Source: Perkinsus chesapeaki ATCC PRA-425
Taxonomy: Eukaryota > Protista > Perkinsozoa
Direction of reading: 5' to 3'
DNA length: 55,213 nt
Assembly (NCBI GenBank): GCA_013115145.1
Contig: JAAPAO010000194.1
Location: 1-55,213 of the forward strand
Positions 1 through 55,213 of the stretch are shown one piece after another (position 1 is the first letter of the stretch; the number at the start of each line of letters is the position of its first letter). The translations under genes and the position numbers were made by a program. Under the pieces are notes generated by a model, which did not search any database, was not told the DNA's origin, and saw only the letters and a list, made by a program, of their open reading frames with translations.

Positions 1-103
1 CTCCGTAGAGGATAAAGAAGAGGAGGAGAGCTCCGTAGAGGATAAAGAAGAGGAGGAGAGCTCCGTAGAGGATAAAGAAGAGGAGGAGAGCTCCGTAGAG
101 GAT
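1..103 (+). repeat. 30-bp coding tandem repeat (SVEDKEEEES), three full units plus a partial, running off the window edge
   Basis: ctccgtagaggataaagaagaggaggagag at 1-30, 31-60, 61-90, partial to 103; frame 2 is open. Confidence 0.97.
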
Positions 104-3100
104 GAAGAAGTGCCAGAGGATGAAAAGTCGATAACTCTCGGTGAGGGAGAGGGGAAAAGGGACCAGAGCGTCGTTGAAGAAGTGAAGGAAACCAATAAGG
201 ATAAACATGAAGGTAGTAACGGGTTACTGGAGTTTGGCCAGTAGTAGGCAGCTCCCGAGCGACTCGAGGAGACATGTTTCATGGCCCTATATGAGATAGC
301 GATGCTCGTGGTTGGCTTCAGGGACTGCATCAGGGTCGGGCGAAGTACCCCTTGGCGATCCTCTACACGCCACTGAGGCTCCCGAAGAGAACAAGACTTC
401 CGAGGAGGCTGACGAAGTGGAGGGCGAATCCTCATCCTCTGAGGAGGAAGCAGTGAAGCTGCCATCACCATTCAAGAGCAGTTTGCAAAGGAAGATCAGC
501 GACATCTCCAAAGACGGCCTCTCCCCGAAAAAGAAGGGGGGTTCATCACCTTCTAGAAGGCTGCTGGAGAGTAGCATATGGACGTCGTTTTTTAGGGTGT
601 AGTATGGTTCTGTTAGGTGTCAAATCGAAGAGTGAGGCTAAGAAGGATACAATCATTGAGGAGGAGAAAGCAACAGAGGAGAAGCCTGCTTTCAGTGGTA
701 ACAGTGCTTGGTAGAGGTGCTTCCGTACCTCGAAAGCTTCAGGTACCTTTGGTAGTTCCAGCTCTACTTGCTTTGGTGCCTTCGGTAGCACGGCCCAGAG
801 TAGCTCTACGGGCTTTGGTGCCTTCGGTAGCACGGCCCAGAGTAGCTCTACGGGCTTTGGTGCCTTCGGTAGCACGGCCCAGAGTAGCTCTACTGGCTTT
901 GGTGCCTTCGGTAGCACGGCCCAGAGTAGCTCTACTGGCTTTGGTGCCTTCGGTAGCACGGCCCAGAGTAGCTCTACTGGCTTCGGTGCCTTCGGTGGTA
1001 GTTCTGCATCTTCAGCTGGTCCCTTCGGAGGTTCGTCCAGTTCCTCTGGTCTATTCGGCATTGCTTCTTCTTCTTCTGCTAGTGGTGGTGGTCTTGGTGC
1101 TTTCTCTGCTGCCTCCCAACCAGGAACGCTGCCTGCCTCCAAGAAGACTTCGAGTCTCTTCACTCCCACTGCTAGCGACAAGCTTTCCGGCGCCGAAAGT
1201 ACCCTAGAAATGCCGCCATCCTCCTCCTCGGTTGGCTTTGGAATATTCTCCACATCTCCCAGCTCAGCACCAAAGGATGGCCAGAGCGCCGCAACACATT
1301 CGGCGACGAAGCTCGAAAGCAAACCGCTGACGATTGGTTTGGCATCACCAGAAACGACGGAGGACAAGAGCCCTACGAAGAGAGGCGGGGGGAGGTCGTC
1401 CCCTAAGGAGCAGCATTTGAGCGAAGCCAGCATTCGGAAGGTGAGCGATGTAGCCAGAGACGGCCTGTCGCCGAAGAGGAAGGGCTCTCTTTCACCATCT
1501 AAGAGGCTTATACAGGGTAGAAAGTACCATGTGCATTGTTATCTATAAGTTACCTCCTAGGCACCAAACTGAAGGCGGAGGCCGCCAAGGAAGCAGTTGT
1601 AGATGACGAGAAGGTTACCAGTGGTGGTAGGCCGAATGTCGGACGATCTATAATGATGCCAGACTTCAGGTATCTTTGGTTCCACCACCACTTCTACTGC
1701 TGCGGGCAAGCCTACATCTTCGGGGATTTCCCATGGCCTTAGGCGAATTCGAAGGTCCTCTGTAACTGAGGTAGGCTTCACCTCCTCTTTTCTCAGCTAC
1801 ATCGCTTCTCAGCAGCCCACCGGTTCGGACTGGGCGTCAGTTGAGAAATCCCAAAACAAGACGAAGGCGCTGCTGGATGAGATTGCGAAGGAGACCGACG
1901 ATGCCGACGACTCCAGAGAGGCTCGGGCCTTGTTCAGCGAAGTGGAGAAGGACTTGGAGCAGCTTGAGGGGTTCATGAAGGAAGCCAATCAGCCCTGCAG
2001 GACAGCCCCGGAAGTCGACACTAATAACGAGGTCTGGCAGCAACTTATTAGGAGTATCGACGGTCTCACGGACATCGCCAACGACGATACTCTGAAGCAG
2101 CTGGACGAGGTTGGTGTGCCGACTTTGAGAAAGGCCACTCTTCGTCAGATTCAGCAGAAGAACCATACGCTTAACGCGCAGCTCGACAAGGAGATGCTAT
2201 TGGAAGATGAGGAGCCAAGCGAAACAGTTGTGGAGTTGAAGAGGCGCTGTGAGGATATCAGCGAGAGGATCGACGAGGCCTATGGGGAGTGCAAGAAGGT
2301 AGGGAGTGCCGCGTAGTCCTGCGCTAAGGTTGTCCTATTTAGGCACTTATTGCGCGACGTAGCCGAAGACAGTCCAACGGCAACAGAGAGCAACCCAAGA
2401 GCCCTTCGTGTCCAGAGCCATCTAGACCACCGATAAGGCATCGACCAGCAGTGATAGTCGATGGCCCTACAATGCCAGCTCCACTGTTGGCCCCACCAGC
2501 TAGGCGCCGTCAGGCAGGAGCAGGTTCGGCCATAGGGAGACTTGCTAATGGTGCTCCTCAAACACCTGTACGGTCCAAGCCATCACCACCGCCAACACTG
2601 AGAATTCAACCTGAGGAGACTGTTGACTCTCTGAGAGCCTCAGTGAGGCGCCTGAGGAACCCCCTAAGGAACCGGTCGACAGCAACGGCGAAAACCACCT
2701 CGAAGTCGACGACAACTGTCGGCGCTCTGCTGGCGAGCAAACCCACCGAAGGAAAGATGGCGATAGCGACTCCAGTACTGGCTCTTGGTGACGGCAAAGA
2801 AAACTGGACTGAGAATGCTTCCGCGGCTGGGCCGAGCATGTGGAATGTGATGCGCACCAAGGCCAATGTCTCCGCTGAGATTCAGGGTCTCTGGGAGAAG
2901 GTACCTCTTACGAGCATTTCGCCTTGATGGTGCTAGTAGGTATCGGAAATGGAACGGAGGCTGAGGACGCTGAAGCAGCAGCAACAGCAGCAGCAGCAGA
3001 CTAGGCATCCTAGACAGGCATTACCGCCGTCTGTCCAGGCTCCCATGGCCGCGTTGGTCGATGAGCAATCGCCGTCTTCTGAGGAAACCAAAGTTGCCGT

Positions 3101-5540
3101 AGGGATCTCTATTGAGAATATCGTCGTTCTTATATTCCTCATGTTCAGAACCTTCGGAGTGAGCTCCGCCAGCAGCTTAATAGCTCCCGAGCCGGCTCCG
3201 TCGGCGGCGCCCCCAGTAGTGGCTGGTCCGAGGCTTCCGACTACGCCCCTGGCAGCACTACCGGTGCCTATTCCACACCATCAGTTACCAACGTGCCGGC
3301 GGCTAGAGGGCTCATGTTCCTCAATCCACTGGGGGGATCGGGTACTCCTACCTTCGGTGGGGGCAGGGCCTCGCCAGCCTCGAGTCGCCACGGGTCTCGC
3401 GATCGGCAAACGTCTGAGTCGCCCTCGGGCGTGTCGAAGGAGTCGGTGAAGTCAAAGGCAGCTATCCGAGAGGCAGTGATACCGAAGACAGTAAGCGAAA
3501 ATGTCGGGTTTCGTGGCGCGTGACTTGTGTGGCGCTTCATGATAGGTTGTGCCACCAGCCCCGAAGTTGGAAGCCATACCCTCCGTGCCGCCTCCCCCCA
3601 AGCTCGATGCAAGCCCTATCCCAAAGAGTAAGCTCCGTAAGCGACATGTTAGAGCTTGAATTTTATGCTTAGGTGTCAAGCATCGTACCCTAACTACAAG
3701 CATGAGCTTTGGTCCAGAGAAGGCCGAGGTAGGACAGCGCATTGCGGTGGGCTTGGCGAGCGCCACTCTCAGTCCTCCCACCCCACCACACCTGATAAAC
3801 CGGCTTTCTCCTTCACCAGTGGTGCGGCTGCTCCGAGCAAGCCGGCGAAGGGTGGGTTTCGATGAGGGATGCGCTGGCCATGGTTATTTCGTCAGGAGAT
3901 GCCCCGAAGAAGGAAGCAGCATCAATTCCAGCCGCCGCGAAGCCGGCAGGGGATGATGTAGGCCTTTCAGCAAGAAGAATGCCCTCCATATCTTCATGGC
4001 TCAGGCTTCGGCGAAGAGCAGCGCGGCTCCGGACGGAAAGTCTAGCGAAGCCCCCAAGCCTTCAGGTATATCCGACAATAGAATTAAATCTCCTATACCG
4101 TTCCTAGGTGGTCTTTTCGGCACCCCAAGCTCCAGCAGCGGGAATGCCTTTGGTGGCTTCGGAAGCTCAGCACAGTCGAGCTCCTCGGGAGGCCTATTCG
4201 GCTCTACTTCGTCCAAGCCGGCTACAGGTAAGAAGTCTCAGCCTTACATAAAATTCATCGTACATTTCAGGCGGCGAGTGTGGAGGTCTCTCCTCAAGTA
4301 GTTCCAGTGGCGGTGCTTTTGGTTCTGGCAGTGGTACCCAATCAAGCAGCTCGACCACGAGTCCCTTCGGATCTGCTTCAAGCAGCACCAGCAGCAGCTC
4401 ATCAAGCGGGACCTCCAAACCCGGTTAGTTGGCCACTCTTATGTCGGCGCTCACTTCTACAACTTTAGGTGGTCTCTTTGGAGCTCCCCCGGCATCCTCG
4501 CCATCCAGCGGTGGCTTCGGAGCTCCTCCGGGCCAGTCCAGCAGCAGCGGTGGTTTCGGGGCCTTCGGCGGCACCGCTTTCGGCCAGGCTGCCTCTTCTT
4601 CGGTATTTGGTCAATCTTCATCGTCTTCATCTTCTACCAGCCCTGCCTTTGGAGGCTCTGCCGCCCCAGCCACATCAACCTTCGGTAGCAAGCCTGCCAC
4701 TGCTAGTAAAACGCTACCATAGATAGGTCGATTGACCATCTCCACTTTTCTTAGGCCCGTTTGGTGCACCATCTACCAGCGGTGGTTTTGGAGCTTTCGG
4801 TGCGCCACAGAGCAGCAGTAGTTCGGCGTCTCCCTTCGGAGCTGCTCCAACATCGTCTTCATCAGGGGGCTTCGGTGCCTTCGGAGCAAAGACCAGCGCG
4901 AGTCCCAGTAGGCTCTGCCCAGTGCCTGCATTGTAACGGAAGTTTCATTCCCTCAGGCCCATTCGGATCAGCACCGTCAAGTGGTAGCGGGTTCGGTGCG
5001 TTCGGTGGCGGCGGGGCTACATCTAGCAGTGGCTTCGGAGCCTTTGGCGCCGCTTCTCCAGCACCCCAATCAGGCTCAGGCTTTGGGGCGTTCGGAGGAG
5101 GAGGGGCGCAGCAGCCAAGCCCCTTCGGTAACATCCTGCTGGTTCATGTCGCTATTCCTAACTAATCTGTCTCAGGTGCAACGCCCTCGGGCGGCGGCGG
5201 AGGTGGATTCGGTTCGGCGTTCGGTTCCACAGGCCAGTCCAGCTCTAGCGGCTTCGGAGCTTTTGGTGGTGGCAACAAACCATCGACTTCTGGCTTCGGT
5301 GCTTTCGGAGGTGAGCCCGCGCTTCGCCTATTCATATGATTTCCCTTGCCTATAGGAGGCACTCCAGCCGGCGGCACTGGCGGATTCGGCGCGTTTGGCG
5401 GCAGCTCCAACACACAGACTTCCAGTGGCTTCGGCGCCTTCGGCGGTGGCGGCGGTGCTCAGAGCGCGTCTTCCGGCTTTGGTGCATTTGGTGGAGGTGG
5501 AAATAGCCAACCTCAGAACGCCTTCAGTGGGTGGCGATGA
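1..5540 (+). CDS. FG-repeat nucleoporin, Nup214/Nup159-like; multi-exon, 5' end outside the window
   Basis: Exons linked by short GT-AG introns encode acidic repeats, FGAFG repeats (772-996), a coiled-coil-like segment (~1790-2300), an S/T/P-rich linker and a long GFGAFGG region (4100-5540) ending QNAFSGWR-stop (TGA 5538-5540). Confidence 0.85.
772..996 (+). repeat. 42-bp coding tandem repeat (FGAFGSTAQSSSTG), five units plus a partial
   Basis: Unit tttggtgccttcggtagcacggcccagagtagctctac(g/t)ggc starts at 772, 814, 856, 898 and 940. Confidence 0.97.
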
Positions 5541-5696
5541 AGCAGCAAGCCCCCACTGCATTGTCTCTGTTAACGTTTCTATGTTTATTGTGCAGGGTTA
5601 TCAGTGTTGTGTTGTCCTCGTCACATATCAGTAGCAGCAGGCAAGAGAGCGATGCTAGCTGTCACAACGGGTCTCGCTAAGACATGAGCAGCACGG

Positions 5697-7168
5697 ATGT
5701 TCACATATACATGGGCTGAAAACAGCTCCCACGATAGCTGTTGGACCCCTATGTTCGGCGCCTATGGTCATCACAGTGAAATGCCAAGTTCATACAATGA
5801 CAGCAGCCTCCGGGAATCAGAGGCCTCCTCGTCCTGCTCCAGTGGCAACCTCGATGGTGGGGTATCCTCCTCTCCATCCGCCTTGCTGGAGATCAATGTC
5901 GTTGTTATCAACTTGCTACATCGAGTTCAGCGACGCAGGAAAATGCTGCACACTTTGGGCCTTCTGCAAGATGCCGGCTTGAAGGCTGGCTTCAGAGTCC
6001 ACTCCCATATAGTGGAGGCCGTTGATGGGTAGCAGTTGTAAAGCACTACTCCTAATAGGCTCATCTGTTGTCAGGGTTACACAGTCTCTGATGGAGTTGA
6101 ACAATCGGTACGGTGTACGACCGTATCCTGATTGGAAGATTCCCTCGTCTTCGCCGCAGTATATTAAAGTGCCACCGTCCTGGAAGGAATCTTTAGTGAG
6201 TCATTTCCTCCTCCTCTGCTACTGTATGTCTACCACGTTTTCCTGTCAGACTTCGGGAGGCATAGCATCGACGTTGTCCCACTTGGACATAGCTGTACTG
6301 ATACGAGCGAGAGGTTGGGTCACTCCAACGATCGTCGCTGAAGACGACTTCGAGCTTGTCTGCAGTCCGGCAGAGTTCTGGTCCCATCTCAGCCAGCTCT
6401 TGCAAGATGCTGATACAGAGTACGCCGCTCTCCATGCTCCCCACTGCTCGTTTGCATCGCAGGTCCAATCGGAGCGGAGTCCCTTGGGATATGATCATGC
6501 TGGGCTCAGGTCCGCACCGCGAAGATGTCTGTCCTCCTCGGCCAGTAGACTGTTCCGATGGCCGCCTCGAAGTCGCTGGCTTCAGTTATCTTACCACAAT
6601 GTAAGCTCCACAATGCCCCCTCCTTGATATCCTTTGGGCTGCGGTGTTCAGGTATCTACTGTCCCCGTGCGGTGCCAGTAAACTGGCAGAAGCGCGGCCT
6701 CGTATCTTGCATAATTGTGTAGTATTCGATGACCTGCATAATGTACTCGCTGGCCTTTGTGCCGCGACCCGGCCACACCTCCACGAGCTCTACGAAGACG
6801 TCCAATTGGTTCTCCTCGATTCGGTTCGGAAGCTGGTCTGCCAGGATCGTGGTGATTGCGGCCATGACACTGAAGTGAACGCTGGCCCGCGGATTAGGCG
6901 GAGCAACTCTCTCTGCTACACTGTGCCACCGAAGGACCCAGAGCTTCTTCGGCATTTTCGTATAATACTGAAGTCCACTGGGCAGTGTGTTCGGTGGAGG
7001 CGACGCACGGCTGTTGAGGGAGCGATCGAGGAGGAGCTCTGGGGCACCACTGTGGAGTTCGCCGGAACCGGTATGGCTCCGACTCGAAGAATTAGTGTGC
7101 TCAGTTTCGATGCCTACTTTATCCGTTTGCACTTGGAGCGTTACAGAAAGTCACGTACTTCCATGTAG
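5697..7168 (+). CDS. Glycosyltransferase family 25 (Lex2B/COLGALT-like), multi-exon; start and last exon uncertain
   Basis: Spliced translation gives the GT25 motifs in order: VVVINLLHRVQRRRKML, IVEAVDG, SL|TSGGIASTLSH, IVAEDDF, GFSYLTTM|YLLSPCGASKL...VFDD. Plus-strand introns include 6196-6249 and one starting at 6601 (gtaagc). Confidence 0.8.
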
Positions 7169-7267
7169 GGCCAAGCTCGTTGTGTTTGACAGTTTACCGC
7201 CTAACTTGGACAACGCAACAACCAACACGGAAGAGCATCATTTTATCATGCACACTCAATTGCATGT

Positions 7268-8263
7268 TCAATACGTGATAATAGACTGCGACGATCTCGA
7301 TGCCGCTGGATGGCCGATAATAGTTGGGAATATCTCACTAGGGCCCAACGCATCCACTATAGACGTCCGGCATGTGGGGCAGCTCATACGCTTTGGATCA
7401 TACCACCGAGTCTGCAGCTCCACCTCATCCGTCGACGGCCATCTGATTCTCTGCGGCCTCAACAGCCAGGTTCTGATGCATTCGTCGTGGAAGGCATGAC
7501 CACACCAGAGCGTCCTTTGACTGTCTCCTGCGTGGATGCTATCAATACAGACGTTACAGGTCTCGGAGCTACCGCACTTCTCTTCGGGAATAACAGTCCT
7601 TCGCGTTCCTTGAGATATCAACCTATTCGCCTCTGTACGGTTGACGTAGGTCGGGTTGCTGCGGTTCTCGTTGGGGTTTTCACCTTGTCGTCGACAGCGT
7701 CGGTAGCATTTCATAATGTAATATAGAATCGCTACAGTAATAAGAGGGATTCCTATTGGCAGCACGAGTACAAGGGCCAGAGCCCACCCAGATAGCTCGA
7801 GCTCCATTGGAATCTCGTCGGTCATGTTGCCGTGGTCATCTCCGCGGAGCCCTCTGAAGAGTGGCATCGCTAGGGACGTGTGGAGGCTCTTTAAGCCATC
7901 ACGGTAGAAGTCGAGACAACCATCGGGCGGTGGCTGGAGACCTTCGCCGTGAAACCACAGGGCACAGTCGTCCGGGCCGAGTCGTCTAGCATAGCAGCTC
8001 CCATAGCAGGTGCCCTCTCCACCGACGCAGTCTTCACACGCGTCCTGCTCCCTTCGACCTTCAGCTAGTTTCATCGCTGTCTTCCCAAAGCCATCCGGCT
8101 CGGGCCAAGCCTCACAGGAACTCCTGGCCGGGCACCACCAACAAAGTGGGGAAGACGTGCACTCAAGACACGACCCGTGCCCCTCACAAACCTCGGTGGC
8201 GATCGCCTCCACTACTGCAGCGGTGAGGATGAAAAGATTCCATCGAGGTCGGCATGGTGCCAT
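7268..8263 (-). CDS. Type I membrane RING-H2 E3 ligase with an extracellular PSI-like domain (signal-PSI-TM-RING), intronless, 331 aa
   Basis: Signal-like N-terminus; CEGHGSCLECTSSPLCWWCPARSSC fits the PSI cysteine spacing; TM WALALVLVLPIGIPLITVAILYYIM; RING-H2 CNVC...CGHAFHDECIRTW...CPTC. Confidence 0.88.
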   Translation of the reverse strand: MAPCRPRWNLFILTAAVVEAIATEVCEGHGSCLECTSSPLCWWCPARSSCEAWPEPDGFGKTAMKLAEGRREQDACEDCVGGEGTCYGSCYARRLGPDDCALWFHGEGLQPPPDGCLDFYRDGLKSLHTSLAMPLFRGLRGDDHGNMTDEIPMELELSGWALALVLVLPIGIPLITVAILYYIMKCYRRCRRQGENPNENRSNPTYVNRTEANRLISQGTRRTVIPEEKCGSSETCNVCIDSIHAGDSQRTLWCGHAFHDECIRTWLLRPQRIRWPSTDEVELQTRWYDPKRMSCPTCRTSIVDALGPSEIFPTIIGHPAASRSSQSIITY

Positions 8264-8516
8264 GGTGCTGCTACCGGACAGGCCTCCTACTGTGTGATTG
8301 ATAACTGTTCAACTCGACAGCGGAGCCATCTAACGTATTTAACTCGTACAGAATGTACACCGTTTGTGGGTTGATGTGGGGAAGGTCCCATTAAATGCCA
8401 CTGTAAATCGTGAAAGTCTACCGTCTTCGACTGGCCGATCGAGTCGTCCCCCTCTTCGGCCTTTCCGACAGGCAGCCTTGGATGGCCGTCTGGGAACAGC
8501 GACGATCACAACAGTG

Positions 8517-10615
8517 CTACGGCAAGTTCTCCCGTACTACTCGTTTCCGCGGAGCGATTCTCTTTGATGGGCTACAAGTCCCTTTGGCATCGGCTTCGTC
8601 CAGGCTGGCGTTCGACCGGCGTCGCTTGGGTTCCGGGGCCTCTGGGAGACTTAGACCAAATGGGACCGACGGAGCTATGGGGATGTACTTGTTAATGTTA
8701 TCAAGTACCTGCCGCCATACAGTGGCCATGGCCGCAATGAAAGGAAGTCTTACTGTATTCACAGTATGCTCCACGCTATCACGAGTATTATGCTCCTTAA
8801 GATTGGATTGAGCCTTCACATGTACGCTAGGACAGGCATCGTATCGTACGTAATACTGGTCAGAGGAGGGGATGGAGGTATCCTCGGCGCCAGGGGACAG
8901 GAATGGCTCCCCTCGGTTGAGCTGAATCCAAAGCTACTACCATTCCGCCGCGTCAGTTCTGCTACCCAGACGGCGGTCTCCATCGACCAGCACTTAGCCA
9001 CACTCGTAAGGCTGTAGCCTCCCCCACCCAACACCAGCGTTGGTATGCCTAAACGACGCAGCTCTTGGACCTGCTCAGGGCCATCTAGCTCCTTAGTGCC
9101 TCGCCATGCTCTACCGCTGTGGCATGGCCTCTTGTAGAGAGATTGAACCCGCTATGTGAAGTGAGAAGATCTCCAGCCAGCGAGTCCGAGCCAGACTGCA
9201 CTACTAGGCAACTCGGCCTGAGGCTGGTGTACGGGAACCGCCGCGATTTACGCCTACCGAAATCGTTGGAGAAGCGCCTCTAGTGTCGTCCGCAGCGCGT
9301 AGAGGAATAGATCGTCGGTGAGCCCGGGCTTCATAGGGAGGTTCACTGCATGGCCCTTCCCTGGAGTTCCGTCCGGTCCTATATCGTACACCGCACCTGA
9401 ACTGATGAGTTGCAAAACGTAGTGGGAGTGAGGCGTACCGGTGCCGGGGAATGAGTTACCGCTGCTCTTTGAAGGCGCCGAGTGTATCGAAAGTGTCACT
9501 ACCCGAGGGCAGGAGTAAAATGCCTCTTCCACAGCATCACCGTGATGATAATCAAGATCAACATAGAGCACTCGATCGTATCTAAGGTCGAAGCCTGCAC
9601 TTCACTCCATCGCAAGATACGTACACTTCGAGTAACTTAACTATCGCTAGCACGATGTCATTAACGTAGCAGAATCCAGCAGCGTTGGCGCAGTGGGCAT
9701 GATGCATCCCTATCAGAGCATGCTCCTCACACAGCACCCCCCCCTCGGACCTCCATTCCAGTTTATGGCCACTGGCCGACTCTCTGTGTTATCGCAAAGC
9801 CATTGGGCTGCATCTAGCGAAGCCCCTGCCGTTCGACAGCAATAGTCGTAGACTCCCTCGAACAGGGTGCAGTCCGTCCACGGCAGCAATGACAGATTGT
9901 ACTTCACGAACCTGCCAGCTGAATCCTGCTGCGTCGCTTGGGACCCTCTGAGCTAGTACGGATCCACAACATGCCTCTTCCTTTCGGTCTCAGAAGGGTT
10001 ACGGATGAAGTCCAGGTATCGTCGATCGTGAAACACAGCGAGCTCGTCAAAGGTAGCTGGTTCGAAGCTGTACAGGGACAGCCGATTCATTGGCGACTCG
10101 GACTCCTAAGGGAGCTTCTACGGTACTGTGATGAGCACTGGGCCTACCAACAGACCGTAGTTGAGGATGAGGGAATGTGTGAGCCTTAGACGCTCTGGGT
10201 CCATAGGATGGTCACCACAGCCACCAACAGCAAACTTGAAGGCTCCTATATCCGTGCCCTCTACGACCTCGTATCGACCATTGCCTGGACACAAGGAAGA
10301 CACTACGATCATCAACAACAACCGGCTCGAGGAGTTCGATTCGTTTTGAGTACTACTGTCTTTGCGATTTACTAATCAATATAATTTCCTGTCGGTGTTC
10401 CCTTGCCCATCAACGTTCGTTATATCCCCCTGGCTTCCCCTATTATCATTGCGTCCCTCGTTCCCCCGTCCAGAGCGGTAAGATGACTCCTCCTCACCCA
10501 GTATTCTGTGATGTATGTCAGTGAAGTACGCTACAGGCCTGGGAGTGTCAAATCTGCTGCTAGTGGTAGCTGGTAACTTGCCCGCCTCCGCGGTCGCCGA
10601 GTCCCGGGGGGCCAT
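8517..10615 (-). CDS. Class I histone deacetylase, HDAC8/Hos1-like, multi-exon
   Basis: Motifs [43 protein letters not shown]...[35 protein letters not shown] and GGGGY, in order. Confidence 0.95.
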
Positions 10616-10792
10616 AAGAGTAGATAAATAATTCTGCGACCGCTGAGATGTACTGTTGTTTTTTAAGGGTTATCTCCACACTGGACAAGATCCTCTGCTG
10701 TACTGATCAGTCTGGTCTGGGGTTCGTGGGCGATTTCACCAATGGCGATTAGGGGTCTGCGCAGTAAAATGTGTGAAAGTTATGGTATGAAT

Positions 10793-10824
10793 CTGCACGC
10801 ATGCGCAAACGATTCGGCGCGATG
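10793..10824. promoter_or_regulatory. Candidate cis-element CTGCACGCATGCGCAAA...GCGCGATG in a divergent intergenic region
   Basis: The 17-mer recurs exactly at 39678-39694, also followed by GCGCGATG; it contains the palindrome CGCATGCG and lies between head-to-head genes. Function is inferred only. Confidence 0.3.
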
Positions 10825-11044
10825 TCACATTTCCAGCTGAAACAACACGAGTTGCTCTGAGGTCTTTAAGTAATCGCAATCACAGTCATCCCGGATACTA
10901 GGGGACTGCATGGAGAGAGTAGTGTGCTTCAGGATAGCTCCGTACGGTGCGTTTGATTCGCGAACGTCCGGCCTCGAACCCATCGATGTTTTCCCTAAGC
11001 GCGAAAATTGCTATTAACGGTACATTGTCACGACCGCAAGCACT

Positions 11045-11580
11045 ATGAACTTTATCTTGTCAGGAGGTTTGACTTGGATGTCTTGGATGGGTGCCTCCTC
11101 GCCTACATCATCTGTAACCAATAGGAAGGTGTTATCGTCGACACAGCAGTCCAGTAGTAGACAGCTGCCAGTGAGGCAGCAGCAGCAGCCGTCCTCCTAT
11201 AACGTATGGTGCTTAAGTGATGGCACACCATTCAACAAGGGCCTGTGCTATCCAGTACACTATGCATCATCGATATCCCTAGTATACCCCACCGAGACCA
11301 CCGCCGATCACCACTACGAGTTCCCTCTCGAGCCGCCATCTCGGCCACAAGGCTGGTCCATCCAGGAATGGAGGATCGCCTGTGATGCTGTTGCTGATGG
11401 CATTACCACTACTATATTTAAGCGCGTATAATATACTATTATTAATTCTGCCCGATCACGCAGACCACTGCCCCTTCAACAACAACCGTGGAGCTCCACC
11501 TTGCACCAGCGTCGGTTGGCATTTTTTCGGACGCTTCCATAGCAAGCCTTCCATACTGGAAATTAGACGGCTTGCAGTAA
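11045..11580 (+). CDS. Hypothetical two-exon protein (~165 aa)
   Basis: ATG ORF of 127 codons, then a 38-nt GT-AG intron (11426-11463) joining in frame to TTAPSTTTVELHLAP...KLDGLQ-stop; no family recognised. Confidence 0.45.
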
Positions 11581-11925
11581 AGTCTCAGTATATGAGACGC
11601 CCTATTTCTTAGCTTAGACTCCCTCAATGGCATTCATGCTGTTTTGAGTTGGTGAATGGTTAGTTGCCAGTGTAGCGCGTCAGGGTACTGTGACCGCCGG
11701 AGTATGGTTGGGATGCTGCCAGAGTCCGATGAGGCTCTTGGAGATCTTCTACTCACTTTACCCACTGACGATGAGCTGCTTCAGGTCGGAGAGGAACGTA
11801 TCCCTATCACGCGGGAGAGGAAGTCTGCTCGGTGAGTGCGGCAAAGTAGAGTGGCATTTCCGTATACTGCCAACGGAAAAAGTTTCGGAGGAGATTTCAC
11901 GGAATTTTCGCTGTATCGACTTTAT

Positions 11926-14149
11926 ATGCTGGAGTTCTACTGCGGTGATTCCCGGTAGATTTTCAGTTCGGTGGTGGGCAAGTCGCGGAGATTCGGTGAT
12001 ACCGTTCCTTTCAGAACACTTTCCTGTGGGGTAGGTACCGTGGCCTGTGTGATAGCTTCCGAGATGACATCCGAGGCACTGATGATAAGCTAAGGCTATC
12101 GGCTTGCAACTTTGAGCTGCAGTATGCCAGTACATACTTCACCAGACTTAATATGCTAAAGTGAGTCACGATGGTTGGTCCTACCCAGCATCGTTCCGAG
12201 TGAAATGGGTCCCCGACTGGACACCAGAGATGCATATAACTTCATGGCGATGAGATAATGTGGAGTTCTAGGGAAACGGTCCTAGAGTAGAGATGTAGCA
12301 GAGCGTTCGGTGGGAAGTACGTTGCTAGTGAAGGAAGAGGAATGAAAAACAATTTAATATTTGCATATGTTCCTTGCTCTATAGCACCCTGTTGAGCGTC
12401 CGTGTGGTCTTAGGCGAAGCGTTCTCGAGGCAGCTAGAGTGAAGTGGGTGATATCCAAGGCCATCCCTGGTGACCATCTTCTAGAGGGAATAGGTCATGT
12501 CACTGACCGTGATCGTGGGGTGGGTGTATTGGTAGTACCAGAGGTCGCTAGGCCCCTACAGGTTCCAGTGGCGATCTATGGATGTCTCGTAAAGGAGGTC
12601 AAACTGCGGCCTTCAGTACTGGCTGAGATACAGAAGACCGCTGGGGTCAGCGGCATACATCCGGCCATGGTAGTCGGGTCATTGGGAGGTGGCCTGGAGG
12701 CAGTGGCGTGCACTCTCAGACTTCCCAGGGTTATTCTGTTACTGATACCTATACATCTGATGAGGATAAGGTGTTCTTGGAAGACAGCAGTTCTCGTATT
12801 CAACTGGTGGTTAAGGAGGGTTCAAGTGTCGACCTGAGCAAGCTGTGTCAGGGGCTGGTAAGTTGGCTCATTGGGAGCGGTGGTGTCGTAGAATCTCGGA
12901 CCACTCCGTTTGCGGAGCTCTCTTAACTGCCTCGCTTGTGCAGGTGCTGGCATTCAAGGGTACTCGAGGGCGCGGGTGTTTTGAAGTTGATGATGTGGTA
13001 CGTCTTGACGCTATGTCAGATTATAAGGCCTCTGTAGGCCTTCCCCACGCCGCTCGTTCCCAGGGCCCTCCCTGCCTCGAGTGAAGGGGGCCCTAAGTAT
13101 GTTGGCTTCGTAAGTGGTTTGTGTCTAGGACAGGAGTCAGAGGCTCGTGCCATGCTGGCAGAGTGGATCACTGGCTCTGCAGGTTGGTCTGCTAAACCTG
13201 GTGAGGCTACAAGCTACGCATCTCAGGTGGACCAGGAGGAGGAGAAGGCATTGATCCTTCGGCTTTGGTTAGACTGGTGATCGCTGGTGACACCCTGGCT
13301 GGGGTAACCACACAGGAAGACTTGAAGAGGGTTGATCAGTTAGCACAATCTCAATGGAAGGGGAATGAATTTACGTTTCAGATTTTTGGTCCAATTAGCG
13401 CGCTCAGTACCGGTCACGATTCTGCCTGGCGCCCAGGACCCGGCCAACTTCGCCCTGCCACAGCAGCCCTTACACTCGGCCCTCTTCCCAGAGTCAAGGA
13501 AGGTGCAGGACCTCACCGCCGAGACCAACCCAGCAAGGCAATGCTCGGCTGCTCTGCTGCCGTTGGTTCGACTTGTACTCTATCAGGTTTGAAGTTGACG
13601 ATTGCGTATTCCTCGGAAGTACCGGTGCCTGTGTGAAGGAGGTAATGCAGTACTCTACGACTGCCGATGGTCTCGGTAAGGCCGGCTCCAAAGTGTCGAG
13701 TCTCATTAAGACTTAGATGCCTTGGAGCTGACGGCCAGAGGTCGAGTCATTGCCCCGACAGCCCCGGATACCATAGCTTGCTATCCCTTCCCTAATTTTG
13801 ACCCATTGGTTGTTGTCGATGGTGAGCCTGCACTCTACGGTTGTCGCATTACTTTTGCTATTTACAGAGGAAGCTGTCCCTCATGTGATGTTCTCGTCGA
13901 ACCATACCAAGTCAGATTACAGAGTTGTGGATATCGGTGATACCACCAGGCTCACGCTCCTTACCATCAGCTCATTTGTGTCGGGTAAGTGTCCCTCTTC
14001 GAAGCAATCGCATATTGTAGCTGTGTTCCCCAGAGCCAAGTATGTTGTTGGTGAATGTGACTGAACCTAGCGACGTTGTTAAGGTCAATTTCAAAGCTAA
14101 TATGTGTGGAGTGGATGGTGAAGTGGTATCGATGGACACCTCATCATAA
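11926..14149 (+). CDS. POLD2: DNA polymerase delta small (B) subunit, multi-exon; start approximate
   Basis: FELQYASTYFTRLNMLK|RSVLEAARVKW, GCLVKEVKLRPSVL, DKVFLEDSSSRIQL, RLVIAGDTL, ILPGAQDPANFALPQQPLH, IAPTAPDTIACYPF, then EPSMLLVNV...DTSS-stop (14147-14149). Confidence 0.93.
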
Positions 14150-14454
14150 TGCAGAATTCATTCGGCTTCTTTTACTCTCCTATATTTTGCGTTCGAGTGG
14201 TATCTAGAGAACCCTTCAAGTCGACTGCTAGGAGAGGATTCCGACGAAGCGTTCGGTGATGCGCATCAGACGCACTGACGTTGTATGACGGCAAGGGGAT
14301 CTGATCGTATAATACGATTCGTATTACGGGAATTGCACCAACTACCTGAAAGAAATGATCGGAGGGCCATAGTTATTAAGCAACTTTTGCGCAACTGATA
14401 GGGTATAATTAGACACCGTTTGATTCACACACTAAACATCGTTATATAAAATGG

Positions 14455-15549
14455 TTAAGACTTAAAAGGAATAATAGGATCCAATTGTAGTAGTATTACT
14501 GGATCAGGTACATCACCGACGATTAAGAACCATACTGTAGATTTGAAGATGCGGAAAGGGTGTTCTGTGATGGTCGTCTCTTCCAGACGCAACGCCTTTT
14601 TGATGTTAACAGCATCTGACTTTTGCTTATCATCAACTATTCCCAGTTCCCACATGCCATTGATAAGCTTTAGTGGCAGTCTTTGAAGTTGAAGGTTTCC
14701 ATAGTCTTCCGTACGAAGTATTAAATTGCCCCATCTTCCTCCCTCTCGATCAGTGTGTATCCCAAGTGTACCATTGTTGATATCGTTAATTTCTGATATG
14801 ATATACAACCCATCAGGAATTCCCTCCGGTTCACTTGAAGGAATGTTATTATCGTTAACCTTCGGTCGTTTGACCTGGATGGGTCCCTTCTCCAGCGTGA
14901 GGGGCCGTTTAAGCGCGGGTCTCAGCACAGGGAATCTATCAGGGTTAACATGAGGAGTTGATGGGCCAGCATGGTCATCAGACTTAATCAAAGTAATGAA
15001 GTCAGATACGCCACCAATAGACGAATATAGTCGATCTGGCAGATTGCGTTTAGGCCATACGCCAATCTTCAGTGTCGAATCCTCTTTCATCTTACACAGT
15101 ATCATATCTTTATTCGTAGCTTTCTTATTTATACCCATCTCATTATACAATGATATGAAATACATATCGAGCTCACCGTCGAAGTAGAAGGAATCCGCAT
15201 TGTATCTTCGGCCTTGGTATTCCAGATCTTTATAGATAGCTCCACGAGAATATTTCCGAATCGGCATCGTGTTGCTTATTAAGGGAGGTTTCCCATCAAC
15301 ACCTATTTCCAACATACCCCTTTGTCCTTCTTCTTGATCCGTCCCAACGTGAAGTGTTAGACTAGTTATCTTAGGAAGGGTATCAGATATTCTACCATTC
15401 TTGTTTGTTACAGCGGTGTATGTTCCAGCGGGAATGTCCAAGCCGGTGGCATAGTGCTCTCTTCTCGATTTAGCGGTACTCTCTACATAAAGCGGCCCAG
15501 AGGATAACAACAAAAAGATAAATGGTATACCAATAACCGTCATCATCAT
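14455..15549 (-). CDS. Secreted lineage-specific protein with two copies of an IPxGxY beta-rich unit, intronless, 364 aa
   Basis: ATG start, signal-like VIGIPFIFLLLSSG, uninterrupted ORF, visibly more AT-rich than its neighbours, internal repeat. Confidence 0.8.
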   Translation of the reverse strand: MMMTVIGIPFIFLLLSSGPLYVESTAKSRREHYATGLDIPAGTYTAVTNKNGRISDTLPKITSLTLHVGTDQEEGQRGMLEIGVDGKPPLISNTMPIRKYSRGAIYKDLEYQGRRYNADSFYFDGELDMYFISLYNEMGINKKATNKDMILCKMKEDSTLKIGVWPKRNLPDRLYSSIGGVSDFITLIKSDDHAGPSTPHVNPDRFPVLRPALKRPLTLEKGPIQVKRPKVNDNNIPSSEPEGIPDGLYIISEINDINNGTLGIHTDREGGRWGNLILRTEDYGNLQLQRLPLKLINGMWELGIVDDKQKSDAVNIKKALRLEETTITEHPFRIFKSTVWFLIVGDVPDPVILLQLDPIIPFKS

Positions 15550-16626
15550 TATTAACAGACGTTGCAGTCTCGTTGTCAGTTACGTTATTCCACCACGTCT
15601 CCCATCTTCGCCGCCGTCTCGTCGTAAAAGCGGAGCGATGCGAACTTGGAGAGTGGTGTCGCACTAATAGATGCGGGATGTAACTTATATAGCCGCCAAA
15701 ATATTACTCCTTAGTCCGAAAGGATACTGATATGAATAATACACCGAATTTCTAGAGTCAGAGCTCACCCAGATTCACCCAACATATCTAAGATAAAGTG
15801 GTTAAAGTAGATAGGTCAAGTAGTTTACCATGATAGAAAAGAGAGGGAGAGGATGGAACCGTTACTTGCTTGGAAACTCGACGGTGAAACCTTGGACGAA
15901 AGATACGAAAATAGGCTAGAATTAAACGACGTACGCGAGCGCCTGCCTGCGCACATGCCAGCAGTGGGGGCGTGTCTGAGGAGTCGCGGAACCATCGCTT
16001 ACGAACCAATATGTGCATCTCCCAGTTAGGATTCCCAGTCTCATCATGCGCCAAGATTAATACGTAACTTTGTGGGTTCAATTGGACCCTCAAGCAACGC
16101 GGATGGAACTCGATACTTAGTGCCTCGCGCGCTTGAGAGGCACCACTCGACATGATCTCAATTTCAGAAACCGTGTGCTCGGCATTTCTGCGCACTTGGA
16201 AATCGAGCGGACGCGCTCTTGTGAACCTGATGCAATTTGAACGATAGTATCTTCGTGAAGCTTCTAAATGAGTTCCTGTCATACGATTCGGTCTTAGTCT
16301 ACAAGCCAACGGAAGCCACCGTCGTGGCTCTGATTCAGAGTGTGCCGTGACTCGACAAACTTGCCCTGACACAAAGCATGTCCCAATCTAGCTTACACTG
16401 GAAAACACTGCGACGCAGATTCGGTAGCAGGCTCTCGATTGAAGCACCCACATATATCCAAGGAGTTAAAGATGAGGCAATCGTGGGACCTTAGCAGGCA
16501 TCTTACCATTTAAAGTAAACCGATCTCGTTCCAGGCGAACTAGCTCCCGTTGCCAACACAATAGACAGGAACTGTCAAGCTAGCGTGTTAAAACAGGGAT
16601 TAGTTCCACAGATTGTTCTACGCATA

Positions 16627-17241
16627 ATGTCATCCTTCTGGGCTACTATCAAGGAGGCCTTTCGCATATCGTTCACTTCACGTTATGTATTATTATGGGC
16701 ATGCTACCTTTTGATCGTAACTGGTTATTCGATTGCTACGTATTTTTCCCAGACGCATCCAACTGATGCTATCAACGGTTACATTGTGGCCACCTATTTG
16801 GTTTTTGTTATCATTTTGCCGCCTCCGCTGATTCTGTATTACTCGTGGCAGATGGAAGCTAGCCGCCGGAATCGGGAGCGCAGGCGCTTGAAGCGCGAAA
16901 GGGCTGCTGAAGCCTTCGCGGTGAAGTGGCGGCGCTGGCTTGACAAGCACACCAAGGTTGAGCCCTACAAGAAGGTTGCGCTTGAGCGGAATATCTCCCA
17001 ATGCTCGACCGTTGCAGATGGTGATGATAGAGAATGCTGCTCAATCTGCCTTGTCGAGTTTGATGACGGCGACATTCTAAGAAATTTGCCATGTCACCAT
17101 ATGTACCATGACGAATGTTTTAATGAGTGCTTCTCTGAGCTGCCTCGAGGTAAGCACCATAAGTGTCCAATGTGCCGTGCCCGGATTGGTCCCGAGATTC
17201 GCGGCCATCTGGATGAGATCGGCAATCCTATTCCGAGCTGA
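16627..17241 (+). CDS. Two-TM RING-H2 protein (putative membrane E3 ligase), intronless
   Basis: ATG at 16627; two hydrophobic helices, then CSICLVEFDDGDILRNLPCHHMYHDEC...CPMC. Confidence 0.88.
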   Translation: MSSFWATIKEAFRISFTSRYVLLWACYLLIVTGYSIATYFSQTHPTDAINGYIVATYLVFVIILPPPLILYYSWQMEASRRNRERRRLKRERAAEAFAVKWRRWLDKHTKVEPYKKVALERNISQCSTVADGDDRECCSICLVEFDDGDILRNLPCHHMYHDECFNECFSELPRGKHHKCPMCRARIGPEIRGHLDEIGNPIPS

Positions 17242-17578
17242 TATAGGTTATTGCATAGTGTCTATTATGTAACACTTCCTTATCATTTTAATTATGTCTA
17301 TTTTTGTCTTGTAACTGCGTGCTGCAGTCAGTGATGACCACAATTTTCAAGTCTAGATCACTGTCGTTGTGTTGTTAGATTCTTCTAGTAGCAGCAGCCT
17401 TTTCTCGTGTGTGCCGGTGCGCGACAACAATAGTGATAGACACGCGACACAATTCTGTCTGAAAGCTATGTTTACAATCAGCATGCTTAACCTATGTATG
17501 AGCTACGAGTTTTCCTTGAGAAATTGGCAAACGCACAGGTGGCACTTTTCCGTGGGTAGTTTTCGTACTTCTTCTTTC

Positions 17579-18367
17579 ATGACCATGAAGTTCACCACAG
17601 CTATTGCTACTTTGGCCTGTTTCGCTACTGCCGGTGCTATCACCAGCAACGAGGCTCGTGTTGACAACACTCTGGCCGAGATCCTCGCCACTGGAGTTCC
17701 ACAAATAAACTCCATCATCTCTGCCAAACTCCCAAAGGCCATGGTCTTCAATCCGCCAGTCGGAATCGCCAGCTCCGAGCGTTCTCGTTTCCTCCACATC
17801 GGCGAGGGCTACAACGTCTCCCTGATGCAGCTGAACAACGTGGAGTCCCTTCAAGTCGACTTGATGGAGCCCTCCGTCACTTCGACGAACGAGTCCATTA
17901 CGCTTGGCATGGATATCTCGGCGAAGTTCACCGAAGCCCCACGTGTATTTGGCTACGTTGATGCCTACTACGGCAAGCTCAGCGCCGAAGGCGATATTCA
18001 GGTCTCCATTGATGAGATATCTCTCAGCACTCGTATCGACCTCACTATAGCTCTGGTTGATAACACCGGTATCATGGTGAGCGCTCATATAGATGATCTT
18101 AAGATGGATCCTATCAATGTGGAGAATCTTGACATCTACTGGGGCATCGATGGTCACGAAATACCCCACTGGCTTGATGATGTGTTCAATGATCTTCTCA
18201 ACCTCAACGTCGACCTTGCTGAGGACATCGGTCGGTGTATTGAGAAGGAGCTCATTAAGAAGCTCACTGCTGAAGGTATTGTTGTTGGCAACAAAGAGCT
18301 CACTCATTTCGCTCCTCTGATATTCCCTATGCTATTTGACAAGATCAATGCTTTCCTTCAAGCCTGA
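17579..18367 (+). CDS. Secreted protein, possibly BPI/LBP-like (TULIP) lipid-binding fold, intronless
   Basis: Signal MKFTTAIATLACFATAGA; N-terminal helix, long amphipathic beta strands, long C-terminal helix; strong C-ending codon bias supports coding. The fold call is inference. Confidence 0.7.
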   Translation: MTMKFTTAIATLACFATAGAITSNEARVDNTLAEILATGVPQINSIISAKLPKAMVFNPPVGIASSERSRFLHIGEGYNVSLMQLNNVESLQVDLMEPSVTSTNESITLGMDISAKFTEAPRVFGYVDAYYGKLSAEGDIQVSIDEISLSTRIDLTIALVDNTGIMVSAHIDDLKMDPINVENLDIYWGIDGHEIPHWLDDVFNDLLNLNVDLAEDIGRCIEKELIKKLTAEGIVVGNKELTHFAPLIFPMLFDKINAFLQA

Positions 18368-18983
18368 GCTATATAGTTTTTCCTCTCGGTTTGTCCAGTT
18401 TGTTTGGACAGTTTGAACCGTGTCTTGGCTTTAGTTCTCTTGGCTCTTTAAAGTCATATTTTCCTGGCTATCCGCTACATGTTGAGTTAATACTCATTAA
18501 CAGTTGCTTAGCGTCAACAAGCACATAATTTCCGTTCATCTTCCGCGTTCCTAAAATCGTACATATTGAGCTTATCGCTTCAACAGTATTGATGCCTTCC
18601 ACCTATCTCTATTGAGCGTATAATACTATAGCTAAATCAGCACCAATTAGCTAACTGCCCTCTAACAGATTCTTCAACGCATCTCCCGACCTCACTTAGC
18701 CTTAGACATGCCCTCTATGCGATATTGCGATGAATGATTTGTCGTACCAGATTCTTCCCGCTGGGAGCTACTGTAAGCACACAATCGTCATGGTCCCCTA
18801 GCTGTAAGACCTCTAGCTCTATTTTGTAAGAGTTTCATCGTCCTCAGGCGAGTACCATTTGTGAGCGTTTTGACGCGAGTAAAACCGCTCGTCTTTGTAT
18901 AATCGTCGCGCCGCTCGCAAGAGACGTGCGATGTACGCAAGAGCATAACTAATCTGCTCGTTTGCAGACGTTTTTCTTAATTG

Positions 18984-20852
18984 ATGCGTTTTTCCTCTAC
19001 TACTGCTGCTGCCTTAGCCGTCGCCTTGTCAGTGCCCGTGTCGGTGACATGGGCCTGTACAACAGTTGCGGTATCCAAGGAAGCATCTAGCACTGGTGTG
19101 GCAATGCTGGCCCATTCAGCCGATTGCTTCATTTGTGACTCTCGTGTGGCTTTGGTCCCAGCTCGTGATCATAACGAGGGTGATGACCACAAGGTTTTCG
19201 GTATTAACCAGCCGTTCCCGAGGGCTTACAACGACAGAGCGGCCATCTATCTCCCTCCAGCCGGCAAGAACTTCACCGAGCCTAGCGCCAGGATCCCAGA
19301 GGTCCCGCACACATATGCTATGTGGGAGTCTAACTATCCTCTTATGAACGAGGAGGGCCTTACTGTAGGAGAGTCTAGTACCAACTCTAAGGTCCCTGGT
19401 GGTTTTGGTGTCGATCTTGCTAATCCTGAAACCGGTGAATTCGGTGAGGCCAAGTTCAGCATCAAAGAGCTCATCCGTGTTGGTTTGGAGAGGTGCACCA
19501 CGGCCGAGTGTGCCGTAAAGGTGATGGGTGCCACCGCCGAAAAGTACGGCTTTTATCCCGAGTCTGTTGGCGCTGGTGAGTCCCTCACTATAGCCGACAC
19601 TAAGGGGTCTACATGGGTGTTCGACATCAGTCATGACTCGACAGGCAAGTCTGCCATCTGGGCCGCCCAGAGGGTTCCTGCCGGTCATGTGGCAGCTATA
19701 GCCAACCAGTTCACCATCAAGGAGATTAAAGAGGATGAACCCGATAATTATATGTTTTCGGCCAATGTGAAGTCGGAAGCTCTCAAGCTAGGTTTGTGGG
19801 ACGGCAAGAGTCCCTTTAGTTTCGTAAAGGCTTATGGTGTTAACAACGTTAAGCCCAGTTACACTAGTATCAGACTCTGGGCCATCTTCAACTATGTGGC
19901 CCCTGGCATCGAGTTCAATGTGGACCCTTTTGAGCTCCCCTTCTCTGTGGCCGCCACGAAGCCTATCACTCGTGATGACCTAATGGCTATCTTCAGAACC
20001 AATTACGAGGACACTCCCTTCGACATGACTCAGGGTATCTTGGCTGGAATCTACCATAATCCCTACAGAATTGAAGGTGGTGATGGTTTAACCCAAGTCC
20101 CTGGTGAGTTCGCTCGTGGCATCTCTATTCCTAGAACTACGTACACTATGCTGGGATATCCGGACCCGGCCAATCCGGTTGTTTTCTATGGTACAGACCA
20201 GCCCAGCTCAAGCGTCTTTGTACCGTTCCTCGCTAAGACATTAAAGGAGGCATCGGCTGATGATCTTGAGGGCTCGAAGAAGTTGTATTCTTCCTACTAC
20301 CAAGAAGGCAACAGAGCCGACTTCTCTACGTCACGGGACAGCGCCTGGTGGGCATTTGATTTCGTCTCTAATTGGATGAACATGAACTACCAGAACATGT
20401 CCCAGCAATATGTCCAGCCCGCTATTGCCGAGTGGCAGCCCCAGATGCTAGCTGCCGCGGACTCGGCCAACACCAATGAGACCAAAGACGCTCAGGATGC
20501 TGTGGTGAAGGCTTGGTGGGATCTCTCTGATAAGCTGGTTGTCCGCTACAATGATGGCTATTATAGTTTCCCGGAGTCCGACCCCGAGAAAGTTTTTTAT
20601 ATGGGATATCCTGCCGATTACCTTGCCCAGATAGGCTTCAACAAGGACTACATTTACCCGAAGTACGTTCAAGCCGCTGGGACACCCGTACACGCCGCCG
20701 ACACTATAATCGAAAGAGTGGGGATGTCCTACTGGTCGGTTGCAGTTGCTGTTGTGGTCGCACTTGTCGTCGGTGTTTTGGCCGGCCGTTTGTCGAGTAA
20801 GAAGCAGCGGGTGGCCGACACTCAAAAGGCTCTGTTGGCCTCGGAGCACTGA
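18984..20852 (+). CDS. Peptidase family C69 (dipeptidase/secernin, Ntn-hydrolase) with signal peptide and C-terminal TM, intronless
   Basis: Signal peptide followed by CTTVAVSKEAS (N-terminal Cys nucleophile), MNEEGLTVGEST, GESLTIAD, WAAQRVPAGHVAAIANQFTI; C-terminal WSVAVAVVVALVVGVLAG. Confidence 0.92.
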   Translation: MRFSSTTAAALAVALSVPVSVTWACTTVAVSKEASSTGVAMLAHSADCFICDSRVALVPARDHNEGDDHKVFGINQPFPRAYNDRAAIYLPPAGKNFTEPSARIPEVPHTYAMWESNYPLMNEEGLTVGESSTNSKVPGGFGVDLANPETGEFGEAKFSIKELIRVGLERCTTAECAVKVMGATAEKYGFYPESVGAGESLTIADTKGSTWVFDISHDSTGKSAIWAAQRVPAGHVAAIANQFTIKEIKEDEPDNYMFSANVKSEALKLGLWDGKSPFSFVKAYGVNNVKPSYTSIRLWAIFNYVAPGIEFNVDPFELPFSVAATKPITRDDLMAIFRTNYEDTPFDMTQGILAGIYHNPYRIEGGDGLTQVPGEFARGISIPRTTYTMLGYPDPANPVVFYGTDQPSSSVFVPFLAKTLKEASADDLEGSKKLYSSYYQEGNRADFSTSRDSAWWAFDFVSNWMNMNYQNMSQQYVQPAIAEWQPQMLAAADSANTNETKDAQDAVVKAWWDLSDKLVVRYNDGYYSFPESDPEKVFYMGYPADYLAQIGFNKDYIYPKYVQAAGTPVHAADTIIERVGMSYWSVAVAVVVALVVGVLAGRLSSKKQRVADTQKALLASEH

Positions 20853-21354
20853 AGTCCGTAGACCTTTCGAGACTCCCGAGGGTTTTCATGATGGATCGAG
20901 CTGCTGCTGCTGAGTAACGTTAATGTCTCAATCACTGCCCCCCTCCCCCTCTCTCATAACATAGTTTCCAAATGTATCCTATTTCTGTCGTAGGCTACGG
21001 CATAAGAGGTTTTCTCAAGTCGCCGGGACACACATAAGGGATTTGCGTTGTGACAATTCGTGTCCCACTGCTAGAGTCAGGTTACTTTAGAGAGATCCTG
21101 ATATGAGTCCTGTCTCGATGTTACTGGATATCTGCCCTGGAGTGGGAAGGGTAGTAGTTCTTTGGAGATGTCTGCTGTTACGGCTGGTGTCGATGTTCAG
21201 GAAGTCATGTGGTGCTCTTTCTGCATAGTGCTCCTAGTTACGGTTGTTAGGCTGTCGTGGTCCATTGGGCTGGATAGAGGTGGGAGGATCTGGAGGGGTT
21301 GGTCGGGATCAGCGTGTCGTCTCAGAATTGACTCGTCGCAAGTGTAAAGCTTCA

Positions 21355-22945
21355 ATGCGGAGGAAGAGTAGGAATGTGAAGAAAGGGAGGAAACCAGCGA
21401 CCTGCCCGCGGCACCGCGGCGGTCTCTCGAGAGTTTCGCTGGAGTCGGTGAAATCTGCCTTGGTCGCTGCTATTATGGTTCCGCTACGACGTCTTGTTAT
21501 ATCCCTGCCGAAGCCTTCGTACAGGGCCCCCCGTGATAGTGACACAGTTGGGGTACGGAAGGGAGCTGGTCGAAGGAAAAAACATAAGACTGATGAAGAA
21601 GCAGATGCAGAATGCCATCCCGATACTGACAATGTGGAGGCTTGTGCGGCGGCTCTCGAGGGACTGTCGGGACCAGCATTGGCTAATAGTGATGCGGCAG
21701 TACAGGCAACTGAGGATGGAGCCGGGGCTATGGAGGGTTGGACTATTGTGGAGAGGGCCTGTAGACGACAGCATTCTAGTGTTTCTGATAGTACCTCCTG
21801 TAGCAGTAGTGATAGAAATGCAGCGGGCCGTAAACAGGGACGCAGCAGAAGCACACCATCACCGCCGGTACAGCCCTGTCTCGGGCGAAGGTCGATGGGC
21901 TATACGAAGGCTCCTCCTTTACGCCAGAAGCTTCCCATTAGTAAGTCTACGCACTTCTAGAGGTGGCTAGATAGTTGGTGTAGGGAAACAAGATAAGCCA
22001 AAGGAGAAACATGGACGAGATGGGGGAAGGATAGGGTCAGACAGGTGATATAGAGAAGGCGTGCTACAAGTATAGGGACCCCTTTAGAATCGATAACACC
22101 ATAACGCAGAGCAAGAGGCATGTTTGGGGCGTTGTTGAAGCTGCCAGGTCTCTCGAGGGACCACTAGTATCTTCTATTGCATCCTCAGAGGTAGTAGAGC
22201 CGCGAGGTTGATCCTGGGATGGGGTTCTGCACAGGATGCTCCTACGTACACTGCCCGCAGCATGGGCAAGGTTGCTCCTTCGACGGCAGCCCCGAGTGAA
22301 TGTCGACTACTCGAGGAGTCCCCTCGGAGCCTACTGGATTCGTTGTGTGTTGCCGAGCCGCTATATCCCGACTGGGTTCAAAGGCTTATGGATGAATGTG
22401 AGGATGACGATAAGCAGGATTTGCCTCAAGTCGAGTATCCATCGCCCGATCCATCTGTTGACTCGGTTGTTGTTGTTGCTGCTGCTGCTGCGCCGGAATT
22501 CTCCCCGGTGTTCTCGATCATCTACGACACGTTGCACCCTTGTGGCATATGGGTGGGCCTTAATCACCTAGTTCGCAAGATTGGATACGCCTCGGGTGCC
22601 TGGGAAATGATATGGAACCTGGCCGACATCGGCTGGATTCAGTTAAGTGACTGTGGTCTTTACTGCCGTCTAGGCGAACGTTGGGGGAAGTATGAAACCA
22701 TGTTATCACCACCGGACGAAGTGACCGATAAAGATAGCGCTGTTGCGGTCTATTCGGATTCAGTGGACTACTTCCCCCTTTCTGATTGGGAAGTCGGCGA
22801 CAACCGACTCTCCTATGATAGACAAGATTCCATTGTTGGTTCCTCAGAAGGACACCAACAAGATCCTATGGGTTGGGCCCCTCCTCCGACACTTCCGAGA
22901 GGCTTTGCCAATCCACCAGCTATGATTATTGGTCTTATTAAGTAA
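21355..22945 (+). CDS. Hypothetical protein, low-complexity N-terminus plus C-terminal winged-helix-like domain; four exons
   Basis: ATG at 21355; three GT-AG introns keep the frame into ORF 22208-22945; the domain is shared with the next gene. Confidence 0.65.
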
Positions 22946-23171
22946 AGAGTTGATAAGTGTTCTTGTTCTAAAAGTGGCAGCCTCGTTCAGTCGCTTGGCC
23001 ACCAATATTGTACCGTTAGCTGCTGCTCTACGCCTGCATATCTGCACTCCCTCTACTAGCAATGATTGCCTTCTCACGTTCTCTATCTTAGAATCATGAT
23101 TAGTTTCATTCCCTCTCTGTGTTGTGTCTCCCTTCCCGAGATACCTCCCTTACAGTGGCTTAACCTACCCC

Positions 23172-24218
23172 ATGCATTTCCGCAACTCTACCATTACCAG
23201 CGCCACTGCCAAGTCTTCCCGGCGCTCCCTATCACCAGAGCTTGATTTGTTCAAGTCGCCAGAGCGCATAATAGCTCTCGGTTGCCTCGCCGTCATTGCT
23301 GTCGCTGTGGCCTTAGTATGGTACGAGAGCTACTCATCCGTCAGTGATGGCCTAGACCATTGCGTGGTTGATGATAGCCATCCAGAGGGGCAGTCCCTGG
23401 TTGGTATTGTATTCACTTACCTTGCTCTCATTTACGTTATGTGGCTTACTGCTGGAGAGATATCACTGTGTAGAGGCTTGTCGAAGGGTATGTGTGATAT
23501 CACCGGTATAGGCAAAGGGTCCATGGGGGAAGATGTCGAACGGAAGAAGGAGAATAAACGTCGAATGAAGACTGCTTTGAAGAAGTAAGAAATGTGAAAG
23601 CAGACTACAAAGCTCAGAGGTCACCGCCGCCGCCGATAGCATGGTTTCATAAGGCTGTGAGTTACAATGGCTTCGTTGGATAGCGATAGCGACTCCGGTT
23701 AGGGTCGAAACCTTTTTTGTCTTTGTTCTTTTTCTGGTAGCATACGTAGGAGATTGAGCGTACAAAATAGTCGCTATGAATACCTAATAACATGCTTCTT
23801 CTTCTGCCTGTTCAGGAAGAAAGGTCTCAAGTCCAGGCCCCCCAGCAAACGCTTAAGGTCATGCTGCCGTCTACCATGCATCACCTGCCGCTTCGATGAG
23901 ATATGTGAGTACATGCAGCCACCAGGGACCTGGGTATCCCTCACTTGGCTGAGGCATCGGCTTGATCGTAAGGGTCTTAAGGCTCTCGATCATATGCTCA
24001 ACGCCGGCTGGCTGGACAGTAGCTCTTGTGGAGGCTACTGCCGGGCCTGTCCTATTGGCGACTTCACTTTCGATGGCCCCGTACCCAACCGGACTGGACC
24101 ATGCCCCCCTCCCTTAGCTGAGTCCAATTCTATAGAAGGCTTTGTAGAGGTGCAGGAGCCAATCGAAGATGTCAGCGGACCGGAATCTGATTGGGAGGTC
24201 TACGAATGTTCACTATAG
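23172..24218 (+). CDS. Hypothetical protein(s): a two-TM exon followed by an exon with the paralogous winged-helix-like domain
   Basis: ORF MHFRNS...KTALKK with two hydrophobic helices; donor gtaag near 23585 and acceptor ctgttcag near 23814 join in frame. Could be two separate genes. Confidence 0.55.
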
Positions 24219-24411
24219 AGCTTTTCACGCTCTTCCTCTAATAACGTATAAAAATATATTACAGTTGTAAGGTTGCAGTAGTCGATATTAACTAAATAGT
24301 CGTGTCGCTACAGGAGCTGATGATTAAATGACTTATCCAATTTATGAATGCCACCAGCTCTCTTGTTGGGTTGAAATAGTTCGCTCTCAATCACCACAGA
24401 ACGCTCGGACG

Positions 24412-26183
24412 ATGGCAGTAAGGCTGCGGAGGCTCCTCACTAGAGGCTTCAGCTCCACACCGACGACTTCATCATCCGGGGTCATGTCGACTGTACGGCA
24501 AGCTGTGCCAACAGTAGCATCGGTTCGGCATGATGGAATGCTCCTGCATCCTGAAGTGATCGGCCAGGTGACAGGAGCATCCCCCACCGCCGGACATCAG
24601 CAATAATACCTTTAGGTTGTCAAGAACTGGGATCTCCATAGCTACTCTTTATTGGAGGTAGCGCCGTGGATGAACGCTTCACCGGCCTTACAGGAGCGGT
24701 AAGCTCACTACTGTTCCGGCCGTCTAAGGGCCGTATGCCTTGTTGGACGGCGATTTCGTAGCGAGGACTAGAGGTCCTGGTCAGGTTCGCAAATACCTTG
24801 GATATCTTTCAATTGTGTGATCCCACCGGCAAGGTCATGGGTCACTACGATCGAGGGGTGTCGGCTCTCCTTCGGACGACAATTAAGTTGGGGGACAACA
24901 ATGCAGTTCCATGTGGGCTTGTTTTGATGTAAGCATTGGCAGGCTCTGCTGTGGAGAATGGGACAGGTACGAAACACAGGAGCATGCCACCAATGAATTC
25001 TCCAGGCTGCAGATGCGCTCCATGACTGAAGGGTAGGCAGCAGGGCTTCCTGAATCTTGGAATATCTTCTAGGTACGCCGATGAGTGGCTAAATGAGATG
25101 CAGCCAGATGATGGGGAACCGGTCCCCGGGGTGATACTCACGGTGCATCACTACGATCCGCAGGTGACCCATCCAACACAGTACGAGATTGAGAGAAAGG
25201 ACGGCATCGCAAAGTAGAGACGTTTGGGAGCGATGGAGACAACTGGATGCACAGGTTGGTCTGCGTTGTACGGGCACTGCATGTGAAGTACTTCTGGCCA
25301 CGGGAGGCGCCAGATGGCCAGGTAGTACCGGACCGTGTCCTTGCTGGGCTATTATGAGATGGTAGCAGGTCATCCAGCTTGCCCCTGGCCAGACCCTCGG
25401 CACGTCTGATGACTACAATATAGTAACAGATCTACAGACCTGGGAGAGTGGGGAGAAGTTCAGGGAGATGCCTCAACAGTAGGCGTGTCGTCGGGATAAG
25501 GATGCTCATCAGCACCATCAGGGACACAGAGGACCCAGAGGACTTCTTCCGAGTCCTGCCGTGGGTGAAGGACCGAACTAAGAGCGATTTCGTCAGAGCC
25601 ACCTATGCTTTCGTGAAGAGAGACGAAGCGGGAGGTAGGGCGAGATTTCGGAACAATCTGCAGCTCCCTCCCCAGATATCACATCGGTCGTGGCCGCCAT
25701 ATCGGTCACTGGAGATGTGGATACGAAGAAGCCTGCACGGTTGGTGATGTCATGTCCCTACGTGGACACAGAGTCGGTATCTCCAGAAGAAGCCGAGCAA
25801 GCCTTGGACACTGTCCTGCAGCATGTCTTCGTTAAGTACAAAAGAAGCGTGTAAGATGGCGGAGGTGAAGACCAGATACTTTGCTCTCTCAGAGGGGTTA
25901 TTCTCTACGATTCGAAAGATACCTTCTATGAGTTCGCAGAGGAATCGATTCTACCTCGTCACCGGTATTGGACCGAGAAGGAGGCCGGGATATGTCTCAC
26001 TGCTGGTGCGTCTGATCATAAGTGGCCAGGCTCGAATACCACCTTCCCTTCAGTTCCGGTACAGATGCCAGTAGCTGCCCAAGAGTGCCTGCTGCATTCG
26101 CCCTATGTTATACCGGCGGAATTCCTCAGCTTCGAGACCTACTTCAAAACCCCTACTGGATGATTGCCTCCATGCAGTTGTGA
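24412..26183 (+). CDS. Hypothetical multi-exon protein with a mitochondrial-presequence-like N-terminus
   Basis: MAVRLRRLLTRGFSST start; a chain of plus-strand exons between short GT-AG introns gives protein-like text, but not every junction is resolved and no family is recognised. Confidence 0.5.
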
Positions 26184-26247
26184 TTGTTTCCGGTAACCCC
26201 TCTGTTGAGTTCCTCCCAGTGGTACGTGACGCTGTAGTACCGGTTTG

Positions 26248-27759
26248 ATGAGGCAGCTAGTACTGGACACCCTCGGCGGGCGTCGAACGTCGGCCGTGGT
26301 CATGTGCATAATTGGTATGCTCTGTCTTGAGTACTTCACTTGCCGTTTTATACTGGCTCGAGTGCCATACACTGAGATAGACTGGAGGGCCTACATGCAG
26401 GAGGTAGATGACGACTGCCATGCTCTATGGCCTGGCATTGCGACTTAGGTTGAAGGCTGGTTGGTAGACGGTGACACTAACTACTACCATCTCAAGGGGG
26501 ACACCGGGCCGCTGGTCTACCCGGCAGCTTTCCTGTACCTCTACGCCGCTTTGCGTTGGATAGCTGGTGGAGATGGCACTGACATCGAAGCAGCCCAGCA
26601 GGTGCGGCGATACCAGTCGAAGGCCACTTTAGGTTTTTATCAGGTGTTCTTCTGGCTTTACCTCACCACAGTGGCTACAGTGCTCACCTGCATGGCATAC
26701 GCTGGAAGGAAGAAGTCGATCCCGCTGGTCTTCTATGTGCTTGTGTGCTTCTCCAGGAGGACCCACAGTATTTTCCTGCTTCGCTTGTTCAACGACGCTT
26801 GGTATGCCTGCGGTTCGCCTCCCCTCCACTTTTCCATTAGGTGCGTGGCCCTTGTCCATCTGTCAATCCTCCTTATGCTTGTTTTTGGGTATCGTCGTCT
26901 AGGCTGCATCGTCTACAGTTTGGCAGTTGGTGTGAAGATGAATGCATTTCTGTGGGCCCCAGGAATTTTCGTTTTCCTGATGGGACCTGGAAAACTCACA
27001 TGGCGGAAATTTTTTACGACCTTGTGTTTTGTCGCTGTATGGTGTGGTGTTCCACAGGTAGGTACCGCTCTTTATCACCCGGCAATCGCCTGTTGCAGGT
27101 CCTGCTCGGGCTGCCCTTCCTCACCACCTACCCGGTGGCCTACCTGCATAAGTCGTTCGAGCTTTCACGGGTATTTTTCTACAAGTGGACAGTCAATTTC
27201 AAGTTCCTTCCCGAAGAGGTCTTCGTGTCCCCCGAGCTTGGCCTCCTCCTTCTGGCCGGTACCATTACCCTCTGGGCATGGTTCGCCTTCAGAAAGTGGA
27301 TCCCAAATTGGGTGGCGCAGGACCCTTTGCTTGTGCTCTACAGCAGCAACTTCATTGGTGTGGCAATGTCTCGGACAATCCATTATCAGTTTTATTGCTG
27401 GTCAGTTCGCTCCCCGTTTTCTCTTTGTACCCGAATACTTTCAGGTACTCGTTCACGATCCCCTATCTCCTCTGCCGCAGCCAGTGGACTAGGCAATCAG
27501 CCATAGACTTTGCCATTAAGATGGGCACATGGTTTGCTATCGAGTAGGAGAAGCACAACGGCGGTGGTCGAATGTGAATCTCAGATACGCATACAATGTC
27601 CCTCCTACAGCAGAGTGCCGGACGCTGCCTAAAGGAACCGAGTTTTGTGACAATCCAGCAACCGCATTCAGCAGCGGGCTGCTTCAGCTCGCCCACGTTA
27701 TGTTGTTAGTGGGACTCGCAAAGTCCAGTACGGGTAGGAGAAATGAGAAACTTGATTAG
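26248..27759 (+). CDS. ALG3: Dol-P-Man:Man5GlcNAc2-PP-Dol alpha-1,3-mannosyltransferase, multi-exon
   Basis: RVPYTEIDWRAYMQEV, LKGDTGPLVYPAAFLYLY, HSIFLLRLFND, SLAVGVKMNAFL, FFYKWTVNFKFLPEEVF, SNFIGVAMSRTIHYQFYCW. Confidence 0.96.
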
Positions 27760-28484
27760 TTCCCTTATATGGCCATGTTGCGTTTTGCAGTAAGGCGCAT
27801 ATTGCGAGTAGCATTACTCCACTTCCTCTTCCCGCCCACCTGAATGACCTCCACAGAAGGACGGTCTTCGACGGTCTTCACCAGAGGGCGATTCTCCGTC
27901 AGCTTCGATGAGGGTGACACATCCTCTGGTCGATCAGTCGTGCTAACCAGATCCGAGTGTGGCGGCATACCATCCCACTCATACCGTGTTGGAAGGTTCG
28001 TATGTTGTCACCTTACTGCTGTCTGGAGACAAGTCGGTCGATTCAAGGTATTGGATGCCCCATATGAGGGGATCACTCTACGCCGATATTAGCGCTCTCT
28101 CAGTGAATACTCGTGATCTGTATTCGTTTTAGTGAGGTTACCTCTCATTGGTCAATAATGTTTCTTGGCCTTTTGTCTTTTAGCTTTCGTGAACTATCAA
28201 CCCATTTCACCCTTTCAGTTGTCGTTCAGGCATTTGTACAGCTCTTTGGTTATTCCTCTTATGTTTCTTGCAAGATCGGTTTTATTATCCGCGCGGGTTC
28301 TTATCTGTGCTAAAGCACTACTGTAATTGTCGCTGCCCCGCTGCTTCAACTGTTCCTTTATTATTCGCTATCAGTCACTAGTGGCACATCTCTGTATCAA
28401 GTGTCGTGTTCAGGAGTCATTCGTACCACCACAGCGTTAGTCACTCCATAAAAAACAGTCTTATGAAGAGAGAAACTTGGTATA

Positions 28485-28766
28485 TTACGAAGAGGGTAAA
28501 CGAGCAAAGCTTTCGCCAGTAGTAACATCCATTCTGAAGTCTAGTCCAGCAGGGCACACTTGATCAGCTTCAACTTTCTGCCACTCGGTGGTCGGATGGA
28601 ACGGTCGCTTGCCAGGAGGAAGAGCAGCCTTCTTTCGCGAGTCCTCCTTTCGCTCTTCATCAGTCTCATCTCGGAAAAGGTACACAGACAAGCCAATCGC
28701 GACAGCCGCGATCGCTATCATTGTGACGGCTCGTCGATGGCGTGCGAATGCTTGTTGAAGGGACAT
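28485..28766 (-). CDS. 93-aa membrane mini-protein consisting of a TM anchor plus a SIL1/BAP N-terminal-like motif
   Basis: ATG at 28766; TM IAIAAVAIGLSVYLF; C-terminal FHPTTEWQKVEADQVCPAGLDFRMDVTTGESFARL. Confidence 0.8.
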   Translation of the reverse strand: MSLQQAFARHRRAVTMIAIAAVAIGLSVYLFRDETDEERKEDSRKKAALPPGKRPFHPTTEWQKVEADQVCPAGLDFRMDVTTGESFARLPSS

Positions 28767-28843
28767 AGTACTTTGGAAAACACTACCTGACTATTATTAA
28801 GAAGAGCAACCAAAACGAAAGGCGGAAGCCTGTAGGAGAAACT

Positions 28844-29717
28844 TCAGTAGAGTTTAACCACGCAGTTGAGCACAAACCGGTGTAGTCTCTTGAAGAAAGG
28901 AAGTAATAGAGAACTGAAGCAAGTGTACGCGAGAACAGCCAAACCCGTCCAATCCCTAAATGATAAGACACTTCGATCCAAACGCAACTTAACATTGTTG
29001 TCCTCTGCATACAGTGGCTTGGATCTGAGCAACGTAACACGGATTTTTTAGAAGGCACCTGGAGGTCTGGTCTTACCTGTAAAAATGTGAGGTGGTTGCT
29101 GGCTGCAGCCCTGTTACACTTGCGATTCTAGCAACACCCCTATCGGCATCAAAGGGTGGATCGATGCTGAGGGCGATGGCTTTGTCTTCGAGCTCTGGTG
29201 ACGCGGCCAACACAATGACTCGAGGGACTGTGATCCAGTCCCTAAGACACCATAAGGTAACGCTATCACGGAGAGACGTTTCCCTTACAATTGCAAGAGT
29301 TCTGCTTGTGTTGCTCTAACGAGGTTAACCCGATAAAAGCGAATGTCGGGGAAGCTGCCGGCGAGAAACTGTTCAAACTCGACCACCGAAGGTTCATCTG
29401 AGATCATCTCTAGCCAGCAGAAAGAGAAGCCTGAGCAGCTCACATGAGAAAGGATTTGTTGAAGAGTAGAGGATAAGGCCTGTGGGGACCATGGCGGGGA
29501 GCTCGGGAGACTTATTCCACAACGACGCCGAGTAGAAAACTGCAGATGCCTCTGAGACTGTTAACTCTTGTATGGGAGCATAGCGGACACACTGGTGGGA
29601 GACGGACGCTCGAGAAGGTGTGTCGGGATAGAGGTGCTGGTAGGACGAGGCTACCGATGAACGGGGTAAGAGGATTGCCAGGAGAAGGCACTGCGACAAC
29701 AATGGACGCAAAAACAT
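28844..29717 (-). CDS. TXNDC15-like thioredoxin-fold membrane protein lacking active-site cysteines; four exons
   Basis: Signal MFLRPLLSQCLLLAILL; spliced GLILYSSTNPFS|YEPSVVEFEQFLAGSFPDIRFYRVN...VPRVIVL...IASVTGLQP...DWTGLAVLAYTCFSSLL (C-terminal TM). Confidence 0.65.
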
Positions 29718-29804
29718 TACTCAACTGTTGGCGAAACACTAAGCGGTCGTGTAACGCAAAGCCATTGGTGAAGATGAAAGGAGCATGGTATTAAGGCATG
29801 GGAA

Positions 29805-32800
29805 TCATACCTCCTCAGCATCGGTAAACATGACACTTTTCCACATGGAGCCATCCCTGCTGCGGCCACCCGTCGGCTCGTCTTCATCGGCAGCGGAAAC
29901 CCGACGGTCAGCAATCGACTCTTGTCTTTCAACCTCAGCTGTGATGGGGCTATCAAAGGAGTCCCCAGCTAGTAACGAGGGAGCGGCCCTGCTGAGTCTT
30001 GGTGTCGGAGTGAGCCTCTTAGCGACATCGGACGATAGAGTTGATGTACCCCTCTTGACAGGAGGGGCCAGGAAGACGGTGCTCTTACGGGGCATGGTAG
30101 AGCCCCTCTGCAGAGCATCCGTGTCAAGTGAGCCAATCGCCCGACTGAGCCTGGACTCGTAGCCTTTCTTCTTGAAGTAGTTCCGTCTAGAGACGCTCTC
30201 TCGGACGATTTTCACAAGAGAAAGGAAGAATTCTTCGCTCATGCCGGTAAGAGTCTTCTTTTTAAACGATTTCCTAGAAGTACATGTCCGAAGGGATCAC
30301 AGGTGCTGCAGTACATGACGGACGAAGAGGAGTCGACGTTGGAGTCGATAGTGATCTCTCTCTTAGGCCAATCAAAGTTAGCATTGCAGATCTCTTCAAG
30401 AGAGTAGCTGGCTCTCAGCCGCCTAAGTGTGGCATTCTCGAATACCCTAAGGAGGACTGCGAGAGACTCGATTCATGCTTAACTTACTCTAGATAGCATT
30501 GGTAGTCATCTATGTCTCTGACGCAGAAGAACAGCCTTCGTCGAGGTAGGCACTTCACTTGAGACTTCTCCATGAAATACTCTCCTAATCCACCCTGTCA
30601 TTATACTTCTGCACCTCGTTCACAGATACCATCGTTCAGCCTCTCTTCAGCATCATATGGGTCGAGCCTCTCTATGGCATTCTGGCTGGGAGGATTGCCT
30701 CGAGGTCGCCAGCCCAGCGCTGTCTTACTGCCATTTACCTACTATCACTAAGGATACAACGTCCTCTACACTGACTCCAAGCCGGCACCTCTGGGTCCTT
30801 TGTGTCAGTGTCTTCCCAAGTGACCCGACTCGGTTTAGCATCCTCGACCGCTAATTTTGAGAGTTCTGCTAAACAATCTCGAGCAATACTAGCCCACCAG
30901 AAGAGGTGTCGCTGGTGTGCTGGCTATCATCCTGGCCGTCATCCGAGGTAGTGCCAAGCAGCTCCCTTAGTCGCTCGACTTCACGTTGCAAGGAGTCAGC
31001 CTCCCTCTTCAGCTTGTCATTCTCAACGATGAGGGTATTCCCTTTCTTGTCGGCAGCGGACTTCTCTTCTATTGCAGCATCGGACGCCCTCTCTCTTACG
31101 CCTCTTCGAGCCTGCCAAGGCATGTGATACCGAATAAGGAGCATTCATGTACATTAAGATGCCACTGATTAAAGTTCACTGAGCATACAGAGACTCTGTG
31201 GTACTCCGCTGTAATGGTCTCCGCAGCCCGCGTCATCCTCAGCAGCAGCCTCTCCGCCTCGGCAGCGACTTCCCCCAGCTCAGAGCCTGTTGGACGGGTA
31301 ATGGTTAAGGGGTGGCGTATCTACTCTTGCTGTGCTCTAGTTGCCTGACGATAGCCTCTCTGGATGCTGTGTGGAACCACTCTCGAAGGACATTTGAGAG
31401 GAGATACATGTCGGTCTGGCGGGATGACTGGTCCACCATAAGGAAGGCGATAGACTTTTGCGAGACGGACAACTGCCTTCTTAGATCCAACTGAGATGGA
31501 TGACTGAATAGATCTCCAGAGCCTACCTACTTCTCGCTGCTGCACCCCCAGTAACAGCGCCGCAGTCTTCCATGCCGAGAAAGCCTCTTTCTTCAGCAGG
31601 TCGGTCCTCCCTTGCTCGGCTCGATCGAAGAAGCCATCAGCCAGCGCCAGCCGGGCCTCCTGTGCCATGAGTTGAAGATCCTGTCGCATAAATCATGCAC
31701 CCACAGGCCGCTGTTCGCCGGTACTAGGTTGCTCTCCTCTAACTTGTCCTTGTGCCTCTTGAATGCCTCCTCTCTCACCAAGTCCCTCCATGCAAGAAGA
31801 GCTACGTGAACTAGCCATACCGACGTTGTCACTTCCGCAAATCGCGAACTCTAAAAGGCCAAGTATCACTAACAATCTCAGTTTGATCAGCACTAGCGCG
31901 TCCAGTTGCTGTTCTAGTCGGGCCTCAGTCTGGGAAAGCCGGGCCTGGTGGTGAGCTGCCATCTCCTCATACCACTTCACAACGTCAACTTCTCTCTTCC
32001 ATCCCCGGAAGGACACCCTTATCAGGGCCTACCGGCATTGATAGTAACAAGGGGCTGCTTGCTATGCCTCACACACCTCGTTTTTGAGGACGGTCTTGAC
32101 GCCCTCCTTCATAGCAGCAAAGTACTTGTCGCCCCACTCTCTTATACTATTATGCTTCCTCTCCACAGCTAACTGACGGCAAAGATACTCACATGTCGAA
32201 GAGGTAGTCACCTCCAATCTGTCCAGTGAGACGGTCTTTACATGAGCCCTCCAATGGTAAAAGGCATCGGCTTGCATTCCCCTCTGGAGGGACTCGTTCG
32301 AGCGGAGGATGAAGCTGACACCCCAGGTAGCTAGGGCCACTCTGCGACGTATCTCCCTCTCAATCATGGCCTGAATGCCGGTTAGCCTCTCTGTTCACCC
32401 AGTTAACAGGATGGCACCTCCTGCAGCGTGGCAGACTGTTTAAGCTCTTCCTCGAGTCTGACCGTCCGAGTGACGTCCCTCCAGGCATGCAGTAGAACTT
32501 GAGTCACTCTAGAAGCCTCAGTTCGAAGGAAGAAGATGCCAAACTAACAGAAGATAGGGAGAAATTGCAGCGTAGTAGCTACCTTCTCGAGTAGCCTGTT
32601 GTGTCGTTCCTCCGCCATGGCAGCTGATTGGTCTCGGTAGGCCTCCTCCTCTGCGACCGCTCGGGCTCTTCTGGTCTCGCTTGCCCAAGCTCGAAAGACC
32701 ATCCTTGTCCAGGCCTGGGGGCAGCTGCAAAATGTTTCCGAAGCCAACATACTTTCCGGGACCACATCCACTCCTTGCAGGCTGCCGTCGCCGCTGTATA

Positions 32801-33563
32801 TGCAGTTTCAGTGACCTCCTCCTCCTCCTCGGTGATATTCTCGAGAGCCTTCCGTTTGGCAGTAGAGGCCGGAGCAGGTAGGTCCTCCTCATCAGAGCTG
32901 GTCATCTCTAGGGCGACTATCTCATACCCGTACTCGGTTAGGTCCCGAAGAACCTCCTCGCCGAACTTATCGAGATTGATGCCTCCTCCTCCTGGCTGTT
33001 GGCCCCTCCTTCGGTGCAGTCTCTGCGCGGCTATGCTTTGGATCACATCAGCGACTCTGCGGCGACTGGCGGCGTAGAAAAAATCGTGGGGAGCTACAAT
33101 TTGTGTGAGAGGGCCGGAAGAACGTAACAACTACAGGAGGACTAATCAAGTGTTCGTCGACGTATATGAGGGAGGGGGGATTGAGGAAACTACGGTCGTT
33201 AAGTGTATATGCTATAGCAAGCCAGGAAGTCGAGACTGTAACTGTAGACGGCGAAACACATATTCCTGCAATGGATTGCTGACTACAGTGAACACAAAAG
33301 GCCATGAAGGACAGCAACGAACCATACATGGCCGTCAAGTGACAATGGCTACGCTGCTGTAGTCGGACGGATGCTGCCACATCGACGAGCCTCCTGTGAG
33401 CGGCTTGTCCGAAGAAGGCCAGCTGCGACATGCCTGATTGGAAGCCATTTACCAGGGATAGGCCTACTGAGCGATACCTTTCTAGGATGTCCCCGGCGGT
33501 GACAGGTCTGGACATGGCACGGATCTCGCTATAGGTCGGCTTCTGCTTGACTGGTGAAGTCAT
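29805..33563 (-). CDS. Large Sfi1-like repeat/coiled-coil protein with a C-terminal PH-like domain, multi-exon
   Basis: At least 8 (F/L)xxW motifs; in-frame splice chain from the last repeat exons through the coiled coil to GEYFMEK...RRRLFFCVRD...YLE|VFEN...ASYSLEEI...EITI...TGMSEEFFLSLVKIV. Confidence 0.7.
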
Positions 33564-33595
33564 CCATCCTGGTCGGCTAGGGAAAATGTATTAGT

Positions 33596-33643
33596 GCCAA
33601 GTCACATGAGAGATAATGGCCAAGTCACAGATAATGCCAAGTC
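33596..33643. repeat. Three short direct repeats of GCCAAGTC just upstream of the Sfi1-like gene
   Basis: gccaagtcaca at 33596 and 33619, gccaagtc at 33636; gataatg immediately precedes (overlaps) copies 2 and 3. Confidence 0.75.
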
Positions 33644-33804
33644 CAGAGAGCAAGGAGAGTTTCTAACCGCATTGACATATATGTCAGTCTCCCTTATGAA
33701 CTACTACACTCCCGACTTGAGGGGGGTGACGCGAAATATACTCGTTAAAGAAGGCGGATAGTCGAGCCTATGTTCTAAGCACTCATGTTCTGAGCAACTA
33801 TGGG

Positions 33805-35445
33805 CTACTTCAGACTGGCCATCTCAGCTCTGTCAATTCTTTTGCCAATGTCAAGCAGAGCTCGGCAGCCCAATGCCTCTTCTATCTCACAAAGCCTATG
33901 GCTCCTCCTCCAGTACCTGAAGTATGACTGATGGTAGCAAGTGTGCGATATGGTACTGTCTTTCCAAGCCTAGATGGTGCAATCGGTACCGACACTTATT
34001 ATTAGATTCCCTTATGTATCGGGCTATCTCCTCACGGATGGAGGCATCAGCCGTAACGCTCATACTGCCACCAGAAGCTCTCCAGCATCAACACACAACA
34101 CTGGCCATTGAGAAACTCTAGTGACTGTCTGTGGTGTACCCTAATTTGGCATCTATTCGCTCTGTACTGCTTTCTGATGATGTCTGCCTCGTGCTGTCAA
34201 TATCAATGCTGGTGTCTGTCCCATCCGAGCTTCCCTGCCTCCTGGCCAGCTCCTCCCCATATGTCCGTAAGGCAGGCCCTATCACCGCTGGCCGAGGGTC
34301 CCCCCACTGGCTCTGGTACTTGTCTGCCAAGTCTATCGGTGTCAGCCTGACCACTCTCCTAGAGCCACCGTCCCTGGCATCCCCGTTACTACCGAAGCTT
34401 TGTGCAGGTCCGAGCATAAAGGGCACTCTCCAGAGGATCGACACCCGCCTCCTTTTCGGTTGTAATAATAACCTCGCAGCACCGAAGTGATGCCGCCTCC
34501 ACTGCGTAGTGCAGGCATGTCCATCCGAATACATCCCTAACCACCGCTCTAGCCCTATCACAAACTCCAGCACTACCGTTCCCTCAGCTCGTCGGCCCCG
34601 ATGGTGCCCAGCAGAGCCTCCAGTGTGTGAGGCTTGTCATAGAGAGCAGCTGTCATCACCAAAGTCTGGCCAGTAAGGCGACATGGACCTGAGAGGTACT
34701 ATCAGTGACGATTACTGAAAGTTACGGTATTACGATTCGCTCGCATAATCAACCTTGAGCTCTTCCCATTAATCTCCGCCCTTATGTCCTTGTCCTCCCT
34801 CCCGTCAGCCATCTGCCCCTTAAGATAGTCGCGCCACCGCGCAGCTGCTTCGTTCATGGCCACAACGCGCCTGACCATCACCGATACCTTGTACCCTTCC
34901 TACTGCTGCATACCAACCTTCCGAAAGACTGTATCTTTACTATTGCCGTTAACCTTCTCTGAGCCTCCTGCCGTGCCTGATAGCCCCTCCAGTGGGCCGC
35001 AATGGCAACCTCAGCCTCACGCATGCGACGACGGTCGTTCATAGGTCGCCACCAATTCTGCCGTTGATATTCATACCGACTTTTCCTCTAACGACTTTAC
35101 TTGTATGGTTAACGCCGCTTTGTAAAGCCTTAAAGGATCCGCTAGTCGCCGTAGCCTTCTTTCCTGTGAGAGTTGTTCCAAGCTCCAGGCTGTGAAGGGC
35201 AGGGCCAGATAACACAGCCATGTAGGAAGGCCCTCTGAGGCCGATATCGAGGAGATCTGAGAGCTTTGGTCTTAACACTCAGCAGTGAAGGTGTGGCTGA
35301 CCTTTTGGGACAGAGCTGCAGCGCTGCCATCCTTGCGTGCGATGAGTTTATACGATACGAACCAAAGTGACGCTACAGCGATAAAAGCGATTGCGGAGGA
35401 CAGAACGGATATTATAGCCAGACATGACAGAGCAAATGGTGACAT
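33805..35445 (-). CDS. Membrane protein with three IQ motifs and ankyrin repeats, multi-exon; both ends approximate
   Basis: N-terminal hydrophobic helices; spliced AALTIQ|NWWRPMNDR, IAAHWRGYQAR, IQSFGR|RVVAM; ankyrin-like TGQTLVMTAALYDK, DVFGWTCLHYAVE, LTPIDLA. Confidence 0.75.
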
Positions 35446-35564
35446 GAGAATTACCTTTACCGATTTATTATGGTTTATGGTTGTGAAGGCAGGTCCCTCC
35501 CACTGGATGCGACACAACAGCTGTGAGGGACAGAAACACTGGTACTAAGCACAGGCTCCTGGGG

Positions 35565-36794
35565 TCAGTTTTTATAAGTGCGTCGGCCGGGGAGATAAAA
35601 CTGTATCCCCGAAAGACCTTTGATGAACTTACACTCCCTGTGTACTTTGAGATAGGCCGAAATGATAGGCGTATTATCCTGCCTATAGTAATGGCCTAAT
35701 ACCGGTCTAATAGCTTGGGTTGCCTCTCTAGCATGATAGCATGGTATTCTTGAATCAATATGATGTAGGACATGTGTTGTACCAATCTCGTGATGGAAAT
35801 GTGTTGAGAATATACCATAGGGAGGACGATCAATAGAAGCTAAAGCACCTCTAATGAATGTAAAAGATTCATCACCATAATGAGGTACACCTTCATGAGT
35901 GTGTTGTAGACACGTATAGAGAGCAAGCCAGATAACAGTCATTAAGTACGGTAGTCCGTACCATAAGATAACATTTGTCAAACCGTAATGGGAAGAATAG
36001 TACACCGCCACAGTGAGGGTAATAATGCATCCTAATCCACTTAAAAGGACTTTCCCTTTCATATAAGGAGGGAAAAGGCCTCCATCGGGATTGAAGTGGG
36101 AAGGTTTACTCTTGCCGTAGGGACGGCCATCGTACCCTACACGACCACTGGAAACGTTATTGAAAAGATACATAGGGAAACCTATGACCAGCATGATGAG
36201 AGGAAAAATTGGTATGACTTCGTCTATCCCCCAGTTCTCAAAAGCATACTGGATATCAGTCATCACCGACAGCTCACTGGCCAGGTTGGGTACGTGCGAT
36301 TCACCCTTCACAGTATGATTGCAAAATTTATGATGTCTGGCATGAGAGTACTGCCAGCTGAAGTAAGGTACCAACAGGGCCGAATGAAGGACAAAACCAA
36401 CAGTGTCATTAACCAATGGATAGGGGGAGAATGCACCGTGACCGCATTCGTGGCCCATAATCCATAGACCAAACATGAAGACTCCTTGCCAGAAAATGTA
36501 AATAGCCCATAACAGAATTCTAGTAGAGTAATAGTCCTGAGGGATGAGGGCCAGTAGGAGGTAATGTATAGTTGCACATGTTATTATATAAATGATATCT
36601 CTTAACACATGCATGCTCGACATGATAAGGCTTCTATCACGGCAATGGTTAGGTATAGCAGATTGTATAGCAGATACAGATGGACCAGATTTAGTAAACT
36701 CTTCGGCAGTAAAACCCTTAACATCAGCCTCGGTTCTCAAATGGCCAAAAGCGGCGTTTGACGTCTTGACTTGAGTTATAACAGTAGTTGACAT
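35565..36794 (-). CDS. Delta-12/omega-type (FAD2-like) membrane fatty acid desaturase, copy A, intronless
   Basis: His boxes HECGH, HARHH and HVLHH; FSWQYSH; PSHFNP. Confidence 0.95.
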   Translation of the reverse strand: MSTTVITQVKTSNAAFGHLRTEADVKGFTAEEFTKSGPSVSAIQSAIPNHCRDRSLIMSSMHVLRDIIYIITCATIHYLLLALIPQDYYSTRILLWAIYIFWQGVFMFGLWIMGHECGHGAFSPYPLVNDTVGFVLHSALLVPYFSWQYSHARHHKFCNHTVKGESHVPNLASELSVMTDIQYAFENWGIDEVIPIFPLIMLVIGFPMYLFNNVSSGRVGYDGRPYGKSKPSHFNPDGGLFPPYMKGKVLLSGLGCIITLTVAVYYSSHYGLTNVILWYGLPYLMTVIWLALYTCLQHTHEGVPHYGDESFTFIRGALASIDRPPYGIFSTHFHHEIGTTHVLHHIDSRIPCYHAREATQAIRPVLGHYYRQDNTPIISAYLKVHRECKFIKGLSGIQFYLPGRRTYKN

Positions 36795-37145
36795 TAGAGC
36801 AGTCAGAAGGAAACAGTGCCCTGAGATCCTCTTCCTTACACATTATCTTCAATCATGAGATTGTAAACATTTCCCGCCAAAAAACGGTTCCTTCATTCAT
36901 CTTCCAACCCACAGCACTGCTATCGTTTGTGCAACGCGATTACAAGTACAGTGGAAAAATGTCTGACGACCATCACTGCTACTCACATGCCTAGTTTCTC
37001 TTTAGGGGGAACTACAAATGCCCTCACACGAGCTAGAGCTTTCCTAGTCTACCACGGACTATGTCGACAGCTATGCGGGGCGACGGCGGCCAACAGCTGT
37101 TGTAGAAAAAGTATTAAGAATCTATGCTTGGGCCCCTCTACAGAG

Positions 37146-38402
37146 CTAGTGTTCTTTTTTGACCATACGACGCCCTGGCAGATAAAACTGGACGCCTGTG
37201 AGGCCCTCGATGAACTTACATTCTCTATGGGCTTTCAAGAAGGCTTTGACGATATGGGTATTATCCTGCCTATAGTAATGGCCTAATACCGGTCTAATAG
37301 CTTGGGTTGCCTCTCTAGCATGATAGCATGGTATTCTTGAATCAATATGATGTAGGACATGTGTTGTACCAATCTCATGATGGAAATGTGTTGAGAATAT
37401 GCCATAGGGAGGACGATCAATAGAAGCTAAAGCACCTCTAATGAATGTAAAAGATTCATCACCATAATGAGGTACACCTTCATGAGTGTGTTGTAGAGAT
37501 GTGTACAGTGTAAGCCAACCATTAGCCATAAGATACGGGCACCCATACCATAGAAGAACGTTACTGATGCCAACAACCTTAGCGATATAAGCCGCCACAG
37601 TGAGAGTAATAATGCATCCTAATCCACTTAGAAGGACTTTCCCTTTCATATAAGGAGGGAAGAGGCCTCCATCGGGATTGAAGTGGGAAGGCTTACTCTT
37701 GCCATAAGGACGGCCATCGTACCCTACACGACCACCAGTGGCGTTCAAGAAGAGGTAAACGGGGAAGCCCACTAGGAGCATGACAACAGGAAAAATGGGG
37801 AAGACGTTGTCAAGGCCCCAATCCTCTAACAGGTCCTGGATACTACTGAAGACACTCAGCTCGGACTTGAGATTCGGTACATGAGACTCGCCCTTGCTGA
37901 TGTGGTTGGTGAACTTATGATGTCTGGCGTGAGAGTACTGCCAGCTGAAGTAAGGTACCAATAGGGCCGAATGAAGGACAAAACCAACAGTGTCATTAAC
38001 CAATGGATAGGGGGAGAATGCACCGTGACCGCATTCGTGGCCCATAACCCATAGACCAGTGAAGAACACACCTTGCCAAAAAATGTAGGCACACCATAGA
38101 GCTCCTCGGATCAAAGTGAAGTCCTGAGGGATGAGGGCCAGTAGGAGGTAATGTATAGTTGCACATGTTATTATATAAATGATATCTCTTAACACATGCA
38201 TGCTCGACATGATAAGGCTTCTATCACGGCAATGGTTAGGTATAGCAGATTGTATAGCAGATACAGATGGACCAGATTTAGTAAACTCTTCAGCAGTAAA
38301 ACCCTTAACATCAGCCTCGGTTCTCAGGTCTCCAGGATAGCTCCTAGGACAGGACAGGTTGACTCTAGTCGTAGTCTCGGTGACCGTAGCTGTGACTGTC
38401 AT
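37146..38402 (-). CDS. Delta-12/omega-type (FAD2-like) membrane fatty acid desaturase, copy B, intronless
   Basis: Same three His boxes; tandem paralog of copy A. Confidence 0.95.
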   Translation of the reverse strand: MTVTATVTETTTRVNLSCPRSYPGDLRTEADVKGFTAEEFTKSGPSVSAIQSAIPNHCRDRSLIMSSMHVLRDIIYIITCATIHYLLLALIPQDFTLIRGALWCAYIFWQGVFFTGLWVMGHECGHGAFSPYPLVNDTVGFVLHSALLVPYFSWQYSHARHHKFTNHISKGESHVPNLKSELSVFSSIQDLLEDWGLDNVFPIFPVVMLLVGFPVYLFLNATGGRVGYDGRPYGKSKPSHFNPDGGLFPPYMKGKVLLSGLGCIITLTVAAYIAKVVGISNVLLWYGCPYLMANGWLTLYTSLQHTHEGVPHYGDESFTFIRGALASIDRPPYGIFSTHFHHEIGTTHVLHHIDSRIPCYHAREATQAIRPVLGHYYRQDNTHIVKAFLKAHRECKFIEGLTGVQFYLPGRRMVKKEH

Positions 38403-38604
38403 TCACAACGGTAAGAGGCCTATCAACAGTATCAATATGCCTCAACGCAACACTCTTGAAAAGCGTACAGGTAACAGAGTAACACTGTGATGACAGGGAT
38501 GGTCGAAGGTAGTAAAGGTGAGCCCTCAAAGAACAGTGCGTTGCTACAGCTGCTGCTGTCCCCCAAAAAACAATGTGAAAACAGTATCGCTGGGTGAGAC
38601 ATCA

Positions 38605-40371
38605 TCAGTTGGACTTCTTGTGGGACTTCTTTCTTCGCCATTTATCAACTCGGCGCTCTGTCATCGGCGCGGTGAAAACGACGCCGATTGCAAACCATTG
38701 AGTAGGTAGTATTTTATGGCCAAATGCAAGTACCGAAAGTACCTTATATGATAGAGCTCGCTACAGCAGAGGAGGAGGAAACATGGGCCTACCACACTGA
38801 CGAGCTTCCTGACGGTGGTGGTCTTGGCTACAGCTAGGGCACCAAACTCCTTCTGCATTAGGAAAATGAATACATTTCCCAGGGACATCGTCATGCAGTA
38901 AAGAGCAAGCCGGCTGCCGACCTGAAAGGATTGAAAGATCTATTCACCCTCCCGCAGCTGAGCCACATGATTTTTCTCCTACAAGAGACGCGAAGCCTAT
39001 TGCAAGAAGTAAGAACAAAAAGTGTGGGAATTTTTCCGAAAACCCCGCCAAGGAAGTTGGGCCATGAATATCGGCAGGCGGCGGAAAGCGGCAGGGCTAC
39101 CTCATAAGGGTCTGCCATGACGAACTTGAAGGCCGGTACGATCTCGTTCTTATAGAGAGCCATACAGAGGGCGACCTGAGGATGCATTGATTGGAGGCGG
39201 TGAGGAAGTATGGGAATGATACTACTGTGAGCTCATAGAGGTTCATGTTAAACATGAGGACCCAATTAGAGGGATTGTATTTCTTGCATATCTTATTCTG
39301 ATAAGGCCCGTATATAGCATCACAGACCAGCGCCATACAGGCAAGGAAGGAGCCTAGGACCCAAAAGGTAACAACTATAATGATCATCATACAACAGCAG
39401 CAGCACTCACCAAAGAGCATCTCTGAATCCCAGGTAAGGCCCTTTCCCGAGGAGGATGCTGCAGCCTTCGCATACCTGAACAATAGAGATCTGCAAGGTT
39501 CCCGAGGTATAGCAGCCATGTACATGAAAAGTGCAACACCAGCGCTGAGCTGGATAACGTTGAGTGTCTTGGCCAGGCTAGGTGGGTGATGTGCTATGAG
39601 GATCTCCCCTATCATAACTGGTATCGACTTGCATGACTTGATAATAACCTAACCGTAAACACTGTTATTCAAGATGCCTGCACGCATGCGCAAATAGCGC
39701 GATGAGCGCGCCCACGCGCGTACCTCCTACCTGTAGTGGAAATATGATATGCTTCAAAGCCGCCAAACCAAAGCTGTGGGCTCCCAGGTACCCTAGGGCC
39801 ACTACAAACCAGTCTCGCACAGGCACGTTGGCTGTCCACCTGGAAAGATAGAAACCTACTTCACTGAAGGAATGTCACCGGTAGAGATACTTATTCACTG
39901 CCACTGCCGACTTGGTCTTATCGCTATTCTTCTTGGGGACAGATGGTGGCCTACTGAAGTAAATTACAGTACCGGAGACGATAACGTTGCTGATGCATTG
40001 GCACACAATAAGGGCCTGAATAAGAAGGGACTCGGACCAAGGCTACGACGATGATTGTGTAAGTGATGGTGTCACCTCAGTCCAAACGAAACGACGGCCG
40101 TGGAACTCCTGACGGGTCAATGATTCCTGGCAGTATCCAAAAATAGTAAATGATATCCAAATACCCAGAGAGAGGAATCTAAGCTCAAACATATCATCTT
40201 GGAATCCACGCCATATCCCTACGCATATCTGACGGTGATAGGGTCGATGCTCCATGGCCGTTCGGTGCCTTCGATGGGCTTAGTATTGCCATTCAATGAC
40301 ACCGGCTTGGTCTCTTCTATAGGAGGGCCCTTCTCAGCTGTCAGTGCTCTCTTATTAGGCTTTAATACCAT
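38605..40371 (-). CDS. UAA-family nucleotide-sugar/ATP transporter, SLC35B1/Hut1-like, multi-exon
   Basis: FGYCQESLTR, FPLQ|VIIKSCKSIPVM, CDAIYGPYQ, MFNMNL, GNVFIF...FGAL...TTTVRKLVSV|VLS; ends KKSN-stop, a dilysine ER-retrieval signal. Confidence 0.92.
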
Positions 40372-40562
40372 CGTATATTAAAACTATAACATGGTTACAC
40401 CACGAGGTGTAGCTAACACAACAAAGGGAGGCAGCAGGAAGACCTATTCTACAGCCTAACAATGGTTATCAGCGATGCAACAGCTACGAAGAAGAAAAAT
40501 ACTCCATCGCTCAAATCATGGATGAAAAAAATTGCCTAGACGGACATGGCATGTATCACAGC

Positions 40563-41656
40563 TTAAACTGAGTCGCCCCCCGCCTCGGCCTTGCTCTGAT
40601 GCGAGAACACACGGAGGCCAACAAAGAAGGGGCCGAGGGACTTCAAATAATACGACGTGTGCTCGGTCTTGCGCATCTCCTCTACAATCTGTGCAACATA
40701 AGTAATAGCCAACGTGAAGTACTAAAAAGCATCCTACCTTGCTGAGGCCATAGAGGTCCTTCCCAATGAGCCCGACAACAAACTCGTTATCATCAGCATC
40801 AATACCGTAGCAGTTCAATCTTATGTCATAGGCAGCACCCACCTGCATAGCAGACGTGCCCTTACATACCCTTCAGCAGCTGTCCTACCTCAGCATAGGC
40901 TCGTCCAATGGCGGCGTGATGAAGGAGCATTCTGCACTGATCGCTGGGGGTCTCCATATAGAACTCACCCTTCCTTCGCATAGGGTACCACACAGCGTAG
41001 GGGGCATCCTGCCTAGTAGCGTTCCTTGGCACCTTTTTGAGGAGGAAGTCCCTCAGACTGGGCTCATGGCCGTTAGAGTAGGTCTTGCCCAGCATCGTCC
41101 ATCCTGGCACCGGAGATAGGACATCACCAATGCCTGCCTGTTGCAGCACTGGATTAACCACCTTGGCGAAGTGTGATGGATCGATGCTCCAAGTCAGCAA
41201 GCCGATCGATTTGGGGCTGTTAATATTATCGTAAATAACACAGGACACATCAGCAGCCTTCATCTGTTCCTCCAACTTCCTCTTAGACCCCGGCAGCCTG
41301 GCACAGTCCACAGCCTCAAGCACGTCCAGTCGGACATAAAGCCTTTCCTCAGAGGTCTGACCATTCGCACCCTTCTCATATAGGACAGGTGGAGGCACCT
41401 TAGGGAACGTCATATGACTGGTTGCTCTGCCGACGTTGCCCGTCTCCCCACCAGCCCTGGTGTAAAGGGAATTGGCGAGCCTTTGTAAGAACTTAGGCAG
41501 CTTGTTCTGACCTTCTTCATCAGTATTATGCTTGTACAGAAGCACCGCAGCACTAGCAAGGGCAACACCGCCCGCTGCCAGGAGGGTAGTGGTCTGCTTG
41601 TCGAACTTTAAAGAGAACTCCGACAGTGGTCCGGAAGGTGGTGGTGAAGTGGACAT
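40563..41656 (-). CDS. Chlorite dismutase / coproheme decarboxylase (Cld/ChdC) family heme protein with an N-terminal membrane anchor; three exons
   Basis: YAVWYPMRR, LLHHAAIGRAY (proximal His), DIRLNCYGIDADDNEFVVGL, K|IVEEMRKTEHTSYYLKSLGPFFVG; introns at 40843-40888 and 40689-40737. Confidence 0.88.
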
Positions 41657-41835
41657 GTTGAAGGAGAACTCCTCAGATAAGATAATGCTAACGGGGAACA
41701 CAAGAGCTTTAAAATGTTAAAGTCAAAGAAACGGTTATACGCACGAGGTAGCGCAGACATTAATTAGCGCCCCCCCCCCCAATCATGTGCATCGTCGTCA
41801 TTATCATCAACATGACCACTACGACACTCAAACCC

Positions 41836-41838
<3 letters not shown>

Positions 41839-41868
<30 letters not shown>
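41839..41868 (+). repeat. (CAG)10 microsatellite between the Cld-family gene and the zinc-finger gene
   Basis: Ten perfect CAG units. Confidence 0.95.
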
Positions 41869-41869
<1 letters not shown>

Positions 41870-41894
41870 TGGAGATCAATCAAATGGGAGTAGT

Positions 41895-44564
41895 TCAGAG
41901 TAGTTCACCACTACCAGTCGAAGAGGAGTCTGCTTTTGCAAATATAGGGTCACTATTAGTGAAGGCTCTCGATGGTGGAGGCTTAGATGGTGGGCCCTGC
42001 TGATGCTGTAAAGATGTAATTCCTCTTCTGGGGTACAGATCATTTCTACTAGATGGCATACGGGCAGGAGGCGGCGAAGGAGGAGGGGCATAGTTGTGGG
42101 GCGTGCCGCCATCTCTCCCAGAGTGAGGCCATGGGGACACACCACCACTCTCGGGCGAATAGTCATCGTACTGAACCGTCCTTTGATGTACGTGTTTGTG
42201 ATGGTTACGGTATTGATGACTGTTGCCTGCCGCTTGAGGGTACATCTCACCGTCACGGTATCCCTTCCCGAAGGCCGAGCTGCCCCTTCGACTGTACCGA
42301 TCATCCACCACTGGAAATGAGCCCCCATATATGTTTTGAGTTGGGGCCTCCTCGTAGGGTGGTGGTGGTGCACGAGGAGGAGGAGGAGGTATGTTCGAGC
42401 CAGCTAGGCTAATCATTGTCCCTGGGGTGGTGGAGGCGTTCTGGTAGGCATAATTGTTATGATGACGATATGTGTGATGATGATGATGATTGTAGTTGGT
42501 GGTCCGCTGTAGCGTTGGCTGCCATTGCCTGACACGACACCTCATGATCTCATCACAAGCTCAACCGTATTACCCGCCAGACCCCATCTGTCCCCCTCCA
42601 CCGTCCACTCGTGCCGCCTTAGTCGCTGCGATGCCAGCATGCGTTCTCCTTCTTGGAGAGAGTGGCAAAGGAGGGGTAAGTTCCGATGAGCTGGACTTCG
42701 ACGAGCTGCTCTCTGGCAATGGACGCTTGCTTCGGGTGCGGAACAGCAGCATAAGACAGTCCTTGCATCCATCCCCATCGAAGTGATCAGTGAAGTACCT
42801 ACAACCAATCAATGAGGAGCATAGGCCAACATAACAGCTACTACCACTACCAGCAGTTCACGGTGGCATGGGGATACCGGGAGCACTGTGAGCACTCCCC
42901 CGCATGCTGCCTGAAGGACCTGAACAACAACAGTGCTTCGTCCAACAGTTGCGAATATGACGGTCCCTACTCGCACGCATTCCGCTCTGCGTTCATTGAC
43001 TCTGCTGCCTGCCGAGACTCCTCCTCCGGCAGTGCTCTCTCTGGTGACACTACCGGCTGCTGCTTCAACCGTTCTCCTGCTAGGTACTGTTCCAGCCTAG
43101 CCTTATGTGGCCTAGCCGGTGCAGCCCAAGTAAGGCCTCCCATATAGGAGCCTTTATTCTCCCCTCCTCCTCCTCTACTACCGCTACCACCTTGCCATTC
43201 CCCCTTCGACCACATAACATTATTTTTATGCGCTTTACCACCAAGATGCTGCCTCATCGTGTCTGGATGCATACCCTTGGCCACTTTCTCACTCTGTGAG
43301 AAGCAAACATAACATATCATCTCCCATTCTGAAGGACAGTATGCGTCCCCCAGCAGCTTGCATCCAGGCCAGCCCTGCCGCACCCCAGCGTCGTACAACG
43401 CTGAAGCTCCCTCCACAGACTCCTCGTACCACTTTACCATCTGGGCCACGTGCCACTCCTTCTGGTGAGGGTCACCAGCTGGCGGCAACTCGTCCTTGTC
43501 CACAACTGTGATGGCTGCGGTATTGGCCTTGACAACAGGTACAATCACAGTACTGCTGCTGCTGTAGTTGTTGTTGTTGGGACTACCATCACCCATACAG
43601 TCTAAGCTCTTCTTATGCTCCCTACCACTAAGGTGACTATCCATCGACGGTGCTGACACCGAATGGACCACCCTCCCCCTCTGCTGGTAGCAGACCATAC
43701 AGCACATGTCCCACGTGGTGAACTTATAGTCCTCCCCCAACAGTGAGCTCCCCGGCCACCCCTGCCGTACACCATTACTGTATAGCTCCTCAGCCTTCGC
43801 TCTACTAACATCATACCACCGAACCATCTCCTTAACATGCCACTGCTTATTATGTAGATCATTCTTCCCTGGTAACCTAATGCCATCTATAAGGCCATCA
43901 TCCACAAACCCTCCCGTGCCCGCCACCTTGGGCTTAATCATCTTCGGTCGCCGTGCCACCAAGCCCTTGGCCGCCGGCTCCCTTACCATCGGATCACCAT
44001 CAAACACACTACGGCACAGCACCCCAGCAGCAACACTCCTCATTGCACCAGCGTAACCATAAGCCGACTGTGTGTGAAATCGCCACGCAGTAAGGACTTC
44101 CTGTGAAGTGAGCGCTACATCTAGCACCTTCTCTGCTGTCGGACACTCATCGTAACTGGCAGGCATCCTAAACCCATCCGGTTGGCTACGAGACGGCATC
44201 ACGACACCATCAACTGACGCTGAAGTGTCCCGCCTTTTATGCTTCCTTATAAGATGGGCCTCCACTACTGCCATCGAGCCAGGTGAGCACATGGCAAAGT
44301 CACCACAACCGAGACAAATCACTCCCCCGTCTTCAACCGCCACTATCGAGCTGCCCCAGAACCATTCATCGAAAAACTCCGGCCGCTGGTGTACCAAAAG
44401 GAACCTACCAAATTGATCCACTTAGCCATAGACAGCACTTTCGTTTACATATCTTTGCATCGCTCCAGCTGTACCTCCTTGAAGGCTTTGAGCTTGTCTT
44501 GCCTTTCGGCGTCGTTATCTTTCGTATCTTCTATTTGGGGTGCTATTGGCTTTCCAGATTCCAT
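41895..44564 (-). CDS. Zinc-finger protein with three C2H2 (U1/matrin-like) fingers in repeated modules; Pro/His-rich 3' exons probably, not certainly, belong to the same gene
   Basis: MESGK exon spliced to FLLVHQRPEFF; CLGC...HLIRKH, CMVC...HLSGREH, CYVC...HLGGKAH; downstream CSQCSRYPHATVNC and a low-complexity tail. The junction near 42970 is unresolved. Confidence 0.7.
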
Positions 44565-44724
44565 CTGAAAAGCTGCCTCAACATAAACTGATCAGCTCTA
44601 TCCCTACCAATTAAAGATACACAACACATTGATAGCTAACTCGAAAACGGGGATAACCCCTATACGACGAAGGATACAACCGGGGGATCACTACACACCT
44701 GAATGGTAGGGGACCAGCTGCTGC

Positions 44725-45489
44725 TTAGGCAGACTGGGCGGCAGCGGCGATGATCTCAGTGAACTGAGGCTTGAGGGAGGCACCACCGACGAGGAATCCA
44801 TCGACATCAGGGCACTTAATGAGCTCACCGCAGTTACCAGGGTTCACAGAACCACCGTACAAGATACGAGTGTTGGCGGCGACCTCGGGGCTGACCTTGG
44901 ACTTAAGGTAGGCCCTGATGGCGGCGTGGGTCTCCTGAGCCTGCTCAGTAGTGGCGACCTTGCCGGTGCCGATGGCCCAGACAGGCTCGTAGGCGATGAC
45001 GATGTTGTTCCAGTCCTTAACAACAGGGACAATGGCATCCATCTGAGTGGCGCAGACCTCATCAGTCTTGCCGGACTCACGCTCCTCGAGCTGCTCACCA
45101 ATGCAGAAGATGATCTTCAAACCGGCAGCCTCGGCCTTCACGACCTTGGCAGCTTGGTCCTCGTTGGTCTCGTTGAAGATATGACGTCTTTCACTGTGAC
45201 CGAGAATGGTCCAGTTAAGGCCAAGATTCTTGATCATATCAGCGGTGACCTCACCAGTGTAGGCGCCGGGACCGGTCTTGCTGCAGTTCTGAGCGGAGAT
45301 CTGAATGTTAGAACCCTTGAACTGCTCCTGGGCCAAAGGAAGATGGACGAAGGTAGGGGCAATGACAACATCAACGGCATCCTTGTTGTAGGTGGCCTCA
45401 CCAGCTACAAGAGCGGGAGCGAGGGCCTTGATAGACTCAACGCTACCGTTGGACTTCCAGTTACCACCGACGAAAGGCTTGGGAGACAT
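44725..45489 (-). CDS. TPI1: Triosephosphate isomerase, intronless, 254 aa
   Basis: FVGGNWK, ILGHSERR, IAYEPVWAIGTG, LYGGSV, GFLVGGASL. Confidence 0.99.
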   Translation of the reverse strand: MSPKPFVGGNWKSNGSVESIKALAPALVAGEATYNKDAVDVVIAPTFVHLPLAQEQFKGSNIQISAQNCSKTGPGAYTGEVTADMIKNLGLNWTILGHSERRHIFNETNEDQAAKVVKAEAAGLKIIFCIGEQLEERESGKTDEVCATQMDAIVPVVKDWNNIVIAYEPVWAIGTGKVATTEQAQETHAAIRAYLKSKVSPEVAANTRILYGGSVNPGNCGELIKCPDVDGFLVGGASLKPQFTEIIAAAAQSA

Positions 45490-46419
45490 GTTTATAAGGG
45501 TATGGATAGGATAAGCACCACTGAGTGTTCTAACACTACTACAGCCACTAGCGAAGCGATGGCGTAATCGCGCGCGCCCTGGTAATCGATTTCATGGCAC
45601 TAACTCGACACTCGGATGAACTAGGAACCAAATTTAAGTCGTTTTTGTTTCTCCCATTCTCCCCAATCTCCTCCTTCTTCTTCTTGTTCTGTGGTCTCTG
45701 CTTGATGTTGTTGTCTCTCATCACTTGCTATACCAGTGGAGCCATGTTCTGTAAGGTAGCTGGTCATGATACGGACCTTAGTGAAGGATCGTCCACCATC
45801 CATAGTGTCCAATCTGAAGGGATACCAATATAAAGGAAGAGATACAGTTCAATACAAGCGTATATCCCACAGTCCCAAAGGCGATAATACTCGTGGCCAT
45901 AAGAGGCCACGCCACTAGATTGAGCTCTAGTCGTTTAGGCGGCTGTTGTTGTTGTTGTCGTTGTCGTTTACCTCTCCTGAGCATTCTCTGTCTGTTCCCT
46001 ATCCATCCTGTCATTGGTCCTTATCTGTCCCTTAACCAGGGCACTCAACATATGGGTGTTTGGTTTGAACCTGTACACAGAACCAATGGAGATCCTATGA
46101 CGGAATGAAGGCCATCGATGGGGTTCAGCAGCAACCAAAGTATGCCTTCAGACTAGTGATATGCCTTCCATATGGCCAAAAAGGGCCACTAGCGCGGACG
46201 TAGAAATTAGGTCCCCCGTGGTAATTATCACCGACCATGTTTTGCTTCATCATCATAAGACTGATAGTAAATGCCTAATTCCGACATAACAGTTACTTAC
46301 CACTACAGCACTACTACCGCTGTTACATGCTACCTAAGCACAGTGTTCCTTATCTCCGACAACGTCCAGCATTCCTCTGCGCCGGTGGCGGCCCCCCGAT
46401 CGACTTGCCAACCCTAAAC

Positions 46420-46743
46420 CTACTTCCTTTTATGTCTGCCTGGCTTTCGCACTTCCCCAGACCCACTACTACTGCTGCCTCCACTAGAGGATGATGAGGA
46501 GGAGGAGCTACTATCAGTGTCACTAGAGCTGCTACTGCTGCCCTCACTGTCAGAGTCGCTGCTACTATCATCATCACTACTCTCTGAAGCTTTATTTTCC
46601 ACAGTTTTATCGGTCACCGGCGTTGGCCTAGTCTGCAACGGCACCCCTCTTCTCACTGGCCGAGATGGCCCCCCTCCAGCCTGCCGCCGAGCCTCCCACT
46701 TCATAGCCAGACGCTCCAGTGGCGTAGGCTCGGGCCTGGACAT
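46420..46743 (-). CDS. Small Ser/Asp-rich hypothetical protein with a basic C-terminus
   Basis: ATG at 46743, S/D tract, ends RKPGRHKRK; no family recognised. Confidence 0.45.
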   Translation of the reverse strand: MSRPEPTPLERLAMKWEARRQAGGGPSRPVRRGVPLQTRPTPVTDKTVENKASESSDDDSSSDSDSEGSSSSSSDTDSSSSSSSSSSGGSSSSGSGEVRKPGRHKRK

Positions 46744-46900
46744 AATAACAACCTTATGAACCGTCACACAGTAACCAGCTATAGGCTGCTGCTGCCCTCT
46801 CACAAAAACAACACAACAAACAGCAGACCTTCAGACGAGAGTGAAACGAATGATAAGGATGGAGGTCCATCCCAAGTCTCCTAAGATTCTCGTCCGTCTT

Positions 46901-47233
46901 CTACTGTGCACTCTCAGCAGCCTTCCTCCTAGGACAGTCAGGGCAGAGATCGGGCATGCACTCATCGGGGTGGATGCACTCAAACTTGAGAACGGCCCCT
47001 TCAGGGTTGGTGACCATACCGAGCTTATTATCAACACATACTGCATGGCTGCCGGGTAGGAACCACTGCTGGTCAATGCCGTTAGGGCGAGCGACGGTCT
47101 GCTGAGTTCCGTCCTCTAGGGCCACGGTAACGGTCTTAGCGGCAACGCTGGCTATCTGACCACCGCGCACTGTAGCGAAGAATCGCCTGGAGAAGGTACT
47201 GAATGCCGAGGATGATGTGACAGAGGAAAGCAT
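46901..47233 (-). CDS. Small putative mitochondrial protein with a C-terminal four-Cys cluster (110 aa)
   Basis: S/R-rich presequence-like MLSSVTSSSAFSTFSRRFFAT; CIHPDECMPDLCPDCP. Confidence 0.65.
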   Translation of the reverse strand: MLSSVTSSSAFSTFSRRFFATVRGGQIASVAAKTVTVALEDGTQQTVARPNGIDQQWFLPGSHAVCVDNKLGMVTNPEGAVLKFECIHPDECMPDLCPDCPRRKAAESAQ

Positions 47234-47355
47234 CTGGAGTAATGAGGAAACAAAAAAGAACAACTACTACTACTGGCATGTACACCTTGGAGGAGGAGAT
47301 AGCTAAACACCACAAGAACGAAACGTGGAAACATGCACTGAAACATCACCCACTG

Positions 47356-48431
47356 TCACCCTCCTCGACCAGAGGGGATACCATCCATGACTCTAAGGCC
47401 AATGGCCTGGGCATCGGAGACCGCTCTAGGCACACTGCCGACCACTGAGGAGCTCGGCAGACACTTGGACACATCAGTAATTTTGCCCTGCTTTCCAAGG
47501 ACATCTCTGACGGCCTTAAAGCTCATCCAGTAAGGAGGAGCAAATATGCCCATGTTGGCCTCGAAAGGTGGGCATAAGGCATGCAGTGTGAGAATGGAAA
47601 ACTCAGAGGGATATCGGAAACCGAACTGAGCATGTTTCAACAACTCCACAGCAACCACTGTGGGCATGCTCTTATCGGCAACAAGGGCCTGCCGTAACGC
47701 CTCTACACATTGAAGATGAAGCTGATCAAGTAAAGGCAGATGCTTCCGGTTAAGGCACCTAAAATGGGCGGTGGTTCTGTTAAGCTAGTAAGATGCCCAA
47801 ACGCTAAGCCGACTCAACGAAGCTGCTTACCTAACATCATACATCCTTGAGCTTTTCACAACACCCAACACGTGAACCCCTGATACACTAGATGGCCAAG
47901 GACAGTCCATCACCAGCGTGTCGAAATCGGCATGCCAGATGCGCGGCGATCTCGCCTCGGGGAACCTGTACACAGGTGCCGCTGTCCCTTTTTGTGTCGT
48001 CCTTACAGTCGACTTAGTTTCTGTGGTCTATGATGTCGCTGATCTCCGCCCACCTTAGGTGTTGGCTTGGCGACCATCACTGCCTCTAGAATGGGATCAT
48101 GTTGCCCCACCGGTTTGATGTCAGCATCCCCGACAGCCACACCGCACGCAATGCACCGCGAGGAAGGGAGAAGGTTGGGAAGGCCGCAGCTACAAAAGAT
48201 AACGTAACACACAAATCTGGCTGGCACCTACTCTGGACATATCTTCTTGTGAGTGCGATGACCGAAATATCGGGAGGACTCCGAAGCTTCTCTCTGTGAA
48301 GTAGTGTTGGTGGTGTAGAGCCGAGGAGAGGCATTCCACAGACGAGCATGGATGGACTTGCTAGGCTCGGCAATGCAGCGGGACAGACAGGGCCGCAGGT
48401 TACCCAGGCTATTGGATTTGATTATCCGCAT
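47356..48431 (-). CDS. Hypothetical multi-exon protein; structure unresolved
   Basis: Protein-like exons (DQLHLQCVEALRQALVADKSMPTVVAVELLKHAQF; IWHADFDTLVMDCPW) flanked by splice signals. Confidence 0.35.
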
Positions 48432-48655
48432 CGAAATGAAACTGGAAAACGTAAAGTGAGCAGCTGGACTACATCAGCACTAACGAAACAGTAGAGAGGA
48501 TTCTATGATTGAAGTTCATGCGTTGGCATTGTATTCCCATTCACAATGGGTTCAAGGTAGCAATGTACTGTTGTCACGTTAGGCAGCTATCAGCCACCGA
48601 GGCGCACAAGTCTAGCCCCTAGCATATCCAAATGTTGTCCTCTCTTGATCGAAAC

Positions 48656-49981
48656 TCACAATCGTCGACCAGCCGCGGCGTTCGCTGGGAAGTAAGCAAT
48701 GAAGGCCTCGTCTTGTACGGTAATGCTGAGGGCCAGGAGACTGCCTAGCACCCTTCCATGAAGCTTGATGAGACCCTCCAATATCCTCCGCCGAAACACT
48801 GTTACCTGAGCCCTACGCCGTCGACGAGCAGCACGAAGGCCGGTGACGTAGGGATGCCGAGAGCCTTTGGTGACAGAGTCCAGCCAAGGGTAGCTCTGGT
48901 AGAGGTGCTCCAGGGCACCATCAGACCATTGGACATCCATAGCATAGGACAACTGATTGAGAGCCGCTACGTAGGAGAGGATAGGGAACAGGGCGAGACG
49001 CAGGCTGGAGTCGGCTATGGCGAAGCTGAGGGATGTAAGCTTGCAGATCAGGAATGATGCGGTGAGGAGAAGTATAACAGCAAAGACGACTGTTGTTAGC
49101 AATGCTTTCACGGACCATGTCAATATGGCTACCAGCTTAAGCATGTTCACTTCAAGCCTGGATGCCAATACACCTTGCCGCCTATGAAGACGTGTCACTC
49201 CGGCGGCGGGGGCGGGTTCAATGTACCGGGGACCAAGGTGGGTCCAGACAAACCGCCAGAGATCTTGAACAAGCATGTTGCTAGGAGAGAACAGCAACGT
49301 AGAGAAACCCGAGATGTGGAGCATGGTCACCTTGATCCGCAAAAGATTCCTCGAGGTTGCGATTGCGACCAGAAGCTGCGCCCACATAATAACGATAGCC
49401 AAGAGTTCTATGACAACTTGGACCAGTAATATCCTAACATACGAGAAGCATTCTTGTTCGTTGAACATGCTTGGATGGTCGCAGTCAGGTGGAGCAGCAC
49501 CAGCCTTCTTCACCGCCTCATTACGGCCAAATGCCAACACTGTCAAGAGATTGAGACCAGAGATAGAGTCCATGGCTTGATAGAAGGTGAAGGCAATAAA
49601 GCCAGTATTAAGGCAAACTGTGAGCAATCGGAACGCAGCATCTCCGATCCTCCAAAGCTTGTTACGTTCATAGTCAACGAGTAACCTCAGATTGGTGACC
49701 TGTACCCAGGATGGTTGGAAGTTTGTTGTGCATGCGTGCAAGTCTGCCAGACATTTAAGCTTCCTTGACTGCTGCTCTCTGTCACTTCCACCACGATGGT
49801 CATTATCATACACCACATGGGAGCCTGGACTCACACTCCGCCATCCGAGGGAGGGAGAGCTCTGAAGCTTCGGCCGATGCCTCCTACCAATATAGTACCC
49901 GCGGGCTCGAGAGGAGGGAGCTACTGTAGTGTACAGAGGCGTTGGGTGCGATGGTGGCTCTGGTGATGAACGCGGTGTCAT
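48656..49981 (-). CDS. Multipass membrane protein of unknown family, paralog A, intronless, 441 aa
   Basis: Long ORF with several hydrophobic helices; motifs shared with the adjacent paralog. Confidence 0.85.
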   Translation of the reverse strand: MTPRSSPEPPSHPTPLYTTVAPSSRARGYYIGRRHRPKLQSSPSLGWRSVSPGSHVVYDNDHRGGSDREQQSRKLKCLADLHACTTNFQPSWVQVTNLRLLVDYERNKLWRIGDAAFRLLTVCLNTGFIAFTFYQAMDSISGLNLLTVLAFGRNEAVKKAGAAPPDCDHPSMFNEQECFSYVRILLVQVVIELLAIVIMWAQLLVAIATSRNLLRIKVTMLHISGFSTLLFSPSNMLVQDLWRFVWTHLGPRYIEPAPAAGVTRLHRRQGVLASRLEVNMLKLVAILTWSVKALLTTVVFAVILLLTASFLICKLTSLSFAIADSSLRLALFPILSYVAALNQLSYAMDVQWSDGALEHLYQSYPWLDSVTKGSRHPYVTGLRAARRRRRAQVTVFRRRILEGLIKLHGRVLGSLLALSITVQDEAFIAYFPANAAAGRRL

Positions 49982-49999
49982 TTACTCTACCACGGCCCC

Positions 50000-51601
50000 C
50001 TATGTGAGTGAGCACTCTGACACAAGGCTCGAGAGGACCAATGAGACTGTAATGTTACATGTTTCGGTAATGATGATGATACAGTCAAAAAGAGAAAGAG
50101 CTGCTATGCCGTATAGCGCTCCTAGACGACCTGGTACGGTAGTGATACACGCCAGCCTTGATTGAGGCATGATGGGCTACAAAGGCCTCATCTCGGACCT
50201 CTAGGGAAAGGGACAGCAAGAAGCCTCGAATGAAACCAAACCTGCCAACCAGACTCACAGTTAAACATCACAGTGTGCGCCTCACTCCTTCAATAGGGTC
50301 GACACTATCCTGGTCCTAAACAGCAGGATATCCTCACGCTTTGCCTTCTTGCGACCATCTGCTTCCCGAGCCTCCACTCGACCATTCTCTGAATGAGCCA
50401 CCGCAAACAGGAACCTATAGCTCTGGTAGAGCTGTTCGCTTGCTCCTCTGTTCCACTGAGTATCCTTCACATACGCCTGAGCTCGGTCAGTCTCCCTATC
50501 CAAGCCTCGGGGCTCCTACCAGCTGGTTAAGTGCGCCTATGTACGTTACTAGGGGAAGCAGCCTTAGTTTAGAGAAGACATTGTGCTTTATGGCAAAGCT
50601 CAAAGAGGTCAGCTTGCATAGTAAAAAGAAGCAGCTACATGCAACCACTACACCAAATAGTAGCAGCACACCTAGCCTTCCCGTCACAAAGAGGCCCCTC
50701 CGGACTAGAGAACCCTTTCCCAGGCCAGGCCCATAGTCGGCAGCCACACCATCAAGTTTAAGCACCTAAATTAAGTGACCGCTATTCAGCCACCTCTAAT
50801 TTGACGTGTGTCGCTAATCCTTCCCTAGTCCGGGCGCCACTCTTCTTTAGAAATAAATTTATGGCTCCACCGAGCCCCCTCTCTCCCTTATTACCGTAGC
50901 ATCACCTCCTTCACCATTTCTATTCCCAATAGGCATCGCTCGTGAGAAGTATATCATGTAAAAATCATCCATAGAGTTCCATATAGTCTGCAGCAGCCTG
51001 GGGCTCGGCGAAAACATCAACGTGGACACTCCAGAGATGTACACCATAGTTCTGGATGCTTCCAGGACAATACCAGCCCTTCTATAGCTAAACTGACGCT
51101 GGTCACCGCCCCTAGTACAGACACCGCAGAGAAGACTTCCTAATAGGAATAGGAAACGCAAAAGCATGTAGGAGAGGCTGCCGAGTTCGATAACAACCTG
51201 ATTAGTCGATTTTCAAGTTCCAAGCGAGGGTCGGTTACCTGGGCTATGAGAATCCTTAGGTTCTTAAAGCAGCGTCCATTAGCATCCTGTTTGCATTGAT
51301 CCGCCATGCCTTGCTCATCATAGCCGTAACCGTATAACAACAGCTCCATCAAATTAAGCATCTCCACAGCATTATAGACTTCTATAAATGTATACACAAT
51401 AAGCCAAGTATTCAATCCAAATGCTATAACCCTTATAAAGGCCAGAAAGTATCTATTATTCAAGCCCAATTGGGCATGGTCCTGTTCTCCATGCTTGAAT
51501 AGGATGCTGACATTCCTCTTCTGTACTGTAGCACTTTGGAACTTAACACCGCTCCCTGTCTTCCATACTTCAGAAGGGCGCCCAGAGGGCGATGGTTCCA
51601 T
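50000..51601 (-). CDS. Multipass membrane protein, paralog B, four introns
   Basis: Spliced RILIAQ|VVIEL, ISGVSTLMFSPS, FLLCKLTSLSFAI, ALNQL|AYVKDTQW, LLKE|FGFIRGFLLSLSLEVRDEAF align to paralog A. Confidence 0.82.
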
Positions 51602-52421
51602 TCGAGGAGAAACAGCAGCAGCAGCACCGAATGTTTATACGAGATTCTTTGATAAGACTGATGGAATTACTGCACTTGCATGTAAAAACCAAAAAACAGC
51701 GTTACTTGTTGCCGGGTGGAAGGGTAATCTAGCGGTAGGTTTACTTACTTAGCAACCAAACCACCTAGGTTCAAATCTCGGTTTAGTTATATCTAAATTT
51801 TAATAGATGATTTTCGGATTGAGATAAAGGATATAAGAGACATTCAATAAAATCGAATGGGCAAGATTCGACATCATATGCTGTATTGAGCTACATGTAA
51901 AACTAGCGCTTATGTATACACGCCTATGACATCCGAATATAGCATCACTCTCGCTATCACGTTTGGTTGAGCTCTCGAGGAGTTTAGCTGCCGGGGATAT
52001 TGGTTGCATAGCCCTGGAATTCGACGACGTTACTAAGCGGCGGCTGTAAAAATCTGTTTGGCTGAATATTATTGAGGATAAGTGTGTTTAAGAAGCTACA
52101 ATTATTCACCATTTTTCGCAGCCGAAGGTTGCTATTGGATATTGTTCTTGTTGATGACGCTTCAGCAGGAATAGTTTTATATAATGATAGCAGGTAGACG
52201 ACTGCTGCCAGCTACAACAGCAGTTGTGTCACTCGCTACCAAAGTTACTGCAAACAGCATGCGGCCTTTCACGACATGGAGCGATCACACTGTTATAGCA
52301 AGTAAGACTTGTTCGCCATATTCTTGTTACATGGTACACTTCAGAGGCCATCAATAAAAAGTTTCCTAATGAGGATCCTCGGGGTGTGCAGGATAGAAAG
52401 ATACCTCAGTTAGTGCGGAAG

Positions 52422-52700
52422 ATGGACTTAGAAGTATCCGGGAGTAATCCCGAACCTGATCAGCTAGCTACGGTGAAGTCACTGTGGCTTGAGTTGTACG
52501 AAAAACGTCTGCATGATGCTGCATTTGATGAGGCTGCCGACTCCGGTGAGCTGTGTGATGGTGAGCTACATTCCTGGCGAAAAGACCGGATGGACACTGA
52601 AAGAGATCCAAGTAAAATAGTACCAGAGTTGGCTAGTGCTCAGAGTGTCCAACGGGCTCGTAAAGCTGAAAGGGAGATGCTACATCGGTTGAAGAAATAA
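52422..52700 (+). CDS. Short helical orphan ORF, possibly the last exon of a small gene
   Basis: Natural-looking charged helical sequence; no family and no confirmed start. Confidence 0.3.
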   Translation: MDLEVSGSNPEPDQLATVKSLWLELYEKRLHDAAFDEAADSGELCDGELHSWRKDRMDTERDPSKIVPELASAQSVQRARKAEREMLHRLKK

Positions 52701-52822
52701 AGGGTATCAATCTTTACCCATGGCATACCAAGCCGATACAGTTTTTTAAATATGCATCTCCCTCAGACTTGCGTTTTTCAATCTTATACGTCGTTCTGTA
52801 GGTCCATGGCCAACCATCATCA

Positions 52823-55213
52823 ATGCTCTTTGTCTCGCCTGCCTCCTCACTATCGTCGATTGTACTACTGCTTTTCATACTCGTGATTGTACTTCAAGTT
52901 GGTGAGTCTTCCGATGCCTGTCGATGCTCTCTTTCCGACACAGCCGCCCATCACCGTAACTCTTGGATGGTTTTTGCCTTCGGAGTATCCGAGGTTCATT
53001 CGCGCTTCCTAGAATCTGGGTTATCGCTTCATTGCGATGCAGCCTTCTCACGTATGATTGATGCGATGGGAGGATCGGTAGCTAGATGTGATGGTGATCG
53101 GAGTCGGTGCCTGGCCACCATCCTGGAGTTCCATCCATGTCCGGTACACTTTACCTTGGATATCACGACAACTTCAGCGTGTGCCTACTTTGCTACTCAA
53201 GAAAGCGGGGTATCAGCTTTACTGCTTTCTCTCCTCACAACCTTCAGCGCCTCGCTACAGCCGTGCCTTGATACGGGACAATGGCCGGGCTTCACCAGCG
53301 TCGATTGGCTCTTCAATATACCAACAATAATAAGGTCCTTAGGCCAGCTTGATGAGGGCATGGCGTGGAGCTGGTCACCCACCAACCTCACGCTGGCTCA
53401 GTACATAGAGAACCATCCATGCTCGAAGAACACGAGCAACATTCATGACATCGATCGGTGCTGTGCACTTCAGGATGACACGTCGGGTGTTGTGGACTGG
53501 TCTAACGTCCACCGAGGGTTACATCATTCCTTGGCTCATCCACGCTTCCATGAAGTCAGGCTACCGCTGTTCGAAAGCCTTATTGAGCCGGCCAGTGCCA
53601 CCATGCTCGAGTTCGCAACAACCGTGACGTGCCGGTCAGGGCTTCTAGCTCTCCAGCTTCTGGGTCACATCCAGGAGAGGTCTGCGAGTGGCCTACGCAG
53701 CGACAAGACGGATCTGATGGAAGAAGGAATAGAGCTTCTCATTCGTTCCTTCCCTTGGTCAGCTATAGCAGGCTCAACGTATCCTCTGTTTGGCCTGGTC
53801 TCTCGAGGTGTCAAGATCCTCACCGTAGATACCGAGATAGAGTGTTCGTATGATAAGGAAATACATTTCGAGCAACTCTTGCAAGTGGCGACGTCGTTGG
53901 AACCTTTGGAGGAGCTGCTAGCTATTTCTGGTACTTTAGAAAGGCTTGTTCATGAAGACAGCATTGCTGTGCATAGTCAGCAGTACACTATTGACACGTG
54001 CCATCTGCTACTCATGGCATCAGCCCATGCTGCTCTAGCTGCAAAAAGTGCCCTGATGGGCAGCGGTGATGTGCATACCCATATAGATGCATCACGGCGA
54101 CTTCTCTTCAATGCTGCACAAGAAAGAAGCAACATGATTCCGTGGCCGACCAGATGGTCCCTGTTTGAATTACTACACATGACCTGGCCGGGCTACGTGA
54201 AGTCTTACCATCGTTATCACAGCCACAGGGTCATCCACCAAACTCGAGCTACCAGTAGCAGCCCTGCTTGGGTTAGCTCTCTTGAATCACTCATTCAGGA
54301 GGCTGTTGTATCCTCGAGTGACCGGACATTCGGTTCGGTAAGGCCACCAAGCTGGAGGGAGCCTTTGATAAGAGCACTGAACGATGCAGCATCAGCTACC
54401 TCGAAGAGCGACCTCACTGTGGTGCTCCTTGAGACACTTGATGGAGGTGTTCAATGGAGGCACCCCAAGGATACTGTAACGAACTTTACACCCGAAGAAG
54501 GCATGTGCAAGGTCATTGATAGCAATGAGATATTACGACGATGGCAAGAGTTCAGAGAGTCCCCACAGACGAGAACATCTTCTAGATACATCAACGGTAT
54601 TTGTAAACCATGCTTGGGGATTGCCTTGAAATGGCATGCCGACTACATGCGTGTAGATCCGGATAGATGCGGTGGGCACATGGAGAGGCTGTATAGAGAC
54701 TACGATGTGGTGTTAGTCTTGGACTATCACCCCGCTGGCCTACCTTCTCCGATCGCCCCTCCAAACAATCATCAAATCTGGCTATATATGCCAAGTGAGC
54801 CTCATGCCCTTCAAGGAGAGATCTTCCTCCCTCATGGCTATGTTCCAGTAGTCGTGGACGAGTACGGCTTACAGTCAAACAAGCACTTTGGAGCCGTACG
54901 GTTGTGGTATCGCTATCCTGTCGCTGCGTTAAGAGAAGCCTTCGGTCACCCGCTTCCCATCGAAAGTCGTACCAACTGTGTTTTCTTCTTTGGTGCTGCT
55001 GATGACAGGATTGCCATTCAGCTCATGCGTGTCTATAATATCGAGGTAGTCTTCAACGAAAAGGGCAATTCACAGTACGAGTACTACCGACGCTTGAGGG
55101 GCTCCTGTAAGGTTGCCGTCTTGCCTTGGGATGGCAGATCCTCTGCCGGGCAAGTGATCGCTGATGGTGCTTTGATGGGCGTTCCTGTCGTAAGCCCTCG
55201 CCATAAGTTATTT
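52823..55213 (+). CDS. Secretory-pathway GT-B (GT4-like) glycosyltransferase, multi-exon, 3' end outside the window
   Basis: Signal/anchor SIVLLLFILVIVLQVAA; open frame from ~53740 to the window end with DYDVVLVLDY and YYRRLRGSCKVAVLPWDGRSSAGQVIADGALMGVPVV, resembling the GT4 donor-binding motif. Confidence 0.7.
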   Translation, partial: MLFVSPASSLSSIVLLLFILVIVLQVGESSDACRCSLSDTAAHHRNSWMVFAFGVSEVHSRFLESGLSLHCDAAFSRMIDAMGGSVARCDGDRSRCLATILEFHPCPVHFTLDITTTSACAYFATQESGVSALLLSLLTTFSASLQPCLDTGQWPGFTSVDWLFNIPTIIRSLGQLDEGMAWSWSPTNLTLAQYIENHPCSKNTSNIHDIDRCCALQDDTSGVVDWSNVHRGLHHSLAHPRFHEVRLPLFESLIEPASATMLEFATTVTCRSGLLALQLLGHIQERSASGLRSDKTDLMEEGIELLIRSFPWSAIAGSTYPLFGLVSRGVKILTVDTEIECSYDKEIHFEQLLQVATSLEPLEELLAISGTLERLVHEDSIAVHSQQYTIDTCHLLLMASAHAALAAKSALMGSGDVHTHIDASRRLLFNAAQERSNMIPWPTRWSLFELLHMTWPGYVKSYHRYHSHRVIHQTRATSSSPAWVSSLESLIQEAVVSSSDRTFGSVRPPSWREPLIRALNDAASATSKSDLTVVLLETLDGGVQWRHPKDTVTNFTPEEGMCKVIDSNEILRRWQEFRESPQTRTSSRYINGICKPCLGIALKWHADYMRVDPDRCGGHMERLYRDYDVVLVLDYHPAGLPSPIAPPNNHQIWLYMPSEPHALQGEIFLPHGYVPVVVDEYGLQSNKHFGAVRLWYRYPVAALREAFGHPLPIESRTNCVFFFGAADDRIAIQLMRVYNIEVVFNEKGNSQYEYYRRLRGSCKVAVLPWDGRSSAGQVIADGALMGVPVVSPRHKLF

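What the first reader, a model, noticed from the sequence alone, without database searches (positions are those of the whole stretch)
40563..41656. Domesticated bacterial-type chlorite dismutase/coproheme decarboxylase gene with a membrane anchor and mixed active-site signature
Seen: a full two-domain Cld/ChdC-type protein with two spliceosomal introns (so a nuclear gene, not contamination) and an added N-terminal hydrophobic anchor (LLAAGGVALASAAVLLY). Established: this family is essentially prokaryotic; ChdC uses a Tyr in the YPM motif, true Cld needs a distal Arg, and both use a proximal His. My hand alignment shows the ChdC-type Tyr (WYPMRR), the His (HAAIGRAY) and an Arg (DIRLN) in the register of the Cld distal Arg (VKRKLYHSTGLDDVDF versus DIRLNCYGIDADDNEF). 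Inference: a horizontally acquired, organelle-tethered heme enzyme that detoxifies oxidised chlorine from host haemocytes or supports a non-canonical heme route.
Basis: partly seen in the sequence, partly recalled or inferred. Interest (0 to 1): 0.88.

Follow-up and report, generated by a model that had tools for sequence, protein, structure and literature searches.

The report
Anchored bacterial-type heme enzyme in Perkinsus
An expressed, spliced nuclear gene of the oyster parasite Perkinsus chesapeaki encodes a membrane-anchored relative of the bacterial enzyme that turns coproheme into heme; Amoebophrya and uncultured relatives share it, so these parasites may finish heme synthesis by a route thought to be purely bacterial.

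Summary
Window 40563-41656 (minus strand) is a three-exon gene. Its 332-aa product equals Perkinsus chesapeaki FOL47_003118. RNA contigs splice both introns exactly and place a spliced leader 15 nt before the ATG.

The protein is a two-domain Cld/ChdC fold behind an N-terminal transmembrane helix. It belongs to a large bacterial subfamily, found in at least 592 genomes, with an invariant ChdC-type Tyr, proximal His and a distal Asp-x-Arg. The "mixed signature" is therefore a family trait, not a Perkinsus invention.

In three bacterial loci this subfamily sits inside hem operons with hemE, hemY and hemH. In a fourth it follows ahbD directly. Every solved structure matched by sequence is a ChdC or a Cld-like protein, and no true chlorite dismutase is among them. 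I read it as a coproheme-decarboxylase-type enzyme, not a chlorite detoxifier.

The anchored form also occurs in P. marinus, P. olseni, Amoebophrya sp. A120 and uncultured compact-genome dinozoans. These form one clade (100/99) next to Myxococcota-like bacteria. The transfer is real but predates Perkinsus.

The last three heme-pathway enzymes were reported as unidentified in Amoebophrya, which makes this gene a testable candidate. Enzyme activity, location and the exact position of the Arg remain untested.

The parts
41672..41673 (-). trans-splice acceptor AG where a spliced leader is joined to the mRNA
   Evidence: Three cDNA contigs (X2-X4) match the window up to 41673 and then continue as the reverse complement of ..CCGTAGCCATTTTGGCTCA. 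The leader letters may come from a DinoSL primer, so they show the site, not the native leader sequence (PMC3101222).
41657..41671 (-). 15-nt 5' untranslated region of the mature mRNA
   Evidence: It lies between the acceptor AG and the ATG at 41656.
40889..41656 (-). exon 1, codons 1-256: N-terminal tail, membrane anchor, conserved helix, N-terminal ferredoxin-like half, and the start of the C-terminal half with Tyr224 and His247
   Evidence: ORF and translation; RNA contigs cover it.
41534..41584 (-). codons 25-41, hydrophobic transmembrane anchor LLAAGGVALASAAVLLY
   Evidence: Kyte-Doolittle 19-residue mean 1.8. Equivalent segments (1.7-2.6) occur in 18 of 20 full-length eukaryotic homologues and in none of the bacterial ones. 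Helix 26-43 in the model.
41447..41500 (-). codons 53-70, conserved helix motif LPKFLQRLANSLYTRAGG found only in the eukaryotic members
   Evidence: The consensus RLAxALxxxAGG is conserved from Perkinsus to Amoebophrya. Model helix 55-67 has pLDDT above 80.
40985..40987 (-). codon Tyr224 of the WYPM motif, equivalent to the catalytic Tyr147 of Listeria ChdC
   Evidence: HMMER alignments. Invariant in 116 of 116 family rows, although the locus search pattern required it.
40916..40918 (-). codon His247, equivalent to the proximal heme ligand His174 of Listeria ChdC
   Evidence: Invariant in 116 of 116 rows and not part of any search pattern.
40843..40888 (-). intron 1, 46 nt, GT..AG
   Evidence: Skipped in two RNA contigs of run X1.
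40738..40842 (-). exon 2, codons 257-291, with the distal strand YDIRLN
40819..40827 (-). codons Asp262-Ile263-Arg264, the invariant distal Asp-x-Arg
   Evidence: Asp262 aligns to LmChdC Q187, the Cld Arg position, and Arg264 to I189. Q187 and I189 lie 5.2 and 4.3 A from the iron in 5LOQ (PMC5157759).
40689..40737 (-). intron 2, 49 nt, GT..AG
   Evidence: Skipped in the mismatch-free RNA contig of run X1.
40563..40688 (-). exon 3, codons 292-332 plus the TAA stop, with Arg297 and Thr302 (equivalents of LmChdC R220 and S225) and the GPFFVG end of the fold

Best explanation
Shown. This is a functional nuclear gene of Perkinsus chesapeaki. It is cis-spliced twice, trans-spliced to a leader, and expressed. 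Its product has three parts: a short tail with one transmembrane helix (25-41), a helix found only in the eukaryotic members (53-70), and a complete two-domain Cld/ChdC alpha+beta barrel (about 86-322). It belongs to a distinct, widespread bacterial subfamily of the Chlor_dismutase family that is closer to coproheme decarboxylases (ChdC/HemQ) than to chlorite dismutases.

Well supported, if the root lies among the bacteria. The gene entered eukaryotes once, from a Myxococcota-like bacterium, before Perkinsus and Syndiniales (Amoebophrya) diverged. It gained the anchor and helix once. It duplicated later within Perkinsus.

Inferred mechanism. The barrel binds an iron porphyrin through His247. 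It holds the extra propionates of coproheme with Tyr224, Thr302, Gly251 and Arg228. It uses H2O2, activated by the distal Asp262/Arg264 pair, to form a Tyr224 radical that decarboxylates propionates 2 and 4 and yields heme b. This is ChdC chemistry with a DyP-like polar distal side in place of the Gln of Firmicutes or the His of Actinobacteria.

Speculative role. The anchor would hold this last step of heme synthesis, or a coproheme salvage step, on a membrane with the catalytic domain on the cytosolic side, next to the other late enzymes.
For: Gene, splicing and leader.

Fold: model pLDDT 85.7. The Foldseek top 43 PDB matches are all ChdC or Cld-like proteins (LmChdC 4wws/5loq, TtCld-like 1vdh, S. 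coelicolor and C. diphtheriae ChdC). Nitrospira Cld first appears at rank 44. The family profile matches only ChdC or Cld-like chains in the PDB and no chlorite dismutase at E<=10.

Residue equivalences, from single-sequence and profile HMMER alignments, set against residue roles in the 5LOQ paper PMC5157759:
- Y224 = Y147 and T302 = S225, which H-bond propionate 4.
- G251 = G178, which contacts propionate 2.
- R228 = K151, which contacts propionates 6/7.
- H247 = H174, the proximal ligand.
- D262 = Q187 and R264 = I189, the two distal residues nearest the iron.
All are invariant or nearly so in 116 family rows.

Genomic association in bacteria:
- L019: hemC/D-hemB-[this family]-hemE-hemY-hemL-hemH.
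- L065: hemA-hemC/D-hemB-[this family]-hemE-x-hemH.
- L023: hemA-hemC/D-hemB-[this family]-hemE-hemY.
- L003: cobA/hemD-hemB-ahbD (TIGR04545, 527 bits, cut-off 500), then this family 4 nt downstream.
 These members carry the same eight-residue signature as P0001.

Eukaryotic distribution and single origin. The eukaryotes form one side of a branch with 100/99 support and in 100% of bootstrap trees. Their nearest neighbours are Myxococcota-type sequences.

Against: - No activity, heme binding or location has been measured.
- NCBIfam's two HemQ equivalog models score only 46 and 36 bits against cut-offs of 253 and 235, so it is not an orthologue of the characterised ChdCs.
- Only about 6 of roughly 80 bacterial loci show tetrapyrrole genes nearby. 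Most contexts are unrelated (ABC transporters, Nramp, chorismate synthase), and some members are fused to aldo-keto reductases.
- A polar Asp/Arg distal side is unlike known ChdCs and could point to a different peroxide-dependent reaction on heme b.
- Perkinsus marinus is described as keeping a functional mitochondrial-cytosolic heme pathway (PMC5115734), which would make a ChdC redundant there.
- The register of Arg264 is unsettled.
- Part of the Tyr/Arg/Asp invariance among genome loci follows from the search patterns used.
Confidence: 0.5

Rival explanations
1. It is a heme b-binding, peroxide-using enzyme or heme-handling protein that is not biosynthetic. Examples are a membrane-bound peroxidase or catalase-like scavenger, or a heme carrier or store. 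The distal Asp/Arg pair would act as in DyP peroxidases, and the ChdC-like residues would be inherited but no longer used for decarboxylation.
For: - The invariant polar distal Asp262/Arg264 contrasts with the hydrophobic, base-free distal side of LmChdC (PMC5157759).
- Most bacterial loci lack heme genes, and some members are fused to aldo-keto reductases, which suggests a redox partner.
- P. marinus is reported to have a working classical heme pathway.
- The best sequence match in the PDB is the Thermus Cld-like protein 1vdh, deposited as a novel heme-binding protein and not as a ChdC.
Against: - The residues that hold the two extra propionates of coproheme (Tyr224, Thr302, Gly251) are invariant or nearly so across eukaryotes and bacteria.
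- Members with the same signature occupy the hemQ slot of complete coproporphyrin-type hem operons.
Confidence: 0.27
2. One reading: a true chlorite dismutase (ClO2- to Cl- + O2), acquired by Perkinsus to detoxify oxidised chlorine species made by oyster haemocytes.
For: - An invariant Arg lies on the heme-facing side of the distal strand.
- The fold is shared with them.
Against: - No solved chlorite dismutase matches the family profile at E<=10, and the structural ranking puts ChdCs first.
- HMMER places an Asp, not the Arg, at the Cld Arg position.
- The ChdC catalytic Tyr and propionate-binding residues are kept.
- The gene is older than Perkinsus and is shared with Amoebophrya, which infects dinoflagellates, and with uncultured relatives.
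- Bacterial members sit in heme operons, not perchlorate or chlorate clusters.
Confidence: 0.04
3. Bacterial contamination, an annotation artefact or a decaying pseudogene.
For: The family is otherwise almost entirely prokaryotic.
Against: - There are two GT..AG introns, removed in RNA, and a spliced leader at the 5' end.
- The gene lies inside a 55-kb eukaryotic contig.
- Orthologues and paralogues exist in three Perkinsus species and in a 4.8-Mb Amoebophrya scaffold, where the gene spans 3.3 kb for 555 codons.
- All pocket residues are intact.
Confidence: 0.01

Closest known systems
Coproheme decarboxylase ChdC/HemQ of Listeria monocytogenes (PDB 5LOQ, 4WWS, 6FXJ)
   Same: - Two-domain alpha+beta barrel; top structural match (Foldseek E 6e-14, TM by target 0.74).
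- YPM motif with the catalytic Tyr.
- Proximal His in an HxxxGR motif.
- A Ser/Thr and a Gly that bind propionates 4 and 2, and a basic residue at K151.
   Different: - About 21% identity, and the sequence match covers only the C-terminal half.
- Far below NCBIfam's HemQ cut-offs.
- The distal Gln187/Ile189 are replaced by an invariant Asp/Arg.
- It has an N-terminal membrane anchor and an extra helix.
- It is eukaryotic and has introns.
The unnamed bacterial subfamily annotated 'chlorite dismutase family protein' (Acidobacteriota, Myxococcota, Poribacteria, Bacteroidota MAGs and others; e.g. Polyangium jinanense P0372)
   Same: - 38-47% identity over the whole barrel.
- The same invariant signature W-Y-P-x-R-R, H, D-x-R-L, M-R-x-T and GPFF.
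- This is the family from which the gene derives.
   Different: - Bacterial members are about 235-265 aa with no hydrophobic N-terminal segment.
- Some lie in hem operons, and some are fused to aldo-keto reductases.
Thermus thermophilus Cld-like protein TT1485 (PDB 1VDH)
   Same: Best sequence match among solved structures (E 5.9e-9 with the family profile); same fold.
   Different: It has no Asp-x-Arg on the distal strand (the alignment shows m-q-v-i there) and no anchor.
Chlorite dismutase of Candidatus Nitrospira defluvii (PDB 3NN4, 4M09 and others)
   Same: Same superfamily fold, a proximal His and a distal-side Arg.
   Different: - It is found only by structure, from rank 44, at 11-13% identity, and not by sequence at E<=10.
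- The Perkinsus protein keeps the ChdC Tyr and propionate binders.
- The Arg may be shifted by two residues.
DyP-type peroxidases (same CDE superfamily)
   Same: A distal Asp plus Arg over the heme. This resemblance rests on my knowledge of DyP catalytic residues and was not tested here.
   Different: No DyP Pfam match. In DyPs the Asp and Arg come from different parts of the chain.

Membership tests
Pfam PF06778 Chlor_dismutase (Cld/ChdC family, CDE superfamily) | Score above the curated gathering cut-off | tested here: met
   59.9 bits against 25, E 3.4e-16, residues 209-317.
Pfam PF06778 Chlor_dismutase (Cld/ChdC family, CDE superfamily) | Two ferredoxin-like halves forming the alpha+beta barrel | tested here: met
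   The model has pLDDT 85.7. Foldseek aligns about 240 columns to full-length ChdC chains, with TM by target 0.66-0.78.
Coproheme decarboxylase ChdC/HemQ | Match to NCBIfam equivalog models NF008913 or NF042928 above cut-off | tested here: not met
   46.4 bits against 253 and 35.6 bits against 235. It is not an orthologue of the Firmicutes or Actinobacteria enzymes.
Coproheme decarboxylase ChdC/HemQ | Catalytic Tyr (LmChdC Y147) and proximal His (H174) | tested here: met
   Tyr224 and His247 align to them in single-sequence and profile HMMER alignments. Both are invariant.
Coproheme decarboxylase ChdC/HemQ | Residues that hold propionates 2 and 4 of coproheme (LmChdC S225, G178, Q187) | tested here: inconclusive
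   Thr302 and Gly251 are conserved, but Q187 is replaced by Asp262. No ligand-bound model is available.
Coproheme decarboxylase ChdC/HemQ | Association with hemY (CgoX) and hemH (CpfC) in a coproporphyrin-type pathway | tested here: inconclusive
   Met for bacterial subfamily members L019, L023 and L065. Absent near most others. The heme gene set of Perkinsus could not be surveyed with these tools.
Coproheme decarboxylase ChdC/HemQ | H2O2-dependent conversion of coproheme to heme b | not testable with these tools
   Needs a biochemical assay.
Functional chlorite dismutase | Catalytic distal Arg at the position of NdCld R173 | tested here: inconclusive
HMMER puts Asp262 at the equivalent LmChdC Q187 position and Arg264 two residues later.
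Functional chlorite dismutase | Sequence similarity to characterised chlorite dismutases | tested here: not met
   No Cld chain appears among PDB matches of the family profile at E<=10. The structural match comes only from rank 44, at 11-13% identity.
Functional chlorite dismutase | Chlorite to chloride plus O2 activity | not testable with these tools
   Needs a biochemical assay.
Horizontally acquired eukaryotic gene | Eukaryotic copies nested in bacterial diversity, restricted eukaryotic distribution, and eukaryotic gene structure | tested here: met
   The eukaryotic clade has 100/99 support and sits next to Myxococcota-type sequences. The only named eukaryotes are Perkinsus and Amoebophrya. 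Introns and a spliced leader are present. The direction of transfer rests on rooting among bacteria; rooting with HemQ was unreliable.

The most novel reading that the evidence does not exclude
Early-branching dinozoan parasites (Perkinsus, Syndiniales such as Amoebophrya, and uncultured relatives) complete heme synthesis through a coproheme intermediate. They would use this membrane-anchored, bacterially derived ChdC. That would be the first coproporphyrin-dependent terminal step in eukaryotes, and it would account for at least one of the three late heme enzymes that could not be found in Amoebophrya.
Probability: 0.33. Interest if true: 0.85.

Novelty: new variant of a known kind. Interest (0 to 1): 0.72.

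Why it matters
Reviews state that all eukaryotes make heme by the protoporphyrin route and that the coproporphyrin route, whose signature enzyme is ChdC, is bacterial (PMC10740692).

Here a ChdC-type gene is fixed, expressed and anchored to a membrane in a group of eukaryotic parasites. In one of them, Amoebophrya, the last three heme enzymes were reported as unidentified (PMC6482013). That turns an open gap in parasite metabolism into a direct experiment.

If the enzyme is essential, it has no counterpart in the molluscan host. It could then be a selective target in Perkinsus, an important shellfish pathogen.

The finding also points to a large bacterial ChdC-like clade with a distal Asp/Arg. 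This may be a third way of activating peroxide in this enzyme family.

Tried and rejected
1. Neighbour analysis. I clustered 423 ORFs around 76 bacterial loci and found no universally conserved partner. The largest cluster covers 7 loci. The top clusters are ABC-2 transporters, DUF4340, Nramp, chorismate synthase, PAS/GAF, AAA and amidase. The heme link therefore rests on a minority of loci, found by tblastn with the L003 heme genes.

2. Rooting. Rooting the family tree with two actinobacterial HemQ sequences from plasmids gave a 5-substitution-per-site branch that attached among the eukaryotes. I treat this as long-branch attraction and used the unrooted tree instead.

3. Fusion proteins as function clues. 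Aldo-keto reductase fusions are real and recurrent. The MoaA-like radical-SAM 'fusions' P0247 and P0249 are fragmentary and may be read-through calls.

4. Literature. No paper in the held library mentions chlorite dismutase together with Perkinsus or dinoflagellates. The ChdC phylogeny paper (PMC5993186) and three papers on the Perkinsus heme pathway or plastid are not held. I could not check whether this bacterial clade has a published clade name, or which late heme enzymes Perkinsus has.

5. A second copy. None is in the window. Neighbours of the P. olseni tandem pair are unrelated to heme.

6. Earlier scan notes. None bear on this gene.

7. The Arg position. I could not superpose the model on 5LOQ or 3NN4 because model coordinates are not exposed.
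Full report
**1. The observation**

The minus strand of window 40563-41656 carries a three-exon gene.
- ATG at 41656.
- Exon 1: 41656-40889, 256 codons.
- Intron 1: 46 nt, GT..AG, 40888-40843.
- Exon 2: 40842-40738, 35 codons.
- Intron 2: 49 nt, GT..AG, 40737-40689.
- Exon 3: 40688-40563, ending in TAA.

A search with exon 1 returned a 332-aa protein, P0001, at 100% identity. It is named hypothetical protein FOL47_003118 of Perkinsus chesapeaki, and its sequence equals my splice model.

Public RNA data confirm the model. A 270-nt contig with no mismatch, from an RNA run of the same organism label, joins 40688 to 40738 and 40840 to 40887. These are the two introns, with the usual 2-4 nt ambiguity.

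Three contigs from 454 RT-PCR cDNA libraries match the window up to 41673. They then continue as the reverse complement of ..CCGTAGCCATTTTGGCTCA, a dinoflagellate-type spliced leader, joined at the genomic AG at 41673/41672. This leaves a 15-nt 5' UTR, so the ATG at 41656 is the first in the mRNA and the N-terminal extension is translated.

The leader letters match canonical DinoSL and not the P. marinus variants ACCGTAGCCATCTTGGCTCAAG (PMC3101222). They may therefore be primer-derived. They mark the trans-splice site, not the native leader.

**2. What the protein is**

Pfam's Chlor_dismutase model matches at 59.9 bits against a cut-off of 25, over the C-terminal half only. NCBIfam's two HemQ equivalog models reach only 46 and 36 bits against cut-offs of 253 and 235. 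It is a family member, but not an orthologue of the characterised enzymes.

An AlphaFold model built on a 30-sequence family alignment is confident (pLDDT 85.7, pTM 0.78). It shows a low-confidence N-terminal helix 26-43, helices 55-67 and 72-80, and then two ferredoxin-like halves.

Foldseek against the PDB ranks coproheme decarboxylases and Cld-like proteins first. These are Listeria 4wws/5loq/6fxj, Thermus 1vdh, Streptomyces 9miq, Geobacillus 5t2k, Thermoplasma 3dtz and Corynebacterium 6xub. Nitrospira chlorite dismutase first appears at rank 44, with 11-13% identity. By sequence, the family profile finds only ChdC or Cld-like chains and no chlorite dismutase, even at E<=10.

**3. The active-site signature is a family trait**

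In the 30-sequence alignment, eukaryotic and bacterial members share invariant W223, Y224, P225, R228, H247, G251, D262, R264, R297 and others. In a 116-row alignment, H247, G251 (115 of 116), R297 and T302 (114 of 116) were not part of any search pattern and are equally conserved.

The single-sequence and profile HMMER alignments to Listeria ChdC agree:
- Y224 = Y147
- M226 = M149
- R228 = K151
- H247 = H174
- G251 = G178
- D262 = Q187
- R264 = I189
- R297 = R220
- T302 = S225

The numbering checks out against the residues named in the 5LOQ paper (PMC5157759). That paper states the following.
- H174 is the proximal ligand.
- Y147, M149 and S225 H-bond propionate 4.
- G178, V185 and Q187 H-bond propionate 2.
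- K151 and R133 hold propionates 6 and 7.

The Perkinsus protein therefore keeps the ChdC catalytic Tyr and the binders of the extra propionates. It replaces the apolar distal side with an invariant Asp-x-Arg.

HMMER splits the four extra residues into two 2-residue gaps and places Asp262 there, with Arg264 one inward-facing step further along. The two registers differ by an even shift on strand 261-266 of the model. Arg264 faces the heme in both. I could not settle which is right without model coordinates.

**4. Who else has it**

The family is very common in bacteria. They are mostly Acidobacteriota, Myxococcota and Poribacteria, with Bacteroidota, Planctomycetota, Methylomirabilota and others. 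The protein atlas likewise points to Myxococcota.

The anchored, roughly 300-aa form is eukaryotic.
- P. marinus has three entries and P. olseni a tandem pair.
- Amoebophrya sp. A120 has CAD7954210, 555 aa. The gene spans 3.3 kb on a 4.8-Mb scaffold.
- About 25 unnamed clusters come from metagenomes and Logan assemblies.

Three of the unnamed ones lie on gene-dense contigs with eukaryotic genes such as EMP24, WD40, RRM, Mob1 and topoisomerase III. The order topoisomerase III ... Cld-like ... alpha/beta-hydrolase is conserved. A quick, single-gene topoisomerase III tree places these organisms as a clade (99) sister (98) to Amoebophrya plus core dinoflagellates, inside Myzozoa. They are deep dinozoans, possibly perkinsids.

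All full-length eukaryotic members but two have a hydrophobic segment (KD 1.7-2.6), mostly with a more positive C-terminal flank. It is followed by the motif RLAxALxxxAGG. No bacterial member has either feature.

A profile built only from eukaryotic members found no named apicomplexan, chromerid, ciliate or core dinoflagellate sequence. It showed a score gap, 356 to 306 bits, between eukaryotic and bacterial hits. An exhaustive HMMER pass over 1.84 billion representatives found 361 clusters at E<=0.001.

**5. Origin**

In an unrooted careful tree (76 rows, 253 columns), the 23 eukaryotic rows form one side of a branch with 100/99 support and in every bootstrap tree. Rooted on Poribacteria, the placement is as follows.
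- The sister group (100/99) is a set of four bacterial sequences. One is a Myxococcota MAG protein. Another is a 73%-GC contig labelled Rickettsiales.
- This sits inside a Myxococcota-rich clade (99/94).
- The next clade out (100/95) contains the hem-operon members.

Rooting with actinobacterial HemQ failed, because the branch was 5 substitutions per site. The direction of transfer therefore rests on parsimony: more than 12 bacterial phyla against one narrow eukaryotic group.

Within eukaryotes, an Amoebophrya-type clade and a Perkinsus-plus-compact-genome clade mirror the expected species relations. Perkinsus has two paralogue groups. The simplest history is a single gain before the Perkinsus/Syndiniales split, a single gain of the anchor, and later loss in core dinoflagellates.

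**6. Function**

The strongest clue is bacterial gene order.
- L019 (Bacteroidota MAG): hemC/D, hemB, this family, hemE, a HemY-type amine oxidase, hemL, ferrochelatase.
- L065 (Anaerolineae): hemA, hemC/D, hemB, this family, hemE, one small ORF, ferrochelatase.
- L023: as L019, up to hemY.

UroD, a HemY-type oxidase, a ferrochelatase and a Cld-family protein, with no coproporphyrinogen decarboxylase, make up the coproporphyrin-dependent terminal set.

In L003 the gene starts 4 nt after ahbD, the oxygen-independent coproheme decarboxylase (TIGR04545, 527 bits, above the cut-off). That gene is itself preceded by cobA/hemD and hemB. Two Poribacteria loci have an AhbD-like radical SAM gene 2 kb upstream. 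These members share the eight-residue signature of P0001 and are 38-43% identical to it.

Most loci have unrelated neighbours, however. Some members are fused to aldo-keto reductases.

I therefore commit to coproheme-decarboxylase-type chemistry as the most likely activity, at about 50%. A non-biosynthetic peroxide-using heme protein is the main rival, at about 27%. Chlorite dismutation is unlikely, at about 4%.

**7. Cellular role**

Reviews place the protoporphyrin route in all eukaryotes (PMC10740692). P. marinus is described as keeping the heterotrophic mitochondrial-cytosolic pathway (PMC5115734). [quoted passage not shown]

For Syndiniales and Perkinsus, a later survey discusses only ALAS, HemB, HemC and HemE, plus HemD for MALV-II (PMC10624901). 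A bacterially derived, anchored ChdC in exactly these lineages is a concrete candidate for part of that gap.

The anchor has moderate hydrophobicity, no presequence and a positive C-flank. This would leave the catalytic domain on the cytosolic face of an ER or mitochondrial outer-membrane type anchor. That is an inference from charge bias only.

**8. Verdict**

The haemocyte chlorine-detoxification idea and the Perkinsus-specific timing do not.

No paper in the held library links this family to Perkinsus or dinoflagellates. I rate it a new variant of a known kind, with high but conditional interest.

Noticed in passing
window 40590-40980 (RNA run X1, record 1): A second RNA contig from the same organism label is about 90% identical to the gene. 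It shares intron 1 but differs around intron 2, where it skips 63 nt with 14 other letters in between. It is probably an expressed paralogue or divergent allele that is not in this window.
   Followed up: partly
window 41771-41780 and 41838-41870: A run of ten C, then an 11-unit CAG repeat, lie just upstream of the gene. The repeat falls in an ORF reading poly-Gln on the plus strand. The next minus-strand ORF (41895-42545) is Pro/His-rich and low in complexity.
   Followed up: no
L091:12651-13690 (P. olseni FOZ60_004099, P0007): The tandem second copy in P. olseni, as annotated, lacks the stretch that holds the WYPMRR motif. This is either a mis-predicted intron or a paralogue that has lost the catalytic Tyr.
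   Followed up: no
L001, L002, L089 (Logan contigs) and contigs of P0009/P0045 and P0331/P0054: An uncultured, nearly intron-free, very gene-dense dinozoan lineage has intergenic spacers of about 50 nt and GC of about 50%. The order EMP24-DHODH-prenyltransferase-topoisomerase III-...-Cld-like-...-hydrolase is conserved across members whose topoisomerase III proteins are only 57-92% identical. The organism is unidentified.
   Followed up: partly
L062:4750-6654, L071:4852-6693; P0165, P0176: There are recurrent fusions of an N-terminal aldo-keto reductase domain to this Cld-like domain in Latescibacterota, Omnitrophota and unnamed bacteria. This suggests a built-in redox partner.
   Followed up: partly
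L003:6804-8756: ahbD (heme b synthase, above the equivalog cut-off) and the Cld-like gene are separated by 4 nt in a Deltaproteobacteria MAG. This may pair an oxygen-independent and a peroxide-dependent enzyme for the same step.
   Followed up: partly
L032 (CAYQEG010000020.1) and L069: Contigs labelled 'uncultured Rickettsiales' carry close relatives of the eukaryotic clade, and L032 has 73% GC. The taxonomic label of these bins looks wrong, so the true sister lineage is uncertain.
   Followed up: no
L013, L021, L012 and relatives (Vicinamibacterales): An Nramp-type metal transporter gene lies directly downstream of the Cld-like gene in five Acidobacteriota loci. In L006 and four further loci, a chorismate synthase gene lies directly downstream instead.
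   Followed up: no
P0001 residues 190-198 (window about 41063-41089): The loop GKTYSNGHE between the two halves is nearly invariant in eukaryotes. His197 is fixed in eukaryotes but is Tyr, Arg, His or Phe in bacteria. From my recollection of the ChdC literature, not checked here, it may correspond to the flexible inter-domain loop that carries the distal His of actinobacterial ChdC.
   Followed up: no
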